Under the pieces are notes generated by a model. That model was not told where the DNA came from and made no database searches. It saw only the letters and a list, made by a program, of their open reading frames with translations. Shown here piece by piece: positions 1 to 64,000 of a stretch of DNA of 64,000 bases; position 1 is the first letter of the stretch, and each line of letters starts with the position of its first letter. Source of the stretch: a virus. The stretch is taken from IMG/VR virus record IMGVR_UViG_3300032287_000955, positions 7,676 to 71,675 of that record. The stretch is one strand, 5' to 3'. The position numbers and the translations under genes were made by a program.

Positions 1-366
1 GATTGCATCTTCAAGATTTTCATATGATCCGTCAAAATTTGTTGATGCTCCGTAACCATCGCCTGTGTCCTCAGAATGGATTAATGCTACAAACTGATTG
101 GCGCCCGAAGCTGTTGGTTTTCCAACATAGTAAATCTCTGCACGACTTTGTAAACCTGCTACTGCTTTGTACATGTTACTGTTAGCAATAGTAGGTGTTG
201 TGGTAAAGTTAATAGTTGCTGATACAACCTTAATTGCTGTTAGTGTAGGAGTACCAAAACTGGTGTAAGGCCCAACGCCTGATGCACCATCACCTAACAA
301 CTTTCTTGCATTGGCATCAACATTAACTAGTGTACCTGTTGCTGCGGTTCCGTATAAATCTGCCAT
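1..366 (-). CDS. Hypothetical (probably virion) protein, truncated by the window edge
   Basis: ATG at 366-364 overlaps the upstream stop (TAATG); frame stays open to base 1 (MADLYGTAATGTLVNVDANARKLLGDG...); absent from the ORF track because it has no stop in the window. Confidence 0.7.
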   Translation of the reverse strand, partial: MADLYGTAATGTLVNVDANARKLLGDGASGVGPYTSFGTPTLTAIKVVSATINFTTTPTIANSNMYKAVAGLQSRAEIYYVGKPTASGANQFVALIHSEDTGDGYGASTNFDGSYENLEDAI

Positions 367-1085
367 TATTTTGCTCCTTTAGCTTCTGCTAGGCGTTGCA
401 ATAGTTCTGCACGAATAGAAGCACGTAGTTCATCTTTGCTTTCTGGCATTGCCATCGGATTGTCGCCTTGTTTGTAACTATGTTTAACCATTTGCTTAGG
501 CTTGTTCATGCCACCTGCAAGTTTGTTAACCATATAATCTGTATCTTTGTATTCAGAACCTTGGTCCCCAGGAGCTGAATTGCCAAATGCTTCATCTTCT
601 TTTTCTTCTGGTTCTTCACCTTTCTTTTCCATATCATGATCATCCATATCATGATCGCCGTCGTTATCTTGGTCTAGGCCTTTGATTGGCATGTCTTTCT
701 CGCCCCCAGACATGTCGTCATCTGAATCTAAATCTGGTAACATTTTTAACGGACCGCTATCTAGATTACCTAATCCACCCAGTGGAGGTAACCCTGCTGG
801 TTTGTCCATAGGCTCTATCTCTATGCTAGGAGCACTTATAGGAGATGGTTGGTTGATCATATCCGGATTAACTTTGGTCATTAACTTCATTAATTCAGCA
901 ATGTCATCTAAACCTTGAGCATTAAGATTTACGCTCATGCTTGGCGGTGGAGTATCTTTATGCTCCATGCCCATTGGTGCTGGAGGCATATCGCCACATT
1001 CTTCTATGGATGCTTCATTAGTCTGTGCCTCTGGTACTGGTTGATCTAACTCTTGCATCTTTGATAATAACTGTTGAAAGTTCAT
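366..1085 (-). CDS. Acidic low-complexity protein, possible head internal/core protein
   Basis: 239-aa ORF coupled to both neighbours (ATGA, TAATG); D/E/P/M-rich; DxDxDG loop (DQDNDGD). Confidence 0.6.
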   Translation of the reverse strand: MNFQQLLSKMQELDQPVPEAQTNEASIEECGDMPPAPMGMEHKDTPPPSMSVNLNAQGLDDIAELMKLMTKVNPDMINQPSPISAPSIEIEPMDKPAGLPPLGGLGNLDSGPLKMLPDLDSDDDMSGGEKDMPIKGLDQDNDGDHDMDDHDMEKKGEEPEEKEDEAFGNSAPGDQGSEYKDTDYMVNKLAGGMNKPKQMVKHSYKQGDNPMAMPESKDELRASIRAELLQRLAEAKGAK

Positions 1086-1666
1086 TTTTCTTGTCCTTTT
1101 AGTCGAGCCGGCGTTTTACTTAAAGGAGATTGAGCCCCCGCCTTGTCTTGTTTTTGTTTTGAAATCTTATATTCAACTTGAGTACCTTCTTTTTTACGCT
1201 CTTTAGATGCTTTGCTCAAGTCTTTTAGGAAATTCTTGTTGAAATCGTCGCCAAAATAATCTTTGACTTTAACTTTTCCTATGGTCATTTCTGGTTCTTC
1301 GAGAACTGATTCGCCGCTTGGTTCTAGATCAAATCCTGCGTGTTCTGCTTCTGCAGGATCTCCGCTGTTTCTAACTCTAAAATTAGATGATGGAACTAAC
1401 CATTTAACATGCTCAGATAATTCTGGTGTTGTAATTGGGTATTCGCAAATGACCTCAAAAGTATGCACTTCCATATTTTCTAAATCAGGGAAGTCTAGTG
1501 GTTTTGCTTGGATAGGTGTTTTAGATTTTTCAATAACTGTAGGATTTGCTTTACCTAAACAATCTTTTAAATCTTTAACAAAATTCTCAGGCAACTCACC
1601 TGCTACCTTTAATCTAAAAGGGTATACTTTTTTGGATTCGTTAAGATATTCTTTAAAAGTCTTCAT
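1082..1666 (-). CDS. Hypothetical protein with capsid-targeting-like N-terminus
   Basis: 194 aa; MKTFKEYLNE resembles the N-terminal targeting peptide of T4 internal proteins; TAAATA box 5 nt upstream. Confidence 0.6.
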   Translation of the reverse strand: MKTFKEYLNESKKVYPFRLKVAGELPENFVKDLKDCLGKANPTVIEKSKTPIQAKPLDFPDLENMEVHTFEVICEYPITTPELSEHVKWLVPSSNFRVRNSGDPAEAEHAGFDLEPSGESVLEEPEMTIGKVKVKDYFGDDFNKNFLKDLSKASKERKKEGTQVEYKISKQKQDKAGAQSPLSKTPARLKGQEK

Positions 1667-1674
1667 AGTTGTAT

Positions 1675-2160
1675 TTAGTTCTTTTGACCCAATTTCTTAA
1701 GCAGTTCGTTACGATCAGTTATCACGTAACCCTGCCCATTTATAACATCATTTGGGTCTGTGTTGGAGTCATTGTCAATTTTCAATTTTTTCAACTGTAA
1801 ATCAACAGCTTTTAATTTTTTATCAATTTTAGCAGTTTTAGCTGCGATAGCATTACCCATCATAGAACTGGCTACTTCAAAAATACGCCCGCTATAGCGT
1901 ACTTCTACATTCATGCCCAAATCCATTAAATCGTCGTATGCTTGTTCTGCTTTAGTAGCTAAATGATCTAGCTCTTTATCGTCGAGCTCATTTAATTCTT
2001 TTATCTGTGGTAGTCCACGGGTTATTTCCTGTACTGCCTGTAACTGTGTTTCTAGACTGTTAATTTCTTCGTGAACAGGCTTTTCAACAGCAACTTCGGG
2101 CTCTACTGTTTCTGGTTTTGCTTCGTCTAAATTAAAGAGTTCTTCTAATTTTTTCGTCAT
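1675..2160 (-). CDS. Probable terminase small subunit (gp16-like)
   Basis: 161-aa helical protein; SGRIFEVA recalls the HPRAYEVA segment of T4-like small terminases; C-terminal TDRNELLKKL. Confidence 0.55.
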   Translation of the reverse strand: MTKKLEELFNLDEAKPETVEPEVAVEKPVHEEINSLETQLQAVQEITRGLPQIKELNELDDKELDHLATKAEQAYDDLMDLGMNVEVRYSGRIFEVASSMMGNAIAAKTAKIDKKLKAVDLQLKKLKIDNDSNTDPNDVINGQGYVITDRNELLKKLGQKN

Positions 2161-2167
2161 ACTATAC

Positions 2168-2608
2168 TTATTTCCGTTTGCCGCCTTGGTGAAAAATATC
2201 TCCTTCGTTTACTATTCGAAATCTAACACCTTTCTGTTTACACCAAGCCTGGGCAGCTTCCCATTTTGCCATATTTTTAACATATTGTTGTTGATTATAT
2301 TGGCTCTTACCTACGCTTTCTAACCGTGTTTGACTCAGGGGTTTTATTTCTACAACTTCGGCGTGTTTTTTTCCGTTCTTATCTACATAGTTGATAAAAA
2401 AATCAGGAACATATATTGTGTGCTTGCCAGTTAGGGGATCTCTGTAGGGGATTTGTATGCTTTCGCTGGCCCATTTCTCAACACCAGGGTGCTCGTCAAG
2501 CATTTTCATAAAAACAAATTCCCAACTGCTGCGAGCCAATGGTGTTTTAATCCCGACATACTTTTCAGGATTTTTCATATCAAATCGACCCTGAGCAAAT
2601 TTTGGCAT
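2168..2608 (-). CDS. gp4: Head completion protein (gp4, TnsA-like nuclease fold)
   Basis: RSSWE..FM...D....V..WASE.I.IPY, YVPDFF, VEIKP..QT, N.AKWEAA motifs. Confidence 0.85.
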   Translation of the reverse strand: MPKFAQGRFDMKNPEKYVGIKTPLARSSWEFVFMKMLDEHPGVEKWASESIQIPYRDPLTGKHTIYVPDFFINYVDKNGKKHAEVVEIKPLSQTRLESVGKSQYNQQQYVKNMAKWEAAQAWCKQKGVRFRIVNEGDIFHQGGKRK

Positions 2609-2973
2609 TACGGTATTATATTTCTAACTTGGCTAGGTATCACCGGTTCGGTTCTAAAGCCCAATGTTGAAATTGGAGTTCGGTTGTTATTTAAAATCTC
2701 GCCTACGATTGAACTGATATCCATATTTGGATATTCGCCTAATGAATCAAGTATCTGAAAAAGTGGAGTGTTATCAAGTTTAGCCTGTTTTAAAATCGTA
2801 GTAGCTACCACAATCGACGCTTCTTTACCAAATCCTCTTTTTTCAAAGAATGCTGTAGCAGCCGAAACATCTATGGCGTTGAATTCTAAAGGCTCAACTC
2901 CGTAATTGTCAAAGAATAATTTAGTACCAGCGGCACTATCTTGAGAAACTGTTGATGGTAAATTTGTTGCCAT
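2608..2973 (-). CDS. Hypothetical protein
   Basis: 121-aa ORF coupled to neighbours by TAATG overlaps. Confidence 0.6.
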   Translation of the reverse strand: MATNLPSTVSQDSAAGTKLFFDNYGVEPLEFNAIDVSAATAFFEKRGFGKEASIVVATTILKQAKLDNTPLFQILDSLGEYPNMDISSIVGEILNNNRTPISTLGFRTEPVIPSQVRNIIP

Positions 2974-4085
2974 TATGCTACGTTCCCTGGTCCTGCTGGG
3001 AAATCTCCAACTAACGATTTAGGTTTAGCTTCTGTTGGAGTTTCTCTAGTACTCTTAGGAAATACTGTACCCACCACACCGCCTACTGTAGAAACAGCAG
3101 TTGCGATATTTGCAGGATTACTTAAAATATTAATTGCTTCGTTTTTAAGACCTTCTTTAGTAAGTCCTTTAAAATTTTTATAAGTGTTAAGTGTTTTAAT
3201 TGCTGTACCTAAGAAACCCCCAACGCTGTCAAAGGTATTGCCACTGCTGATATCTCCGAAGATCTGTTCTAGGCCATCTAGCACACCACCTTCTCCTGCA
3301 AGATTACTTACTCCACCACCTGCAACGCTTAATGGACTAGGTACTGTGTCGTAGTGCAGAGTAGCAAATCCTTTGGGATTATTCACCGACACTGTGCCTG
3401 CTGAATATTTCACTGCTTCGTATTCTAAAGTCATTTGACTTTCCAGTGTGTCACTTTCGGCATAGGCAACTGATCCATGATTCCAACTTTTGATTTTTGG
3501 ATTCACTAATGTATAACCTAAAAATCTACGTCGACTCATTGTGTAGATGCTGATGGATTTAAAGAACGGAGTTTTGATATCATTGTCCATACCATATCTA
3601 AAATTATCTACAGGAGTTTTTGTTGCCCTAAATTGCGTGGCACCGTATGCTGCTAGAGGTTGAGACCTGTCAGCGATATAATAACCATAGTAGATTGCCC
3701 ACAGTGCATTTACAATTCCTGCATTGTCGTCATGCAATGTAAGATTAACAGACTCATAATTGATCTGTTTATAAACAACTTTTTTTCTGTTGTATTGATT
3801 TTTTACAACTGTGTCAAAACTGTATTTAGGTAAGTCCGCAGATTTTACCAACATGCCAACTTCTGTTCCATGTTTTGCTGTGAATGACGGTGCCTTATGT
3901 GCTGTTGAGTCAATCTCAAATCGCACATAGAACATGAACTTTGTTCTAGGCGACAGTCTATAGGTGTCGTCGATAAAGATTCTAGTTGCGTGTTGCCAGT
4001 TGGATACTAATCCTTTAGGATTAGTAATTCCTTTGACTGCACCAGAAGCAAAGTCATTTAAAAAACGTGTGAATTTATTGGCCAT
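2973..4085 (-). CDS. Tail-tube-like baseplate/tube initiator protein (gp48/gp54-like)
   Basis: Tube-fold motifs VKSADLPKY, YESVNLTLHDD, QMTLEYE; adjacent to the tube gene. Confidence 0.6.
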   Translation of the reverse strand: MANKFTRFLNDFASGAVKGITNPKGLVSNWQHATRIFIDDTYRLSPRTKFMFYVRFEIDSTAHKAPSFTAKHGTEVGMLVKSADLPKYSFDTVVKNQYNRKKVVYKQINYESVNLTLHDDNAGIVNALWAIYYGYYIADRSQPLAAYGATQFRATKTPVDNFRYGMDNDIKTPFFKSISIYTMSRRRFLGYTLVNPKIKSWNHGSVAYAESDTLESQMTLEYEAVKYSAGTVSVNNPKGFATLHYDTVPSPLSVAGGGVSNLAGEGGVLDGLEQIFGDISSGNTFDSVGGFLGTAIKTLNTYKNFKGLTKEGLKNEAINILSNPANIATAVSTVGGVVGTVFPKSTRETPTEAKPKSLVGDFPAGPGNVA

Positions 4086-4101
4086 ACAATATTTATGTCA
4101 C

Positions 4102-4128
4102 AAAAAAACCCGAGATAACCTCGGGTTT
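4102..4128 (-). terminator. Intrinsic terminator after the tail tube gene
   Basis: AAACCCGAG-GTTAT-CTCGGGTTT followed by a T-run on the minus strand. Confidence 0.8.
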
Positions 4129-4147
4129 ATTTTGTTTATTTCTATAA

Positions 4148-4783
4148 TTAAGCTGTTTGTGTACCAGCGCCAGTGATAGCTTGACCAAGAGTACGACCAA
4201 CTGTTGCACCAATACCAACACCAACGTCTGCTGCACCTGCACCCCATTGCTCCATGTTATCGAAGCGGATTGTAAGTGCTACTGTTGCTGCTTCGTTAGT
4301 GCCATAGTTCATGTCACCGTAGTCAGCGTTCATTACGATACAACCGTAGCAGTTAATTGTTTCTAATGTGTTTGGAGTTAGAGCAGCGTTTCCACCGTCT
4401 AATACTTCAATACGTGTTGTAAACTTGTAATCGATACCAGAACGTGCAGATGCTTGTTCTAGGAAGTCGAATTGTTTCTGGATTTGTTGTCCAACTAGTT
4501 TTTGTACTTCACCACTAGCATCATCGCGTAGTGTTAATGTTAGAGTTTCGAAGCTTGGCTTACCAGCTAGGTATACCTTTGAGTTGTAAACATCCAACGC
4601 AATTTCTTCAAAGTTTACTTTAGGACGAGTTACATCTGCGACTTGTTTTGTTAGTTCTGTCGCTGCTGAAACACCAAAGCCTAGGAGAGTTACTCTAAAG
4701 CGATATTTCAGTTTCGGCATTAGAAGTACTTGCGTACCTCCAGCCGTTGGAACTGTCATGTTATTTAATGAGGTAATAGGCAT
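4148..4783 (-). CDS. gp19: Tail tube protein
   Basis: PKLKYRFRV, YLAGK..FETLTLTLRDD, LTIRFD motifs; directly downstream of the sheath gene. Confidence 0.85.
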   Translation of the reverse strand: MPITSLNNMTVPTAGGTQVLLMPKLKYRFRVTLLGFGVSAATELTKQVADVTRPKVNFEEIALDVYNSKVYLAGKPSFETLTLTLRDDASGEVQKLVGQQIQKQFDFLEQASARSGIDYKFTTRIEVLDGGNAALTPNTLETINCYGCIVMNADYGDMNYGTNEAATVALTIRFDNMEQWGAGAADVGVGIGATVGRTLGQAITGAGTQTA

Positions 4784-4785
4784 TT

Positions 4786-7700
4786 TTAAATCTCTCCTGT
4801 GTTCTTGACACGTAATGGAATGTAGATAAATTCAACCGCTTTTACTGGTTCAATCGCAATGTCTACATACAATTCATTACGATCAATTCTTGCTGGTGTG
4901 TTATTGCTTTCATCACACACAACTGCGAAGTCGTATAAAGCTCTTAAACCTACAAGTTCGAGTAATAAGCTCTCACATGCTTGTTTGATTTCATCACGTG
5001 TGATTTTATCATTTGGTTCAAAGATATATGGACGAGCAAGTTTATTCAACTGGCTACGTAGATATACTACTAAACGTGCTACGTTGATACGATCCAATGC
5101 ACTTGCATTTCTTGCACGAGTTTTTTGACCATAGTTAACTAAGCCAACACCGTTAAAGAATGTAATTGGATTAATTTTCAAGTCATATAGTGTATCACGC
5201 TGTCCTTCATTTAGAGCAACTGTTTGGAACTCACCGCTTAATGAATCAATATAACCAACTGCTGTTGCGTTAGTAATACCACCACGTCTTGTACCAGCCG
5301 GTGCAAACCACGGATAAGCAACATTATCACTTAGTGCAATGGTCTTTAACATCATGTGTGCTGGAGGAACAACTGCATTAGAACCGCTTAGATCTGTGGT
5401 AAATCCGCTTGGATAAAATACTGCTGCATATTCATCGTATGACACTAAACCATTATCGCCGTTATCTGTTACTAGTTCAGCGTTTGAACCCCAATTTGTT
5501 AATGTTGTAGCATCTGCTGCTAAACGGAATGGAGTGTCACCAACTACAAACGCTGTTAGTCCACGATCAATGTTTAAGTTGATCAAGTTGCTTAACAATT
5601 CTGTGTATCCTGGAGCAGCAATTAAGTTAAAGTTACGACGCTCTTCATCACGGATTGCTGAACTTGTGTCAACAACGCTCTTTAGAGCTGCTACAACAAC
5701 ACCACGTTGTGCATGACGACCAAAGCTGCCAGAACCATCTTCGTTGTTTGGTGAAGCTGTAACCCAACGATCGGTTGCATAAGTATTCATCGCGCCACCA
5801 CTAGTTGGAGATTCTCCAATTGGGTTGAACGAAGCATTATAACGTTCGTTATCTTTGGCTTGATCAATATAGCTGTTTCTGTATTTCTTAACATTACCAC
5901 CGCTTCTGCGTAGATTCCATAACAGCATGCCTTGTGGATATAGTGCAGGATCTGGACTATCTGGATCAACAAAGTTGCTGACTAATAGATCTTCAATTGT
6001 TGTTTGTGTTGAAGGTAGTACGGATCCAGAATCACCCCAACGTGCATCAGCAAACAAAATTCCTGATTCTGTTAATTGGTCGGTTTTGTCAACTAATTCC
6101 CACTTCGTTGCAGCAGGTCCGTTCAACGAACTATTGTAACGATAGATTGTTGGGAAGTTTTCTAAGTCTGCTGTGCTAATCCATAAATCGCCGTCGACTG
6201 TTTCGCCTGAAATATAAGGATTCGATGCTGCCACACTTGGAGCATATCCTTCGTGTGCAGGATTTTTTGCATTGTATGGAGATTCTGCATTTCTATAACC
6301 AACCCAAACATTTCCGTTGTGGATCATAATATCCACATCGCTGAATTCTGGGTTATACCATAGTTGTCCGTCTTGCGGTTCATTTAATGGCTCATCAGCA
6401 GTAACTTGTGCTGAGCTGTCAATCAACGGAGCCCACAATGTAGCTACGTAGTTGTATGTGCTATCTCCAACCGGTACTAGATAAACATTCGATGAATCAC
6501 TAAACAAGTTACCTAGGTTTACAGTTCCTGAACTGAATCTAAAATCGCCACCTAGTTTGTGTGTGATTTGTACTCTGTTATCTGTAGTAACACTAGCTTC
6601 TAAGTTAACGAATCCAGCTGCGTTTATTGCTGTAGCAATTTTGTCTGCCCATACACCCGGTGTAGCTGTAGACAGTAATGTGATTGAAATTGTTTTAGTG
6701 GCTTCAAGATCTTTGTTACCAACAACAGTTTCTGCCATTTCAAAATCATATGTTCCAGCAGTTTTAGTTCCAGCTACCGCAGAAACAATAGTTGTTGCTC
6801 CGGCTGCTTTTCTCTTGAACAAACTGAATACTGCGGTTTCTGGAGTTTCTTCACCGGTTTCTTCGCTGACGTTTGTTTGTGCATACAAATCATTTGCTGC
6901 TAATCCAGCGCCACCGCCTGTGCGATCTAGATAATAAATTGCTTGGCTATTTGATTTGTACAGTGGACATTCATAGCTAACCCAAGTTTCCGAGCCGCTG
7001 TCCCAACGCTTGATTCTTAAACGAGCGCCGCCATTTGGTTCTGTGGTCTTGATCCATACTGAACCTGTAGGAGACCCATTGTTATAAGTTGTAGATGATC
7101 TCTTCCATTGTGGAACTTGTGTATGTGGTGTTTGCTGTAGTTTAGGTGCAGAATAAGTTCCTACAACTAGTCCTATTTCTGTAGCATCACCGGTTGTGGA
7201 TGCAATTTCTACAACTCCGTCGTTTGATGTTCCGTCTGCGTAAATGTAAAGTCTTCCTGAGCTGTCTTTAGCTGCGGTAATTCCGCCACCGGCAGTATTA
7301 ATTTTGGTTATTGCAGAATCAATATCATCTGTGGTTAAAATGCTAATAGTGGCTCCGTCATTAAATTTAAGTCCCACAGTTGCAGTAGGTGAACTGTAGA
7401 CTTTTGTGCCGCCCGCAACTGGTAAGCTGGCTTTCCAATCTGCACTGCCAACTAATACCCATGAACCTGCATCAACGCCTGCTCCAGAATTACCTGCTGA
7501 TTTATAATAAATTCTAGCTGTTTTATCTGTGGTTGAATCTTGTAGTACAACAGCATAATCACCGATAGAACCTACTGATGTTTTTGGTTCACCGCTGTCG
7601 ATTTTAGAATCTGTGTCATCGGTTAACACTATAGGAGTTTTAGTTGTGAACTTTTGACCACCTACAGTAGTGGCTGCATTGCCGTTCCATTCTTGGATTC

Positions 7701-8136
7701 CCCAAACTGAAGTCTGTGAGTCAATCCACCATGCGCCATCATCTGGCATTGCTCCCGGGGCTGTGGCTGATGCTTCTAATTGGTTTAAATCTACGTCTGC
7801 ACGAACAATGAATGCTGCATTGCTAACACCTAATAAACTATAGGCTGCTAACAGACCATATTCGTTACGTTCACCGCCATGCACGGGATTAGATGAAGCT
7901 GTTTTCTCAAAAAACGGAACACCAAAAGTATCTACTAGATCCTTTTGACTTGTCATTTTAAATGCCTGTCCAGCATTCGCTTTTGTGGTTCCCGAAGCAG
8001 TGCTTGTGCCTGCTCCATTTAATTTATCTTGGGCTGTCGCTACAATGATAAGAGGAGTTGTACCAGGTTCTGCTGGTGTGTAAAAACTCTCGTCAACTAC
8101 CGTAACTGATACGCCTGGTGATTGTAATGTTGCCAT
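4786..8136 (-). CDS. gp18: Contractile tail sheath protein with a large internal insertion
   Basis: N-terminal LQSPGVSVTVVDES; C-terminal PWFAPAG..RG, RDTLYDLKINPI, LDRINVARL, FEPND..TR, VCDESNNTP..IDRNEL, EFIYI. Confidence 0.95.
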   Translation of the reverse strand: MATLQSPGVSVTVVDESFYTPAEPGTTPLIIVATAQDKLNGAGTSTASGTTKANAGQAFKMTSQKDLVDTFGVPFFEKTASSNPVHGGERNEYGLLAAYSLLGVSNAAFIVRADVDLNQLEASATAPGAMPDDGAWWIDSQTSVWGIQEWNGNAATTVGGQKFTTKTPIVLTDDTDSKIDSGEPKTSVGSIGDYAVVLQDSTTDKTARIYYKSAGNSGAGVDAGSWVLVGSADWKASLPVAGGTKVYSSPTATVGLKFNDGATISILTTDDIDSAITKINTAGGGITAAKDSSGRLYIYADGTSNDGVVEIASTTGDATEIGLVVGTYSAPKLQQTPHTQVPQWKRSSTTYNNGSPTGSVWIKTTEPNGGARLRIKRWDSGSETWVSYECPLYKSNSQAIYYLDRTGGGAGLAANDLYAQTNVSEETGEETPETAVFSLFKRKAAGATTIVSAVAGTKTAGTYDFEMAETVVGNKDLEATKTISITLLSTATPGVWADKIATAINAAGFVNLEASVTTDNRVQITHKLGGDFRFSSGTVNLGNLFSDSSNVYLVPVGDSTYNYVATLWAPLIDSSAQVTADEPLNEPQDGQLWYNPEFSDVDIMIHNGNVWVGYRNAESPYNAKNPAHEGYAPSVAASNPYISGETVDGDLWISTADLENFPTIYRYNSSLNGPAATKWELVDKTDQLTESGILFADARWGDSGSVLPSTQTTIEDLLVSNFVDPDSPDPALYPQGMLLWNLRRSGGNVKKYRNSYIDQAKDNERYNASFNPIGESPTSGGAMNTYATDRWVTASPNNEDGSGSFGRHAQRGVVVAALKSVVDTSSAIRDEERRNFNLIAAPGYTELLSNLINLNIDRGLTAFVVGDTPFRLAADATTLTNWGSNAELVTDNGDNGLVSYDEYAAVFYPSGFTTDLSGSNAVVPPAHMMLKTIALSDNVAYPWFAPAGTRRGGITNATAVGYIDSLSGEFQTVALNEGQRDTLYDLKINPITFFNGVGLVNYGQKTRARNASALDRINVARLVVYLRSQLNKLARPYIFEPNDKITRDEIKQACESLLLELVGLRALYDFAVVCDESNNTPARIDRNELYVDIAIEPVKAVEFIYIPLRVKNTGEI

Positions 8137-8170
8137 TCCCTATTTCTCCTGGTAATAGTGTTTCTCAAAG

Positions 8171-8238
8171 TATTTAGCGGTTAATAGGAAAATTGGCTGC
8201 TTTACCTTATTGAAAAAGGGGCGAAAAAGGTGTAAATA
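8171..8238. promoter_or_regulatory. Back-to-back late-promoter-like TAAATA boxes (sheath; HNH gene)
   Basis: TAAATA on minus at 8171-8176 and on plus at 8233-8238; core of the T4 late promoter TATAAATA. Confidence 0.6.
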
Positions 8239-8243
8239 TCTTT

Positions 8244-8579
8244 ATGAGACCACTTTGCAAGTGCGGATATCGCCCTAGAGCGGTAAACTATAAAAAAAAT
8301 GGTAGGGTTTATTATCGTAGACTCTGTGAAATCTGCATGAGTCACGGGATCAATCACGGAATTCCTCGTTGGCAACAACTAGGTTATCAAATAAAACTTC
8401 AATGTGAAAAATGCGGTTTTAAATCACAGCACAAAGAAGTTTTCCGTGTATTTCATATAGACGGAAATCTTGACAATTGCAGATACAGTAACTTAAAAAC
8501 AGTCTGCTGTAACTGTGCTCAGATACTAGGCAAAGAGGGTATTACCTGGAAGCAGGGTGATTTGATCGCTGACTACTAG
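8244..8579 (+). CDS. Zn-finger/HNH-like protein
   Basis: CKC, CEIC, CEKC, HIDGNLDN..N..CCNC pattern. Confidence 0.75.
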   Translation: MRPLCKCGYRPRAVNYKKNGRVYYRRLCEICMSHGINHGIPRWQQLGYQIKLQCEKCGFKSQHKEVFRVFHIDGNLDNCRYSNLKTVCCNCAQILGKEGITWKQGDLIADY

Positions 8580-9182
8580 ATCCTTGGCCTGTGTATACAA
8601 CTCGTCTATGGTTCCGTTGTTATCAATAACAAAGTCAAAGTTTGTTCCAACCCAAGCAGTTTCGCTGGCGTGTATCTTTTTCATTTTTAATTCGTTGAGT
8701 GCGATATTACTGCCTTTATTTGCTTCGACAGCAGTTTCGTACCAGCTAGGCAGGGCACCACGTTGCACCCATATGATAACTCCGCCTGCATCTTTGATAC
8801 TTTTAATTTCATTAGGAAATCGACAATCGCTGATTACCACATGATCTCTAGAGTTACGGAGTTTGTTTTCTAGGCTAGCAATCCAAATATCGTCATGGAA
8901 TGCTTTGCGACATACTTCTGTGCCCCAATATTGCAAGACCCAACGAGGAGTAAGTGTAGGCATGTCTAAGCGTTCTGCCCACCAAGGATCTACCTGTTCA
9001 CGCCACTCGCGGGCTTCTTTAGTACGGCCTTCTAGCATGGTTCTGTCCCAGCCAAAGACTGCGCTTACCGCATCTTTGAGTGTGCTGGCAAATGACTCTC
9101 GTCTAAATTCGTGGAAGTTAACTAGATAGTCAGCGACTGTGTCCTTGCCGCTGCCGATAAATCCGCAAATACCTATGATCAT
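8526..9182 (-). CDS. gp1: Deoxynucleoside monophosphate kinase
   Basis: N-terminal P-loop GFIGSGKDT, SFA..LKD, TPRWVLQYWGTE..R, VISDCRFPNE, HASE. Confidence 0.9.
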   Translation of the reverse strand: MIIGICGFIGSGKDTVADYLVNFHEFRRESFASTLKDAVSAVFGWDRTMLEGRTKEAREWREQVDPWWAERLDMPTLTPRWVLQYWGTEVCRKAFHDDIWIASLENKLRNSRDHVVISDCRFPNEIKSIKDAGGVIIWVQRGALPSWYETAVEANKGSNIALNELKMKKIHASETAWVGTNFDFVIDNNGTIDELYTQAKDLVVSDQITLLPGNTLFA

Positions 9183-9201
9183 AATTGTCTCCTATAAGAC
9201 T

Positions 9202-9230
9202 ATTATAATATAGATTTATTAAAATGTCAA
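9202..9230 (-). promoter_or_regulatory. Consensus sigma70 promoter for the dNMP kinase gene
   Basis: Exact TTGACA-17 nt-TATAAT, followed by AGGAG and ATG. Confidence 0.85.
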
Positions 9231-9236
9231 ACTTTT

Positions 9237-9995
9237 TTAACCAATAATCCAGCTGTAGCCCATACCGCCTGGTACAAGTTTCATTAAATCTTCAGTTAGT
9301 TTGTCAATTTCAGTTTGCCCTTCTGCTTTAATAGCAGTACCATTTAAAGATCCGCCACCTTGTGGTCCAGCAATTTGGCTGAATTTCTCACGGGCCTGTC
9401 CAAGCATTATTTTACAGTTGGCAAGAGTGTAGTCTTTTATCCACTGTCCTGAATAGACATCATCGATAATAGCAAAGTCTGGCTTGGTGTTATAAACCTC
9501 AAGCATCACAGATTCTTCACCTCTGGGTCTTTGATGAATAATCAATTTACGGCTTTGCGGATGCCATGTAAAATTAATAAACGATCCAAACATCTTACCT
9601 ACTAGTTCTTGATATTGGGCAAATAGTTCGTAAGTTAGTAACCCGCCCATGTTAGTTGATGATAACAAATAAGTGTTTGTGTAAGCTAAGTTAAATGGCT
9701 CAAACACTGTGCCACCTGTGCCGTTACCTGTACGTGACCCTACACTTCTACGGAAAATCTGCCTAACCTGTTGTATTTCTTTAGGAAGAATATATTCGTT
9801 TTGGGCTTCTGTTAATGTTAGAAATGCATAGCTTTCTTCTACCGCATTATCACTGCGTTGACGGAACACCGCTAGTGCGCGATTAAGTGCTGTTTCGTAA
9901 TGGATAGGGTCTAGTTCTACGTCAATCATGCCATCACCTAGCATGGTTTTGCAGTAGTTAAAAACCGCTTGTTTTGCTTGATCGTTTGAGCTCAT
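9237..9995 (-). CDS. gp13: Neck protein gp13-like
   Basis: LG..MIDVEL; WIKDYTLA.CK..LGQAREKF..IAGPQGG.SLNG..IK.E. Confidence 0.85.
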   Translation of the reverse strand: MSSNDQAKQAVFNYCKTMLGDGMIDVELDPIHYETALNRALAVFRQRSDNAVEESYAFLTLTEAQNEYILPKEIQQVRQIFRRSVGSRTGNGTGGTVFEPFNLAYTNTYLLSSTNMGGLLTYELFAQYQELVGKMFGSFINFTWHPQSRKLIIHQRPRGEESVMLEVYNTKPDFAIIDDVYSGQWIKDYTLANCKIMLGQAREKFSQIAGPQGGGSLNGTAIKAEGQTEIDKLTEDLMKLVPGGMGYSWIIG

Positions 9996-10000
9996 ATAAC

Positions 10001-10021
10001 TATTTATCGTAGCGGTAAATA
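10001..10021. promoter_or_regulatory. Divergent late-promoter-like boxes for gp13 and gp14
   Basis: TAAATA on minus at 10001-10006 and on plus at 10016-10021 within a 27-nt gap. Confidence 0.6.
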
Positions 10022-10022
10022 T

Positions 10023-11408
10023 ATGACTATGCCAAGACTCAGCTTATATCGTCCCGAAAAGGGCAATGATTACAAATTTATAGATAAAAATATCTGGGAA
10101 ATGTTCCAGGTAGGCGGAGTGGATGTGTTTGTCCACAAATATCTAGGACCCGGTTCTTCTGTGCAAGGGGATACTCCCAGTACTCCTGCATATTCTAGCA
10201 CGGATCCTACACAAATTCAAGATTTTCTATTTTTAGAAAATAGAGATAGAAAATACGAACCTGATATCTATAATCTAAGAGGCGTTTATAATATACAAGA
10301 TTTAGATTTTAATCTAAGTCAATTTGGATTATTTTTACAGAATGATACGATTTTTATCACTTTCCATATCAACGATACTGTAGAAAAAATAGGAAGAAAA
10401 CTCATCGCCGGCGATGTAATAGAGCTGCCGCACTTAAAAGACGATCATGCGCTCAATGATCTACAATTTGCTCTCAAGCGTTTTTATGTTATCGAAGAAG
10501 TAACTCGCGCTGCTGAAGGTTTTTCAGTAACTTGGTATCCGCACCTTTATCGTGCAAAATGTAAACCAATGGTAGACAGCCAAGAATTTAAAGAAATACT
10601 CGACGGGCTTGCTGATGATTCCGGTGAAGATAATACCACTACTCTGCGCGACATCATGAGTACCTATGAAAAAGAAATGCAGATTACACAGGCAGTTCTT
10701 GATCAAGCAGAAGCAGATGTTCCAAGAAGTGGATATGATACTACAAGTTTTTATACCTTACAGACAAATGATCAAGGTGATTCAATTTTAGAAACTGTTG
10801 ATTCTGAAGTACTAGATGCTTCAGTTGAAACACAAGCAACAGACGATGCAGGCAATTTATTATATGACGAAAACGGTGATCCGATCTATGTCGGATCAAC
10901 AGCCAGCACCATGCTGTTGTCGGCTGCACAAAAAGGATATCGAGGATATATCACACAAGACGGAATTCCTCAAAACGGTGCACCATTTACAGCAGGAATT
11001 GCATTTCCTAACAGTCCGGTTGAAGGTCAATTTGCATTAAGGACTGACTACTTGCCAAATAGACTATTCAGATTCAACGGGTCTCGTTGGGTTAAACAGG
11101 AAGATAATGTGCGTATGACAATGAGCAATCGTGGCACACACGACGGTAAAACTAATAAAGGACTGTGGACTGTGTCAACAGTTTATTCTAAGGACGATAT
11201 TGTTAAGTTTAATGGTTGGGAATATGTTTCTAAAGTTAATAACAATACAGGTATTCGTCCAAGTGCGGATGTTAAAAAATGGCAACAACTTCGCATTACA
11301 CAGAAGACCAGCTTTATCAATAATAACAATACAAACACAATCGATGGACATGTCATCGAAGAAAAACAAAGCCTATCCAAGGCATTACGACCACAGGCGG
11401 ATGAATAA
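10023..11408 (+). CDS. gp14: Neck/head-closure protein gp14-like with C-terminal extension (start may be 10029)
   Basis: FNLSQFGLFL.ND, R...GDVIELPHL; divergent from gp13 and followed by gp15. Confidence 0.7.
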   Translation: MTMPRLSLYRPEKGNDYKFIDKNIWEMFQVGGVDVFVHKYLGPGSSVQGDTPSTPAYSSTDPTQIQDFLFLENRDRKYEPDIYNLRGVYNIQDLDFNLSQFGLFLQNDTIFITFHINDTVEKIGRKLIAGDVIELPHLKDDHALNDLQFALKRFYVIEEVTRAAEGFSVTWYPHLYRAKCKPMVDSQEFKEILDGLADDSGEDNTTTLRDIMSTYEKEMQITQAVLDQAEADVPRSGYDTTSFYTLQTNDQGDSILETVDSEVLDASVETQATDDAGNLLYDENGDPIYVGSTASTMLLSAAQKGYRGYITQDGIPQNGAPFTAGIAFPNSPVEGQFALRTDYLPNRLFRFNGSRWVKQEDNVRMTMSNRGTHDGKTNKGLWTVSTVYSKDDIVKFNGWEYVSKVNNNTGIRPSADVKKWQQLRITQKTSFINNNNTNTIDGHVIEEKQSLSKALRPQADE

Positions 11409-12856
11409 TGGATTATTTTTATGATGGTCAGATAAGACGATATGTAACACAGTTCATGCGAGTGTTCATAGGGTTTAAGTACCAAGCGGGCGACGGAGAA
11501 CAACGAGAAGTTCCTGTAATGTACGGAGATATGACTCGACAAGTAGCTGGGATTATTAAAGACAACAGCGAAAATAAAATGTCCACAGTACCAAGAATTG
11601 CCTGTTATATTTCTGCGTTAGAAACAGACTCGACAAGAATATCAGACGCTACATTTGTCAGCAAAGTTAGCATTCGTGAAAGACAATGGACCGATAACAG
11701 CGGTCAAATTGAGTACGGCAACAATCAAGGTGGAGGGTATACTGTTGAAAGGTTAATGCCAACGCCATATAAACTTTCTATGAAAGCTGATTTATGGACT
11801 TCAAACACTGACCAAAAATTACAATTAATGGAACAGATTCTAGTTCTATTCAATCCCAGTTTAGAAATACAAACCACTGACAACTACATTGATTGGACTA
11901 GTTTAAGTGTCATGGATATAAAGAATATTAATTTTAGTTCTAGAACAATCCCACAAGGTGCCGACAGTGAAATTGATATCAGTACTGTAGAATTTGAAAT
12001 GCCCATATGGATAACACCGCCTGCTAAAGTCAAAAAACTTGGTATTGTTAAATCAATTATCAACAATGTATTCACTGAACAAGGGGACATTGTTAGTCTT
12101 GAAGATCTAGTTTATAATCGTCGCAAAGGATCGTTTGAAACTAGTTCAAATAGATACAGAGTACTATTGTTTAAATCTAATAACGGCCAACCCTATGACT
12201 ATGACGTAACCCTAGTAAATCCAGATGCAGCAGTATTAGCACTAGGATTAGATCAAAAATCTATTAAAAACGGAGTTCCGGTAGATTGGAATATTATTCT
12301 AGAAGTTATGGGCGGATATGCTCCTGGTAATCAAGTGTATTTCAAACAGCCTTCTGGATATGAAATGGTTGGTACTTATGCTATCAACGAAATAAATCCT
12401 TCAGTGTTAGTGGTAACATTTGATCAAGATACTATTCCTCAAAATACATTAATTAATAGCACAATTAGCGGAGTAGATCCTCGAGGAACTGTAGATGCAA
12501 TTATCGATCCCTACAAGTATAATCCCGTAGAAGTCTATGGATCACAGGCAGATATACCGTTAGGCATGCGTTTCTTAATGCTAGACGATGTGAATCCAAA
12601 TAATGCCAATCAAGATGGTCCAGATGCTTGGAAAAATTTAGATTTATCCGATCCGTGGATCAAGATGAATTCAATTATTGAATGGGATGGCAGTGCTTGG
12701 GTAACTGTTTGGGAAACAGAAACCGGTGATGATCCAACTTATATTCAAAACCTACGTACAGGTATCAAATATCGCTGGGACGGTGAGCAATGGCTCAAAG
12801 CATTCGAAGGCGAGTATGCCCCAGGATTGTGGAATTTCCTTCCTCCTGAACTATAA
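11408..12856 (+). CDS. gp15: Tail sheath terminator/completion protein gp15-like, extended
   Basis: YFYDGQIRRYV.QF...F, VPVMYG, PRIA, MPTPY.L, QKLQLMEQILVLFNP. Confidence 0.85.
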   Translation: MDYFYDGQIRRYVTQFMRVFIGFKYQAGDGEQREVPVMYGDMTRQVAGIIKDNSENKMSTVPRIACYISALETDSTRISDATFVSKVSIRERQWTDNSGQIEYGNNQGGGYTVERLMPTPYKLSMKADLWTSNTDQKLQLMEQILVLFNPSLEIQTTDNYIDWTSLSVMDIKNINFSSRTIPQGADSEIDISTVEFEMPIWITPPAKVKKLGIVKSIINNVFTEQGDIVSLEDLVYNRRKGSFETSSNRYRVLLFKSNNGQPYDYDVTLVNPDAAVLALGLDQKSIKNGVPVDWNIILEVMGGYAPGNQVYFKQPSGYEMVGTYAINEINPSVLVVTFDQDTIPQNTLINSTISGVDPRGTVDAIIDPYKYNPVEVYGSQADIPLGMRFLMLDDVNPNNANQDGPDAWKNLDLSDPWIKMNSIIEWDGSAWVTVWETETGDDPTYIQNLRTGIKYRWDGEQWLKAFEGEYAPGLWNFLPPEL

Positions 12857-12864
12857 GTAAAGGT

Positions 12865-13257
12865 ATGCAACAGCGTGCCGGATTACTATTTCTTGCCAGC
12901 TCTACTTCTCGTATACTTCTAATATTAGAAGATTCTAAGTGGACTGTACCTACTTTTTCTAGACACGATTCTTTATTGTCCGATGCTAGTAAACTTTTAG
13001 AACAATATAGTTCTGGTAGAATTTTACCTATTGAATTGTATCTGTCAGAAGATCGAGGTTTTGAATACGGCACTTATGTTTGTTTGGTTAAAGATGAATT
13101 CTTGTCTAGAGAGCCAAAAACACTAGCATGGTGCGACTTAGATCATTTGCCTAATCAACTACATAGCGGTCTAAAAGCAACATTAAATAATGCTGTGATT
13201 AGAACTAAAATTGAAACCATATTAATATTAGAGAACGAAAATGCTGATACAAAATAG
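12865..13257 (+). CDS. NUDIX-fold-like protein lacking a Nudix box
   Basis: AGLLF...RILL..W start and W...LP..LH.GL end resemble phage NUDIX proteins; no GX5EX7REUXEE motif. Confidence 0.45.
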   Translation: MQQRAGLLFLASSTSRILLILEDSKWTVPTFSRHDSLLSDASKLLEQYSSGRILPIELYLSEDRGFEYGTYVCLVKDEFLSREPKTLAWCDLDHLPNQLHSGLKATLNNAVIRTKIETILILENENADTK

Positions 13258-13543
13258 TCCAAGATTTATTGAAGATTTTGAAAACTATCAAAAAAGGATA
13301 GCTCAGGTTACAGATGAGAATCTAAAAAACGATTTAACTAGTACTCTAGTTAAACTAAAAGAGCATATTCAATACATTGATAGAAGTCACGAGCAGATAT
13401 TTTTCTCCGGAAAAATTCCCACAGACGAAATCGCTGAAAATCGAAACGAAGTAGCCAAATATAAAAAAAGTTTAGATAGTCGGCTACTTGATTGGGAACA
13501 ACGACAATATCTTAAGCCTGCGCTTCACCCCAACGAAGAATAA
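13241..13543 (+). CDS. Hypothetical helical protein
   Basis: 100-aa ORF overlapping the preceding gene. Confidence 0.55.
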   Translation: MLIQNSPRFIEDFENYQKRIAQVTDENLKNDLTSTLVKLKEHIQYIDRSHEQIFFSGKIPTDEIAENRNEVAKYKKSLDSRLLDWEQRQYLKPALHPNEE

Positions 13544-16500
13544 TACCTGCTGGCACCGCAGTTCCAGCTACCTTATAGATATTAATAGCTAATACGTCTG
13601 GACCATTCGGAAATGCTCCTCGACCACCAATAGCCGTGGTCGTTAACTCTTTCAACTGTGCTAGATTAATAGATGTTGTTGAGCCCGGGTTACTAATAAA
13701 CGAAAATACCTGTTCTCCAGGAAGTGCAAATTGCACGTCACCAAACTGGAATGTAACCGTACCTGCAGCACTCAGTGTAGCGTTAGATGTTTGAGTGAAT
13801 GTAACACGTCTAACAGTTGTTGCTCCTAGTGTTCTTGAACTTACACCTGCAACAGATGTACCAGCTGGAAATTGTGTAAACGAACTTGATACCCTGGTTC
13901 CTGTTGTTGCTGTTGAGGCATTCCAAGAAGCATTAGTGAAGAACAAGAAGTTAGTGGCTGCGTATGCTGCCGCTGTACCTGAAGCTGTTACCGTGGTAGA
14001 CACTGTGTTAGCAACACCTGCAGTACTGGTTCCGTTGGCTGCTGCACTTAATACAATCCTTGTATATAGTACGCCGGCTACCCTAGCAAAACTTGTGGTA
14101 ATCAAGCTAACTGTTTGATTCCCAGTTAAGAATGATGCTACTTGACAAGTATCACCTGCTAGTATTCCCGAAGTTGCAAAGTCAGTATCAAGCATCAAGA
14201 AATCTGTTCTTGCTGTGCTGATTGCGCTAGCATACTGTGTTGAAATACTTGATGTAACAGTAACAACAACACTTGCTCCTGTTGTTGTAGGACTACTAAG
14301 GGTAGCACCAGTATTCATAACTATGCGTGTGTAAATCGTACCTAGATAAGCTCTGGTAATACTAGTAATCTGTTGTCCGCCAGTTAGGTAAGTAGTTGCC
14401 GATAGTATATCACCAACACGCAATGGCGTAGTTGTTAGCAGTGCATCAAATGCTGTGTTAGTGATCAAGAAATCTGTTCTACCTGTGCTGAGGGCTGAAA
14501 GATAAGTGGTATTTCCTGCTGTTGGGCCTGATGGAGAGAAGTTCAACGCTGTAATAGTATTTGTTACAGTATTAAAAGCTCTGGCCACAGCAGTAGTAGT
14601 CAATGCTCCTTGAATAATAGCTGTGGAAGTTGTTAATGGAACACCACCCCAGTTAATCGCACCACCTAATGCAACCTGTGCAAAACTTGGTTGTCCACCA
14701 GCACCAGCACTTGATAATCCACTCCATGTAATTCTAGTAGGATCGCTTGGATAATTTCTTGGATTTAAAATACCTTCAACAACCAGTGCGCCTGTACCTG
14801 TGTCAGCAGTTACAGAAATTTCATTTAGTAACAATTGCGCTCTATTTAACAAGTCACGCTCGCCTAAATCACCAACCAGCGCATTAGACACACTCGGTGC
14901 TAGTCGAATCATAAATGCAGTTTGTTTATCAATACTTGCGCTTAAACCTGTGGCTGCATAGTTAAAGATGTAGCCGCGATCTTCATCAAATTGTCCGTCA
15001 GTTAATATCGCAGAACCCCAGTGGTTGATAGTTGGTGTAATTGTACAACTTATCAATGCGACTCCGGCGCCTGCTTCATGTGATGCTGCCGTGCCCGCAG
15101 TATATGTTCTATTTTGTCCTGATGAGAAATTACTTAAATTAGCTGATCGAGATAGACCGATTAGCCTATTCCCAGATTTTCCTGAGTAGAAAATCAATTC
15201 ATTATCAACATAGATAGTTCCCGAACTAGGGAATTTTGATGTATCTGTTAGGTATAAAGAAGCTGAAGTTGATGTGATACTTGCTGACAATTTGTCTAGT
15301 GCCGACCTATTTTCAACTTCATAACGCACTGGCAAGTTAGCAGTACGCATATAAGCTTCGTAGTTAATATTGCTGTTACGAATTCTATGTAAGAATACAA
15401 ATTTACCGTCTGCGCCCCTAATCATAAATTCAATAAAACCAGCAGCATACCAAGAATATTGTATACCGATCATCTGCATACGCTGTGGAATAAGATTGTA
15501 ACCACTAGGACCAGTTCCGTCAGCTTTGTCTATATTCCATTCGCTTTGTGGAATAACTAGTTCTTTCACTAAACAAACTTTTACACCAACTACGTTATTA
15601 ACTCCGCGCCAGTCTGGTGTAACTGTCATTGAGGTGTCGCTGGAGATACTAGTCACAGTATGAGTCATACCTCGGATAACAATTTTGTCATGAACTTTGA
15701 GTTGATTAGTAAATCTCGTTCCGGTACCCGAAATTAAATTACTTTCAGTATTGATAGCCACCTGTCCAGCTAGCTGGAATGTAGAACTGCGTCGTACTAC
15801 TGACATTTCCCGTCCATCAAACTGATAGAAAATTCCGTTTTGATCGTCAAATGCGCCTACTCGAACTGACGATCCGTGCCAAGATTTAACTGAAAGTAAA
15901 CAACGAGGACCAATATCGGCATTCAATGTCGATAATGGTACTAATGCACGTACTCTAAATGATCTCGATGATATAATACTTTCAACAGTATAGGTTCCAT
16001 TATATTCAAAAGAATTAAAACCAGTTACTTCGATAACTCCGCCCGGTTGTAAACCGTGATCTGTATCGTCTGTGCTCATAGTGATATAACTGTTTACAGC
16101 ATATCCAGCAGCCACAGCACTTGCTAGATTATAATTTGGTGCAAAGAGAGCACCTGTTGTATACATAATACCTTTACCAGATTGGTAACGAATGTATTTT
16201 TTACTTTGACGTATGGCCTGTGCACCGTGTTGTGGTCCACCTGTGCCCAACTGTACACCGCCATCAAATGGTCTATGAACAAAGAAACTATCAGGACGAG
16301 CATATAGTACACCGGTGATCGCTGCTGTTGTGTTAATAACGCCAGTGGTTCTAGCAGGGAATCTAATTGTAGTTGGGGTTGGAACTTGAGTAATAACAAA
16401 AGGTCCAGATGCTAAATTATGATTAGCAGAAGTTAAGTTTACTGAAAGCGCATTGCTGCCTGTGCCTACCACAGCAAATATTCCAACACCAGAATAGCTA

Positions 16501-19500
16501 CCATAGGCAATTTCTTCCCAAGTTCCCGATGAAGCCAATGTTTGAGCAGTCCACGAGCCAGTTGTGCCGTTAAATGATGTTGCTGCGGCGGTGCCGCTGT
16601 CTGCAACAGCAACGAATACATCGTCGCCAAATGTAATGTTGTTCCAGTTAGCACTGGCTGGTAATATCGCTGCGGTCCAGGTAGTTCCGTTAATAGAAAC
16701 TGCGGCCGCAGTGCTACCTGTAGCAATAGCTACAAATCTACCATTGCCAAATGCAACACTAGTCCAGTTAGAACTAGTTGGTAATGTTGCTGACGCCCAG
16801 GTTGCTCCATTGTCGACTGAAAATGCCGCAGCAGTACCACCAGTAGCAATAGCCACAAGATAATTCGATGTGCCTATGATTCCACCAACAACATCACTCC
16901 AATTAGACGAACTTGGCAATGTTGCTGCCGCCCATGTTGTTCCGTTGATCGAATAAGCTGCTTGAGTTGATCCGGATCTTACAGCAACAAAGACACCATT
17001 GAAATAGGTCACAGAAGTCCATGTTCCCGATCCGGGTAATGCTCCTGTGGCTGTCCAGTTAGCACCATTATCAATGGAATAGTTTGCTAGGGTGCCGGTT
17101 TGTTGTAGTGCTATCCAATAGGTAGTCGCACCAATCGCACCACCTGCTATCGAAGTCCAGCTCGATGCTGCAGATAATGTTCCACCAGCAGTCCAGAGTG
17201 TTCCGTTAGTTGAAACGTTTGATCTATTTGAATCTGAGCTTATAGTTATAAATGTTCCGCCTGAGAATGCAACACTTATCCAACTTTGGCTGTTGGTTAA
17301 ACCACGTGCTGTAGAAGAAAATCCTGGAGCAGGTTGTGATGATATACTTGATAATATACTAGAACCAGGTAATAGTCCATGGTTGCTAGCAAAGTCAACT
17401 TGAACTGTGGCAATAGCACCTACGTTTAATGTTGTTCCGTCTGGTATCTCACCGGTTAACGATTCACTGATAGTCATTGCAGGATAGACCACAATAGCCG
17501 CACCTGCAAACGGTGTTCCCGAAGCTGACACTGTGGTAACATTGCCGCCACTGACTGCTGTTACTGTAAGTGTACAATCATTTAAAGGTGAAACGCCACC
17601 TAGTAAGTTTCCAGCGATGACAATTCTATTACCAATTCTATAACCAGTGCTGGTAATACCAACTGTGGTAACTGCCGAAAACACTCCCGATGCCGCAGTG
17701 ACATCAAACACAGCGCCTGCACCATCATTGGCTACGCTTATTCCAGGTACGCTGGTATAGGATTGATCTCCAGTTACACCAAGAGGTGTTCCGTCTACTG
17801 TGAAATCCACAACAGCACCAGTTCCAAATGCCACTCCGTCGACAGTTATGGTTATACTATTTGCCGGTGCCGTACCATCAAATACCGTACCATCCCATGT
17901 GATTGTGTCGCCTTGGACAAAATCTACACCACCGTCAACTAAGGTGATTCCGTATGTTCCGGAGCCACCCTGACGAACTACAGTTATTCTAGCTCCAGAT
18001 CCTAATGCTGAATCAGTGGAAGATTGTAATATTGAGGTATACGTTGCACCACCACTGGCTGCTGTTCCTGCGTAGGTAAATGTGTTGATAGACCCAGCAC
18101 TATCTACTCCACTAACAGTAAGTAATAGATCGTTAGTAACGTCAACACCGCCTAAAGAAGATCCAAGTATTTTAACTATATCGCCTACTGCATATCCCTG
18201 ACCGTTTCCTGAGCTGTCTCCTGGATCAGAAACTGACGTATATAGACCTCCTGATCTCGCAACATTGAATACAGCACCGGTTCCGTTAGCAGGAACGTTT
18301 GTTCCTGTAACGCTCGTTGTTAGTCTATCAGCACCTTGTTTAACCTGTGAATAAGGTCCTGACAAATTTAATTGCCCGCCTGAAGCAATACTGTTGATAA
18401 AAATTGCATTGTTTGAACCATCGTCAACAGCCATACCTGCTTGAATACCGGTAGGATCAACAACATATATCGTAGTATCTGTTGTTTGTGTTGTGGTTTT
18501 TATACTGGTGTTTACAGTTCCTGCACCAATAACCCCACTAACTGAGGTTCCTACAGGTATAAATGCTGAGCCCGATATTGGAGAACCTGGTGTAGGAGAT
18601 ATTCCGTTGAAGGCTATCTGAAATGAACCTACTAATGTATCAAATTTAGTTACTACTGTTTGAGTAGAACCATTACTAAACAAAGAATAAGTAGCTGAAC
18701 CAATGGCAGCTCCTGTATAAAATCCTGCTTGTCGAATCTGTACGTATGAGGTGTAAAGACTTTGTCCATTGCTAGTTCCTACTTTAGCAGATGAGTAGTA
18801 GGTAAACTGCACAGAGCTGATAATAGAATTTACAAGAAACGAACCTTCTGCTCTAGAAAATCCACTGACTGAAGGATTTAGTCCTTTGACTGTGATCGGA
18901 ATTCCGGCAGTGAATCCGTGAGATCCGTTGGTTGTGACTGTAATTAAGCTGGCTCCAAAGTTTCCGGAATTAACTGAAGCATCGGTGATCATTTCAGCAA
19001 CTGTTATATCAGTACCAGACAATTCATATAATGATGGATAGTTACGCATCATGCCGATAGCCTGCCACTTGGTTGGCTGTAGTCCATACTCAAAGTCAGC
19101 GTCAAGCATGGCCTGTGGAGCAGCAACACGCATACGTTCAATAGCATCTGTGCCAAACTCCCAAGGACGAATCTGTTGATTTGGATCTTCTACAAATATC
19201 TGTAGGTCGTTACCAGTAAATGCAGATGTGTCATACGAAAGGTAAATGGTGGTGATACAGTCACCTGTTTGCCACCATGAGTGAAAATCAAGATCGCTGA
19301 CCGGTTGATTGTCTCCACTGCTTTTCGCTGTTTTGTATTCAATATCTAATCCTGTAGCAGAATCTGAGAAGTTATAGATAATGGTTCCGGTTTCTGTATC
19401 TGTTATTAACAGTATCTCGCTGTGAGTGTATCGACCCATCATGCGAATACTGCTAACTCCGTTTTCTTTTGCAGGAATATTTGGAGTTCCGTTGGTAATA

Positions 19501-20012
19501 ACATCGCTAAAGATATTCCATAACTCGGTGTTTCTTGTGTCAGCACCACTTTCGCCATTACTGCCTACGAATTTAGTTTGCAGTGCTTGCCCTACAGTTG
19601 GGGCACCGTAAGTTGTTGGTACTGTGGTATTAGTGAAAATATAGTTATTAATAGTATCTCTTAGGTATGCCTGACCTGTGGTCTCAGGACTTACGTCGCC
19701 ACGGATCATAGGTTCGCCGTCGATCCAGAAATAATCCGATGTTAATCTTGTTTTAACATTTCCGCCGTATCGCAAATCGTGTGCAATGGCATCGATAAAA
19801 AATCCAACATCTCGTGTACATTTTGATGGAGCATAGGTATAGCCTGCATATGGAGCTATGCTATTTGTGATATTGGAATTGATAAATCTCACAACCTGTT
19901 GCTGTAAGAATGTTTTGTTTGCTAACAGCAGTGCAACCGCATTAGGTAAAAGATTAGCGTCTTTACTAATTCCTGGTTCAAATACAAAATACTCTATTTT
20001 TTTCTTTGCCAT
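13512..20012 (-). CDS. Giant virion structural/fibre protein (2166 aa)
   Basis: G/S/T-rich; beta-propeller-type repeats (W..V.FGNG.FVA.......A.S.NG.TW); repeated G.GA.F.V beta units; N-terminal CTRD motif. Confidence 0.75.
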   Translation of the reverse strand: MAKKKIEYFVFEPGISKDANLLPNAVALLLANKTFLQQQVVRFINSNITNSIAPYAGYTYAPSKCTRDVGFFIDAIAHDLRYGGNVKTRLTSDYFWIDGEPMIRGDVSPETTGQAYLRDTINNYIFTNTTVPTTYGAPTVGQALQTKFVGSNGESGADTRNTELWNIFSDVITNGTPNIPAKENGVSSIRMMGRYTHSEILLITDTETGTIIYNFSDSATGLDIEYKTAKSSGDNQPVSDLDFHSWWQTGDCITTIYLSYDTSAFTGNDLQIFVEDPNQQIRPWEFGTDAIERMRVAAPQAMLDADFEYGLQPTKWQAIGMMRNYPSLYELSGTDITVAEMITDASVNSGNFGASLITVTTNGSHGFTAGIPITVKGLNPSVSGFSRAEGSFLVNSIISSVQFTYYSSAKVGTSNGQSLYTSYVQIRQAGFYTGAAIGSATYSLFSNGSTQTVVTKFDTLVGSFQIAFNGISPTPGSPISGSAFIPVGTSVSGVIGAGTVNTSIKTTTQTTDTTIYVVDPTGIQAGMAVDDGSNNAIFINSIASGGQLNLSGPYSQVKQGADRLTTSVTGTNVPANGTGAVFNVARSGGLYTSVSDPGDSSGNGQGYAVGDIVKILGSSLGGVDVTNDLLLTVSGVDSAGSINTFTYAGTAASGGATYTSILQSSTDSALGSGARITVVRQGGSGTYGITLVDGGVDFVQGDTITWDGTVFDGTAPANSITITVDGVAFGTGAVVDFTVDGTPLGVTGDQSYTSVPGISVANDGAGAVFDVTAASGVFSAVTTVGITSTGYRIGNRIVIAGNLLGGVSPLNDCTLTVTAVSGGNVTTVSASGTPFAGAAIVVYPAMTISESLTGEIPDGTTLNVGAIATVQVDFASNHGLLPGSSILSSISSQPAPGFSSTARGLTNSQSWISVAFSGGTFITISSDSNRSNVSTNGTLWTAGGTLSAASSWTSIAGGAIGATTYWIALQQTGTLANYSIDNGANWTATGALPGSGTWTSVTYFNGVFVAVRSGSTQAAYSINGTTWAAATLPSSSNWSDVVGGIIGTSNYLVAIATGGTAAAFSVDNGATWASATLPTSSNWTSVAFGNGRFVAIATGSTAAAVSINGTTWTAAILPASANWNNITFGDDVFVAVADSGTAAATSFNGTTGSWTAQTLASSGTWEEIAYGSYSGVGIFAVVGTGSNALSVNLTSANHNLASGPFVITQVPTPTTIRFPARTTGVINTTAAITGVLYARPDSFFVHRPFDGGVQLGTGGPQHGAQAIRQSKKYIRYQSGKGIMYTTGALFAPNYNLASAVAAGYAVNSYITMSTDDTDHGLQPGGVIEVTGFNSFEYNGTYTVESIISSRSFRVRALVPLSTLNADIGPRCLLSVKSWHGSSVRVGAFDDQNGIFYQFDGREMSVVRRSSTFQLAGQVAINTESNLISGTGTRFTNQLKVHDKIVIRGMTHTVTSISSDTSMTVTPDWRGVNNVVGVKVCLVKELVIPQSEWNIDKADGTGPSGYNLIPQRMQMIGIQYSWYAAGFIEFMIRGADGKFVFLHRIRNSNINYEAYMRTANLPVRYEVENRSALDKLSASITSTSASLYLTDTSKFPSSGTIYVDNELIFYSGKSGNRLIGLSRSANLSNFSSGQNRTYTAGTAASHEAGAGVALISCTITPTINHWGSAILTDGQFDEDRGYIFNYAATGLSASIDKQTAFMIRLAPSVSNALVGDLGERDLLNRAQLLLNEISVTADTGTGALVVEGILNPRNYPSDPTRITWSGLSSAGAGGQPSFAQVALGGAINWGGVPLTTSTAIIQGALTTTAVARAFNTVTNTITALNFSPSGPTAGNTTYLSALSTGRTDFLITNTAFDALLTTTPLRVGDILSATTYLTGGQQITSITRAYLGTIYTRIVMNTGATLSSPTTTGASVVVTVTSSISTQYASAISTARTDFLMLDTDFATSGILAGDTCQVASFLTGNQTVSLITTSFARVAGVLYTRIVLSAAANGTSTAGVANTVSTTVTASGTAAAYAATNFLFFTNASWNASTATTGTRVSSSFTQFPAGTSVAGVSSRTLGATTVRRVTFTQTSNATLSAAGTVTFQFGDVQFALPGEQVFSFISNPGSTTSINLAQLKELTTTAIGGRGAFPNGPDVLAINIYKVAGTAVPAGIILRWGEAQA

Positions 20013-20025
20013 TTAAAATTTTTCC

Positions 20026-20526
20026 TTAAGCGCCAAACGCAATTGCAAATGCTGAAATTCGTGCATCAACATAGTCTTTTCTAGTTGCATGTGATGATAA
20101 TGTTGGAGTGTTAGTAATGTAGATATCGCCGTCTACAGTGAGTTCGCCTGTGCTATCTCCAGGTCCAACATTTAGTGAAGTGAAGTTTCCATCGGCAGGG
20201 CCGGATGCGCCTATGGTAACATTGTCTATATTTCCAATGCCGCCTTGTATTCTAATGTAGGGAGTTGAAGCGTTTGATATTACTACATCACCAGAAACAT
20301 TTAGATATTCTAATGTTCCAATTTCTTTTAAACCCAGTGCTCGTTGTATTACAGCATCTAAAGCGATTATAGAATCGCTGGGATCAATGATAGGTACGCC
20401 ATTGATTTTGAAACTACCTGTAGTATCGATATTTCCGGAAACTGTGAGATCACCGTTTTCATTGACTGAAAATCCCGGACTTTTAAAGCCGCTTTTTGAT
20501 TCAAATGGTTGGTAACGTACTGACAT
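20026..20526 (-). CDS. Short fibre-like structural protein
   Basis: HATRKDYVD motif typical of fibre repeats; C-terminal AFAIAFGA. Confidence 0.6.
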   Translation of the reverse strand: MSVRYQPFESKSGFKSPGFSVNENGDLTVSGNIDTTGSFKINGVPIIDPSDSIIALDAVIQRALGLKEIGTLEYLNVSGDVVISNASTPYIRIQGGIGNIDNVTIGASGPADGNFTSLNVGPGDSTGELTVDGDIYITNTPTLSSHATRKDYVDARISAFAIAFGA

Positions 20527-20601
20527 GAGCTCTCCGCTATTTTACTACGACTACAACTTCCGCTAAGACATGTGTATTTAGTCTTTCGGTAATACCAAAC
20601 A

Positions 20602-21045
20602 TCACACCTGAGAACTAGTTATATCATTGATTGTTGCGTAATAGGTTGCGCTGAAAAATGCCTTGCTGCCCACTAATAGGCTGGAATTATCGTATGTACT
20701 GCCGTCTGGGCTCGATGCAGGCTGTGCTATTAACTGTAATTTTGATGCTGTTACTGTTGCAGTTAAATCTATAAGGTTTTCGTTGATATTTGTTCTGCCA
20801 AATATTGTTAGATTTGCCTGATTAGGTCCTGCTACAACTAGACATTTAATTATTTCTTTTCTGTTTGCGCCAACATCGACCACAACCGTGTATTCAGCAG
20901 CACAGAATTCACCGACATACCATTCATCTAATACAGTAGTTGATATAACGGTTTGCCACGGGCCTTTATAGGAGAAATTAACTCCATTTTGAAGGCGTAG
21001 CGTATTTTTGATACCTTTAAGGAAATAACGTGCAAAATTTAACAT
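20602..21045 (-). CDS. Hypothetical structural protein
   Basis: 147-aa beta-rich ORF (LDEW...EF.AAEYTV); TAAATA box 5 nt upstream. Confidence 0.6.
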   Translation of the reverse strand: MLNFARYFLKGIKNTLRLQNGVNFSYKGPWQTVISTTVLDEWYVGEFCAAEYTVVVDVGANRKEIIKCLVVAGPNQANLTIFGRTNINENLIDLTATVTASKLQLIAQPASSPDGSTYDNSSLLVGSKAFFSATYYATINDITSSQV

Positions 21046-21065
21046 AGTAGTATTTAGCAGATAAT

Positions 21066-21088
21066 AAAAAAGCCCCTTTCGGGGCTTT
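21066..21088 (-). terminator. Intrinsic terminator after the carbamoyltransferase gene
   Basis: AAAGCCCC-GAAA-GGGGCTTT then TTT on the minus strand. Confidence 0.85.
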
Positions 21089-21089
21089 G

Positions 21090-22919
21090 TTAGTATCCTA
21101 TTTTTACCAGTTTACTGTACTCTGGCAAATACAGATATTCAATATCTGAATTTTTTAGTGTCCAAAGTGCGTCATCTAGTGTTTCTACCAAGGGCTCGCC
21201 GCCTAGATTAAAGCTGGTATTAAACAATATAGGAATTCCTGTTTCTTCCTTAAATGCTTTAATCAAATCATAGTAGTGCTTATTCTGCTCAGCATTAACA
21301 GTTTGAATACGGCAAGTGTGATCCTCGTGGATAATACTTGGAATCTTTTCCTCGATGCCGGGTTGACAATTTACAGCATACATCATGTGCGGGCTGTTTT
21401 TCATACCACGCAAATCGAACCAGTCGTGTACATCTTCTTCTAGAATTGATCCTGCAAATGGGCGGAAGTATTCTCGACGTTTAACTTGATTCACGTAGTC
21501 TTTGCCGTCTGGGAATGTAGGATCAAACAGCACAGAGCGATTTCCTAATGCACGTGGTCCGTTTTCTGAACGTCCCTGGAATATGGTAACAATATTCTTT
21601 TCACGCAATAACTTAACAACATCTTTGTGCGTAGCATCAGTAATTTCACCACCAAAAGATTCTACTTTCTCAGAGATTTCTTCGTTGGTGTAACAGTATG
21701 CTGGTCCAAGATACAATGAATCGCCTGGACGAATCGTTGTATCTTCTTGCATGCCGTGCCAGAAAATCAATGCTGCACCAATTGCGGTACCTGCATCATT
21801 GCTGATCGGCTCAACATAAATTTCAATGCCTTCGTCTTTGAGTTGCTCAAGATAATAATAGTTAGCAACACAGTTCAAACCGTAGCCGCCGCTGATTACT
21901 ACACGTTTCTTTCCAGAAAGTTCAGACGCTTTACGAATAAGTTTTAATACCTGTTCTTGTGTTTGTGTTTGACAAGCATAGGCTAAATCACGACGATTCT
22001 GCATTAATGTAACATCACTGTCTACGTCTTCTGGTAGCTCGTCAAGATAATCAAACAAGTTCATGTTAACTGTCGACGACATAGGATAACGAGGAACTAA
22101 AAGATTTCTATTTGACAATGGAATCTTTGAGGTTTCATCAAACAACTTAGGAATTTTGTCATTGGGTTTTCCGTATGGAAATAATCCCATGGTCTTGCCA
22201 GCTTCAATAGCTGAAAAACCGCAGTATTCTGTAACACCTTCGTAGACCTTGACAATACCAGCATGATCGCTAACATAGGCAATATGTGTTTCGCCTTCTT
22301 CACCTAGGGGGCTGGAATCAAACTCGGGCATGTATGATCCTGCGATTGGTTCTTTTGCACCGTAATGTTTATACAAAGTCTTAAAGTTTGCAGGATAGTT
22401 GCAGTCTACAATAGATTCAACTTCCCATAACCAAATGCCTTGATTATTGTAAGTCATTGGGTAGAATGTGCCAGCACCATCTACGATTAAAGATACTGCA
22501 TCTTCCCAACCGGAACGATAAAATGCACAGGCAGCATGTAACTTGTGATGCATAAATGCTAGATCGATGACCTGCGGATGACGATGTAGATCTGGAACTT
22601 TACGTTCGATGAGATTTAGTTTACGAGCAAGACCAGTGTACATATCATCACCGGTGTAATCAATTTTTCCAGCGGTTTCCTGTAAAGGCTGTGTGTGAGC
22701 AATTACTAGATAATCAAGTTTATCTGTGTACTCTTTGATTTTTACCATAGAAGCAAACGGGCCGCCATCGTATTTTTGACGACTTAGGCGTTCTTCTTCA
22801 ATGCTGAAAACTACTTCTCCGTCTTTTAACAAACAGATTCCCGAGTTATGACCTCGAGCAATCGCTGCGATCCAAATTGGCTTGTGTTCTTTTGTTGATT
22901 TAATTGATTTAACTGTCAT
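21090..22919 (-). CDS. O-carbamoyltransferase (NodU/CmcH/TobZ family)
   Basis: HNS, EEERLSRQK, HHKLHAACAF, DGAG, GKTMGL..YG, SGG..LNCVAN, NDAGTAIGAA, E.GPRALGNRS, VKRREYFRPFA, NTSFN..GEPLVET. Confidence 0.95.
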   Translation of the reverse strand: MTVKSIKSTKEHKPIWIAAIARGHNSGICLLKDGEVVFSIEEERLSRQKYDGGPFASMVKIKEYTDKLDYLVIAHTQPLQETAGKIDYTGDDMYTGLARKLNLIERKVPDLHRHPQVIDLAFMHHKLHAACAFYRSGWEDAVSLIVDGAGTFYPMTYNNQGIWLWEVESIVDCNYPANFKTLYKHYGAKEPIAGSYMPEFDSSPLGEEGETHIAYVSDHAGIVKVYEGVTEYCGFSAIEAGKTMGLFPYGKPNDKIPKLFDETSKIPLSNRNLLVPRYPMSSTVNMNLFDYLDELPEDVDSDVTLMQNRRDLAYACQTQTQEQVLKLIRKASELSGKKRVVISGGYGLNCVANYYYLEQLKDEGIEIYVEPISNDAGTAIGAALIFWHGMQEDTTIRPGDSLYLGPAYCYTNEEISEKVESFGGEITDATHKDVVKLLREKNIVTIFQGRSENGPRALGNRSVLFDPTFPDGKDYVNQVKRREYFRPFAGSILEEDVHDWFDLRGMKNSPHMMYAVNCQPGIEEKIPSIIHEDHTCRIQTVNAEQNKHYYDLIKAFKEETGIPILFNTSFNLGGEPLVETLDDALWTLKNSDIEYLYLPEYSKLVKIGY

Positions 22920-23853
22920 CTTTTTTTCCTAAAACGTGATTTACTACTAGTGTGGTGATATCATCGGTCATAGCCATGATATTTTCGTTTAATCTTGAAA
23001 CTCTTTCATCTGGGAAAATACGTATTGGATCATATTCTCTATGTATTTCGCCCATATCTAAAATATCAAAACTTGGTTCATCTGGGAAAGATACATTAAT
23101 CGGGAATGTTGATCCTGTTACTACTACCGCAGGTTTTTCCATAGCATAGGCTAAATGTTGTCCTAAACTATCGCAGCCTAAGAAATAGTCTGCATATTTG
23201 ATAATAGCAGCCCACATACGGAAATTTGCACTTTCCGGCATAGCTACTTCTTCTTTGAGTTTAGCATCTGCAAAATCAACTTTAAACTCGCTCATCATTA
23301 TAATGCCAACATCTTCTTTTTGTAATTTTTTAACAATTGACTTGACATCTTTTAATTCAAAACTACGTGCAGTTTTATCAATAAGTGTTTCATCAATGTA
23401 TTCAATACCGCGACCAAATGGTTGAAATACTACAATTTTTTCTTTTTTTAATTTCTTTTTAACTTCACTGACTAGCTGTCTTCCTGTAAGCAATTCGTCT
23501 TTGCTTAGTTTTAGCGTTGGGCGAGGAAGGTCTCGAATGCCTTTATTATTGATCTGAATGTCAAATGCCTGTGCTATTGAGCATTTTTGATTATAGTATT
23601 CCCAGACACGATACGGTTCTGTTGTTACGATTTCTCTTTGTCTCAGTGAATCTTTAAAAAGATTTTTGTGCCATACATCATAGGTATGATCGTCAAGTGT
23701 TGGGTGTCCTTTGAATACATCAGTGCCGCCTTCACAGACGATGATAAAGTCTTTGTCGCCTGATTCTTCCTGATATTTTTCCAGGGCTGGAACTGCACTA
23801 ATCATGCGGCCAGCGCCGCCGTTGATAAAAAATGCTTTGGATCTATTGGTCAA
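22909..23853 (-). CDS. Glycosyltransferase, GT9/heptosyltransferase-like (GT-B fold)
   Basis: GGAGR at the N-terminus (compare G.GD); FLGCDSLGQHLAYAMEKPAVVVTGST matches the GT9 DSG..HLA.A...P motif; TTG start with GGAG. Confidence 0.75.
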   Translation of the reverse strand: MTNRSKAFFINGGAGRMISAVPALEKYQEESGDKDFIIVCEGGTDVFKGHPTLDDHTYDVWHKNLFKDSLRQREIVTTEPYRVWEYYNQKCSIAQAFDIQINNKGIRDLPRPTLKLSKDELLTGRQLVSEVKKKLKKEKIVVFQPFGRGIEYIDETLIDKTARSFELKDVKSIVKKLQKEDVGIIMMSEFKVDFADAKLKEEVAMPESANFRMWAAIIKYADYFLGCDSLGQHLAYAMEKPAVVVTGSTFPINVSFPDEPSFDILDMGEIHREYDPIRIFPDERVSRLNENIMAMTDDITTLVVNHVLGKKDDS

Positions 23854-23863
23854 TTTTTACTCC

Positions 23864-23918
23864 AAAAAAATAGCCTTGTACTTCATTATATAGTCATATA
23901 ACGAAAAGCACAAGGCTA
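23864..23918 (-). terminator. Long terminator-like hairpin containing a sigma70-type promoter
   Basis: TAGCCTTGTGCTTTTCGTTATAT-GACT-ATATAATGAAGTACAAGGCTA plus T7; contains TTGTGC-17 nt-TATAAT. Confidence 0.65.
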
Positions 23919-23937
23919 ATCTTGGTTTACGGTAAAA

Positions 23938-24645
23938 TTATTCTGGAGTAAGTGGATTTGGGCCTGGTGGATTATTGTGTTGCTCAGTCATTGTAATTCT
24001 TAAAGCTGGGAATGGGATTTTCCAGTGGTCCACATCTTTATATTTTTCTTCACAGGTTAATAACCAATTTAAGTGTTCTTGGCAAGCAGCTACCTGAGAT
24101 TCAGTATAGCCCTTTTCTAGATATTGTCCACTTACTACAGCAGAATACACTTCAATTTGATTTTTTACACCATTCCAAAAATCTCTTTTTGCAACAGCAT
24201 GTGTACGATAGCGAGGACGTTTCCATGTTCCTGTGTCCTTTTGATAGAACATATCATTAACATAATATGGTTGCTCTACTGCACAACTGTTATCGTCATA
24301 ATGATATGTCCATGTTGTGCCGTCTGGGTTTGTAAAGACGGGATTTTCAAATGGTTCATGTGAATAATAACCGGTAACGTATGCTGCTTCCCATGTGTGT
24401 TCCATGGCATCTAGAACTACCTGATAATGGCCTTCATCTTCTAATTTGTGTGGCTCAATTTTCCAGGCTTCGATTCTTTCAAGAGTTTCTTCTTCTTCGT
24501 CGATGCAGAAGATTGATCCGTTTTCAGCAACAATCCTTAACAATAAGTATCGTGGACCGTCATAGGTACATTCAACTGTGATGTTTAAATGCGTTGTTGT
24601 TTTGTATGGCTCATCTGGCAATACTGCTGTGAATACTTTTTTCAT
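23938..24645 (-). CDS. Hypothetical protein, possible fibre assembly chaperone
   Basis: 235 aa directly after the Cys-rich triad; C-terminal WL....Y..VDHWKIPFP recalls the ends of tail fibre assembly proteins. Confidence 0.5.
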   Translation of the reverse strand: MKKVFTAVLPDEPYKTTTHLNITVECTYDGPRYLLLRIVAENGSIFCIDEEEETLERIEAWKIEPHKLEDEGHYQVVLDAMEHTWEAAYVTGYYSHEPFENPVFTNPDGTTWTYHYDDNSCAVEQPYYVNDMFYQKDTGTWKRPRYRTHAVAKRDFWNGVKNQIEVYSAVVSGQYLEKGYTESQVAACQEHLNWLLTCEEKYKDVDHWKIPFPALRITMTEQHNNPPGPNPLTPE

Positions 24646-24657
24646 TTAATAACTCCG

Positions 24658-25647
24658 TTATCTTTCTTGATATGTAATTCTAATTAGTCCGTGTCCACCT
24701 CTCCAAGCGTGATCGCGAACGTCGCCGCATGGGAAAGCTGGTGTGCCACCTGTACCTGTTGGAAAGAACGGTTGGCACCCTTGAACGTCGTAACATCCGC
24801 AGGCTCTTGATGACATCCAGCAGGTGTTAAACGGTACACCACGTGCAGGTGAACGATTCATTCCGTTTAATCCGTTAATAAATTGGTGATATCCCATTCC
24901 CGACCAGTTGGCAAATCCGTTGCTATCTTCAACACCGTGTGATACAACTCCGCCGTCACAGGCAAATAATCCTGGAGGAATCGCCACATGCAAATGTGTT
25001 GAGCATGGGCAATTTGAATAACAAGTCCAGAATGTTGCACAGCTGAATCCACCGCGTTTGTTAATGTCACCGCCCCACGATTCAGCACAGCATGATGCTG
25101 TACCAGCACCATAGTTACAAACAATACCGCAGGTACCGTTTGAATAGTTAGTGTTACAGTAGTTTGCACCCACGAAACAGCAGAATAGTGTACCTGATGG
25201 ATTACAGAATGTTAGTCCGCCACGTCCACCCTGGGCGCACATACAGCCGCTGGTTGTTGCGCTTGTGTATTGATTTCTTCCGTTCCAACACAAGCAAGTG
25301 GCTTCTGAACAACCACGGAAACATAAATCGTTCGAGTTGTTGCAGGAACGTCCTACATAACCGCAGATAATACAACCTGCTACTACGCAGATACATTTAC
25401 GAGCCCATGCCCCTGGGTTTCCTGGAACACCGCCACCACAGCAGCACATTTTTGCACCTGAACCACCTGCACCCCAAATGTCAATAATTGCTCTGCCTGT
25501 ACCAGGCGCGACCCAACAAATTCCACCTAGGAAGTTGTTATATTCAGTTCCCGAACTGTAGGCATATACTTTGCCTTTTTCAAGCTGGACTTCGTCCCAA
25601 TCAATTTGGTCTAGTTTAGCTTCTACTAATGCTCTTAAAGTTGCCAT
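24658..25647 (-). CDS. Cys/Gly-rich virion-like protein, paralog 3
   Basis: 329 aa, about 33 Cys; WGAGGSG..MCCCG, CAQGGRGG, CGCY, PCGDVRDH..RGG.G.IRITY. Confidence 0.75.
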   Translation of the reverse strand: MATLRALVEAKLDQIDWDEVQLEKGKVYAYSSGTEYNNFLGGICWVAPGTGRAIIDIWGAGGSGAKMCCCGGGVPGNPGAWARKCICVVAGCIICGYVGRSCNNSNDLCFRGCSEATCLCWNGRNQYTSATTSGCMCAQGGRGGLTFCNPSGTLFCCFVGANYCNTNYSNGTCGIVCNYGAGTASCCAESWGGDINKRGGFSCATFWTCYSNCPCSTHLHVAIPPGLFACDGGVVSHGVEDSNGFANWSGMGYHQFINGLNGMNRSPARGVPFNTCWMSSRACGCYDVQGCQPFFPTGTGGTPAFPCGDVRDHAWRGGHGLIRITYQER

Positions 25648-25648
25648 A

Positions 25649-26851
25649 TTAGTACGTATTGCCTCCGTCTGTTGGGGTATATTTAATTCTTATCATTCCC
25701 ATACCGCCTCTCATAGCGTGATCGCGAACGTCTCCACATGGATTTGGTCCAACGCCAGGAACACCGTAAGGAACAAAATGGTGACAGCCTTGCATATTAT
25801 AGCAACCACAAGGTAATCCGCCGCTCCAGCATGTAGAATACATAGTGTGTGACGGACTTCTACTTAACATAGGTAATGAATTTAATAAACTACCAGTTCC
25901 TGTTCCGCTCCAACGTGCTGTTATGGTATCACCGTCTGTATAGAATGAAATTACAGCACCATCTTCTGCATAAACGCCAGCAGCAGTGGTAATATGGTGC
26001 AGTGTCATACATGGGCAAGATGATAAACAACCTAAGAAGTCAACACAGCTGAAGTTACCGCAGCAGTTTACATCACCACCCCATGCACAGGCTATAAATC
26101 CAGGGCCTTGACACCAGTTACAAACACGACCGCAGGCCGAGTTACCTGTGTCACACATGTTGTGTCCAGGTCCCACACGTTGTCCGCAGAAATAACCAGT
26201 CATGAAACATGAGAATGGGGATTTGTTGTCCATACAGAAACTAGTGCCGCCACGTCCACCTTGGGCACATAAACATCCGTTGGTCTGTCCTGGACCGTAG
26301 CAGCAGCCACCGCCTGTACAGCAGTTACCAAATTTAAATTGATAACCTTCGTCTTTGATTTTCTTTGAGTTGAGGTTAAAATTTTGTGATAATATGTTTG
26401 TTTCGTTACCCCATCCCCAAGGATTATTTCCTCTCCAGGATGCTTGAGCATTGCAGTCAATACCGTCACTGGCCAAACCGCAAGGCGAACAACCAAACCA
26501 GCAGACACATGATGATTCTGAACAACCACGGAAACATAAGTCGTCAGCATTATTACATGAACGTCCTACGTATCCACAAACATAGTTTGTTGGACATACG
26601 CAGATACATTTTTTTACATAAGCAGGTGCATTGCCCGGAGTTCCGTGTCCACAGCAGCACATTTCAGCTGTTGATCCTGCACCACCCCATATTTCAATAA
26701 CTGCTTTACCGCAGCCTGGTGGTTTCCAACAGAAACCATTACAGAAAGAACTGTACATGTTACCGTCTGAGTATACCCAGATGCGGCCTTTTTCTAACAT
26801 GTCTTTTTGGGCTTGTTCTCTGTTGCCTAATAATTGTGTTAATAATGCCAT
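25649..26851 (-). CDS. Cys/Gly-rich virion-like protein, paralog 2 (start set to MALLTQLLG)
   Basis: Same motif set; ATG at 26851 follows the upstream stop and a GGAGG, and aligns with the paralog N-termini. Confidence 0.75.
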   Translation of the reverse strand: MALLTQLLGNREQAQKDMLEKGRIWVYSDGNMYSSFCNGFCWKPPGCGKAVIEIWGGAGSTAEMCCCGHGTPGNAPAYVKKCICVCPTNYVCGYVGRSCNNADDLCFRGCSESSCVCWFGCSPCGLASDGIDCNAQASWRGNNPWGWGNETNILSQNFNLNSKKIKDEGYQFKFGNCCTGGGCCYGPGQTNGCLCAQGGRGGTSFCMDNKSPFSCFMTGYFCGQRVGPGHNMCDTGNSACGRVCNWCQGPGFIACAWGGDVNCCGNFSCVDFLGCLSSCPCMTLHHITTAAGVYAEDGAVISFYTDGDTITARWSGTGTGSLLNSLPMLSRSPSHTMYSTCWSGGLPCGCYNMQGCHHFVPYGVPGVGPNPCGDVRDHAMRGGMGMIRIKYTPTDGGNTY

Positions 26852-26852
26852 G

Positions 26853-27878
26853 TTAGTATGCGCCTCCGAATTTTCCACTGGCGTTTTGGTTTGACATAAT
26901 TCCAGATCCGCGATATGTCAATCTAATAGCACCGTGTCCGCCTCTGCGTCCGTGGTCACGAACGTCTGGACATGGCCAAGGTTGATTGCCTGGAACTCCA
27001 TATGGGAATGTTGGATTACAACCATTTGCTTCATAGCAACCGCAGCCTTGGTTACCGTTATAACAAATTGTAAACGGAATACCGCCTGCTGGCGATTTTG
27101 AAGCAAAGTTTAATGTATGAGCCTGAGCGTGATAACCGTTACCACTCCATTGAGTGTGTTCGTTATCGTCGTCGTGTGTATAAATGATGTTAGCACCGCA
27201 CTCAGAGAATAGCCACGGAGCAGTTGCAACAATAGTATCTGTTTGACATGGGCATAATGCATTTCCTGTGCCTTTAAATATCACGCAAGATGCTTGACCG
27301 CAGCAACCAATGTCGCCACCATAGCCGCAACCGATATATAAACCAGGACAATAGTTACAGATAATACCGCATGATGATCCAATCAGTGTATGGCAAAATC
27401 CAGCTGCCACGAAGCAGCAATATCCGCCTGTTCCTGTTGAACAAATTGAATTTCCACCTTTGCCACCTCCAGCACACATACATCCAGCACTGTATCCGCA
27501 TAGATCTCTACCGTTGCTCCAACACAAATAACTTGGAATACCGCAACCGTCAAAGCATAAACTGTGTGATCTGCAGGACATACCTGGACATCCACAAACG
27601 TGAGTATCTGGAAATACTGCGATGGTTTTCTTTGCGTAACCTGGAGGATTGCCTGGCAATCCAAAACCGCAGCAGCACATACGAGAACCACCACCGGCAG
27701 CTCCCCATGTTTCTATAGTTAATGTTCCACATCCTGGAGATTTCCAGCAATATGCACTTTCGCCCCTAGTACACGCTTCCGAGCTGCCTACAGTGATGAC
27801 CCATACTTTACCTTTTTCCAGGTTACTGGCATTAGAGGTAATTTCTCTTGTAGATAATAGGTCTGTTAATCTTGGCAT
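26853..27878 (-). CDS. Cys/Gly-rich virion-like protein, paralog 1
   Basis: LEKGKVW, WGAAGGGSRMCCCG, CGCY, PCPDVRDHGRRGGHGAIRLTY. Confidence 0.75.
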   Translation of the reverse strand: MPRLTDLLSTREITSNASNLEKGKVWVITVGSSEACTRGESAYCWKSPGCGTLTIETWGAAGGGSRMCCCGFGLPGNPPGYAKKTIAVFPDTHVCGCPGMSCRSHSLCFDGCGIPSYLCWSNGRDLCGYSAGCMCAGGGKGGNSICSTGTGGYCCFVAAGFCHTLIGSSCGIICNYCPGLYIGCGYGGDIGCCGQASCVIFKGTGNALCPCQTDTIVATAPWLFSECGANIIYTHDDDNEHTQWSGNGYHAQAHTLNFASKSPAGGIPFTICYNGNQGCGCYEANGCNPTFPYGVPGNQPWPCPDVRDHGRRGGHGAIRLTYRGSGIMSNQNASGKFGGAY

Positions 27879-27891
27879 TTTATTTTCCTAA

Positions 27892-28218
27892 TTATGGTCC
27901 AACGAATACCCAACCAAATGTTGAGCCAGAATAGATCATTGTAATCGCAGCGTTATTAAGGTTCATGATCAAATCTTCTGACAAGTTTTGAATTTTTAAA
28001 CCGTTTCTTGCAATAGTAACGTTGTTGATAGCACATATTCCAGCAACGTCGATGATCTGAACAGTGTCGCCGTCTGCTGGTGCTGCCGGTAATGTGATTG
28101 TGAATGCACCGCTGGTTGCGTTGGCAAACACTCTCACACCCGAAGTGATTGTAGTATTGGATGTAAGCGTAAGGTTAGTAACCCCTGCTGTTCCAAATGA
28201 TGATACTTGACGTGGCAT
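27892..28218 (-). CDS. Small fibre/baseplate-type domain protein
   Basis: AFTITLPAAP.DGD.V.IID......NNVTI.RNG..I motif common in T4-like fibre proteins. Confidence 0.6.
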   Translation of the reverse strand: MPRQVSSFGTAGVTNLTLTSNTTITSGVRVFANATSGAFTITLPAAPADGDTVQIIDVAGICAINNVTIARNGLKIQNLSEDLIMNLNNAAITMIYSGSTFGWVFVGP

Positions 28219-28234
28219 TTTATATTTCTCCTAA

Positions 28235-28242
28235 TATTTATA
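28235..28242 (-). promoter_or_regulatory. T4-type late promoter upstream of the Cys-rich block
   Basis: Exact TATAAATA followed by AGGAG and ATG. Confidence 0.7.
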
Positions 28243-28558
28243 CTGTTGATGTTTCAATACCGAATACGCTTACAGAAACCTGTGATCCGGAAGTGTAAAC
28301 GACAAGTTGTTTTCCAGCATTCATCATTAATCCTGTTCTTTCTAATACCCCATTCGCGTCTAGGGTTACGTCATATTCTATCCATTCGGCGTTTGTGGGT
28401 GTACTCAATGCTGCTAATGCCATTCTAATAGTAACCGCTGCGGTTCCTCTGTTTAACACACTTACACCAAACACTGTAAAAGTATTAGTGGGCACTGTAT
28501 ACACCGAAGTATTTGTGATTGCGGTCAATGCTGCTTGACCTAATAAACCTGTTGGCAT
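28238..28558 (-). CDS. Small beta-sandwich structural protein (paralog family)
   Basis: 106 aa; YTVP...V.VLN....RMA....IEYDV.L..NGVLERTGL; resembles 42534 and 45727. Confidence 0.6.
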   Translation of the reverse strand: MPTGLLGQAALTAITNTSVYTVPTNTFTVFGVSVLNRGTAAVTIRMALAALSTPTNAEWIEYDVTLDANGVLERTGLMMNAGKQLVVYTSGSQVSVSVFGIETSTV

Positions 28559-28576
28559 GTTATAATTTCTCCATTT

Positions 28577-31500
28577 TTAATTCAGTAAAAAGTAATTTAA
28601 TACGAGGGCATCTCCCACAATACCGCCTTTGAAATTTACCTTTGTATTTATGTTTATCTGTGCCAGCGTAGTAGTTGTGATAATGTTACCCGCCACGTAA
28701 ATAATACCCGCTGTAAGGGTGTTTACGCTCAAGCTAGATTGTCCACCACCAATTTGGGCAGTAATATATGCTTTAATTGCTCGCTGTGTAGGTATTACAG
28801 AATCGCTATCTTGTGTAAAGAACGGGTCTGTTGAGAATTCTGAAATTGTTGCTCCAGATCCGCCTAATGCTACAGAACCCAAGCTCAATTCATTCAAACC
28901 TGCGATGTTAAACGCATCAGCATTTAATGTAGCAATACCTGTGGCCTGTTCAACGTTGAACAGTCCACCAACTCGGAAGTTACCGTCTTGGTCTGTTGAT
29001 GTGTAGAACACACGTCCACCGTTGTTTTGCACAGTTTCGTTGGCAGGGATCGGATCGCTTAGTGGCAGGCCTGGGTAGTTGGTGTTTATGATATTACCAG
29101 TACCAATATCCAAGAAGTCGTGTCCTGTTAGACGAACCTGACTGTAACGTAATCTGATGGTAGACAGCGTATTGTGCTCAGGAGATTCTGCAACACCAAT
29201 CGGTGGGCTTACCTGTAATGTAGCACTGTAAGTGCCATCTGCATTCGGTAATAGCCCGGTAACGTTTACCAATCTATACCAAATATCGTCGATACCTGCA
29301 ATCTGCACATTCGAACCTGCTTTTGGTATTCCTGTTAGATTTTGGAATCCAACAAACGTGCCAAGTTGATAATTATCGGCATAACCGTCACCAGTGATAG
29401 TTCCTGTTGCTGCACTATAACCAGTTCCTCTATTAGTCCACATAGGTTGTGCAATAGCACCGTTACCTACACGAGCGGAATATGTAGCATCTGCTCCTGT
29501 GTTGTTAGGATCGGTGATTGTCATTGTAGGTGAACCGCTGGTATAACCAGATCCGGGTTCACGAATCCAGATTTCAGTGAGTCTATTGCTGGCAATATAC
29601 GCACGAGCTCTTGTTGTTGCTCCGGCCTTGATCTGTGAAGCCACGGTACTAGTTCCACTAGCCACTGTGACAAATGAGCCAACAAAGTTTGGATTACCAA
29701 ATGTTCCAAATTTAGGATTAGCACCAGTGCTCAATGTTCTTGTGGTCCATATCAAACCTGTATCAGAACTGTAAGCAGTTGTGCTGGCATCACTGGTTAT
29801 TAACCAAACACCTTGACCGTATATTACAGTTGGGTTTGTCTGAGATCCAGGCAATGTACCGGCAGTCCATGTAGTTCCGTTGGTGCTGTAAGCGTAGGCA
29901 GTACTGCCTGAACGTGCCGCAATAAACATATTATTACCGTAGGATACAGATGTCCATGTGCCTGAACTTGGTAATGTAGCTGCCGACCAACTTGCACCGT
30001 TATCGGTAGAACTTGCTGCCGCTGTACCACCCGAAGCCACTGCTACCCATACTCCTTTACCGTATGCTATAGAAGTCCATGTTGTGCTTGAAGGTAAATT
30101 ACCTCCAGATATCCATGTAGTTCCTGTTGTGCTGATAGCTGTAGCATTTGAACCTGTAGTAATTGCAATAAATCTACTGTTACCGTAACTAACATCTTGC
30201 CATGTAGTACTTGCTGGCATTGTTGCTGCGGTCCAATTTAAACCGTTGGTTGAATAGTAACTGGTTGCTGTTCCACTGGCTACTGCCATATAATAGCCAA
30301 TGCCGCTGAATGTTCCGTATGTTATTTCTCTATATGTTAATGCGGTGCCTGGCATCGTTAATGTAGCCCATGAAGTACCGTCTAATGATGTTGCTGCTGA
30401 AGTACTACCATCTGCAATAGCTACAAACTTAGGAGTAACCGCGGTTCCACTGGCTGATATTCTATTAATACCACCGCTACCTGTGTTAACTCCTAAAACG
30501 GTTATAGTTACGTCATTTGCAGGTGTTGTACCGCCCACTGCTGTGCCTAAAATTGTTAAAGTCTCACCTGCAGCATAAAAAATACCTGGAATATTAATTG
30601 ACACTGTGTAAGTACCCTGGACTCGTGTAACATTAAATGTTCCTAGAGATCCACTTACACTGCCTGTAGCTGATAATCCTGTATAAGATCCCACGCCATT
30701 ACCATATGCAACACTTCTCCAAGCCACCGAGCTTGGTAAGGTTCTTGCTGTTGCTGAATATGGCGGAGCTGTAAATGTCAATCTTGGAGTTATCTGGTAT
30801 TGAGTGGTCGTATCTAATGCTGATACAATAGCAACTCCAGGAGTTATATGTTCCCATCCAGCAGTACCATCAGTGTCTTTATAGATCGTAGCAACTTTAG
30901 TAGCTGAATTATATGCTTGGATGTATCCGTATTGTCCAGCACCTGTTCCAGAAATAACAGTTAACAACATGCCTACATAAGCCGCCGATGCTGATATATC
31001 TGAAACTGCTAGTGTTATACTGGTTGTGTTGCCGGTTTGTGCTACGTTAGTCTGTGTGATATAACCTGCACCGCCAGAACCGGTCGAATCACCTGGATCT
31101 GTTAATCTAACTTGGAATACCGCTGCATCACGGAACTCAGATGCCACTGCGGCTGCACTTGCACCCGCACCAGAAATACTAAATGTTGCTGAAGTGTATG
31201 CAGTACCAGCATTTCCATACTCATAAACCAAGATATTGTTAACACCGTCTGTGATGGTATTTCTTACGTCGGCTTCTGTACCACGGTTATTAGTATAACC
31301 ATAGATCGGTGTTTCTTTGATATCAATACCTTCTGCTACAGAACCGTAGTCACCATAAGAGTTGTTACCGTTGGTAGCACGGATCTTACCACCGTTTTCT
31401 GCCAAGTAACCGATATGCGAATAGTATGAGAACACGGAAACAAGTTCTGCACGTCCTAGGTTGGTTACCCAAGCACCAATGCCTGCGGAAATAACCTGTG

Positions 31501-34500
31501 TAAAGTCGTTGGAAACTATAGAATCATTACCACCAGCGTGTATTGATCCGTCAATTTTCTGTCCTGTTGCGCCAGTACCAAATGTGGTTACGTTTTGTAT
31601 GTAGGTAGATCTTGTGGTTACCCATGCTGTGGAATCATTTGGACCCCAACCTGGATCTAGAGAAACATACGCACCTGCTGCTGGACGCTGTGTACCAAAC
31701 TCGTTAGCTGGTAACATGCCTGATGGATATGTGCCGGCACCTGCGGTGTTACCGTCTGATGAACCATCAAGTCCTGTCATTGTGCAGTTTCTTAGACCGC
31801 AACCATCGCTGACATAGAAGTAATCTTCTAGTTTTGATCCGGTTAATGCACTTCTGTAATAACGAGCTGCTAACACAGACTTATAATTTCCTGTATATTT
31901 TAAATCGTAGACAATTGATTGGATATACCTACGTACATCGTTTTGGCAACGACTTGAATCATAGTAATATGTCACAGTCATTGAACCCGATGTTGTTGAT
32001 AAATCAACAGCAGTACCACCTAATGTAAGAGATACTTTAAACGATGTAGAAGTTAGTCCTGATGATAGGATATAATATGTAACACCTGTGCTGATCCCAC
32101 CAAATACAGTTCCTGTAAATCTTACGGCATCTCCGGCAACCATCCAAGTTTGTGTTCCACAGGTAAATGTATCAGTGGCTCCGCCGGTTGATGCTGTTAC
32201 TGTTGATTTGTAAGTGTCATTGATGTAGGCAGTAGCCTCAGCTGCAAAAAAATCTTGGTTTGACAATAGGTTTTGTGCGCCTGCTAGTATGTCTAGATCA
32301 GTTGTTGGGGTATTTGTACCCGAAACAATAGGTCTAGTACCAGTGTTTACATAGTTGATAATGTCGGTCCATAGATAATCTGCACCCACTGTTGCTCCGC
32401 TGGCAACAATAAATGTAGCTTCCTTAGATATAAAGTCTAAAATAGCCTGTTGTGCTGCGAGTTGAGTTGTAATAACTACGTTAGTTGAAGTTAATCCTCT
32501 GCGATATGATAGTCCGTTAAAGATTGACAAGTAGTTTGAACCAAACATTAGATCGTAACCTAGTGCATCTACAATATATCCAACATCACGTGAACATAGC
32601 GTTTCATCAAAGTTTAGTGTTGGATATGTGGCTTTGATGTATTGAACTGCATCGCTTTGTATTGTAGATTTAGCAGAGTTCAAATATGTACGTGCTGTCA
32701 CTAGAGCAGTTGCTACCCAAGCAGTGCTTGGTGCAACAGAAGTAATAGCTGTTAGATTGTTTACGTAGTTGTAGATTTCTAACACGCGAGCCTGTGCAAA
32801 TGCGCCGGCACCTGCGGATCCAGGCGTACCACTGACATCTTGTGCTGTAGTATTACCAGTTGAACGTGGATACCACGCTGTGCTGCCAGTGGCAATATCG
32901 TCAATAATTGTATAGATTCTGTTTATTACTGCTAACAGTGCTGTTTTTTGTGCGATAGGTTCAACTAATGTACCATTGCTGTAGTAAGAACGAGCAACAA
33001 TCTCTGTCATTAGAGTACAACCGCTGGTCTCACCGTAGGTTAAATCATAAACCAAAGCGTCAACAATGTAGCCCATGTCGCGTGTACATTTTGCTTTGTC
33101 GCCTGCACTCAGTGCTGTCCAAATACTGTTGTAGTTGGTATTCATGAATGCTGTGACTTCGTCTTGAATAAACGATTTATTAGCAAGAATTAGTCGACGA
33201 GCGTTTGAATAACCAGTGCCATATCCCGTTGGATCTGGGTATACGTAAGCGTTTGGTGTATTGTTTGTAACAATATCTTTGATTTCAGCGGCATTGGCTT
33301 GTACGCTAGTCACTGCTGTGGAACTACCAACACTGCCTGCTTTTTGCAAGCTGGTATATTGAGTAGCTGAGTTACCGGTTGTAGGTGTTACAGAAGTATT
33401 AGAAATAATATTTGCTGTGATAGACTGTAATCTCTGTAATGCTGCAACAGATTTAGCTTTATCATTGGTTGCAATAATTTTACCACGCGGGCTTAATCTT
33501 GTTCCACGCAATTCGTCACCAACAACAGCAGTCTTTGGAGGTACCTTTATCGGTAACACTTCATAGAACTGTCCTGTCTTAACGTTAATTGTATAACCTG
33601 CCGAATCAAGAATCGGTAACGAAGACTGTGATTGTGAGCTCAGTGCTGTAGAAATATATCCTACTAGTGTTGTACAAATTGTATTAGCGCCACTTTCAGC
33701 AGTGTAACCTAAGTTGATGATTTGTTTGATTCTGTTGCCTGCACTGATACCATTAAGTGTTTGATAGTTGCTTGCTGGTGCGGTATTAGCCAATACGCTG
33801 GTAATTAGCGTTGCTAGATAATCGATAGCTGCGGCATTTTGTGCATACTCGTCTTGGATTCCCGATACCAAAACACCAAGTGCTGTAAAGTATGAGTTTG
33901 CAGCGGCTAATGTTCTTTCATTACCAGTATGTGTTAGGTCATAGATAACAGCATCTACGATTAATCCCATGTCACGTTCGCACTTGGCAGTGTCGTCGTT
34001 GGTAAATCCAGACCATATCCCTGTACCTGAAGTGATTTGATATTTGGTCCATTCAGCAGCTTCGCGTTGAACGAATTCTCTATTCATGCGTAATAACCAA
34101 CCTGCTTGTGGATTTTCAGTTCCGTATAGGATCTGTTCAGTTGCATATCTCACACTAGCCCAAGGTTGATCTAGAGTTAGGCCATATGTTGGTGCTGGCG
34201 AGTCTGTACCGTGTGGTGCTACATAGTAGACTTTCTTAGTGCGGCCAAAGAAATCCCATGTTGGAACTCCGGAACCAACAGTAAGAACCTGTCCTTCAAC
34301 CCCTACAGGTAGTCGTGTTACACCGCTACCTCCGTAGTAGGCAATATCGCCGGTGGTTGTTAATACATCATTTTCATTACCAGCAGTTAGTTGATTCCAA
34401 TAAGTGCCAAGGGTATCGATATCTGGACGATTTCCTGATACAGGAGGTCCAGATAGATATGCCGATGTATGTGCTAGAATACAAATATAGGTTATCGGGC

Positions 34501-35887
34501 CATATTTGATTGTATCGCCTGCAACATAGGCAGTCGAAGTAACCCAAGTCCCTCTCCATTTAATGCCTTCGTTTAGTTTTTCCCAGTAGCCTGCGTTTGG
34601 TGGCTGTTGATTAGTGCTGTCTAGTGTAGATACATAAGTGTATCCACCGTTGCGAACGATTTCGCCAACTTTAAATAATGTTCCTGAATTCCAATCACCA
34701 GCAAGCCTAAAACCTGTGGCAAATAAATCCCAATCTGTGGTGTTAGAACTAGGCGGAGTTAATGCTGATGCATTGTGAGATGTTTTAGCAATATATGAGT
34801 TGCCGCCGTAGCGAACAATGTCACCGTTTTGATAAATTCCAGAACTGGTCCAATCGTTTTCAAATTCGATACCTTCTACATACTGCGCCCAGTAGGTCTG
34901 GTCAGCAGTCCAGCTCGAAGTACTAGTATTGTCTGTTTTACAAATCCATACGCCTGCACCTTGTTTAACAAGGTCGTTGGCTTTGTATCGAATAGTAGCA
35001 GTGTATGTAGCAGATGTTAATGTTCCGTTATTAACACTCAGTGTCCACGAAGTGCCAGTGCCTGCGGTAATATATGTATTGGCCGCAATACTGCCGCCTG
35101 TTAATAGTTGTCCGACTGCAGGGCTTCCGCCTGTGCTAGTTAATGTTGTTCCGCTGATTGAACCTGTAACTGTTGTAGGACCAATCCATTGTCCTTTGTA
35201 TTCAAAACCAATATTATAATAATCCCACTTGCCTTGATCTGCTTCAAGACCCAGTGTAACCGTAGCTGCAGAAGTGTGTCCTTGATTACAAACATAAGTA
35301 GTTCCACCATACTTGACAACGTCACCTACTTTATATCTTATAGCTGATAGCCAATTTGATTTCCAATCAAAGCCTTTTGAGAATATATCCCACTTGCTTT
35401 GATCTACTTCAAGTCCTAGTGCATCAGTTGCTGCGGCAGTATGTGGTGTGTTACAGATATATGTATATCCGCCATATTTAACAATGTCATTTATTTTGTA
35501 TACTGTTCCAGCTACCCAATCCGATGTCCAATCAAAAGATTCTGCGAATAAATCCCATGAGCTTTGATTTAATTCAAGAGTTGCCTGCGAAGTGTGGCCA
35601 TTGTTGGCAATATAAACATATCCGCCATACTTAACGATGTCGTTTTCTTTGTATAATGTTCCAGGACCAGTCCAGTCGCCTTTCCATACTTGTCCGTCTG
35701 AAAATTGATTCCATTTAGATGGAATATTTTCAAGATCGGTATAGAAATCTGCTGCGGCAGTGTGTCCTGCTACACATAGATATGTGCGTCCACCGTAGGC
35801 AACGATGTCGTCTTTATAGTATGTTGTACCGGTAACCCAGTTGTTTTTCCATACAAATCTAATTCTACCTAGTTTAAACTCTGCCAT
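28577..35887 (-). CDS. Giant multidomain fibre/appendage protein (2436 aa)
   Basis: N-terminal tandem CBM5/12-like repeats (W...T.Y..NDIVKYGG..Y.C...HT); CxRD helical repeats; beta-helix-like NDFTQ..ELVSVF; propeller repeats; C-terminal SQVRLTGHDFLDIG. Confidence 0.8.
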   Translation of the reverse strand: MAEFKLGRIRFVWKNNWVTGTTYYKDDIVAYGGRTYLCVAGHTAAADFYTDLENIPSKWNQFSDGQVWKGDWTGPGTLYKENDIVKYGGYVYIANNGHTSQATLELNQSSWDLFAESFDWTSDWVAGTVYKINDIVKYGGYTYICNTPHTAAATDALGLEVDQSKWDIFSKGFDWKSNWLSAIRYKVGDVVKYGGTTYVCNQGHTSAATVTLGLEADQGKWDYYNIGFEYKGQWIGPTTVTGSISGTTLTSTGGSPAVGQLLTGGSIAANTYITAGTGTSWTLSVNNGTLTSATYTATIRYKANDLVKQGAGVWICKTDNTSTSSWTADQTYWAQYVEGIEFENDWTSSGIYQNGDIVRYGGNSYIAKTSHNASALTPPSSNTTDWDLFATGFRLAGDWNSGTLFKVGEIVRNGGYTYVSTLDSTNQQPPNAGYWEKLNEGIKWRGTWVTSTAYVAGDTIKYGPITYICILAHTSAYLSGPPVSGNRPDIDTLGTYWNQLTAGNENDVLTTTGDIAYYGGSGVTRLPVGVEGQVLTVGSGVPTWDFFGRTKKVYYVAPHGTDSPAPTYGLTLDQPWASVRYATEQILYGTENPQAGWLLRMNREFVQREAAEWTKYQITSGTGIWSGFTNDDTAKCERDMGLIVDAVIYDLTHTGNERTLAAANSYFTALGVLVSGIQDEYAQNAAAIDYLATLITSVLANTAPASNYQTLNGISAGNRIKQIINLGYTAESGANTICTTLVGYISTALSSQSQSSLPILDSAGYTINVKTGQFYEVLPIKVPPKTAVVGDELRGTRLSPRGKIIATNDKAKSVAALQRLQSITANIISNTSVTPTTGNSATQYTSLQKAGSVGSSTAVTSVQANAAEIKDIVTNNTPNAYVYPDPTGYGTGYSNARRLILANKSFIQDEVTAFMNTNYNSIWTALSAGDKAKCTRDMGYIVDALVYDLTYGETSGCTLMTEIVARSYYSNGTLVEPIAQKTALLAVINRIYTIIDDIATGSTAWYPRSTGNTTAQDVSGTPGSAGAGAFAQARVLEIYNYVNNLTAITSVAPSTAWVATALVTARTYLNSAKSTIQSDAVQYIKATYPTLNFDETLCSRDVGYIVDALGYDLMFGSNYLSIFNGLSYRRGLTSTNVVITTQLAAQQAILDFISKEATFIVASGATVGADYLWTDIINYVNTGTRPIVSGTNTPTTDLDILAGAQNLLSNQDFFAAEATAYINDTYKSTVTASTGGATDTFTCGTQTWMVAGDAVRFTGTVFGGISTGVTYYILSSGLTSTSFKVSLTLGGTAVDLSTTSGSMTVTYYYDSSRCQNDVRRYIQSIVYDLKYTGNYKSVLAARYYRSALTGSKLEDYFYVSDGCGLRNCTMTGLDGSSDGNTAGAGTYPSGMLPANEFGTQRPAAGAYVSLDPGWGPNDSTAWVTTRSTYIQNVTTFGTGATGQKIDGSIHAGGNDSIVSNDFTQVISAGIGAWVTNLGRAELVSVFSYYSHIGYLAENGGKIRATNGNNSYGDYGSVAEGIDIKETPIYGYTNNRGTEADVRNTITDGVNNILVYEYGNAGTAYTSATFSISGAGASAAAVASEFRDAAVFQVRLTDPGDSTGSGGAGYITQTNVAQTGNTTSITLAVSDISASAAYVGMLLTVISGTGAGQYGYIQAYNSATKVATIYKDTDGTAGWEHITPGVAIVSALDTTTQYQITPRLTFTAPPYSATARTLPSSVAWRSVAYGNGVGSYTGLSATGSVSGSLGTFNVTRVQGTYTVSINIPGIFYAAGETLTILGTAVGGTTPANDVTITVLGVNTGSGGINRISASGTAVTPKFVAIADGSTSAATSLDGTSWATLTMPGTALTYREITYGTFSGIGYYMAVASGTATSYYSTNGLNWTAATMPASTTWQDVSYGNSRFIAITTGSNATAISTTGTTWISGGNLPSSTTWTSIAYGKGVWVAVASGGTAAASSTDNGASWSAATLPSSGTWTSVSYGNNMFIAARSGSTAYAYSTNGTTWTAGTLPGSQTNPTVIYGQGVWLITSDASTTAYSSDTGLIWTTRTLSTGANPKFGTFGNPNFVGSFVTVASGTSTVASQIKAGATTRARAYIASNRLTEIWIREPGSGYTSGSPTMTITDPNNTGADATYSARVGNGAIAQPMWTNRGTGYSAATGTITGDGYADNYQLGTFVGFQNLTGIPKAGSNVQIAGIDDIWYRLVNVTGLLPNADGTYSATLQVSPPIGVAESPEHNTLSTIRLRYSQVRLTGHDFLDIGTGNIINTNYPGLPLSDPIPANETVQNNGGRVFYTSTDQDGNFRVGGLFNVEQATGIATLNADAFNIAGLNELSLGSVALGGSGATISEFSTDPFFTQDSDSVIPTQRAIKAYITAQIGGGQSSLSVNTLTAGIIYVAGNIITTTTLAQININTKVNFKGGIVGDALVLNYFLLN

Positions 35888-35936
35888 TTATAGCTCCGTT
35901 TTTTCGCATATTTTATATTTACCTTGTGTTAGAACA

Positions 35937-38900
35937 TCACGACATTGACATAAACACCGTCTGTGCAAGATAAGTTCCGTCCACACCCCTCTTAAAATTA
36001 ACTCTAACAGGGAATTTTAATTCACTACCGTCTGTTGTACCAAGTCCTGTTGGACCTATTTGTACTAAACCTGCTGTTACAGAACTTGTTATAGCATCTG
36101 CACCACCGCCCGATACACGTCTACCTATATAGGCTTTAATAGCTTTCTGCGTAGGTACGATGTTGTTAGAATCAGCAGTAAATGTATTATCAGTTGAGAA
36201 TTCACGGATAACAACTCCTGATCCACCAACAGTAACTCCACCTAATCGCAATTCTTCTAGTCCTTGTAATTCAAAGAACTGTGCGTTTAAAGTAACTGTG
36301 CCTGTGGCCTGTTCAACAGCAAATAATTCGCCAACTCGGAAGTTACCGTCCTGGTCAGTACTTGTATAGAACACACGTCCGCCGCCCTTTTCTTGAATTT
36401 CGTCTTCTGGTGCTAACACAGTTCCGTTTGGAAATAGAGTGTTTGGATAATTAGATGCCACTGTACCACCTAATCCAATATCTAAGAAATCATGTCCTGT
36501 TAATCGAACCTGGCTATAGGCCTGTCTAATTTCAATACCGATTCCGTGTTCTGGTGTTTCTTCTCTTCCTAAATCTTTGGCAATGTTTAATTGCAGAGTG
36601 TAACTACCAACTGAACCAGCTAGTAACACATATGACAATACTTTGTAGGTGTAATCATTAATCCCAGCGATTGATAAGTTGTCGCCAGGTCCGGGCAATC
36701 TAGTTACTGCATCGCAGACTAAGAAACTACCTAATTGATACTGATCTTTATAGCCGTTTCCAGTTATAGTTGCTCTGGTATTAGTGGTTTGATAACCTAT
36801 ACCGGAATTTGTGATAGTTGGATTTGCTATCACTCCGTTGCCAATTCGAACTGAAGTAGAAACTTCCGAACTGTTGTTTGGATCAGTGATAGTCATCACA
36901 GGAGCCGACGTGTATCCGCTGCCTGGTTCCCAAATTTTAAATTCTGAAATTCTACCAGCTACCACAGTTGCTCTTGCTTGTGCTGTTGCACCTGTACTGA
37001 TTATTGCAGCAGTAGTTGTTGTTGATACTCTACCTGCGATAGCAATAAATTTTCCTGGCTTAGAGATATTTGCAAAAGAAACTGCGCACCAAGGAGCAGT
37101 GCCGATGGCTTGCAAACTCCAGCTGATTCCGTCATTTGAATATGCTGCGTTCGATGATCCATTAGCCACTGCGATCCACAACCCCTGACCGTAGCCCACA
37201 GCTTGCCAATTAGCTGATGAGATCGCTCCATAGGTCCATGTAGAACCATCGGTGGTAATTGCACTAACAGTAGATCCTGCGCCAGCTTGTAGAGCAACAA
37301 ATCTATTTTCACCGTAGGCAATATTTGCCAGTCCAACAGTGGTAAATCCGCCTGTCCACGAAGTTCCATTGGTGCTAGTTGAGAATGAGCCTGTTGAAGA
37401 AACTGCAACAAATCGTCCCTTACCATAAGCAACTCCGGTCCAATCGTCAGCATTATCTAAAATTGTTGTGCTGTTGTTAGTGCCATCAAAATGCAATAAC
37501 AACACAGTTCCAGTAGTCCACGCAAATGCTGAAGTTGCTGGTGTGAATGTTGTTGTATATCGTGCAACACCCTTAGATACTCTAACTTCGTCAACGTATC
37601 CATTGAAATATGTTGCTCCACCAAAGTAAGAACCAATAGTTATTGGTCTAGTTGGATAGGTGTTTGCATCTGTAAATGTTGTCGACTGTAATACTCCGCC
37701 GATATACATTGTTGTAATACCCGAAGTTCTTGATATGGCAATATGTGTCCAAGCTGCTGCCGAAATTGTAGTATTAGAACTGAGTACATACGATCCGTTA
37801 ACATATAGTCTAACAACTCCGCTGGAGTTTAGATCCACCATCACAGCAACTTCTGTGGCTGCGGTTCTTTGATCAAATAGAGCTTGTGTTCCAGATAGTG
37901 CGTTTGGATAGAACCATCCCTCGATGGTAAAGTCTCCTGTGCCATAATTAAAATCAGCATTTGAACCCACGACTAGGTAATCGTTGGTTCCGTCAAGTGC
38001 AAGACTAGTAGTTCCAAATTTTGCAGATATCGCTGTGGATAATTTTGCATTATCATTTAGGGTAAATGTATGTCCGCCTAAGATAGTAGCAGTTGTCCAT
38101 GTTGTAGCATCTGTAGATGTTGCTACATAGTTTTCACCAGATGCTGTTATAACATAAGTTGTGCCGTTATAGGCAATGTCAGTCCATGGTGCCGAGGTAG
38201 ACATAGTCATTGCTGACCACGAAATACCATCTGAAGATTTTGCTGCAACTCCGCTAGTAGCAACAGCTATGAATATGTTTCCAACATATTCTATCTTGGT
38301 CCACGCTGTGCTAGCTGGCATTGTAGAAGTGCTCCAATTAGTTCCGTCGGAAGTATAAGCAACTACGTTAGTGCCTGTGGCAATAGTTACCCAACGTAAC
38401 CCGCTTGACGCTATGCTGGTCCATGTTAGATTATTTGGTAATGTACCGGATGTTGATGTAAATCCGGGACTAGTGAATGTTATTCTAGGTTCAATAGTAT
38501 AGACTGATGTTGTATCTAGCAACGATACTGGTGCTGTTCCTTCGTTAAAATGTTCCCAACCCACACAGTGTAGAGTCATTGGCGTAGCACCAGGAGCTAC
38601 GCTAGGAGTACCGTTGAGCAGTCCAAACACTATTCCACCCGGAGATATGCTAATTTGGAATGAAGTAGAACTAACTACTGATTTGACATAATAGATATAG
38701 TTATCTTGTATGTTACCAAATTTTGTTCCGGTGAATATAATTCTATCATTTTCTCTAAGATGTGCTGTAGAAGATATAGTCAACACATTGCCAGAAGAAA
38801 ATGTCTGTGATACATTATACTGTGGTTTAGATTCCTGTCCAACAATCACAGTAAGTGTAGATACAACATACTCTGCAATGTACCCGTATTGTCCAACTCC

Positions 38901-41900
38901 GGTACCCTCAGTAATCATAATTCGCATACCTCTGTACTGTGCAGGAGTATTTTCATCACTGCCTGCAAGAATTACAGAATAGTTGTCTATACTAGCCTGT
39001 GACTTATTGGTATTGAAAAGATAAGAACTACCTCCTTCCGAGCTCGAGTCACCTCGATTAACGATTCGAACTTCATAGACAGCGCCGTCACGGAATTCGT
39101 CCATGATTAAGGCTGCATTACCACCAGAGCCGCTTACAGAAAATGCTCCTGTGGAATAGTTAACTCCTGCATTAGAGAAAAATACTTTTAAGATATTTCC
39201 TGAAGGATTACATAATAGTTGACTTACATCAGCTTCGTAATATCTGTTATTAACTGTACCAACGATTGGATTTTCTGTAGAATTAACACCTTCTGAAACT
39301 GCACCAAACGTACCATAAGAACAGTTACCGTTGGTTCCGCGAATTCTTCCGCCACTTGTACACAAATAACCTATATAACAATAATAAACGAATACTGAAA
39401 CAAGTTCTGATCTTCCGGTTCCGTTACACCACATACCGATACCGTCACTGATAATTTGTGTAAAATCGTTGGCAACAATAGTTTGATTTCCGCCACCGTG
39501 TAAGTCGCCGTCGACTTTCATGCCGATGCAGCCGTCACCGAATGTGGAAACGTTTTGCACATATGGAGAACGTGTGCCTACCCAAGCAGAAGTGTCACTT
39601 GGTCCCCAACCTGGATCTAAGCTGGCAAATGCTCCTGCATTAGGACGTCGTGTGCCATAAGAGTTAACAGCACCCAATGTTCCACTTAATCCAATCAGTG
39701 ACATATTTCTTAAACCTGTTCCGTCTCTTAACAAGAACATGTTAGATCGCTTGTTTACTGCTGGTAGATTTCCGTAGACAAAGTAGTCAGCGGCACCTAT
39801 TGTTTTCCAGTTACCTGCACGATACATGTCGTAGACTATAGCATCAATGCCTCGATCCAAGTCAACACTCCAATTCGCTGGGAGGTCTGTCACTGTGGAA
39901 TCAGTAAAGACATTTTCTACATAAAGCGTAACTTCATTCTTTAAGAATGTTTTGTTGTTGAGTATCTGTTGTCTAGCGTTCAGCATATTAGTGCTGAGTG
40001 TAATGGTATTAGATCCTGAAATCGCAATGTTGCCGCCACCGCTGGTGATTCTAGTTATAAATGTTTCAAACAGTCCTTCAGCAACAGTTACTTCGGCAGT
40101 GGTTCCGGGTGCTCCTGAAAAATCCTGTGCAATTTCTCCGTAGAGCGTGGTTCCAAAAGCAATATTTAAAGGATCAGTAGTACCGATAGGTTCTTCTCTG
40201 ACGATGTGCCTAATGAGATCTTTTAGATAGGAAAAACCGCCAACTAATAGATTTAAGTAGGTAGTAGTAAATACCAGTCCGGCAGGTTTAATTACAGTAC
40301 TTCTTAGCTCATCCCCTACCACTGCCACAAATGCGGGCACACGCAACGGAAGAATTTCTTCAAACACTCCGGTTCTCACAAATACTGTTGCATATCCTGT
40401 GACATTGTCAAGAGCATATCTCAAGGTTCTCCAAGGTTTCTGAGGAGTGATACCATATGCTGGATCATCAACTCCAGTCAAACTCACATAGTATACCTTA
40501 TCTGTGGTCCATAAATTTTTCCATTGTACTTCGCCATATGAGTCTATTCCTAAAACCTGTCCTGATGTACCAACAGTAACACGTTTAGTATCAAGAGTAC
40601 TGCTTGATGTTGATCCAAATGTTTTTATATCGCCTAGTTGTTTTAGTCGAGCATAGCTATTACCAACAACAATGGGAGTCCATGTAAAACCATTAGCGTC
40701 ATCGTCGGGTCTGTTCAGTACTGTGGCTTCGTGTGCATCGATGCATCTATATGATGTTTCGCCCCATGAAACTACGTCACCTGTAGAGTAAGCATTACCT
40801 AATGTCCATACGCCTTTCCAGTCAATACCAGAAATCATTAGGTCCCAATATGCAGAATTAGTTGAGCTACCGTCATTGGGTAAATCGGGATCTTGCGATG
40901 TATTGTCCAACAATGCTAGGTATACATTGCCGCCTTTTCTAACAACGTCACCGATTTTATATGGTCTTAGGCTGTTCCATGTTCCGCGAATGTTGCTGCT
41001 TTGAAATAATAGTGTCCAGAGAATTGTACTAGTTGACGGATTTGCGTTAACGTGTCCTGTATTTGCTACAAATACATTACCACCATAGAATACAATATCA
41101 CCTTTCTGATAAGCAGTGGTAGGAGACCAGTCAGCGTCAAATTCTTCGCCGGGACAGAAAATATCCCACTTAGTTGTGTCAAATGTCAGTCCAGCAGTAT
41201 GAAAAGTGTTACAGATCCAAACATATGAACCATATTTTACAACATCGTTGACTTTGTAAATCGTTGATACATTTGTTGTTATATTATTGCTAGTAACTGG
41301 CGTGGATGAAACCCAAGTATCTCGATATTGAGTACTGTTATGTAGTATTTCCCATTTTGTTAGAGTGCTATCACCAAGATCTAGATCCGCTGCTAAACCT
41401 GCCGAATCTGTAAGTGCTGATTTATGTGCAGCCACACAACGATATACAATGCCGCCATCTCGGACAATATCGTTAACAATATATTTTGTATTTTTTTCCC
41501 AATCGCCTTTCCAGTCATCAGCAATATTAACAATATCCCAAGAAATAATATTTGCTTCAAGCCCTGCATCGAAAGAGCTAGACGATTTGTGAGATTGATT
41601 ACATCTGTATGTTCTGCCGCCGGCACGAACAACGTCATTAACTGTGTAATAAGTATCTGGTTGCCAATCAATTCTCCAGTTCTTGGAAGTTATATGTACG
41701 GTCCAGTATTGATTTAAATTAATATCGTTATTGAAAAATCCCACAACGCCTGTTGGATCTACAGCATTAACGATAAGGCCCTGATCTGGATCAAAAGGAT
41801 CTACAACATATATGCTATTTGAAGTATGTCCTTCGACGCAGATATAAACGGTTCCAAATTGTTTTACTATGTCTCCTACTGTGTAGTAGGTATCTGGTTG

Positions 41901-42140
41901 CCAATTGCCTCTCCACGATATACCATCTGCCACAAGTTCCCAACGAGGAACCGCTAGCGGAGGAGTATCATTATTAAAATAATTTAGATCTAGATAAAAA
42001 TCAGGTGCTGCATTATGTGTTACTAAACAAGTATACACTTTGCCGCCGTAGGCAACTATATCGTCGGGATTATAACGGCCAGCTGCTGCCCAATCTCCTT
42101 GCCATGTATACTTAAATCTAGCTAATTTAAATTCTGCCAT
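35937..42140 (-). CDS. Giant multidomain fibre protein, paralog with LamG-like insertion (2067 aa)
   Basis: Same architecture and MAEFKL start; extra GDFTIEGW...WTHIAISR...GYVDEVRVSKGVARY LamG/concanavalin-like module. Confidence 0.8.
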   Translation of the reverse strand: MAEFKLARFKYTWQGDWAAAGRYNPDDIVAYGGKVYTCLVTHNAAPDFYLDLNYFNNDTPPLAVPRWELVADGISWRGNWQPDTYYTVGDIVKQFGTVYICVEGHTSNSIYVVDPFDPDQGLIVNAVDPTGVVGFFNNDINLNQYWTVHITSKNWRIDWQPDTYYTVNDVVRAGGRTYRCNQSHKSSSSFDAGLEANIISWDIVNIADDWKGDWEKNTKYIVNDIVRDGGIVYRCVAAHKSALTDSAGLAADLDLGDSTLTKWEILHNSTQYRDTWVSSTPVTSNNITTNVSTIYKVNDVVKYGSYVWICNTFHTAGLTFDTTKWDIFCPGEEFDADWSPTTAYQKGDIVFYGGNVFVANTGHVNANPSTSTILWTLLFQSSNIRGTWNSLRPYKIGDVVRKGGNVYLALLDNTSQDPDLPNDGSSTNSAYWDLMISGIDWKGVWTLGNAYSTGDVVSWGETSYRCIDAHEATVLNRPDDDANGFTWTPIVVGNSYARLKQLGDIKTFGSTSSSTLDTKRVTVGTSGQVLGIDSYGEVQWKNLWTTDKVYYVSLTGVDDPAYGITPQKPWRTLRYALDNVTGYATVFVRTGVFEEILPLRVPAFVAVVGDELRSTVIKPAGLVFTTTYLNLLVGGFSYLKDLIRHIVREEPIGTTDPLNIAFGTTLYGEIAQDFSGAPGTTAEVTVAEGLFETFITRITSGGGNIAISGSNTITLSTNMLNARQQILNNKTFLKNEVTLYVENVFTDSTVTDLPANWSVDLDRGIDAIVYDMYRAGNWKTIGAADYFVYGNLPAVNKRSNMFLLRDGTGLRNMSLIGLSGTLGAVNSYGTRRPNAGAFASLDPGWGPSDTSAWVGTRSPYVQNVSTFGDGCIGMKVDGDLHGGGNQTIVANDFTQIISDGIGMWCNGTGRSELVSVFVYYCYIGYLCTSGGRIRGTNGNCSYGTFGAVSEGVNSTENPIVGTVNNRYYEADVSQLLCNPSGNILKVFFSNAGVNYSTGAFSVSGSGGNAALIMDEFRDGAVYEVRIVNRGDSSSEGGSSYLFNTNKSQASIDNYSVILAGSDENTPAQYRGMRIMITEGTGVGQYGYIAEYVVSTLTVIVGQESKPQYNVSQTFSSGNVLTISSTAHLRENDRIIFTGTKFGNIQDNYIYYVKSVVSSTSFQISISPGGIVFGLLNGTPSVAPGATPMTLHCVGWEHFNEGTAPVSLLDTTSVYTIEPRITFTSPGFTSTSGTLPNNLTWTSIASSGLRWVTIATGTNVVAYTSDGTNWSTSTMPASTAWTKIEYVGNIFIAVATSGVAAKSSDGISWSAMTMSTSAPWTDIAYNGTTYVITASGENYVATSTDATTWTTATILGGHTFTLNDNAKLSTAISAKFGTTSLALDGTNDYLVVGSNADFNYGTGDFTIEGWFYPNALSGTQALFDQRTAATEVAVMVDLNSSGVVRLYVNGSYVLSSNTTISAAAWTHIAISRTSGITTMYIGGVLQSTTFTDANTYPTRPITIGSYFGGATYFNGYVDEVRVSKGVARYTTTFTPATSAFAWTTGTVLLLHFDGTNNSTTILDNADDWTGVAYGKGRFVAVSSTGSFSTSTNGTSWTGGFTTVGLANIAYGENRFVALQAGAGSTVSAITTDGSTWTYGAISSANWQAVGYGQGLWIAVANGSSNAAYSNDGISWSLQAIGTAPWCAVSFANISKPGKFIAIAGRVSTTTTAAIISTGATAQARATVVAGRISEFKIWEPGSGYTSAPVMTITDPNNSSEVSTSVRIGNGVIANPTITNSGIGYQTTNTRATITGNGYKDQYQLGSFLVCDAVTRLPGPGDNLSIAGINDYTYKVLSYVLLAGSVGSYTLQLNIAKDLGREETPEHGIGIEIRQAYSQVRLTGHDFLDIGLGGTVASNYPNTLFPNGTVLAPEDEIQEKGGGRVFYTSTDQDGNFRVGELFAVEQATGTVTLNAQFFELQGLEELRLGGVTVGGSGVVIREFSTDNTFTADSNNIVPTQKAIKAYIGRRVSGGGADAITSSVTAGLVQIGPTGLGTTDGSELKFPVRVNFKRGVDGTYLAQTVFMSMS

Positions 42141-42145
42141 TTACA

Positions 42146-42523
42146 TTATCCTTCTGAGTCACCGTTATCATAGGTATGACCATTATTAATTCTTACAACC
42201 AATTGCCCGTCATCGTCAATATAATAGAATAAACTTCGATCATCCCATCTATATTGAGGATATTTTAAGTTTAAAAATACAGGATTATGGGTAACATCGA
42301 GTCCTTCAAAGAAATCAACACCCACCTCAAAGTCATTGTAGTTATCTGTTTCTAAACCCGGATTGTTTAGCGTTACTGTATCTTTATCTCGAATATTATC
42401 AAGACGTTGCATGAACACACTGCCGTTTTCGTTTTTACGCAATCCATAGAAAAATCTAGGAGTATCGCCCAGAGCGGTATACGGATCGGTACCTAAGTAA
42501 TAATTAGTTGCTGAACCTGCCAT
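42146..42523 (-). CDS. Hypothetical structural protein
   Basis: 125-aa in-operon ORF with AAGGAG. Confidence 0.6.
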   Translation of the reverse strand: MAGSATNYYLGTDPYTALGDTPRFFYGLRKNENGSVFMQRLDNIRDKDTVTLNNPGLETDNYNDFEVGVDFFEGLDVTHNPVFLNLKYPQYRWDDRSLFYYIDDDGQLVVRINNGHTYDNGDSEG

Positions 42524-42533
42524 GTGCTACTCC

Positions 42534-42866
42534 TTATGATAATGAAACATAACTGATAACTGCATCGATACTATTTGGAGTATCGCTGGTTACTCTAATG
42601 CCGCCGCCAATAGGCAAAATTAATTTTTCACCGTTGGTAATTAATTTAAGGCTAGAGTTGGGCGGAATCACAACTCCTTTAATATAATATGCAAAGCTGC
42701 TACCTTCATCTGTCATTTGTATATCAACAATAGCATTGTCATAGTCTGTGGTATTTGTTAGGTTGCAACCGATCACAGTAATAGTAAATCCCGGAGGACA
42801 TTCTAAAATTGTCACAGGATTTGTTCCTATTCCGCTTTCAATTGCTTGATTAAACGAGGTTGGCAT
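42534..42866 (-). CDS. Small beta-sandwich structural protein (paralog family)
   Basis: TVIGCNLTN, YYIKGVVIPPNSSL, KLIL. Confidence 0.6.
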   Translation of the reverse strand: MPTSFNQAIESGIGTNPVTILECPPGFTITVIGCNLTNTTDYDNAIVDIQMTDEGSSFAYYIKGVVIPPNSSLKLITNGEKLILPIGGGIRVTSDTPNSIDAVISYVSLS

Positions 42867-42874
42867 TTTCTATG

Positions 42875-43960
42875 TTATCCAAAAGTTAATACTGTTCTAA
42901 TAGCGATGTCATTGGCACCAATTTCTGATACCGCACCGCTTGAACCTGCTGGGCTTGCCCATCCAAGTCCGTCCCAAATTTCTAAGGCTCTTGATTCTGT
43001 GTTATAACGTGTCATACCCACGGTACCGGCGTTCATGTATGCCGTAGGACGATTACCCACGTTACCGACTGGTGGGCGGAATCCGTTGGTTCCGTCGATT
43101 TTAAAATATCCAGCCGGGCCGCTTTGTACTAACAGGGTAATAGCATTTATTGAAACGTTAGTAATTGTATTGTCAAGAATACTGAAATTACCTAATCTTA
43201 CATTGCCTGTGCCTGCTGGATCAAGGACTAAATCTGTTCCTGTAGTTGTAGAAATAACATTATTAGCAAACTTAATATTACCAACATCGAGTGTATCAGA
43301 GTTTAAATTATCTGCGTTGATGTTTCTAGCATATACTGTTCTCCACTGAAACGATAATGAACCCAAATCCCAGGTATTGTCAGTCTCGGGAATTAAACTG
43401 CTTTTGATGCTGGCATTGATAACAATATTGTCTGTTAGAGCATCACCTATGGTAAGATTACCACCTATTGTGATATTGCCTGTAACATCAATGTTACCAG
43501 TGACTGTTAAATCGCCATACACATTGGCGTTTGAATACATTTTAACAGAACCAGTGCCACTTGGACTGATTTCTAAATCTGCGTTAGAGCTTAGTGTTGA
43601 AATTACGTTGTCAGTGATATCAATGTCATTGACCTGTAATCTAGAGTGATAAATTGTTGGTTCGCCGCCGCTTGGGGCAAATGTAATTGTTGATAGATCG
43701 CTGGCAATAGTGTTTCCACTGACTGTGAAATCACCTATCGTTAGAGTATTATCAACAATTAAATCTGTTGTTCTTGTTGTTCCGTTTACGTCTAGGGGGT
43801 ACTGGGTAAGCCCAGCTACAGATGTTGGGGAGCCTTTGTTAACTCCAATTCGAGAGTCAACAACATTTAGATAGAGAAGATCAGTCTCAAAAGCTAGGTC
43901 TACACCATTACGGAGTAGATTTGACTTAAGGAGCTGACCGGAAATACGACCAATAGCCAT
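42875..43960 (-). CDS. Fibre-like structural protein (start set to MAIGRISG)
   Basis: ATG at 43960 preceded by GGAGAG; N.IS..L.I.P.GTG.V repeats; P.G....RP..G.TRYNT..LE.WDG motif. Confidence 0.7.
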   Translation of the reverse strand: MAIGRISGQLLKSNLLRNGVDLAFETDLLYLNVVDSRIGVNKGSPTSVAGLTQYPLDVNGTTRTTDLIVDNTLTIGDFTVSGNTIASDLSTITFAPSGGEPTIYHSRLQVNDIDITDNVISTLSSNADLEISPSGTGSVKMYSNANVYGDLTVTGNIDVTGNITIGGNLTIGDALTDNIVINASIKSSLIPETDNTWDLGSLSFQWRTVYARNINADNLNSDTLDVGNIKFANNVISTTTGTDLVLDPAGTGNVRLGNFSILDNTITNVSINAITLLVQSGPAGYFKIDGTNGFRPPVGNVGNRPTAYMNAGTVGMTRYNTESRALEIWDGLGWASPAGSSGAVSEIGANDIAIRTVLTFG

Positions 43961-44074
43961 GAGCTCTCCAATATACACCGTTTTACACGGATTACCAGAT
44001 TTTCAGCTTGCGCTCTTTGTCGGTATACCACAGTCGGATTTTACAAAGATTTGGTCAACCTTTGCAACTAGTAG

Positions 44075-44082
44075 TATTTATA
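44075..44082 (-). promoter_or_regulatory. T4-type late promoter preceding a ~110-nt leader
   Basis: Exact TATAAATA on the minus strand. Confidence 0.65.
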
Positions 44083-44093
44083 CAGATTGGAAA

Positions 44094-45167
44094 TTAACCG
44101 AAGATGAGTGTGTATCGATGGCCTAGGTCTTGCATAATTTCGGTGGTTATTTCTATACCACCACCAGTAGCCACTTGCCAAACTGTGCCATCAAAACATT
44201 CTAAGTAGTCGAGTTCTGTGTTCCAGCGTGTTTCCCCTGGCCCGTATCCCACACGCTCTGCTGTTGTACCTGCAGGAAGTTGAAAACCAAATTCTCCTGC
44301 AAATCTTAAATAACCGTTGCCTGTGTGGACAATAGTTATTTCAGAATCTACTAAGTTTGTGATAGTATCGTCTTTGATACTGATACTTTCCAGGGTAACT
44401 GTTCCTTCGTCAGATGTTACAAATAAATCGTCATTTGATTGCAATGTGCTGATAGTATTTCCAGCCATGTAAATTTGCTCACTGACTGTGGCTGTTGTTG
44501 ATATAAAACCGTCTATGTGATTATTGTTGTTAACGTATAAACGTCTCCATTTTTCAGCAAGTGTGCCTAGATCGTAAGAATCGTGATCTCCTGGAATTAT
44601 GCTTTGTGTAAAATCTGGAACCACAGTTAACGTATCATAAGAAGTATCACCTATGGTGAAAATACCTTTGATGTTGACATTTTGTTGGGCAAATATTGAT
44701 CCAGAAACTCCTAGATTCTCATCGATATATGTATTGGCGTTTAAATTTGTTTCGCCTATACCGTCAGGACGCAGTTCAAAGTTTCTGTCAGCGATCCTAC
44801 CTCGAATGTAGTTATCGTTGATATCTAATGTATTAGTAATAACCCGCTCGTGTTCTATAATAGTTGTTGGTCCACCTGTAGGAACAATATTCAATGCTCC
44901 GACTAATGTGCTAAAAGAACTGTTGGTGTTTATTATAACATTATTAACTCTAGCAGAAGTACCGTTGACAATTACATCTGGTGCTCGTGTAGTTCCGTTA
45001 ACTTGTAGAGAGTGTGTTGGCGCAGACGTTTTTACACCAACTCGCTTGTTGGTAACATCTAAGTAGAGTAAACTGGTTTCAACAGCAATGTCAACGTCTG
45101 CTCTAAGCAGGTTGTCTGTTAAAAGTTGACCGCCAATTCGCCCTAGTTGACTGTCAGGTACTGGCAT
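44094..45167 (-). CDS. Fibre-like structural protein, paralog of 42875-43960
   Basis: GRIGGQLL..NLLR..VD.A.ET.LLYLDV; LPAGTTAER..GETRWNTE..YLECFDG. Confidence 0.7.
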   Translation of the reverse strand: MPVPDSQLGRIGGQLLTDNLLRADVDIAVETSLLYLDVTNKRVGVKTSAPTHSLQVNGTTRAPDVIVNGTSARVNNVIINTNSSFSTLVGALNIVPTGGPTTIIEHERVITNTLDINDNYIRGRIADRNFELRPDGIGETNLNANTYIDENLGVSGSIFAQQNVNIKGIFTIGDTSYDTLTVVPDFTQSIIPGDHDSYDLGTLAEKWRRLYVNNNNHIDGFISTTATVSEQIYMAGNTISTLQSNDDLFVTSDEGTVTLESISIKDDTITNLVDSEITIVHTGNGYLRFAGEFGFQLPAGTTAERVGYGPGETRWNTELDYLECFDGTVWQVATGGGIEITTEIMQDLGHRYTLIFG

Positions 45168-45169
45168 TA

Positions 45170-45730
45170 TTAATCAGCGTATCCGTGATATACTGTCACG
45201 TATACAGGATTGCCGCCGCCTCCGGTGTTTGGTACTGCCGAGGTAAATTTAACATACCAACCATCAGCATACGGTGCTCCGGGGCCGCTGAGGCTTCCAG
45301 AAGTACTTTGTTGAACTGAAAAATTAGTTGTTGAGATCTGCATAACATTTTCAACTAATACTATAATATTATCTGCGTTGGCTCTGTAACCGGTTCCTGC
45401 TGGAACTGTAGTCAATGGTCCGAATACTGTTTCAACTCCGTTTCCTGGGCCAAATGTCTGTTTTGTTATAGCTGTAGAGCTAGGAGCTCTAACAGTTTGC
45501 CAGTATCCGTTAATGTATGCTTCTACGCTGTTGTTATCAGTATTGTAACGAATATATCCGTTAGGACCGTTGTGTACTCCAACTACAACATCAGGACGTT
45601 GTGCTGCTGTGCCCTTTGGTAAGCGTAGAGCACCGATACCGTCCATTACATATCTTCCAGATGGTGTGGCAACTAACGCATCATCTGAGATACTGAATTT
45701 AGAAATGTTTTTAGTTTTTAAATATTTCAT
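45170..45730 (-). CDS. Structural protein with the LP.GT..QRP/RYNT motif
   Basis: LPKGTAAQRP...GYIRYNTDNNSVEAY. Confidence 0.65.
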   Translation of the reverse strand: MKYLKTKNISKFSISDDALVATPSGRYVMDGIGALRLPKGTAAQRPDVVVGVHNGPNGYIRYNTDNNSVEAYINGYWQTVRAPSSTAITKQTFGPGNGVETVFGPLTTVPAGTGYRANADNIIVLVENVMQISTTNFSVQQSTSGSLSGPGAPYADGWYVKFTSAVPNTGGGGNPVYVTVYHGYAD

Positions 45731-46077
45731 ACTGCTAATGTGCTTACCGTTATGCTTAGTAAATTACCTGCGCTTGCAACAGCAACAATAAAATCTCCGC
45801 TGTCTAAAATAATCTTTTCATCGCTAAAAAATATTGTTTCGCCTGCCGGTACTAATAGGCTTGATACAATTTTATTGCCAAATGTCTGTGCGCCGGTGTC
45901 TGCACTTTCACCGCTTTTTACAGCGTAAAGGTTAAGAGTACAGGCGTTGATTGATTCATCAGTTGCGTTCGGTGCTCCGATATTACAGATAATGATTGTA
46001 ACAATCGCATTGGTTCCACTACTTGTATATAATGTAGTTGATCCAGTGGTTGTTATTGCTGTGTTTTTAATTGCCAT
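45727..46077 (-). CDS. Small beta-sandwich structural protein (paralog family)
   Basis: TTLYTS..AIVTIIICN, VPAGET..F..EKIILDSGD. Confidence 0.6.
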   Translation of the reverse strand: MAIKNTAITTTGSTTLYTSSGTNAIVTIIICNIGAPNATDESINACTLNLYAVKSGESADTGAQTFGNKIVSSLLVPAGETIFFSDEKIILDSGDFIVAVASAGNLLSITVSTLAV

Positions 46078-46086
46078 GTCCTATCC

Positions 46087-47070
46087 TTAAAATAACATAC
46101 TGTATAATAATGCTCTATTAGTACTTATGAGTTCTCTATTACCGTTTGGTGCTGCTGTTGTATTGTTTGTTGAAAAATACAAACCTGTATTACCCGTGCT
46201 TGGGGTTTTAGCATACAGTTGAGAGAATCCCGAAACTGTTGAAACATTGGCTCCTTGTTGGTCAAGTTTCAGTGCGTAATTTGTTCTAAGTTTACCTGTA
46301 CCTGTGGTTCTTAGATAGATATCGGTGTTGGTATCGTTGTTAACAACTTCTGAATCAGAAAACTCTAATCCTTGAATAACCACTCTGTCGATAAAGAATG
46401 TCGAATTAGGTATACCATCCACTACCACTTGTATCTGAGTTTCTGCTACAACTGCGCCTAAATAATCTAAGCCGCCTCCTGTGGGAATAGCTTCTATGTC
46501 TGCAATAATTATTCGAGAGTTATCATCTCTAATTTGTCTAGCAGGTGATCCTTGAATCGCATCATCTACATATCTTTTATTTGGTATTGCATCGTCTCCA
46601 AATGCAATAACCTGTAATTCGTAGGCAGTTGTTCCAGCAACATTAACAACTCCTGTGCCTGCACCTATTAGCGTTAGATTTCCACCGTCAGTGTCAGAAT
46701 CTGTTAATAAATTTCTTAATCTTAACGATGTTCCGGCAAAATTATACGGATCGTTACCCGTCTTGTTTACAAAGTTCCAAGAATTATCTGCATCGTCAAA
46801 CAACAAGAATGCATCATCTTCTGTACCTCTGTCAATTTGAATACCAGAGTAACGTAACGTTACTCCGGCACCCGTTTCACCATAATTTAAAACTATGATA
46901 TTGTCATTAATTTGTAGACTTTCTGTGGAAACAGTTAACGTGTCACCTTGAACCACAAGGTTGCCAGTGATAACAGTTTGACCTACACCGGCTCCAGTAT
47001 CGAGCTTGATAGTAGAGCCGATCTTAGATTTTATATTATAGTCACCGTTGACCTGTATTACCTGTCCCAT
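46087..47070 (-). CDS. Fibre-like structural protein
   Basis: ITGNLVVQG....V......INDNII.LN, SGIQIDRGT, IPNKRYVD. Confidence 0.65.
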   Translation of the reverse strand: MGQVIQVNGDYNIKSKIGSTIKLDTGAGVGQTVITGNLVVQGDTLTVSTESLQINDNIIVLNYGETGAGVTLRYSGIQIDRGTEDDAFLLFDDADNSWNFVNKTGNDPYNFAGTSLRLRNLLTDSDTDGGNLTLIGAGTGVVNVAGTTAYELQVIAFGDDAIPNKRYVDDAIQGSPARQIRDDNSRIIIADIEAIPTGGGLDYLGAVVAETQIQVVVDGIPNSTFFIDRVVIQGLEFSDSEVVNNDTNTDIYLRTTGTGKLRTNYALKLDQQGANVSTVSGFSQLYAKTPSTGNTGLYFSTNNTTAAPNGNRELISTNRALLYSMLF

Positions 47071-47084
47071 TTCTAGTTCCTAAA

Positions 47085-47498
47085 TTAAGATACTGAAGTG
47101 ATTGCTGTTAGTTGGATATAGTCGCTAGTTGAATCATTGACTAAGAACCAAGTGTAACGATTGCCGCTGAAATCTGTAGCAACACGTTTAGTTAACTTAG
47201 CAATTGGTGTTGGTGCTGCTGCGTTACCACCAATATAGCCGTTAATTCTCATTTGACCGTTTGCGCTAGGGATAGCAGACTGAAGTACACAAGTTGCTAG
47301 TGTAGCTGCTTGATTTGCCACAACATAGGTTTTTGCTCCTCTTTGTTTGTAGATGTAAGCATAGTTTGTTGAGCTGTTATAGGTTGCATCGGTATATGCT
47401 GTGCTGCTGAAATACGCTTCTACACGAACACCTGTAGCACTAGATGGTGTACCAATAACATCAGTACCTAGTACATCTTTCTTTAATGGACGTCCCAT
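47085..47498 (-). CDS. Hypothetical structural protein
   Basis: 137 aa; strong AAGGAG; TAAATA box upstream at 47585-47590. Confidence 0.65.
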   Translation of the reverse strand: MGRPLKKDVLGTDVIGTPSSATGVRVEAYFSSTAYTDATYNSSTNYAYIYKQRGAKTYVVANQAATLATCVLQSAIPSANGQMRINGYIGGNAAAPTPIAKLTKRVATDFSGNRYTWFLVNDSTSDYIQLTAITSVS

Positions 47499-47587
47499 TT
47501 GTTTTCTCCTTAAATTGACGTTTTAGGTCTACGCAGAGGGATTCTGCATAAGTCTTGTTTTCACAAGTTCTCATTTAGACAATGTAT

Positions 47588-47857
47588 TTATCTTTGACTC
47601 AGCAATGCCATGAGCTCAATTTTTTCTACTGTTAGGATAAGGTTATTAATATCAGCTAATTCTTGTTGGGCTTGTTCTAAGTACCGTCTTTGCTTAGTTT
47701 GCCTATAGTGTACACCTGCTATGCTATAATTTTGAATGTGATTTTCGCAGATATTTTCAATTCGATTTACATCATGTTTGAACATAGGGAATCTCTTACG
47801 CCAAACATTAAACTGTTTTCGTAACTCGGAAAAATCTTTTTCACTTTGCACTTCCAT
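47588..47857 (-). CDS. Hypothetical helical protein (start set to MEVQSE)
   Basis: ATG at 47857 lies 5 nt after TAAATA; the track's start falls inside the terminator. Confidence 0.55.
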   Translation of the reverse strand: MEVQSEKDFSELRKQFNVWRKRFPMFKHDVNRIENICENHIQNYSIAGVHYRQTKQRRYLEQAQQELADINNLILTVEKIELMALLSQR

Positions 47858-47876
47858 ATCGGTATTTAAGTCAAAC

Positions 47877-47900
47877 AAAAAGGCTCCGAAGAGCCTTTTT
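47877..47900 (-). terminator. Intrinsic terminator after the major capsid gene
   Basis: AAAAGGCTC-TTCG-GAGCCTTTT (UUCG tetraloop). Confidence 0.85.
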
Positions 47901-47925
47901 GACTTTGCGTTAGTATTACTACTAA

Positions 47926-49095
47926 TTAAGCAAATTTTAAGTTAGCTGTTGTTACAGCAACTTTACCTAGGTAGTCACCTGCGTTACCTAGAGAAGAAGC
48001 TGTGTTTGTCAACTCAACATATCCATAACGAGTCATAAATGATACGACTGGTTCGAATGTTGCTGGGTCTAGAACAACACCACTGCTCATCAATGGAATG
48101 TATGGGCAATAGAATGCTGCTGCATCGCTTTCGCTTGAACCTTTGTAACCAACTAAAACGTCATCGCTTGTAGCGTAGCCGTTTACGTACACTTTCATTG
48201 CGCTGTTCAATGTACCAACAAACTTAGTGTTTGTAGGTGCTTCGAATGTACCTTCTGTTGTTCTTGCGAACGCAGAAGTTGTAGCACTTTGTAGAAGTGT
48301 CAATGTTGTTGGGCTTACAACACACCAGTTACCAGCACCACGACGTGTACGTTGTGCAATCAAGTTAGATACACGGTTGATTTGAACAGCTAAAGCAGCG
48401 TGTTCGTCACCAACGAATGTAGCAGTACCTGAAACAGCGGACTGATCGTATGTTAATACTGTTGTTGAAAGGTTAGATAAAGAAGCAAGAACTTCTTGAT
48501 CGATTTCAGCTGTAATTTCTTGAGCTAAAGCAGCCATGATTTCTGCTTCGATGTCAATGCCTTGTTGGGCTTGTGCATCTTGTGCAGCTTCAAACGTCCA
48601 GCGAGCAGACAATTTACGTGTCTTAGCTTCAACTGTTTGTTTCAAGATTTGAATGCTTAGTCTGTTACCTGCAACACCTTCAAGAGCTGCTGTAGCAGCG
48701 GCCTTGTCAGTAGCAGCACCAGAATAGCCTTCAGCAATCTTGAATGGGCTTAGTGCTTCATCGCCAGCTGTAATATCAGTACCACTTGTGCTGTTAAAGC
48801 TATCTGCATAGCGAACACGTAGAGTATGGATTTGACCAACTGGGCCAGTCATTGGTTGTACACCAACTAGTTCATTAGCAATGACTGTTGGCATTACACG
48901 TCTGATCACTGGAAGGATCACACGATTTAGGGTTGCAACGTTACCGGACGAAGTTGCGCCAGCTGTGGCAGACTCAGACAAATACTTGCGGGTATTTTCG
49001 AGAGTTGTTGCCATCACTGTACGCTTGTTACCTTGAAGACCTTCTAGAAGGGCGTCTTTGGTTTCCGACCAGCGTGACTCGAGTAATTGTGACAT
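47926..49095 (-). CDS. gp23: Major capsid protein
   Basis: IRRVMP..IA.ELVGVQPMTGP.GQI, V.AKTRKL.A.WT.E.AQD, EITAEID.E, RRGAGN, AFYCPYIPL, F.P..FMTRYG. Confidence 0.97.
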   Translation of the reverse strand: MSQLLESRWSETKDALLEGLQGNKRTVMATTLENTRKYLSESATAGATSSGNVATLNRVILPVIRRVMPTVIANELVGVQPMTGPVGQIHTLRVRYADSFNSTSGTDITAGDEALSPFKIAEGYSGAATDKAAATAALEGVAGNRLSIQILKQTVEAKTRKLSARWTFEAAQDAQAQQGIDIEAEIMAALAQEITAEIDQEVLASLSNLSTTVLTYDQSAVSGTATFVGDEHAALAVQINRVSNLIAQRTRRGAGNWCVVSPTTLTLLQSATTSAFARTTEGTFEAPTNTKFVGTLNSAMKVYVNGYATSDDVLVGYKGSSESDAAAFYCPYIPLMSSGVVLDPATFEPVVSFMTRYGYVELTNTASSLGNAGDYLGKVAVTTANLKFA

Positions 49096-49106
49096 TATAG
49101 TTCTCC

Positions 49107-50201
49107 TTAAACTTTTAGTCCCGCAAGCCTGCGGATGTCAAATATCTCAGCGGTTTTTTCCTCACCACTGATTGTTTGTGCCTGATTCTTATCGCCTGTA
49201 ATTTCTTTGCCTTCGGTTAATGCTTTTTTAATTGGTGTACCACCGTTCATTACTGCTGGTAGGTACTTGTCATACGCTGAGCGTAATTTTTCAGTTTGTA
49301 CTGATTCTAATAGTTCGCCCATTACTGAACGCTTGTCACCACTCAAAGGTCCTAACAATTCGCCCATTACTTCTTTGCGAGTTGCTTGGTTTTTAGCGAT
49401 ACGTAGTTCTGTTTCTTTGCTTTCTATTAGTTTTTGTGATTCTGCAACAATTTTAGCTGCTTCTTCTAATTCTGCTTCTTTAACTTTAACTACTTTTAAT
49501 AGTTTAGCAGTTTCAGATTTTTCATTTAGATGACTTGCAGCGTATTCGCTTGAGAAGCTTTCAAAAATTCTGCGTCCAAAGTCGTTCTTACGAGCTGCTT
49601 CAATGTCTTCACGTAGTTGAGTCATTTCAGATTTAAGTCCTTTTGCGACTGTTTCTTCAATGATTTGTGCTGAACGTGCAATGAAATCTTTCTTGATAGT
49701 CTCAAACTTAGCTTTGCTGTCACGGATTAAACGTACTTTAGTTTCTGCTAGGTCTTTCTTATCTGCGTGGAATTCTGCGATTTCTTTCGCTAGTGCGTCC
49801 ACAATAAATGATTCATATTTTGCGACATTTGATGCAACTGCTTTGCGATCTTCGTGTAATTCTGCCAGTTCTTTTTTCAAATTGTTTAGCACAAATGACT
49901 CTAATGCTTTAGCATCATCTGTCATTTTTGCTGCATATTTGGCGCGAGCTTCGATGAGTCCTTGGCGGTCTTCTGCGAGTTCACCAAGTTCCGCTTGTAA
50001 GCGATCCATTAGCATTCCCTCAACAGCTTCTACCATTGCACCCTTATCATGCTCGTATTTCTGTGCGAATTCTTCACGTAGTTCAGCAGTGACTTGATCA
50101 CGGTTTTCTTGAATCCTGCTTGTCCAAGCGGTTTCAATCTCCGATTTTATTTCTTCGGAAATCACATTGTTTTCAAACAATTGTTTAACGATGTCTAGCA
50201 T
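49107..50201 (-). CDS. gp22: Prohead scaffold/core protein
   Basis: 364-aa E/K/A-rich coiled coil between the protease and capsid genes. Confidence 0.8.
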   Translation of the reverse strand: MLDIVKQLFENNVISEEIKSEIETAWTSRIQENRDQVTAELREEFAQKYEHDKGAMVEAVEGMLMDRLQAELGELAEDRQGLIEARAKYAAKMTDDAKALESFVLNNLKKELAELHEDRKAVASNVAKYESFIVDALAKEIAEFHADKKDLAETKVRLIRDSKAKFETIKKDFIARSAQIIEETVAKGLKSEMTQLREDIEAARKNDFGRRIFESFSSEYAASHLNEKSETAKLLKVVKVKEAELEEAAKIVAESQKLIESKETELRIAKNQATRKEVMGELLGPLSGDKRSVMGELLESVQTEKLRSAYDKYLPAVMNGGTPIKKALTEGKEITGDKNQAQTISGEEKTAEIFDIRRLAGLKV

Positions 50202-50214
50202 GTGATTCTCCTAG

Positions 50215-50847
50215 TTAGTTGAGTTTAGAGATGATTCTCTTTAAACTCTCTGCTATGTACTTCTGTGCCTTTGGGTCGCCTTGGACTTGTTGTGCTACTT
50301 GAAATGCCTTATAACCGCCTGTGTTATTCATTAAATGTTCATATACTGGTGTAGGATATGCACCAGGTGCGCTGGGCTGTGCTACTACGTCAACAGTGAT
50401 AATTTCGAAATCTCGAACATTACCTTGCCCGTCTACTTCACCTGAGCCTCTACTTGAAACTCCTAACTTAACTCCCGACTCCAACATAGTCTGTATTAAT
50501 TGACCCATTGGAGTTGGAAGTACTTTAAGTTTTCCGTAGCCGTTAGGACCATCCATCCACATCTTGGTTATCATGTGCGAAACACGATCAAGATTGATTT
50601 TTAAATCTGCCGGGTGATCTACTTCACCTAGTACGGAGTAACCTCCAGCGATCTGCTCGTTGAGCGTTTTGACAGCCTTGCCAATTTCTTGAGAAGAATA
50701 AACACGTTGATTTGCATTTCGGATATCTCCTTGAATGCAAATCCCGTTGAGATGCAACGACTTTTTGCCGTTGCTTCCTTCTTCGCTCTCCAAGACAATC
50801 TTAGCCTGGTCGAAACTCAAATGTTCACTAAGGGTAAGTTTATTCAC
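50215..50847 (-). CDS. gp21: Prohead protease
   Basis: N.NQRVY, LGEVDHP, INLDRVSH, TPMGQL, LGVSSRGSG, D.VAQPSAPGAY. Confidence 0.95.
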   Translation of the reverse strand: MNKLTLSEHLSFDQAKIVLESEEGSNGKKSLHLNGICIQGDIRNANQRVYSSQEIGKAVKTLNEQIAGGYSVLGEVDHPADLKINLDRVSHMITKMWMDGPNGYGKLKVLPTPMGQLIQTMLESGVKLGVSSRGSGEVDGQGNVRDFEIITVDVVAQPSAPGAYPTPVYEHLMNNTGGYKAFQVAQQVQGDPKAQKYIAESLKRIISKLN

Positions 50848-50861
50848 CTTTTTGGATCCTA

Positions 50862-51710
50862 TTATCTACGACCACGGAAAAGGCTTTGCTTGTTGTCAGC
50901 GGATTCTTTTGAACCAGCTTTCTCAGCACCATGTCCAGGTTCTTTCTTAGAGAAAGCACCACCAGCTTTACCGCCTGGGACATTGATGTTACCAGCATTA
51001 TCTTCTTTTGCAGTTCCTTTTAGCAAGCCATTGCCTTTTAATTGACCTTGACCAGCGTATGTAGCTGCTTCTTCTTTAGAAGAAAGGATGTTAGCAGTTG
51101 TACCGCCCATGTCATTCTTCATATTGTCAATTGTAGACTTTGTGTTGTCAGACTTTTCAGCAGCGCCTTTCTTTTCTGCGCCATGACCAGCTGGAACTTT
51201 TTCTACGTACTCACGTACGGTAGCTAAATCAAATTCTTCTTCTTTAGCAAATGGGTTACCACCTTCTTCACCGCCCATTTCGTCTTCACCTTCTTCGTGA
51301 CCTTTTAGTTCGTCGAACTTAGCTTGTAGTTCGTCTACAATAGCGTCTAGGTCTTGGAATAGTTCTTCTTCAGATTTTTCTTCTGCGTCACCTTCTTCTG
51401 GGCCAATTTCACCAGCTAGGTCGTCTGTTGGATCTTCGCTGTCTAGGTCCATTTCATCATCGCCTTCGTAAGCGATATCTTCAAATTCTTCGTCAACTTT
51501 GTCGTCTTCGTCTTTGTCTTCTTCAGAAGCTTCTTCAACTTCGTCGTCTTTGTCTTCTTCGTCTTCTTCAGAAATTTCAGATTCAATTAAATTTTCATAA
51601 ATTTCACGTGAAGCTGAAACTACATATTCGTGGAAAAGCTCTTCTGCTTTTGCTTGATCGTCGTTCACTAAATGCTCTAGCATCTGTGACAATAAGGTTT
51701 TGTCTGCCAT
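50862..51710 (-). CDS. Acidic prohead core protein (gp67/gp68 position)
   Basis: Very D/E-rich middle; located just upstream of the protease gene. Confidence 0.6.
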   Translation of the reverse strand: MADKTLLSQMLEHLVNDDQAKAEELFHEYVVSASREIYENLIESEISEEDEEDKDDEVEEASEEDKDEDDKVDEEFEDIAYEGDDEMDLDSEDPTDDLAGEIGPEEGDAEEKSEEELFQDLDAIVDELQAKFDELKGHEEGEDEMGGEEGGNPFAKEEEFDLATVREYVEKVPAGHGAEKKGAAEKSDNTKSTIDNMKNDMGGTTANILSSKEEAATYAGQGQLKGNGLLKGTAKEDNAGNINVPGGKAGGAFSKKEPGHGAEKAGSKESADNKQSLFRGRR

Positions 51711-51773
51711 GTTGTATTCTCCTTTGAATTGTTAAGGCTGTGTTTTATTTACTACGTAGATTAAAAAATGGCT

Positions 51774-52421
51774 TTAAATGACACTTTTTTGATTGGTTTG
51801 TTCTGCATATATAGTTTCAGGAAATTTTTTCTGAAACTCTTCAACAGTCAAATGACTGACATTAGGCATTGCTCCTAATTTGTCAGGAATTATATTTCCC
51901 TTTTCTATTACTCTATGGAATCTAGTAGACCTAAATTCCTGCACAACACGCTCAGTTTGATTGAGCCAATTGCCATAAAATGTAGCTACATCACTGCTTT
52001 TTTTATAGTTAAATGTGTCTGCATATACATTATTGAGCTTTCCGCCAAGCCCTTGATAATCAAATCCCAGTATATATATGTCCTTGTGTCCTCGGCTACA
52101 GGCCAGCCATAATGCTGTAGGACCCGAACTCCAACCCTTGTGTGGATTGAATATGTTAAGACGATCTTTTGAAATAATCCCCTTGTTAGGGTTAGTCCAA
52201 ACTTCGTGATCTCTGTTATATCCAGATGAAATTATCTCGTTGACCATCTTAACGTCAACTGCTACCAAAGCATCCGGAGTGAATTCTCTGTAGAGTGCAT
52301 TACAACCATAAACTGTTCCTAAAGAGGAAAGAGGTTGAAGTGAAACAGTCATTCTGCTGCGACCATTTCCTAGGACAAATGCTGTATTATTGGGCGGGTT
52401 CTGCTTCAACTGGGGTTGCAT
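51774..52421 (-). CDS. Glycosyltransferase-like protein (Maf/DUF115 or sialyltransferase-like fold)
   Basis: AFVLGNGRSR, YGCNA.YR...PD.LV.VD, SSG.TALWLA, IYILGFD. Confidence 0.6.
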   Translation of the reverse strand: MQPQLKQNPPNNTAFVLGNGRSRMTVSLQPLSSLGTVYGCNALYREFTPDALVAVDVKMVNEIISSGYNRDHEVWTNPNKGIISKDRLNIFNPHKGWSSGPTALWLACSRGHKDIYILGFDYQGLGGKLNNVYADTFNYKKSSDVATFYGNWLNQTERVVQEFRSTRFHRVIEKGNIIPDKLGAMPNVSHLTVEEFQKKFPETIYAEQTNQKSVI

Positions 52422-52632
52422 ACATCTGTTGAATAAATCCCAGTTCTGATTTTTCTTCTGCTTCGTGTGCTTCGCTCTGCAATCTCAATTGATTAATTTG
52501 GCGTAGTGTTAAACGAATTTTGCGCTTGTCATCTTTTTCAACCACAGAACTGTCCTTGCCACTGTCGTATCTACGATCATTAGCCATTGCATTAGAACTG
52601 TCGTTAAAGTAAAAGAATTCGTTAAGAAGCAT
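52387..52632 (-). CDS. Small hypothetical protein (start set to MLLNEFF)
   Basis: ATG at 52632 lies 4 nt after TATAAATA; RKIRLTLRQINQLR core; the longer track start overlaps the portal gene. Confidence 0.6.
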   Translation of the reverse strand: MLLNEFFYFNDSSNAMANDRRYDSGKDSSVVEKDDKRKIRLTLRQINQLRLQSEAHEAEEKSELGFIQQMYATPVEAEPAQ

Positions 52633-52654
52633 AGTGTATTTATACTGGGCTAGA

Positions 52655-54358
52655 TTATTGGGCTGGTGCTTCTTCTGCTCCGCCTGCTTCGGCTCCGCCT
52701 GCTTCGGCAGCAGCAGCCATATCTTCAGGAGCTTCTGCTGCTTGAGCTCCAAGATCAGCGGAAATTCCACCTGGCGTTACGCCTGCTGAACGTAGTTGAG
52801 CACTTGCATCTGCCGGCGGTTGTAATTGCGCACCGTTTTCTTCTCTCCACAATTTTTCGTTTTCTTTGATCTCGTCTTCTGATAATCCTAAGAAACGTTT
52901 TAGGGCAAAACGCTTGCTGAGATGTGGAATTTGAGAAATAGTTCCATATGTTGCTGCCCTAGCTGTGTCAAGTTCTGATTGACGATAAGCAGCAAAGTTC
53001 TGCGGTTGATTAAATTTAAGTTCAAATAAACTCGAATCAATATTAATACCTTGATCGTTAAGCCATAGTTTAAATTCTAAATCAAATGTTTCTACAATCA
53101 TAGATTGCAAGCGTTTGCAATATTCATTAAATCGTAATTCTTGGATATATGCTGTACCTACTTTACCGTCAGCAACTGTGTTAGGTTGTTCATCAATGGC
53201 AGTAGGAAGGTAACTACTAGGTATGCGCAAAGCCCTAAAGAGCTTGTTAGTAAAATAACGTAAGTCAGTAATTTCGCCAAGGTTAGTACCTCCAGGTAAT
53301 GTTTCTACTTTGCTTCCACGCCCTTCTGCAGTCTGCGGAAAGAAGTAATCTTCGTTTACACTTAGAGGATTATAACTAGCGTCTATGACGTTGGCTCCGC
53401 CACCTGTTGAGCTAGGAATACGTCTTTGTTGGATTTCGTTTTTTACACGCTCAACAAAGCTCATAGCCATGTGTGCCGGCATATTTCCAACGTCCACATA
53501 GAAAATACGTCTTTCTGGAGCACGTTGTATACGATAGATAATGATGGCATCTTCAAGCAGTTCTTTCTGCTTGTAGACTTTGAATACTGATTCTAATAAG
53601 CTGTTACCAAAAGGATAGTTATTGTCTAGGCCTTCGCTTAGGCTGATGTGAACTACGTGTTTAGCATCAACCGTAAGTTCGTTTGTTTGATTTTGAAAAC
53701 GTGTACCGGGTGGACGAGCAGCATCTCCTACAAATCCGCGACCAAAGCCGCCGCCTGTTGTATAGCTTGAAGTACCGCTAGGTGCTGTATTTGTTGTGCC
53801 ATGAGGAGTTGTAGCAATCAAATCTTTAAAGTTAAAATTAATATCTTTAACTACATACTGTTCTGGAATTTTGCCTTCGCTTTCGTTAACAATGATTTTT
53901 GTAACTTTAGCTTGATCTACATACAGCCATTTTTTAGTTTCGGGATCACGGATAAAGAAACAGTCACCGTATTTGAAAGCATTCCTGACAATACGGAAGA
54001 TACGTGTTTCAAATTGCTGTTGCTTAGTCCATTTCTGTAATGCATCTTTTAGAAGTTTAACTTCTGTAGAAGTAGGCGATCCTCTAAATGAAGTTAGAAA
54101 AGGTGTTCCGTTTTCTTTGTCTTTTTGTGTACAGAATTCTGTTAGGATGTCTAAGGCAGCATTAACTTCTGAATCCATATCCATGGTATCATACTGCATA
54201 TATCGTTCTATACGATTTGGTGCTCCTGCATAGACATCAGGTAGATAGCTTGAATAGTTTGCACGGGCAGGGCCTGGACGACCACGTCCACTGATAGGAC
54301 TGAATGATCCGGATTGGTTGCTGATATCAACTGGTGTGAAATATTTTTTCCAACTCAT
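52655..54358 (-). CDS. gp20: Portal vertex protein
   Basis: LLEDAIIIYRIQRAPERRIFYVDVGNMP, EDYFFP..EGRGS.VETLPGG.NLGEI.D..YF..KLFRALRIP.S. Confidence 0.97.
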   Translation of the reverse strand: MSWKKYFTPVDISNQSGSFSPISGRGRPGPARANYSSYLPDVYAGAPNRIERYMQYDTMDMDSEVNAALDILTEFCTQKDKENGTPFLTSFRGSPTSTEVKLLKDALQKWTKQQQFETRIFRIVRNAFKYGDCFFIRDPETKKWLYVDQAKVTKIIVNESEGKIPEQYVVKDINFNFKDLIATTPHGTTNTAPSGTSSYTTGGGFGRGFVGDAARPPGTRFQNQTNELTVDAKHVVHISLSEGLDNNYPFGNSLLESVFKVYKQKELLEDAIIIYRIQRAPERRIFYVDVGNMPAHMAMSFVERVKNEIQQRRIPSSTGGGANVIDASYNPLSVNEDYFFPQTAEGRGSKVETLPGGTNLGEITDLRYFTNKLFRALRIPSSYLPTAIDEQPNTVADGKVGTAYIQELRFNEYCKRLQSMIVETFDLEFKLWLNDQGINIDSSLFELKFNQPQNFAAYRQSELDTARAATYGTISQIPHLSKRFALKRFLGLSEDEIKENEKLWREENGAQLQPPADASAQLRSAGVTPGGISADLGAQAAEAPEDMAAAAEAGGAEAGGAEEAPAQ

Positions 54359-54383
54359 AGTTTTGTATTATCCAATAACAGCA

Positions 54384-57068
54384 TTAAACACCGGCATATA
54401 AATCGCCGCTTAATTGTCCAAGTTTGCTTACTTGAACAGCACCTATATCGTGGTGATCTTTACTGATTTTAATTAATTGATCCATCTTAGTATTTAAGCT
54501 AGCCAACAAAGTTGCGGGTGAATCTTGAGTAGCCGGGGCTGGGGTACTTCCGGAACCTGAGCTGCCACTACCGCCGCCTGCTGCGGCTCTTTCGGCTGCG
54601 GCTCGCTCTTCTTGTTTTTTGGTTTCTGCTTCGGATACTATCGATCTTCTTGTTGTGTCTGCACCAGCCGTTGCTGTGCTTGGAGGATTTTGAATTAAGG
54701 CACTATTTTGTTGGGCTGCAAATCCAGTTAGTAATGCAGCAGGATCGTCGTAGTTTAATGCAACTTGTTTGTTTCTAGCATCTTCTTCTTTTTTGTTAGC
54801 TGACTCTAAGCCCGCACCGTGTTTCTGTGATTGTTGAATTTTCTTTAAATCAAGATTGGCTTTAACTTCGTCTCTCTTCTTTTCTTTAGCAATATCTTCT
54901 TCTTCCGCTTTGGCTCGATTCTCAGCCATCCTTTCAGACATTTTTGTAACCAGTTCTTCTCGTCTTTGAGCATTTTCCTCAATTTCTGTTTCAGTTTCTT
55001 TTATCTTATCTGTCATATCTACACCTGGTAGATAATCTAAAACCTTTAAAAATCCTAGTTTTAAATGACTTAAGAATGATTTAAATCCTTCCCACATAAA
55101 CCTTAAACCATCTTTGACTACTTCTACATCTCCGCCAAACTTTTTAAATATTAACCATAATGCTGTTACACCTGCAACGAGTGCAATTACCGGCCACGTT
55201 GCTGCTAACACCGCGCCAGCCATGGCGATCAATCCACCAATGAGAGGTAATTGTGCTGCGGCCTGTGCAATATTCATAGCAGTCTGAGCCCAACCAATAA
55301 CTGTACTAGCAACAACCCATGCACCCCATGCACCAAATACAACTCCTAATCCAATAAGGATAGGCGTTAAATTATCTGCAATAAATCCTGCCACGGCTTT
55401 AATAGGTGGTAGTAAAAACTCAGCAATGGATTCAAATACTGGATATAAATTTTGTATAGCTGTTTGAATTCCAGGAAGAAGGTCAACAATAAAAAATGCT
55501 GCTAAGTCTTGGAAAGCTGGATATAGTGTAGTTACTAAAAAGTTTCCGATGCCTTCCATTGCAGGGCCAAACGCTGTCGACAGTGATGTCCATAATGCAC
55601 TAATTACTCCAGTTACTAAAGTAAATGCAGGTACCAAATACTGCATTGTGAAATTAGCAGCCGCTTCAAATGCCGACATCAGCGTGTTTAACAATCCACT
55701 ATTGGCCAACACCATTTGGAAACTGTTACTAACCGCAGCAATATTTTGTTTTGCTTTTTCCATTGCCGCGGCTTGTGTTTTGGCTGCTTTCTCTTGTTCT
55801 GTTAATACTTTTTCTTTGCCATCGATATCACGTTTAGCTAATTCAGCCATACCAATATAAGCATTACCCATCTGCCCTGCATTAAACTGTGCTTGCGAAA
55901 CCATTTCACTAGACTTAGCCGCTACTTTTGCTTCCCTAACACCATTTTTATAAATTTGATCATAACTGTCTTGCGAAACTTTAACTCCGCTGCGCACCGC
56001 TGCACCTTGAGCAAGAATACTCTGTGCTAATCCCGGCATCGAATTGTTTAACATTATGCCAGCTTCACTAGTAATGTTACCAGTAGCAATCATTTCTTTA
56101 ACAGCTTCTTGTTGTTCTTTAGGAAAGCTGCTAACGAAATTGTTCATCATCTTTGCTTGATCGGCGTCAAGGTTAGCAATGGCCGCACGGAACTGAGAAT
56201 CTTTTAATCTTGCAGCCTGTTCGTCTTCAAGAGCTTTTCTACTTTGCCCAGTAATTTTTGCCAGTCCATCTAATTCTTTTAGGTATTGGCCAGCACCTTG
56301 TGCTAATTCTTTTGTAGATTTATTTTGTAAAGCTCCGCTGGCTCCATAGGTTTTGATATAATTTGCCATGCCTTCGTTAACCTGTTCAGTGGTGTAACCA
56401 AGACCGTATAATTGTTCTCCTATCTTGCTACCTCGAATGTCTTTAGACATAGCAGAGAATCTTTTTGCACCTTCCTCAGTTGTTCCGCCTAGGGTCATTA
56501 AGGCTTCGCCGTTTCTAGCAATCAGCCCACCAAACTTGTCCATTGTCATACCTGCTGCAGATGCTGAAGCAGCAAAATTATTCATACTGCCGCCAAAGGT
56601 AGCTCCCGATGCTGTAGCTGATTGATATGATCCGAGTGTTTTATCAGCAGCGGCAGCAACTGCTGCAAACATGCCGCCTATTACTGGAATACTGGAAAAT
56701 ACAGATGCTGCGCCGCTGAAAGAATCTCCTGCATTAGCAAATGCATTAATTAAACTTGTTGTTTGCGCTCCAAGGGCAAAGAAAGCCCCTGTGGCCATTT
56801 GCACAGGACGGATGATAGCTCCGACTGTTTTACCAAGCAACGCTGCTGAAGATGCACCACCACCATCTTTGCCACCGCCACCACCGCCACCACCGCCACC
56901 GGCATTTTCTTTATTTTTAGCATCACCTGGCTTGCCGCCCTTTTTATATCCACCACCCTCGCCACCTTGAATAGCCTTTAGGATTTCTTTCAGCGTGGAT
57001 TCAGTTGCTGCATTGTTAGCAACTACACTTCCGATACCCGGAATATCGATTGTTACTGGATTGGCCAT
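54384..57068 (-). CDS. Tape-measure-like protein
   Basis: 894 aa, Ala/Gly-rich and helical, with hydrophobic membrane-like segments; adjacent to gp26/gp51. Confidence 0.65.
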   Translation of the reverse strand: MANPVTIDIPGIGSVVANNAATESTLKEILKAIQGGEGGGYKKGGKPGDAKNKENAGGGGGGGGGGKDGGGASSAALLGKTVGAIIRPVQMATGAFFALGAQTTSLINAFANAGDSFSGAASVFSSIPVIGGMFAAVAAAADKTLGSYQSATASGATFGGSMNNFAASASAAGMTMDKFGGLIARNGEALMTLGGTTEEGAKRFSAMSKDIRGSKIGEQLYGLGYTTEQVNEGMANYIKTYGASGALQNKSTKELAQGAGQYLKELDGLAKITGQSRKALEDEQAARLKDSQFRAAIANLDADQAKMMNNFVSSFPKEQQEAVKEMIATGNITSEAGIMLNNSMPGLAQSILAQGAAVRSGVKVSQDSYDQIYKNGVREAKVAAKSSEMVSQAQFNAGQMGNAYIGMAELAKRDIDGKEKVLTEQEKAAKTQAAAMEKAKQNIAAVSNSFQMVLANSGLLNTLMSAFEAAANFTMQYLVPAFTLVTGVISALWTSLSTAFGPAMEGIGNFLVTTLYPAFQDLAAFFIVDLLPGIQTAIQNLYPVFESIAEFLLPPIKAVAGFIADNLTPILIGLGVVFGAWGAWVVASTVIGWAQTAMNIAQAAAQLPLIGGLIAMAGAVLAATWPVIALVAGVTALWLIFKKFGGDVEVVKDGLRFMWEGFKSFLSHLKLGFLKVLDYLPGVDMTDKIKETETEIEENAQRREELVTKMSERMAENRAKAEEEDIAKEKKRDEVKANLDLKKIQQSQKHGAGLESANKKEEDARNKQVALNYDDPAALLTGFAAQQNSALIQNPPSTATAGADTTRRSIVSEAETKKQEERAAAERAAAGGGSGSSGSGSTPAPATQDSPATLLASLNTKMDQLIKISKDHHDIGAVQVSKLGQLSGDLYAGV

Positions 57069-57096
57069 AGATTAATTTTACCTGGTAAAATGCGCA

Positions 57097-57124
57097 TATA
57101 AATACTTTTCACTAATAGTATTTA
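57097..57124. promoter_or_regulatory. Face-to-face late-promoter-like boxes for gp26 and the tape measure gene
   Basis: TATAAATA on plus at 57097-57104; TAAATA on minus at 57119-57124. Confidence 0.6.
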
Positions 57125-57135
57125 TTGGAGAAAAA

Positions 57136-58002
57136 ATGAGTGATATTACAAATCAGCCAACAAACCAAAATAAAAATCCTTTGGCAAATTGGTTTAGACA
57201 GCCTAAAATTTATGTGAAATTGCCTTCTAAAGGAAAGTTTTACCCTGAGGGTTCTCTGGATGTCAGCACTAATGAGGAGTATCCAGTGTATGCTATGACT
57301 GCCAAAGACGAACTGATGTTTAAAACTCCTGATGCATTGCTGTCAGGACAGTCAACTGTGGAAGTTATCAAGAGCTGTATTCCAGCTATTAAAGATCCAT
57401 GGAAGATGCCTAGCATTGATTTAGATTTTGCCCTAATCGCTATCCGTATTGCAACCTATGGTGATAAGATGGAAGTCACAGCACCTTGCCCAAACTGTAG
57501 TCATAAGAACACTTATGAATTAGATTTAAACGGTTGGTTCGCACGATTTGCAAACTTTGAATATTCTGATACCATTGAAGTACCTCCATTGGCAGTTCAT
57601 ATTCGTCCATATACCTATCAAGAAGTTACAAAGACAGCGATTAAATCTCTTGAGCAACAAAAGATTTTTCAAATTATCAACGACGACTCTATGAGCGACG
57701 AGGACAAAGTTGAAAAGTTTGGACAGAGTTTTGTTAAAATTACTCAGCTAACTGTGGATATTGTCAGCGATTGCATTTCTAAAATCATTACACCCGACGG
57801 TGAAGTTACAGATAAGGCAATGATTACAGAGTTTATCAATAATTGTAGCAGCGAAGTGTTTACTACATTATCAAAACACATCACAACTCTCAAAGAACAA
57901 ATTGAACTTAAAGCTCAACATGTAGCTTGCGAAGAATGCAAAGAAGAATTTGATCTTCCAATCACAATGGATCAGACAAATTTTTTCGTGCAAAGATCTT
58001 AA
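57136..58002 (+). CDS. gp26: Baseplate hub assembly protein gp26-like
   Basis: Y..LPS.G, MTAKDE, D.DF.LIAIRIATYG, CPNC and CEEC pairs, C-terminal NFF. Confidence 0.8.
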   Translation: MSDITNQPTNQNKNPLANWFRQPKIYVKLPSKGKFYPEGSLDVSTNEEYPVYAMTAKDELMFKTPDALLSGQSTVEVIKSCIPAIKDPWKMPSIDLDFALIAIRIATYGDKMEVTAPCPNCSHKNTYELDLNGWFARFANFEYSDTIEVPPLAVHIRPYTYQEVTKTAIKSLEQQKIFQIINDDSMSDEDKVEKFGQSFVKITQLTVDIVSDCISKIITPDGEVTDKAMITEFINNCSSEVFTTLSKHITTLKEQIELKAQHVACEECKEEFDLPITMDQTNFFVQRS

Positions 58003-58022
58003 ACCTGCCCTGGTCTGAGGTC

Positions 58023-58214
58023 TTGGCAATTTCCGAATCGTTGGACAAGGAAGCTAGGGCTATTAAAAAAGAATGTCTTAAAATATCTTGGTATATGCGA
58101 GGACTTTCTTTTAGTGAAGCCGTGAATTTAAGCTGGGAAGAAAGAGAAATTGTTGGTGAGATCATCAAAGAAAATCTCGAAACAACTAAGAAAAGCGGAT
58201 TGCCTTTCTTTTAA
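58023..58214 (+). CDS. gp51: gp51-like chaperone segment, probably a -1 frameshift extension of gp26
   Basis: LSFSEAVNLSWEEREI resembles the gp51 L.E.E.M...ER.I motif; frame is open from 57954 with no upstream ATG. Confidence 0.6.
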   Translation: MAISESLDKEARAIKKECLKISWYMRGLSFSEAVNLSWEEREIVGEIIKENLETTKKSGLPFF

Positions 58215-58606
58215 TATTTTTTACTGAGATTTAATAAAATCTGTTTTTGATTTTTGTCTAGCGGCTGCTGTTTTGATGCCGCTGTTAATGCGTCTGCTTC
58301 TGCAGAACCCTGTTGATATTTTGATGATAGTTGTTGTAATCTAACTAGATCGTCTCTATACAATTCACTACCCGATGCTGCGTTAACCAATGATGCTTTA
58401 AAAAGATGTGGCGATGTCTTTTTTACCGGTGCTTGTTGTGATTGCTCTGGTTTGTCTTTTTCAATATTTTTATCTTTAAACCATTGTCCCGGCGAAAACA
58501 ATTTGTTTACAGCATTAGCACCTTTTGATACATTGTTAACACTCAACTGTGTTACATCGCCTACGTCTTTAGGCAAATCTTCTGAAATAACTTCTTTAAT
58601 TTTCAT
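58211..58606 (-). CDS. Hypothetical protein, possible internal head protein
   Basis: N-terminus MKIKEVISE; TAATG-coupled to the upstream gene. Confidence 0.55.
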   Translation of the reverse strand: MKIKEVISEDLPKDVGDVTQLSVNNVSKGANAVNKLFSPGQWFKDKNIEKDKPEQSQQAPVKKTSPHLFKASLVNAASGSELYRDDLVRLQQLSSKYQQGSAEADALTAASKQQPLDKNQKQILLNLSKKY

Positions 58607-60021
58607 TAGTGTTTTCTAAAAATACTGATTTTGCCTTCAGCAACCATTCTGCGTTTTTCTTCTGCAATGGCTCTCATTAAAGTTTCTGCAAGGGCATTGC
58701 CTGTTCTAATTTTACTGTCAGAGAAGTTACCCATATTTCGTTCACGATCAGCATCCATTGTTGCTTGACTAGGTGCTGCTGGTTTCTTCTTACCACCTTT
58801 TTTCTTAACAGGTTCAACATCATTGCCTTGATCGTCCATGCCTGCCTGTGCCATCATGCCTGCTAATTTAGGATTTTTAGCTTTCATTGCATCTAACGCT
58901 GCTTGTTCTGGATTACCACCTGCATCAGCTGCCTGTGTTGCAGCTTGTCCAGTGGTTGGTGCTGCTGGTGCTGGTGCTGGTGCTTTATCTTGTTGTGCTG
59001 GTGCTGCTTTAGTTTGTTTTGCAGCAGCTTGCTTATCCTGTTCAGCTTTCCATGCTGGTGTCATTTCGCCTGTAACACCATCGAATTTTGCACCTTTACC
59101 GGTAGCTGGATCATAATGTGGTTGACCGTCTGCAGTCATGCCTGGTTCCGGTGCTGCATTAGGATTACCAGGTTTGGCTTTATTTGTTTTGCTCACAGGA
59201 GCATTAGCCATTGTGTTTGGTTCTGCTGCGCCACCTGCTGGTGCTGCTCCTGTTGCCGCTGGATCTGCTGCTGCCGGTGATGCTCTTGCTGCCGCTCTCT
59301 TTGCTGCCGCTGCCGCTGGATCTGCTGCCGATTTAGGTTGGGGTGCTGCCATTGATTTTGTTAACAACTGCATGATACGTTGCTTGCCTTTTTTATCAAG
59401 TTGATTAACTTGACTTTTAACTTGAGCGTATAATGTTTGACCTGCTTTTTCTGCACCTACACCTGCTGTTGCATCTGCAGTTTTTTTCATAGCAGCCGCT
59501 GCTGCACCTGTCTGTGGCTTTGCTGGTGCTGTACCTTTTGGACCTTGTGCATTAGCATCGGCAGCATTATCTGCCGGCGCTGGCGCTGTTCCGCCTGCCG
59601 CTGCTCCACCGTTACCTGTTGGTGTTGGTTTACCCGCAAGTCCTGCTTTTAGACCTGCTATGAATCCTGGCTTCTTGCCTGTTGTTGCAGGATCTGCCGT
59701 GTTAGTTCCTGTAGGATCTCCTGTAGGCTGTGGTGCTGTTGTTCCACCTGCGGGAGCTGCTTTAGCTCTTGTTCTTTTTTGTGGATCGATTACTGCGTCG
59801 GGAGAATCGCCACCTTGAGCCACTCTGTCTTTACCTGCTTGGAACCCTTTCTTAATTGCAGATCCTGCACCAGCAATACCACCTGCTACTGCACCTACTC
59901 CTTTAGCAGCCATACCGGCAATGTCGCCTACAGCTTTTCCAAACTTATTAAACTTAGGCCCTTCATATAGATCTTGTAATTGTTGTTGTTCGGATTCAGT
60001 TAATATTTGATTAATTCTCAT
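58606..60021 (-). CDS. Ala/Pro/Gly/Lys-rich disordered protein, possible internal head protein
   Basis: 471 aa, low complexity; N-terminus MRINQILTE. Confidence 0.6.
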   Translation of the reverse strand: MRINQILTESEQQQLQDLYEGPKFNKFGKAVGDIAGMAAKGVGAVAGGIAGAGSAIKKGFQAGKDRVAQGGDSPDAVIDPQKRTRAKAAPAGGTTAPQPTGDPTGTNTADPATTGKKPGFIAGLKAGLAGKPTPTGNGGAAAGGTAPAPADNAADANAQGPKGTAPAKPQTGAAAAAMKKTADATAGVGAEKAGQTLYAQVKSQVNQLDKKGKQRIMQLLTKSMAAPQPKSAADPAAAAAKRAAARASPAAADPAATGAAPAGGAAEPNTMANAPVSKTNKAKPGNPNAAPEPGMTADGQPHYDPATGKGAKFDGVTGEMTPAWKAEQDKQAAAKQTKAAPAQQDKAPAPAPAAPTTGQAATQAADAGGNPEQAALDAMKAKNPKLAGMMAQAGMDDQGNDVEPVKKKGGKKKPAAPSQATMDADRERNMGNFSDSKIRTGNALAETLMRAIAEEKRRMVAEGKISIFRKH

Positions 60022-60059
60022 GACAAGGGATTCCTAAAAGGTATAATTTTATTTATTAA

Positions 60060-60525
60060 AAACGAGCTACGCTCGTTTGCTTTTTCGCTTTCGCTCAAAG
60101 CATTTTTTCTTTTTCAGATATTGTTAAAGTTATTGAACTTATGATAATTGCGAAGCAATTTAAGTATTATGCAGATTGTTCAGTCACACTTTGCCCAGAC
60201 CGGGCAAAGATAAGAGCATTATGCGAGTTGCACAGTACACTCTAGCGTTACAGCATTACCAAGGCGGTCATCCGGTACCTTTAGCTGCGTCTTTATATGA
60301 CGGCGGTTTGTAAACATACGCTAACATATCTACAAACGTGGGGCTTATTTCCCCTCTTTTTGCCTTATTGTTCTTTTCAAATAACCAAATCGCAGGGCTT
60401 ACAAGCGATCGTCATCCTTTCGGGTAGTGGTTAAGCACCTTTGCGGCAAGGTTTTCCATCCCTGTGTACACGAAGACCAGGTTTAGAGCGCACGAAATTA
60501 CAGCCTGCGCCAGCCAAAAAACCGC
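60060..60525 (-). ncRNA. Candidate structured non-coding RNA (or structured origin element)
   Basis: ORF-free ~500-nt gap with about ten stems, G-U-compatible on the minus strand, with GNRA/GNA loops; family not recognised. Confidence 0.5.
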
Positions 60526-60526
60526 T

Positions 60527-60961
60527 TTATTTTGCCTTATTTTGTTCTAAAAGACGTTGCCTAAGTATGTTTGAGCCGCCAACTCTGACGTTTATAATGC
60601 CATTATAATAGTCATCTGTTTCTAAAACTCTGCGTTCAAACTGCTCTCGTGCCTCTAGATATGACAGTTCTGCCTTGGATTTGCAAAGGTAAAGTATTTC
60701 TCTTGTGAAGTTTTCCGGACCTAATGCTTGGACGTCTGCGTTTAACCTATCAGATGAACCCCAATATTCGCGCCAATCGCTTTCTACTGTGCTTCTTCTT
60801 TTAAGTTTTTTGCCTTTGAGTGGTGGTTTAGTACGCTTGAATTGTGCTAGTTTCTTGCCTATGTACTTCTGTCCGGTTGTTTTATTCGTGATGATATAAA
60901 CAAAGCCAATGTAGCCTTCTGGTATTTCGTTTACGGGTTGATTTTGATACGTCCATTGCAC
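60527..60961 (-). CDS. Minimal GIY-YIG (Seg-like) nuclease-domain protein
   Basis: GFVYIITNKTTGQKYIGKK, YWGSS, GPENFTREIL, LE, YYN. Confidence 0.8.
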   Translation of the reverse strand: MQWTYQNQPVNEIPEGYIGFVYIITNKTTGQKYIGKKLAQFKRTKPPLKGKKLKRRSTVESDWREYWGSSDRLNADVQALGPENFTREILYLCKSKAELSYLEAREQFERRVLETDDYYNGIINVRVGGSNILRQRLLEQNKAK

Positions 60962-61192
60962 TCACTTAGTTATTTTCGGTGGCCTTCCCAGCTTGCCTTT
61001 TCTGGCTAGCTTACGTTCTTCTCGTTTTTCCTGTATCTCTATTCGCCTTGTTGATGCTTCATTGCGTATTTCTGATAGCCAATATCGTGCCTTAATGCCT
61101 GCCTCGTCTGAGCCTTTGTATTCAAATCGTTCTTGCCACTTAAAATATTCCTGAAAAGCAGCAATCATTTTATCGTGGCTGTCTGAGCTCAA
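60962..61192 (-). CDS. Small basic Hc1-like (histone H1-like) DNA-binding protein
   Basis: KG..EAG.KAR..L.EI......RR.EIQ motif and a basic tail. Confidence 0.55.
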   Translation of the reverse strand: MSSDSHDKMIAAFQEYFKWQERFEYKGSDEAGIKARYWLSEIRNEASTRRIEIQEKREERKLARKGKLGRPPKITK

Positions 61193-62967
61193 GCAACAAT
61201 CTCCACATCGTTACTGTAGCTGGTAAATCCATTTTCTTTAATAACCTTCAGCACATGATTAACACGACTAGTCAAGTCATCTCTGTGCGAAATCAAGAAC
61301 ACATTCTTGTTGCGTTCACGAGTCATCTTCTTAAGCACAGCGATACTAGATTCAACACCGCTGGCATCCATACCTGAATCAACTAATTCATCAATAAACA
61401 ACAGATTGATCGGATGATATAGATTTTCCCATACATCACGGAACGCCCATGACAATGAAAGTATCAGTCTATTACGCTCACCTCGGCTTAGATTGTCAAA
61501 GTCCAAGTCCTGTCCTAGTTGTGTAATGATTACACTTAGGTCGTTTTGGAATTCAACGATATGCGGCAAGCCAATCCTATCGAGATAATAGGTCAATCGT
61601 TGATTTAAGAACGCTAGATTTTGATCAATGATGCGTTTACGCACAAATGAGTCTTTGTTAGTCAACAGTTTATATAAGAATTCCTGATGTTCTTTAACTC
61701 TTACTAGATCGTTTACTGCATTCCAATCAATTTCCTGCACGGCTGTCTTCTTGAGTTCTTCAATCTGTTCTAGATAAGGATTAGTCTCTGCTTCTTTGAG
61801 CATTAGATCCTTTTCAAAGCTTTCAATAGTGTTTTTATGATTAAGTGCTTGCTCCAGTGTATCATAAAATACCTTAGGTATAGCACCTAGTTCACCGATT
61901 TCTTTAACTGCTTCAGTTAATTCGATTCGTTGTGCATTTGTAGCTTCTGCTTGTGACGCAGATTCTTGTAGAGCTTTCTTTTTAGCTTCTAAAACTTCTT
62001 CATGTTTGCTGTCATGCAGTTCTTGACCACAGGCATAGCATTTGTGATCCTCTAGATCTGCAATTTCTTTCTTTAGTTTTTCAATCTGCTTCTCTTCACG
62101 TGCAGTATCTGCTTCTGCACGAACTATTAACTTGTTTAAATCTGCCAAATCTTTTTGTTTTGTGTTGTAGTCTGCTAACGCTCTGTGATTAGCAATCTCA
62201 ACAGCAGAATCAATGTGGCTTAGATGATCAATATTTTTTAGAATATTCTCGATATTCTTTTCTTTGGTATCGTCCCACATCTTTTGTTTGCGTTCTAGTG
62301 CTTCAATACTCTGTTGTATGCGTTCGTTGCTGGCTTTGATAGTTTCGATACGAGTATTTTCTGTTTGAATATTGTCTTTGCTCAGTCTAATCTGTTCTTT
62401 AAGTGCTTCGGCCTTTTCACTCAGCAGAGTAATACCCAACAGTTGTTCAATGATACTGCGTTGCTCGCCAGCTTTCATTGCTAGGAATGGTTCTGTATAG
62501 GTATTCAGTGCCACAAGATGCTTAAACATATCGTGACTCATAGAAATCATTTCTTCAATGGCTTTTTGTGTTTCTCTAGAATCACCTTGTGATTCATCTA
62601 GATCGTCTAGATCCTGTTCTTGTCCGTTTATGCTGAACTTCAGTAGATTAGGTTTGCGTCCACGTTCGATATGATATTCAATACCATCCTTTTCGAAAGT
62701 CACTGTGCATAACATGCCCTTGCCGTTGATTTTATTAATAAGGTTATCACGTTTGATGTTGGTTAGAGCTTGTCCGTAGATAGCATAACTGAGTCCATTA
62801 ATGATAGTGGTCTTACCTGTGCCATTACGAGCACCACTGTCGTCGCCACCTAGGTCTAGATTTTCACCTAAAACTAAAGTAAGCTGTCCTTTGTCAAAGT
62901 CTATGGCTTGGGTTTGATTGCCCACGCTCATGAAATTTCTAACAGTTAGGTTTTTTATTTTAATCAT
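61189..62967 (-). CDS. gp46: Recombination ATPase subunit (Rad50/SbcC-like)
   Basis: Walker A NGTGKT, coiled coil with CYAC Zn-hook, LSRGE signature, LLFIDE Walker B, ISH. Confidence 0.95.
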   Translation of the reverse strand: MIKIKNLTVRNFMSVGNQTQAIDFDKGQLTLVLGENLDLGGDDSGARNGTGKTTIINGLSYAIYGQALTNIKRDNLINKINGKGMLCTVTFEKDGIEYHIERGRKPNLLKFSINGQEQDLDDLDESQGDSRETQKAIEEMISMSHDMFKHLVALNTYTEPFLAMKAGEQRSIIEQLLGITLLSEKAEALKEQIRLSKDNIQTENTRIETIKASNERIQQSIEALERKQKMWDDTKEKNIENILKNIDHLSHIDSAVEIANHRALADYNTKQKDLADLNKLIVRAEADTAREEKQIEKLKKEIADLEDHKCYACGQELHDSKHEEVLEAKKKALQESASQAEATNAQRIELTEAVKEIGELGAIPKVFYDTLEQALNHKNTIESFEKDLMLKEAETNPYLEQIEELKKTAVQEIDWNAVNDLVRVKEHQEFLYKLLTNKDSFVRKRIIDQNLAFLNQRLTYYLDRIGLPHIVEFQNDLSVIITQLGQDLDFDNLSRGERNRLILSLSWAFRDVWENLYHPINLLFIDELVDSGMDASGVESSIAVLKKMTRERNKNVFLISHRDDLTSRVNHVLKVIKENGFTSYSNDVEIVA

Positions 62968-63974
62968 AGGTCTTTATAGATGTCCAATAGGAGATTCTTG
63001 TCATAGGCATCGCTTTCGATAGCATTGATTTGGTTCATGACAATGGTGTCAACGCTTTCAAAGTTGATGTCTATGGGTGTTGTGTTAGAGTCAACTTCTA
63101 CTTTTTCCGGAATAAGCATTAATTCACGCAGATTATACTGCGGCATAAACGTTTCGCGGATAAAGTTTGCCTCTTCAAAGCTAATAGGCAAGTCAATGGT
63201 TACACGACAATGCATTTTTTCACGCAGTAACTTGTCTGGAGTGTCGATAATTTGACTGAGCTTGTAAGATCTATAAACAGGTTGATCTGGCCAAGTGTGA
63301 TATTCTGGTTTGCTGCCCCATTCAAGTATCATCATGCCACGATCGTCATCACCACTGTCTGCATAGTTGTGTGGAAATGCATTACCAATGTAAGTTACAT
63401 TGCCCTTGCTTTGGCGTTTGTGGAAATGACCGCTAAACACATACTCTTGATTGTGAAAGTGATCTGCTTGTAACTGTCCATGATCGGGCATTTGTACCAT
63501 GGCGTTCATGTAGAACAATGGTAATTCTAAATGTCCAAACAGGTACTTGCTTTTAATCTTTGGAATATTTTTCCATTCATCGCCAACTAGCCAAGGCATG
63601 ATAGTAACGCCGCCTTCTGTGAGTGTTTCTTTGATAGGAACTACGTTTGGAAACAGGCGCATAAACTCAACAGAGTTGATTTCACGCTTGTCTTTATAGA
63701 ACAAATCGTGATTGCCCAATATAAAATAGACTTTTTCAAATGATTGACTTAACCGTTCTAGATTAGACACAGTATAGTTCATAGTTGAAACATCTGTAGT
63801 TGAACGATTGTGATGCCAATCGCCCAAGAAAATTGCTGTTTCGCAATTTTCCCGCTTCGCGGTTTCGCAAAACCAAGTCACGAAATCTTCGCAATCTTGA
63901 TTATGCGTTCTGCTACCAGACTTTAGTCCAAAATGTATATCGGTAAAACAAGCAACTTTTTTGAATAGGTTCAT
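62964..63974 (-). CDS. gp47: Recombination nuclease subunit (Mre11/SbcD-like)
   Basis: DIHFG, LGDWHH, GNHD, GHLE, SGHFH metallophosphoesterase motifs. Confidence 0.95.
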   Translation of the reverse strand: MNLFKKVACFTDIHFGLKSGSRTHNQDCEDFVTWFCETAKRENCETAIFLGDWHHNRSTTDVSTMNYTVSNLERLSQSFEKVYFILGNHDLFYKDKREINSVEFMRLFPNVVPIKETLTEGGVTIMPWLVGDEWKNIPKIKSKYLFGHLELPLFYMNAMVQMPDHGQLQADHFHNQEYVFSGHFHKRQSKGNVTYIGNAFPHNYADSGDDDRGMMILEWGSKPEYHTWPDQPVYRSYKLSQIIDTPDKLLREKMHCRVTIDLPISFEEANFIRETFMPQYNLRELMLIPEKVEVDSNTTPIDINFESVDTIVMNQINAIESDAYDKNLLLDIYKDL

Positions 63975-64000
63975 AGAATCTCCTTTGTTATTGTACTACA

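What the first reader, a model, noticed from the sequence alone, without database searches (positions are those of the whole stretch)
60060..60961. Minimal GIY-YIG protein followed by a ~450-nt structured non-coding element: candidate nuclease-ncRNA system
Seen: 60022-60526 is by far the longest ORF-free gap in the window and starts at the GIY-YIG stop codon. On the minus strand it is a dense run of stems: GCGCA..TGCGC; CCTG..CAGG; ACCTT..AAGGT; TAACCA..TGGTTA (60382-60433) enclosing CC-GAAA-GG and GATCGC..GCGATT; GGGG..CCCC (60340-60354); GTTTGTAGATA..TATGTTTACAAAC with G-U pairs (60306-60337); CGTC..GACG; CAGC[AAGG..CCTT]GCTG; CTTTGCCC-GGTCT-GGGCAAAG (60189-60209). The motif CAAyyyGCATAATrCT occurs twice. 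Known: free-standing Seg/I-TevI-type homing enzymes carry C-terminal DNA-binding domains. This 144-aa protein has none, only a basic insertion (KRTKPPLKGKKLKRR). Inference: a co-transcribed RNA could be the scaffold, guide or substrate of this nuclease, analogous in layout to TnpB/omegaRNA. Alternatives are an independent phage ncRNA or an RNA-primed origin.
Basis: partly seen in the sequence, partly recalled or inferred. Interest (0 to 1): 0.85.

Follow-up and report, generated by a model that had tools for sequence, protein, structure and literature searches.

The report
Large structured phage RNA after GIY-YIG gene
The long gene-free stretch after a small nuclease gene in this freshwater T4-like phage encodes a roughly 460-base folded RNA of unknown function, whose first third is a catalogued RNA motif and which also occurs, without the nuclease, in bacterial genomic islands.

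Summary

The 5' 137 nt (60379-60515, minus strand) are a full-length match to Rfam RF01718, the Polynucleobacter-1 RNA (100.8 bits against a cut-off of 37). The RNA continues about 320 nt further. The extension has helices with compensatory changes, a pseudoknot, two identical heptamers that change together between lineages, a conserved tail and a terminator-like hairpin ending at about 60060.

In this phage clade the GIY-YIG gene lies directly upstream in 110 of 113 loci. One locus carries a PD-(D/E)XK nuclease there instead. The two parts are nevertheless separable:
- The short GIY-YIG family occurs in 754 phage records, and none of the 5 inspected has the RNA.
- The RNA occurs without GIY-YIG in betaproteobacterial islands, between a DUF6641 gene and a short tyrosine recombinase.
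- Natural deletion variants exist.

My best reading is an autonomous large non-coding RNA of mobile elements, co-transcribed here with the nuclease and probably acting through its twin heptamers. A guide or scaffold role for DNA enzymes that lack a DNA-binding domain is not excluded (about 0.15).

The parts
60527..60961 (-). GIY-YIG nuclease-domain protein, 144 aa, GTG start
   Evidence: Pfam PF19835, 1.7e-36, whole domain. phrog_447, 1.5e-40. AlphaFold model with pLDDT 86.4. Best PDB fold match is the I-TevI catalytic domain (prob 0.94, E 0.22). Y22, Y33, G35, E103 and N120 are invariant and R87 nearly so in 21 homologues.
60379..60515 (-). 5' domain of the RNA, a full-length Polynucleobacter-1 motif (Rfam RF01718)
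   Evidence: cmscan 100.8 bits against a gathering score of 37, model positions 1-141 of 141. Helices covary.
60355..60378 (-). A-rich linker between the 5' domain and the extension
   Evidence: Conserved AGGCAA-AAAGA block in alignment A1.
60340..60354 (-). Hairpin P7 (GGGG / CCCC)
   Evidence: 4 of 4 pairs changed on both sides, 84.2% of cells paired.
60306..60337 (-). Long hairpin P8. Its loop (60318-60323) is the 5' strand of a pseudoknot.
   Evidence: 12 of 12 pairs changed on both sides, 91.7% paired.
60243..60248 (-). 3' strand of the pseudoknot, pairing with the P8 loop at 60318-60323
   Evidence: 6 of 6 pairs changed on both sides, 93.9% paired. The same loop-to-downstream pairing, with different letters, can be read in the 5 bacterial copies.
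60288..60302 (-). Hairpin P9 (CGTC / GACG)
   Evidence: 89.6% of cells paired, with no change on both sides, so support is weak.
60251..60287 (-). Helices P10 (CAGC/GCTG) and P11 (AAGG/CCTT) around an invariant GGTACCGG..ACCGCC core. Some relatives carry an extra hairpin here.
   Evidence: P10: 3 of 4 pairs compensatory, 97.5% paired. P11: 60 of 60 sequences paired at 4 pairs, 2 of them compensatory. Variable-length insertion at A1 columns 310-348.
60218..60224 (-). Heptamer copy 1, inside repeat unit A (60213-60242)
   Evidence: Identical to copy 2 in 86 of the 87 phage sequences in which both were captured, with 11 variants. Mutual information with copy 2 equals the column entropy at three of the four variable positions and is close to it at the fourth.
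60189..60209 (-). Hairpin P13 between the two repeat units
   Evidence: 6 of 8 pairs compensatory, 93.0% paired.
60166..60172 (-). Heptamer copy 2, inside repeat unit B (60161-60190)
60148..60158 (-). Hairpin P14
   Evidence: 4 of 4 pairs compensatory, 93.1% paired where letters are present.
60097..60147 (-). Variable A/T-rich linker
   Evidence: Conservation falls to 0.14-0.58 here and gaps are many.
60060..60096 (-). Conserved tail (GAGCGAAAGCGAAA, 60083-60096) and terminator-like hairpin (60060-60078) followed by a U run. This is the presumed 3' end of the RNA.
   Evidence: A sequence profile built from 92 bacterial-type copies has its one significant hit in the window at 60057-60115 on the minus strand, E 5.1e-06. 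By a strict test, 33 of 74 distinct phage copies have a hairpin plus T run ending near +440, and the stems covary.
60050..60057 (-). AATAAATA, resembling the T4 late promoter TATAAATA (consensus recalled), ahead of the next gene
   Evidence: 28 of the 33 terminator-like hairpins are followed within 40 nt by [AT]ATAAATA.
58606..60021 (-). Downstream gene: 471-aa Ala/Pro/Gly-rich protein with no family match
   Evidence: Fast-diverging relatives start at +443 to +479 in many loci.
60962..63974 (-). Upstream genes of the same strand: orf76 (60962-61192), a gp46/SbcC-like gene (61189-62967) and a gp47/SbcD-like gene (62964-63974)
   Evidence: phrog_77 at 2.2e-104 and phrog_100 at 1e-62. Synteny in related contigs.

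Best explanation
The gap encodes one large structured non-coding RNA of about 460 nt (window 60515 down to about 60056, minus strand). This is a full-length form of the family that Rfam knows only as the 141-position Polynucleobacter-1 motif.

In this large freshwater T4-like phage it is transcribed as the last part of the gp47-gp46-(orf76)-GIY-YIG unit and ends at an intrinsic-terminator-like hairpin. The next gene has its own late-type promoter.

The RNA is a gene of mobile elements in its own right. Homologous copies with their own upstream region sit in betaproteobacterial genomic islands between a DUF6641 gene and a short tyrosine recombinase.

Its architecture is:
- a compact 5' domain;
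- a long hairpin whose loop forms a pseudoknot with a downstream strand;
- two similar modules that each display the same heptamer;
- a conserved tail.

Inferred, not shown: it works in trans, and the twin heptamers are its specificity element, reading one lineage-specific partner twice (two sites, or two molecules of one nucleic acid). Its adjacency to GIY-YIG reflects co-expression in one operon, not an obligate complex.
For: It is an RNA, on the minus strand:
- RF01718 scores 100.8 bits over the full model.
- The 60 representatives that I kept after grouping at 95% identity the 96 of 120 sequences (119 loci and the window) that reach +470 keep 72-88% column conservation from position 1 to about 350. 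Meanwhile GIY-YIG falls to 48% and gp46 to 53% amino-acid identity.
- Covariation statistics for the extension and the whole RNA exceed every control.
- Many G-U pairs fix the strand: A1 pair 118:141 is G-U in 60 of 60 sequences, 120:139 is U-G in 20, 219:235 is G-U in 18.
- It is not coding.

It is a unit with defined ends: the conserved tail, the hairpin with a T run and the following late-promoter-like motif.

Transcription: 20 runs labelled RNA hold part of the stretch. In the 4 freshwater metatranscriptome runs that I laid, contigs cross the GIY-YIG stop codon into the RNA (X1 60373-60593 and 60475-60648, X2 60302-60565, X3 60247-60560, X4 60503-60702).

It is autonomous:
- 5 of 17 pattern hits in bacterial genomes are true RF01718 matches (88-104 bits), and none has GIY-YIG or gp46 nearby.
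- These copies are conserved from about 55 nt before the motif to about 490 nt after it.
- In 119 metagenome contigs of the bacterial type, GIY-YIG is present in 0 of 119. DUF6641 lies divergently upstream in 70 of 75 testable contigs, a short recombinase lies downstream in 39 of 61, and the 5' domain is present in 90 of 93.
- A profile of the bacterial 3' region finds the window's tail at E 5.1e-06, and finds 56 of 96 phage copies at E below 0.01.
- GIY-YIG occurs without the RNA in ACP17, Mendera, P-SSM2 and Syn9, where the next genes abut, and in Melnitz.

Twin heptamers:
- Identical in 86 of 87 phage copies, with 11 variants (96 sequences examined, 9 not captured by my pattern).
- In 115 bacterial-type pairs, 94 are identical over 7 letters and 12 more over the first 6, with 13 variants.
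- Mutual information between the copies is 0.87-1.03 bits at the four variable positions. It equals the column entropy at three of them and is 1.03 against 1.13 bits at the fourth. At three positions every other column scores well below this; at the fourth the next columns reach 0.77-0.84.
Against: - Adjacency to a nuclease gene is far tighter than ordinary synteny. GIY-YIG is directly upstream in 110 of 113 loci while the gp46-to-GIY distance varies from 0 to 3300 nt. The single replacement is another small nuclease, PDDEXK_15 at 1.1e-25.
- No separate promoter for the RNA was found in the phage.
- The expression evidence is assembled contigs only. They show no amount, strand or ends, and DNA carried over into RNA libraries cannot be excluded.
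- No partner for the heptamers was found. There is no conserved complementary site within 1.5-2 kb in phage loci or in bacterial contigs.
- The 5' and 3' domains can occur apart (L162, L166, L280, L334), so they could be two functional units.
- The sequences compared are related, so counts of sequences overstate the number of independent events.
Confidence: 0.55

Rival explanations
1. The RNA is the specificity or scaffold subunit of DNA enzymes that have only a catalytic domain. These would be GIY-YIG (or the PD-(D/E)XK nuclease) in phages and the short tyrosine recombinase in bacterial islands. The twin heptamers would read a short core in two DNA sites or on two strands.
For: - The layout matches the TnpB-type arrangement: the RNA starts 11 nt after the nuclease stop codon.
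- Adjacency holds in 110 of 113 loci despite rearrangements on the other side.
- A different nuclease occupies the same slot in L074.
- In bacteria a 188-204-aa protein follows on the same strand, in 4 of 4 genome loci with enough DNA and in 39 of 61 metagenome contigs. In the two copies scanned it is essentially only a Phage_integrase catalytic domain.
- The two heptamers change together, as a programmable element would.
- Precedent: the orphan motif RAGATH-18 proved to be the guide RNA of upstream TnpB genes (PMC11061315; I saw only the start of the abstract in the listing).
Against: - The short GIY-YIG family is in 754 phage records, and all 5 inspected lack the RNA.
- L156 has the gene without the RNA and L162 lacks the 5' domain.
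- 22 of 61 bacterial-type contigs show no recombinase within 2.5 kb.
- Seven nucleotides, with only about 4 variable positions, is too little for targeting. No long hypervariable segment exists.
- No complementary site was found nearby.
- Short tyrosine recombinases that work without RNA exist (FimB/FimE, recalled).
Confidence: 0.15
2. Selfish nuclease parked beside its target. GIY-YIG (and the PD-(D/E)XK gene in L074) would be free-standing homing-type endonucleases that persist next to a highly conserved RNA gene because they cut that gene's DNA in genomes lacking the nuclease.
For: - The RNA gene is the most conserved DNA in the neighbourhood.
- Two unrelated nuclease families occupy the same slot.
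- GIY-YIG hits homing-endonuclease families: phrog_7363 and phrog_314 and PADLOC HEase models.
- Free-standing homing enzymes of T4 sit beside conserved targets, including the tRNA region (recalled).
Against: - The gene is nearly universal in the clade (110 of 113 loci), not sporadic.
- It lacks any DNA-binding domain.
- The same short family is a stable gene of many cyanophages in other contexts.
- No nuclease-free allele with an intact RNA was seen among the 113 loci.
Confidence: 0.1
3. Cis-regulatory leader of the downstream gene, as the original description classed the motif (candidate cis-regulatory).
For: - Table 1 of Weinberg 2010 marks Polynucleobacter-1 as a likely RNA and likely cis-regulatory (PMC2864571; I saw the table row only).
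- In many phage loci the next ORF starts at a near-constant +443 to +479 and shares an N-terminal motif.
Against: - A conserved hairpin with a T run and a late-promoter-like motif separate the RNA from that gene.
- 1.5-1.7 kb insertions lie between them in other loci (p471 homologue at +1922 to +2209).
- Bacterial copies have different downstream genes at +789 to +1489.
- An element of about 460 nt with a pseudoknot and its own tail is far larger than usual leaders.
- Rfam 15 types the family as a gene (sRNA).
Confidence: 0.08
4. DNA-level element, such as a replication origin with iteron-like direct repeats or an RNA-primed origin. The twin heptamers would be binding sites for one protein.
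For: Direct repeats that change in parallel are what iterons do. A/T-rich stretches flank the repeats.
Against: - Compensatory base-pair changes, including G-U pairs that are strand-specific, and a pseudoknot point to selection on a folded RNA.
- The spacing between the repeats varies: 56-72 nt in the bacterial copies, and indels lie between them in the phage copies.
- The element is present in RNA-library contigs.
Confidence: 0.04

Closest known systems
Polynucleobacter-1 RNA motif (Rfam RF01718; Weinberg et al. 2010, PMC2864571)
   Same: Window 60379-60515 matches the whole 141-position model at 100.8 bits. The habitat also fits: fresh water and Burkholderiales in the paper's table, freshwater metatranscriptomes and Polynucleobacter/Aquabacterium-labelled contigs here.
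   Different: The catalogued motif is only the first third. Here and in the bacterial copies the conserved, covarying RNA runs on for a further 320-420 nt, with a pseudoknot, twin heptamers, a tail and a terminal hairpin. The main text of the only paper in the library that names the motif mentions it once, in a table row, so neither the genomic contexts found here nor the extension are described there.
Guide RNAs encoded 3' of small nucleases in mobile elements (TnpB omega RNA / RAGATH-18-derived RNA; IscB HEARO RNA)
   Same: A structured orphan RNA begins right after the stop codon of a small nuclease gene in a mobile genome. There is precedent for a Breaker-lab motif turning out to be a guide (PMC11061315, listing only).
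   Different: The nuclease here is GIY-YIG, not RuvC. The RNA and the nuclease occur independently. No long variable guide is present, only two 7-nt cores. Transposon ends were not looked for.
Large ornate non-coding RNAs of phages and prophages (GOLLD, ROOL)
   Same: Several hundred nucleotides long, many covarying helices, carried by phages or mobile DNA, function unknown. Weinberg 2017 notes the phage use of GOLLD and ROOL (PMC5737381, passages).
   Different: No Rfam hit other than RF01718 in the gap. No tRNA genes lie nearby in the 5 bacterial loci scanned. The twin co-varying heptamers have no counterpart that I know of in those classes (recalled).
I-TevI / Seg-type GIY-YIG homing endonucleases
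   Same: Same catalytic domain: Pfam SegE_GIY-YIG, and the best PDB fold match is the I-TevI catalytic domain. The conserved Tyr, Tyr, Arg, Glu and Asn are present (their roles are assigned from recalled I-TevI work).
   Different: No linker or DNA-binding domain: the protein is 144 aa, with only a C-terminal helix after the domain. It is nearly universal rather than sporadic in its clade. It belongs to a roughly 148-aa family that depositors label 'NAD synthetase'.
IS110-family bridge RNA (recalled, not tested)
   Same: One RNA with two displayed specificity elements that share a core, encoded next to a recombinase in a mobile element.
   Different: The enzymes differ: a tyrosine recombinase or GIY-YIG here, not a DEDD/Tnp recombinase. 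The heptamers here are identical rather than specifying two different DNAs. No base-pairing target was identified.

Membership tests
Rfam RF01718 Polynucleobacter-1 RNA | Covariance-model score at or above the curated gathering score (37 bits) | tested here: met
   100.8 bits, E 1.2e-20 for the whole window.
Rfam RF01718 Polynucleobacter-1 RNA | Full-length match to the model, with its helices kept by compensatory change | tested here: met
   Model positions 1-141 of 141. P1, P4 and P6 pair in 99.7-100% of cells and each has 4 pairs changed on both sides.
Rfam RF01718 Polynucleobacter-1 RNA | The family as curated is a 141-nt unit | tested here: not met
   Conservation and covariation continue about 320 nt further in phages and about 350 nt further in bacteria. 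The window is a member, but the model describes only part of the RNA.
GIY-YIG nuclease domain (Pfam PF19835 SegE_GIY-YIG) | Profile score above the curated cut-off over the whole domain | tested here: met
   125.6 bits against a cut-off of 25, residues 3-123 on profile 1-123.
GIY-YIG nuclease domain (Pfam PF19835 SegE_GIY-YIG) | Conserved catalytic residues (two Tyr of the GIY and YIG motifs, Arg, Glu, Asn; roles recalled from I-TevI) | tested here: met
   Y22, Y33, G35, E103 and N120 are invariant and R87 is conserved in at least 90% of 21 homologues at 50-94% identity.
GIY-YIG nuclease domain (Pfam PF19835 SegE_GIY-YIG) | GIY-YIG fold | tested here: inconclusive
   The model has pLDDT 86.4. 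The top PDB matches are the I-TevI catalytic domain (1mk0, 1ln0; prob 0.92-0.94, target-normalised TM 0.64-0.66), but no match reaches E 0.001 or better (best 0.22).
Seg / I-TevI-type free-standing homing endonuclease | C-terminal DNA-binding domain joined by a linker | tested here: not met
   144 aa with no second Pfam domain. Only one helix (residues 129-143) follows the catalytic domain.
Seg / I-TevI-type free-standing homing endonuclease | Sporadic presence among close relatives | tested here: not met
   Present directly upstream of the RNA in 110 of 113 loci.
RNA-guided nuclease with a 3'-encoded guide RNA (TnpB/IscB type) | Structured RNA encoded immediately 3' of the nuclease ORF | tested here: met
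   The RNA starts 11 nt after the stop codon.
RNA-guided nuclease with a 3'-encoded guide RNA (TnpB/IscB type) | Obligate co-occurrence of the nuclease family and the RNA family | tested here: not met
   GIY-YIG occurs without the RNA in 5 of 5 cultured phages inspected and in L156. The RNA occurs without GIY-YIG in 5 genome contigs and 119 metagenome contigs.
RNA-guided nuclease with a 3'-encoded guide RNA (TnpB/IscB type) | A variable guide segment long enough to specify a target (about 12-20 nt) | tested here: not met
   The only variation that follows a rule is in two 7-nt cores, each with about 4 variable positions.
RNA-guided nuclease with a 3'-encoded guide RNA (TnpB/IscB type) | Physical complex and RNA-dependent cleavage | not testable with these tools
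   Needs a pull-down and a cleavage assay.

The most novel reading that the evidence does not exclude
The extended Polynucleobacter-1 RNA is a portable specificity module for DNA enzymes that have only a catalytic domain. Its two identical, lineage-variable heptamers would read a short core sequence twice (two DNA sites or two strands). That would aim a GIY-YIG or PD-(D/E)XK nuclease in T4-like phages and a short tyrosine recombinase in bacterial islands. This would be a new kind of RNA-directed nuclease/recombinase system.
Probability: 0.12. Interest if true: 0.95.

Novelty: new variant of a known kind. Interest (0 to 1): 0.66.

Why it matters
- An Rfam motif with no known function since 2010 turns out to be the 5' third of a 460-560-nt RNA with a pseudoknot and a modular 3' half. 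That places it among the few large structured bacterial and phage RNAs whose jobs are unknown.
- It is abundant in fresh water.
- It is shared between lytic T4-like phages and genomic islands of their likely hosts.
- It carries two copies of a heptamer that almost always change together. This is a clean, testable handle on what the RNA recognises.
- It sits beside three different DNA-cutting or DNA-joining enzymes that lack DNA-binding domains. A functional link is therefore worth one direct experiment, even though gene distribution argues against an obligate partnership.

Tried and rejected
- Other Rfam families in the gap: only a sub-threshold snoRNA hit (18.7 bits against 35, E 0.49), taken as chance.
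- Single-sequence folding as evidence: z = -1.72 for the whole gap, so not used.
- My first P11 pairing (CGG/CCG register) pairs in 0% of cells. A second attempt was off by one column (44.6%).
- The long-range pairing of the 5' end with position 215-217 that RNAalifold proposed has no change on both sides, so I dropped it.
- A complementary partner for the heptamers:
  - An exact 6-7-nt reverse-complement search within -1.5 to +2 kb found no conserved position.
  - A search allowing wobble pairs finds only the conserved GUUGUUU at position 130. It cannot pair with the commonest variant and does not covary.
  - In bacterial contigs the apparent excess of extra copies is the constant tail motif, which coincides with one variant (24 of 26 AGCGAAA copies, almost none in other classes).
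- A T-box-like 'codon plus A' reading of the heptamer: rejected, because some bacterial variants place UGA at the codon position (variants).
- Coding potential: none.
- Melnitz phage: its 148-nt gap after the GIY-YIG homologue shows no RF01718 hit at the gathering score and no profile hit.
- The bacterial-type 3' pattern scanned in viral contigs gave 0 hits.
- DUF6641 and Phage_integrase are not found in the window's own contig, which is about 20% complete.
- PADLOC: no defence-system model fits DUF6641, the short recombinase or the L074 nuclease.
- PDB sequence search with GIY-YIG: no hit.
- Read laying: the runs are kept as contigs only, so no depth ranking, strand or ends can be told, and uncovered bins mean nothing.
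- Literature: 'DUF6641' returns 0 papers. 'freshwater-2' with 'RNA motif' returns 0. A search for RNA-guided tyrosine recombinases gave 3 unrelated papers.
- Supplementary files of Weinberg 2010 and 2017, which hold the motif descriptions, could not be read.
Full report
WHAT IS THERE

The window is part of a 71.7-kb viral contig estimated to be about 20% complete. Related contigs reach 210-282 kb.

On the minus strand lie, in order:
- a gp47/SbcD-like gene (62964-63974);
- a gp46/SbcC-like gene (61189-62967; phrog_77 at 2.2e-104 and phrog_100 at 1e-62);
- a 76-aa ORF;
- a 144-aa GIY-YIG protein (60527-60961; Pfam SegE_GIY-YIG at 1.7e-36 over the whole domain);
- a 505-nt ORF-free gap (60022-60526), the longest in the window (next longest 180 nt);
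- a 471-aa Ala/Pro/Gly-rich protein with no family match.

The nearest cultured relatives by DNA are the Methylophilales phages Melnitz, of the family Kyanoviridae.

THE GAP IS A KNOWN RNA MOTIF PLUS MUCH MORE

Rfam finds a full-length Polynucleobacter-1 RNA (RF01718) at 60379-60515 on the minus strand, at 100.8 bits against a gathering score of 37. Nothing else in the gap reaches significance.

Against these, the gap aligns far beyond the motif: between 85 and 119 of the 119 loci match at each position from 27 to 360 of the gap, at 67-97% identity.

Of those 119 loci and the window, 96 sequences reach +470. After grouping these at 95% identity, 60 representatives remain. Their column conservation stays at 0.72-0.88 from RNA position 1 to about 350. 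It drops in a variable linker and recovers in a tail at positions 401-460. The flanking proteins are much more diverged: GIY-YIG down to 48% and gp46 down to 53% amino-acid identity.

No frame is open (median longest stop-free run 33-54 codons in six frames of 73 distinct sequences), and variability has no 3-base period.

STRUCTURE

RNAalifold on the 60 sequences gave 58 pairs, 34 of them with compensatory changes.

In the extension alone, 87.7% of cells pair. Column shuffles give 73.7% (0 of 500 reach the observed value) and slid partners give 34-45%. The covariation score is 0.399 against 0.04-0.10. The whole RNA gives 89.2% paired and a score of 0.356.

Best supported helices:
- the long hairpin at 60306-60337: 12 of 12 pairs changed on both sides;
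- CAGC/GCTG: 3 of 4 pairs;
- AAGG/CCTT: 60 of 60 sequences paired at four pairs, two of them fully compensatory;
- the hairpin at 60189-60209: 6 of 8 pairs;
- a small hairpin at 60148-60158: 4 of 4 pairs.

A systematic scan of column pairs also showed a pseudoknot. The loop of the long hairpin (60318-60323) pairs with 60243-60248. All 6 pairs show changes on both sides, and 93.9% of cells pair.

Frequent G-U pairs fix the strand as minus.

The 5' domain contains a GAAA-capped stem and a CCUAAAC/GGAUGG internal loop that resembles the 11-nt tetraloop receptor. That resemblance is recalled, not tested.

TWIN HEPTAMERS

The 3' half contains two similar units, each a helix strand, then GUGUGAC-like, then AAYYC, then a heptamer.
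- The heptamers at 60218-60224 and 60166-60172 are identical in the window.
- They are identical in 86 of the 87 phage copies in which my pattern captured both (96 examined), with 11 variants.
- At the four variable positions, mutual information between the two copies is 0.87-1.03 bits. It equals the column entropy at three positions and is 1.03 against 1.13 bits at the fourth. At three positions every other column scores well below this; at the fourth the next columns reach 0.77-0.84.
- The bacterial-type copies behave the same way. Of 115 captured pairs, 94 are identical over 7 letters and 12 more over the first 6, with 13 variants.
- No complementary partner was found nearby.

This is parallel covariation, not base-pair covariation. 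It means both copies are held to the same, lineage-specific specification. What they read is unknown.

ENDS AND TRANSCRIPTION

The RNA starts 11 nt after the GIY-YIG stop codon. No sigma-70-like promoter was found on that strand.

At the 3' end a conserved GAGCGAAAGCGAAA motif (60083-60096) is followed by an 8-bp hairpin (60060-78) and a U run. By a strict test, 33 of 74 distinct copies have such a hairpin with a T run ending near +440, and the stems covary. In 28 of those 33 an [AT]ATAAATA motif follows within 40 nt. That motif resembles the T4 late promoter, a consensus I recall and did not test.

So the RNA looks like the 3' end of the gp47-gp46-GIY-YIG unit, and the next gene has its own promoter.

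Twenty runs labelled RNA hold part of the stretch. In the four freshwater metatranscriptome runs that I laid, assembled contigs cross from the GIY-YIG gene into the RNA. These are contigs only, so they show presence in RNA libraries but not level, strand or ends, and DNA carry-over is possible.

IS THE RNA TIED TO THE NUCLEASE?

Within the clade, very tightly.
- Of 113 RNA-bearing loci with at least 500 nt upstream, 110 have the GIY-YIG gene ending just before the RNA.
- Two have it about 200 nt further away.
- One (L074) has a PDDEXK_15 nuclease there instead (Pfam 1.1e-25).
- The gp46-to-GIY distance meanwhile varies from 0 to 3300 nt.

Approached from the protein side, I examined 80 close GIY-YIG relatives, of which 72 have enough downstream DNA.
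- 66 have the 5' domain directly downstream.
- 2 have a diverged 5' domain (L181, L199).
- 1 has a reduced 5' domain (L166).
- 1 has lost the 5' domain but keeps the 3' half (L162).
- 1 has an inserted ORF and only a remnant of the RNA (L160).
- 1 has no RNA within 3 kb (L156).

Outside the clade the link disappears.
- The short GIY-YIG family (phrog_447, often labelled 'NAD synthetase') is in 754 phage records.
- In Acidovorax phage ACP17, Stenotrophomonas phage Mendera, P-SSM2 and Syn9 the next gene abuts it.
- Melnitz, at 66% identity, has a 148-nt gap without the RNA.

THE SAME RNA IN BACTERIA

The motif pattern hit 17 bacterial genome contigs, and 5 are true RF01718 matches at 88-104 bits. 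They include a 747-kb contig labelled Polynucleobacter and one labelled Aquabacterium. None has GIY-YIG or gp46. Only 2 of 151 genomes sampled from that family carry the motif above cut-off.

These copies are also long. They are conserved from about 55 nt before the motif to about 490 nt after it. They have the same order of features, the same pseudoknot with different letters, twin heptamers and the same tail.

A profile of 92 bacterial-type 3' regions has its one significant hit in the window at 60057-60115 on the minus strand (E 5.1e-06; the next hit has E 1.8). It finds 56 of 96 phage copies at E below 0.01.

The bacterial context is conserved.
- A DUF6641 gene is divergent upstream, in 6 of 6 genome loci and in 70 of 75 testable metagenome contigs.
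- A 188-204-aa protein lies downstream on the same strand, in 4 of 4 genome loci with enough DNA and in 39 of 61 testable metagenome contigs. In the two copies scanned it is essentially only a Phage_integrase catalytic domain.
- The 5' domain is present in 90 of 93 testable contigs. Of the other three, two (L280, L334) keep only the 3' half and one (L309) is a chance hit.
- The island around the Polynucleobacter copy holds further recombinases, an AAA ATPase and a candidate defence gene.

READING

Shown:
- a roughly 460-nt structured RNA family;
- its 5' third is RF01718;
- it is carried by two kinds of mobile DNA;
- it is separable from GIY-YIG.

Inferred:
- it is made as the tail of the nuclease operon;
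- it acts in trans;
- the twin heptamers are its specificity element.

The guide/scaffold idea keeps some weight because three different catalytic-domain-only DNA enzymes sit next to this RNA. Against it stand the independent distribution, the natural deletions and the absence of a long guide.

A homing-nuclease-beside-its-target reading, a cis-regulatory leader and a DNA-level element are weaker rivals, for the reasons given under each.

THE PROTEIN

The AlphaFold model is confident (pLDDT 86.4). The lysine-rich insertion forms a lower-confidence beta-hairpin (pLDDT 64-65), and a single C-terminal helix follows the catalytic domain.

The best PDB fold matches are the I-TevI catalytic domain and a GIY-YIG-type 5hmC-specific restriction enzyme. 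All are at weak E-values, the best being 0.22. The catalytic Tyr, Tyr, Arg, Glu and Asn are conserved.

LIMITS

- The sequences are related, so counts are not independent events.
- The motif's original description is in supplements that I could not open.

Noticed in passing
window 47496-47568 (-), inside an ORF-poor stretch 47499-47925: A second catalogued orphan RNA, freshwater-2 (RF02980), at 57.5 bits against a cut-off of 49.9. It lies in the second-longest gap free of ORFs of 100 aa or more. A relative, L006, has it too (56.2 bits at 14865-14940), about 11 kb downstream of its Polynucleobacter-1 copy.
   Followed up: partly
L074 4127-4642 (+): In one related phage contig a 171-aa PDDEXK_15 nuclease (Pfam 1.1e-25; phrog_244, labelled RusA-like resolvase) takes the place of GIY-YIG. 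It ends 10 nt before the RNA.
   Followed up: partly
L216, L207, L225, L226 and metagenome loci L227-L345: There is a conserved bacterial module: a DUF6641 gene divergent from the RNA, then a 188-204-aa tyrosine recombinase with only the catalytic domain. It lies at the edge of a genomic island that also holds larger recombinases, an AAA ATPase and a PADLOC candidate defence gene, PDC-M33C / DUF6339.
   Followed up: partly
L162, L166, L181, L199, L160, L156 (downstream of GIY-YIG at about 3430): These loci are natural variants of the RNA: 5' domain deleted (L162), reduced to its first two helices (L166), replaced by a diverged version with a different internal-loop motif (L181, L199), interrupted by an inserted ORF (L160), or absent (L156).
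   Followed up: partly
window 58606-60021 (-) and relatives: The gene after the RNA is a fast-diverging Ala/Pro/Gly-rich protein with no family match. Its relatives share only an N-terminal M-[KR]-I-x-[EQ]-[IL]-L motif and a start at +443 to +479 from the RNA start.
   Followed up: partly
window 60050-60057 (-) and 28 related loci: An AATAAATA or TATAAATA motif lies directly after the RNA's terminal hairpin. It resembles the T4 late promoter consensus (recalled). It suggests a switch from an early/middle unit to a late gene at this point.
   Followed up: no
phage records H6-H64: The roughly 145-aa GIY-YIG family is annotated 'NAD synthetase' in many deposited phage genomes and in phrog_447. 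The Pfam match and the fold say it is a GIY-YIG nuclease domain.
   Followed up: partly
window 54384-57068 (-): The 894-aa ORF has a long glycine run and Ala-rich, probably membrane-spanning segments. I did not examine it.
   Followed up: no
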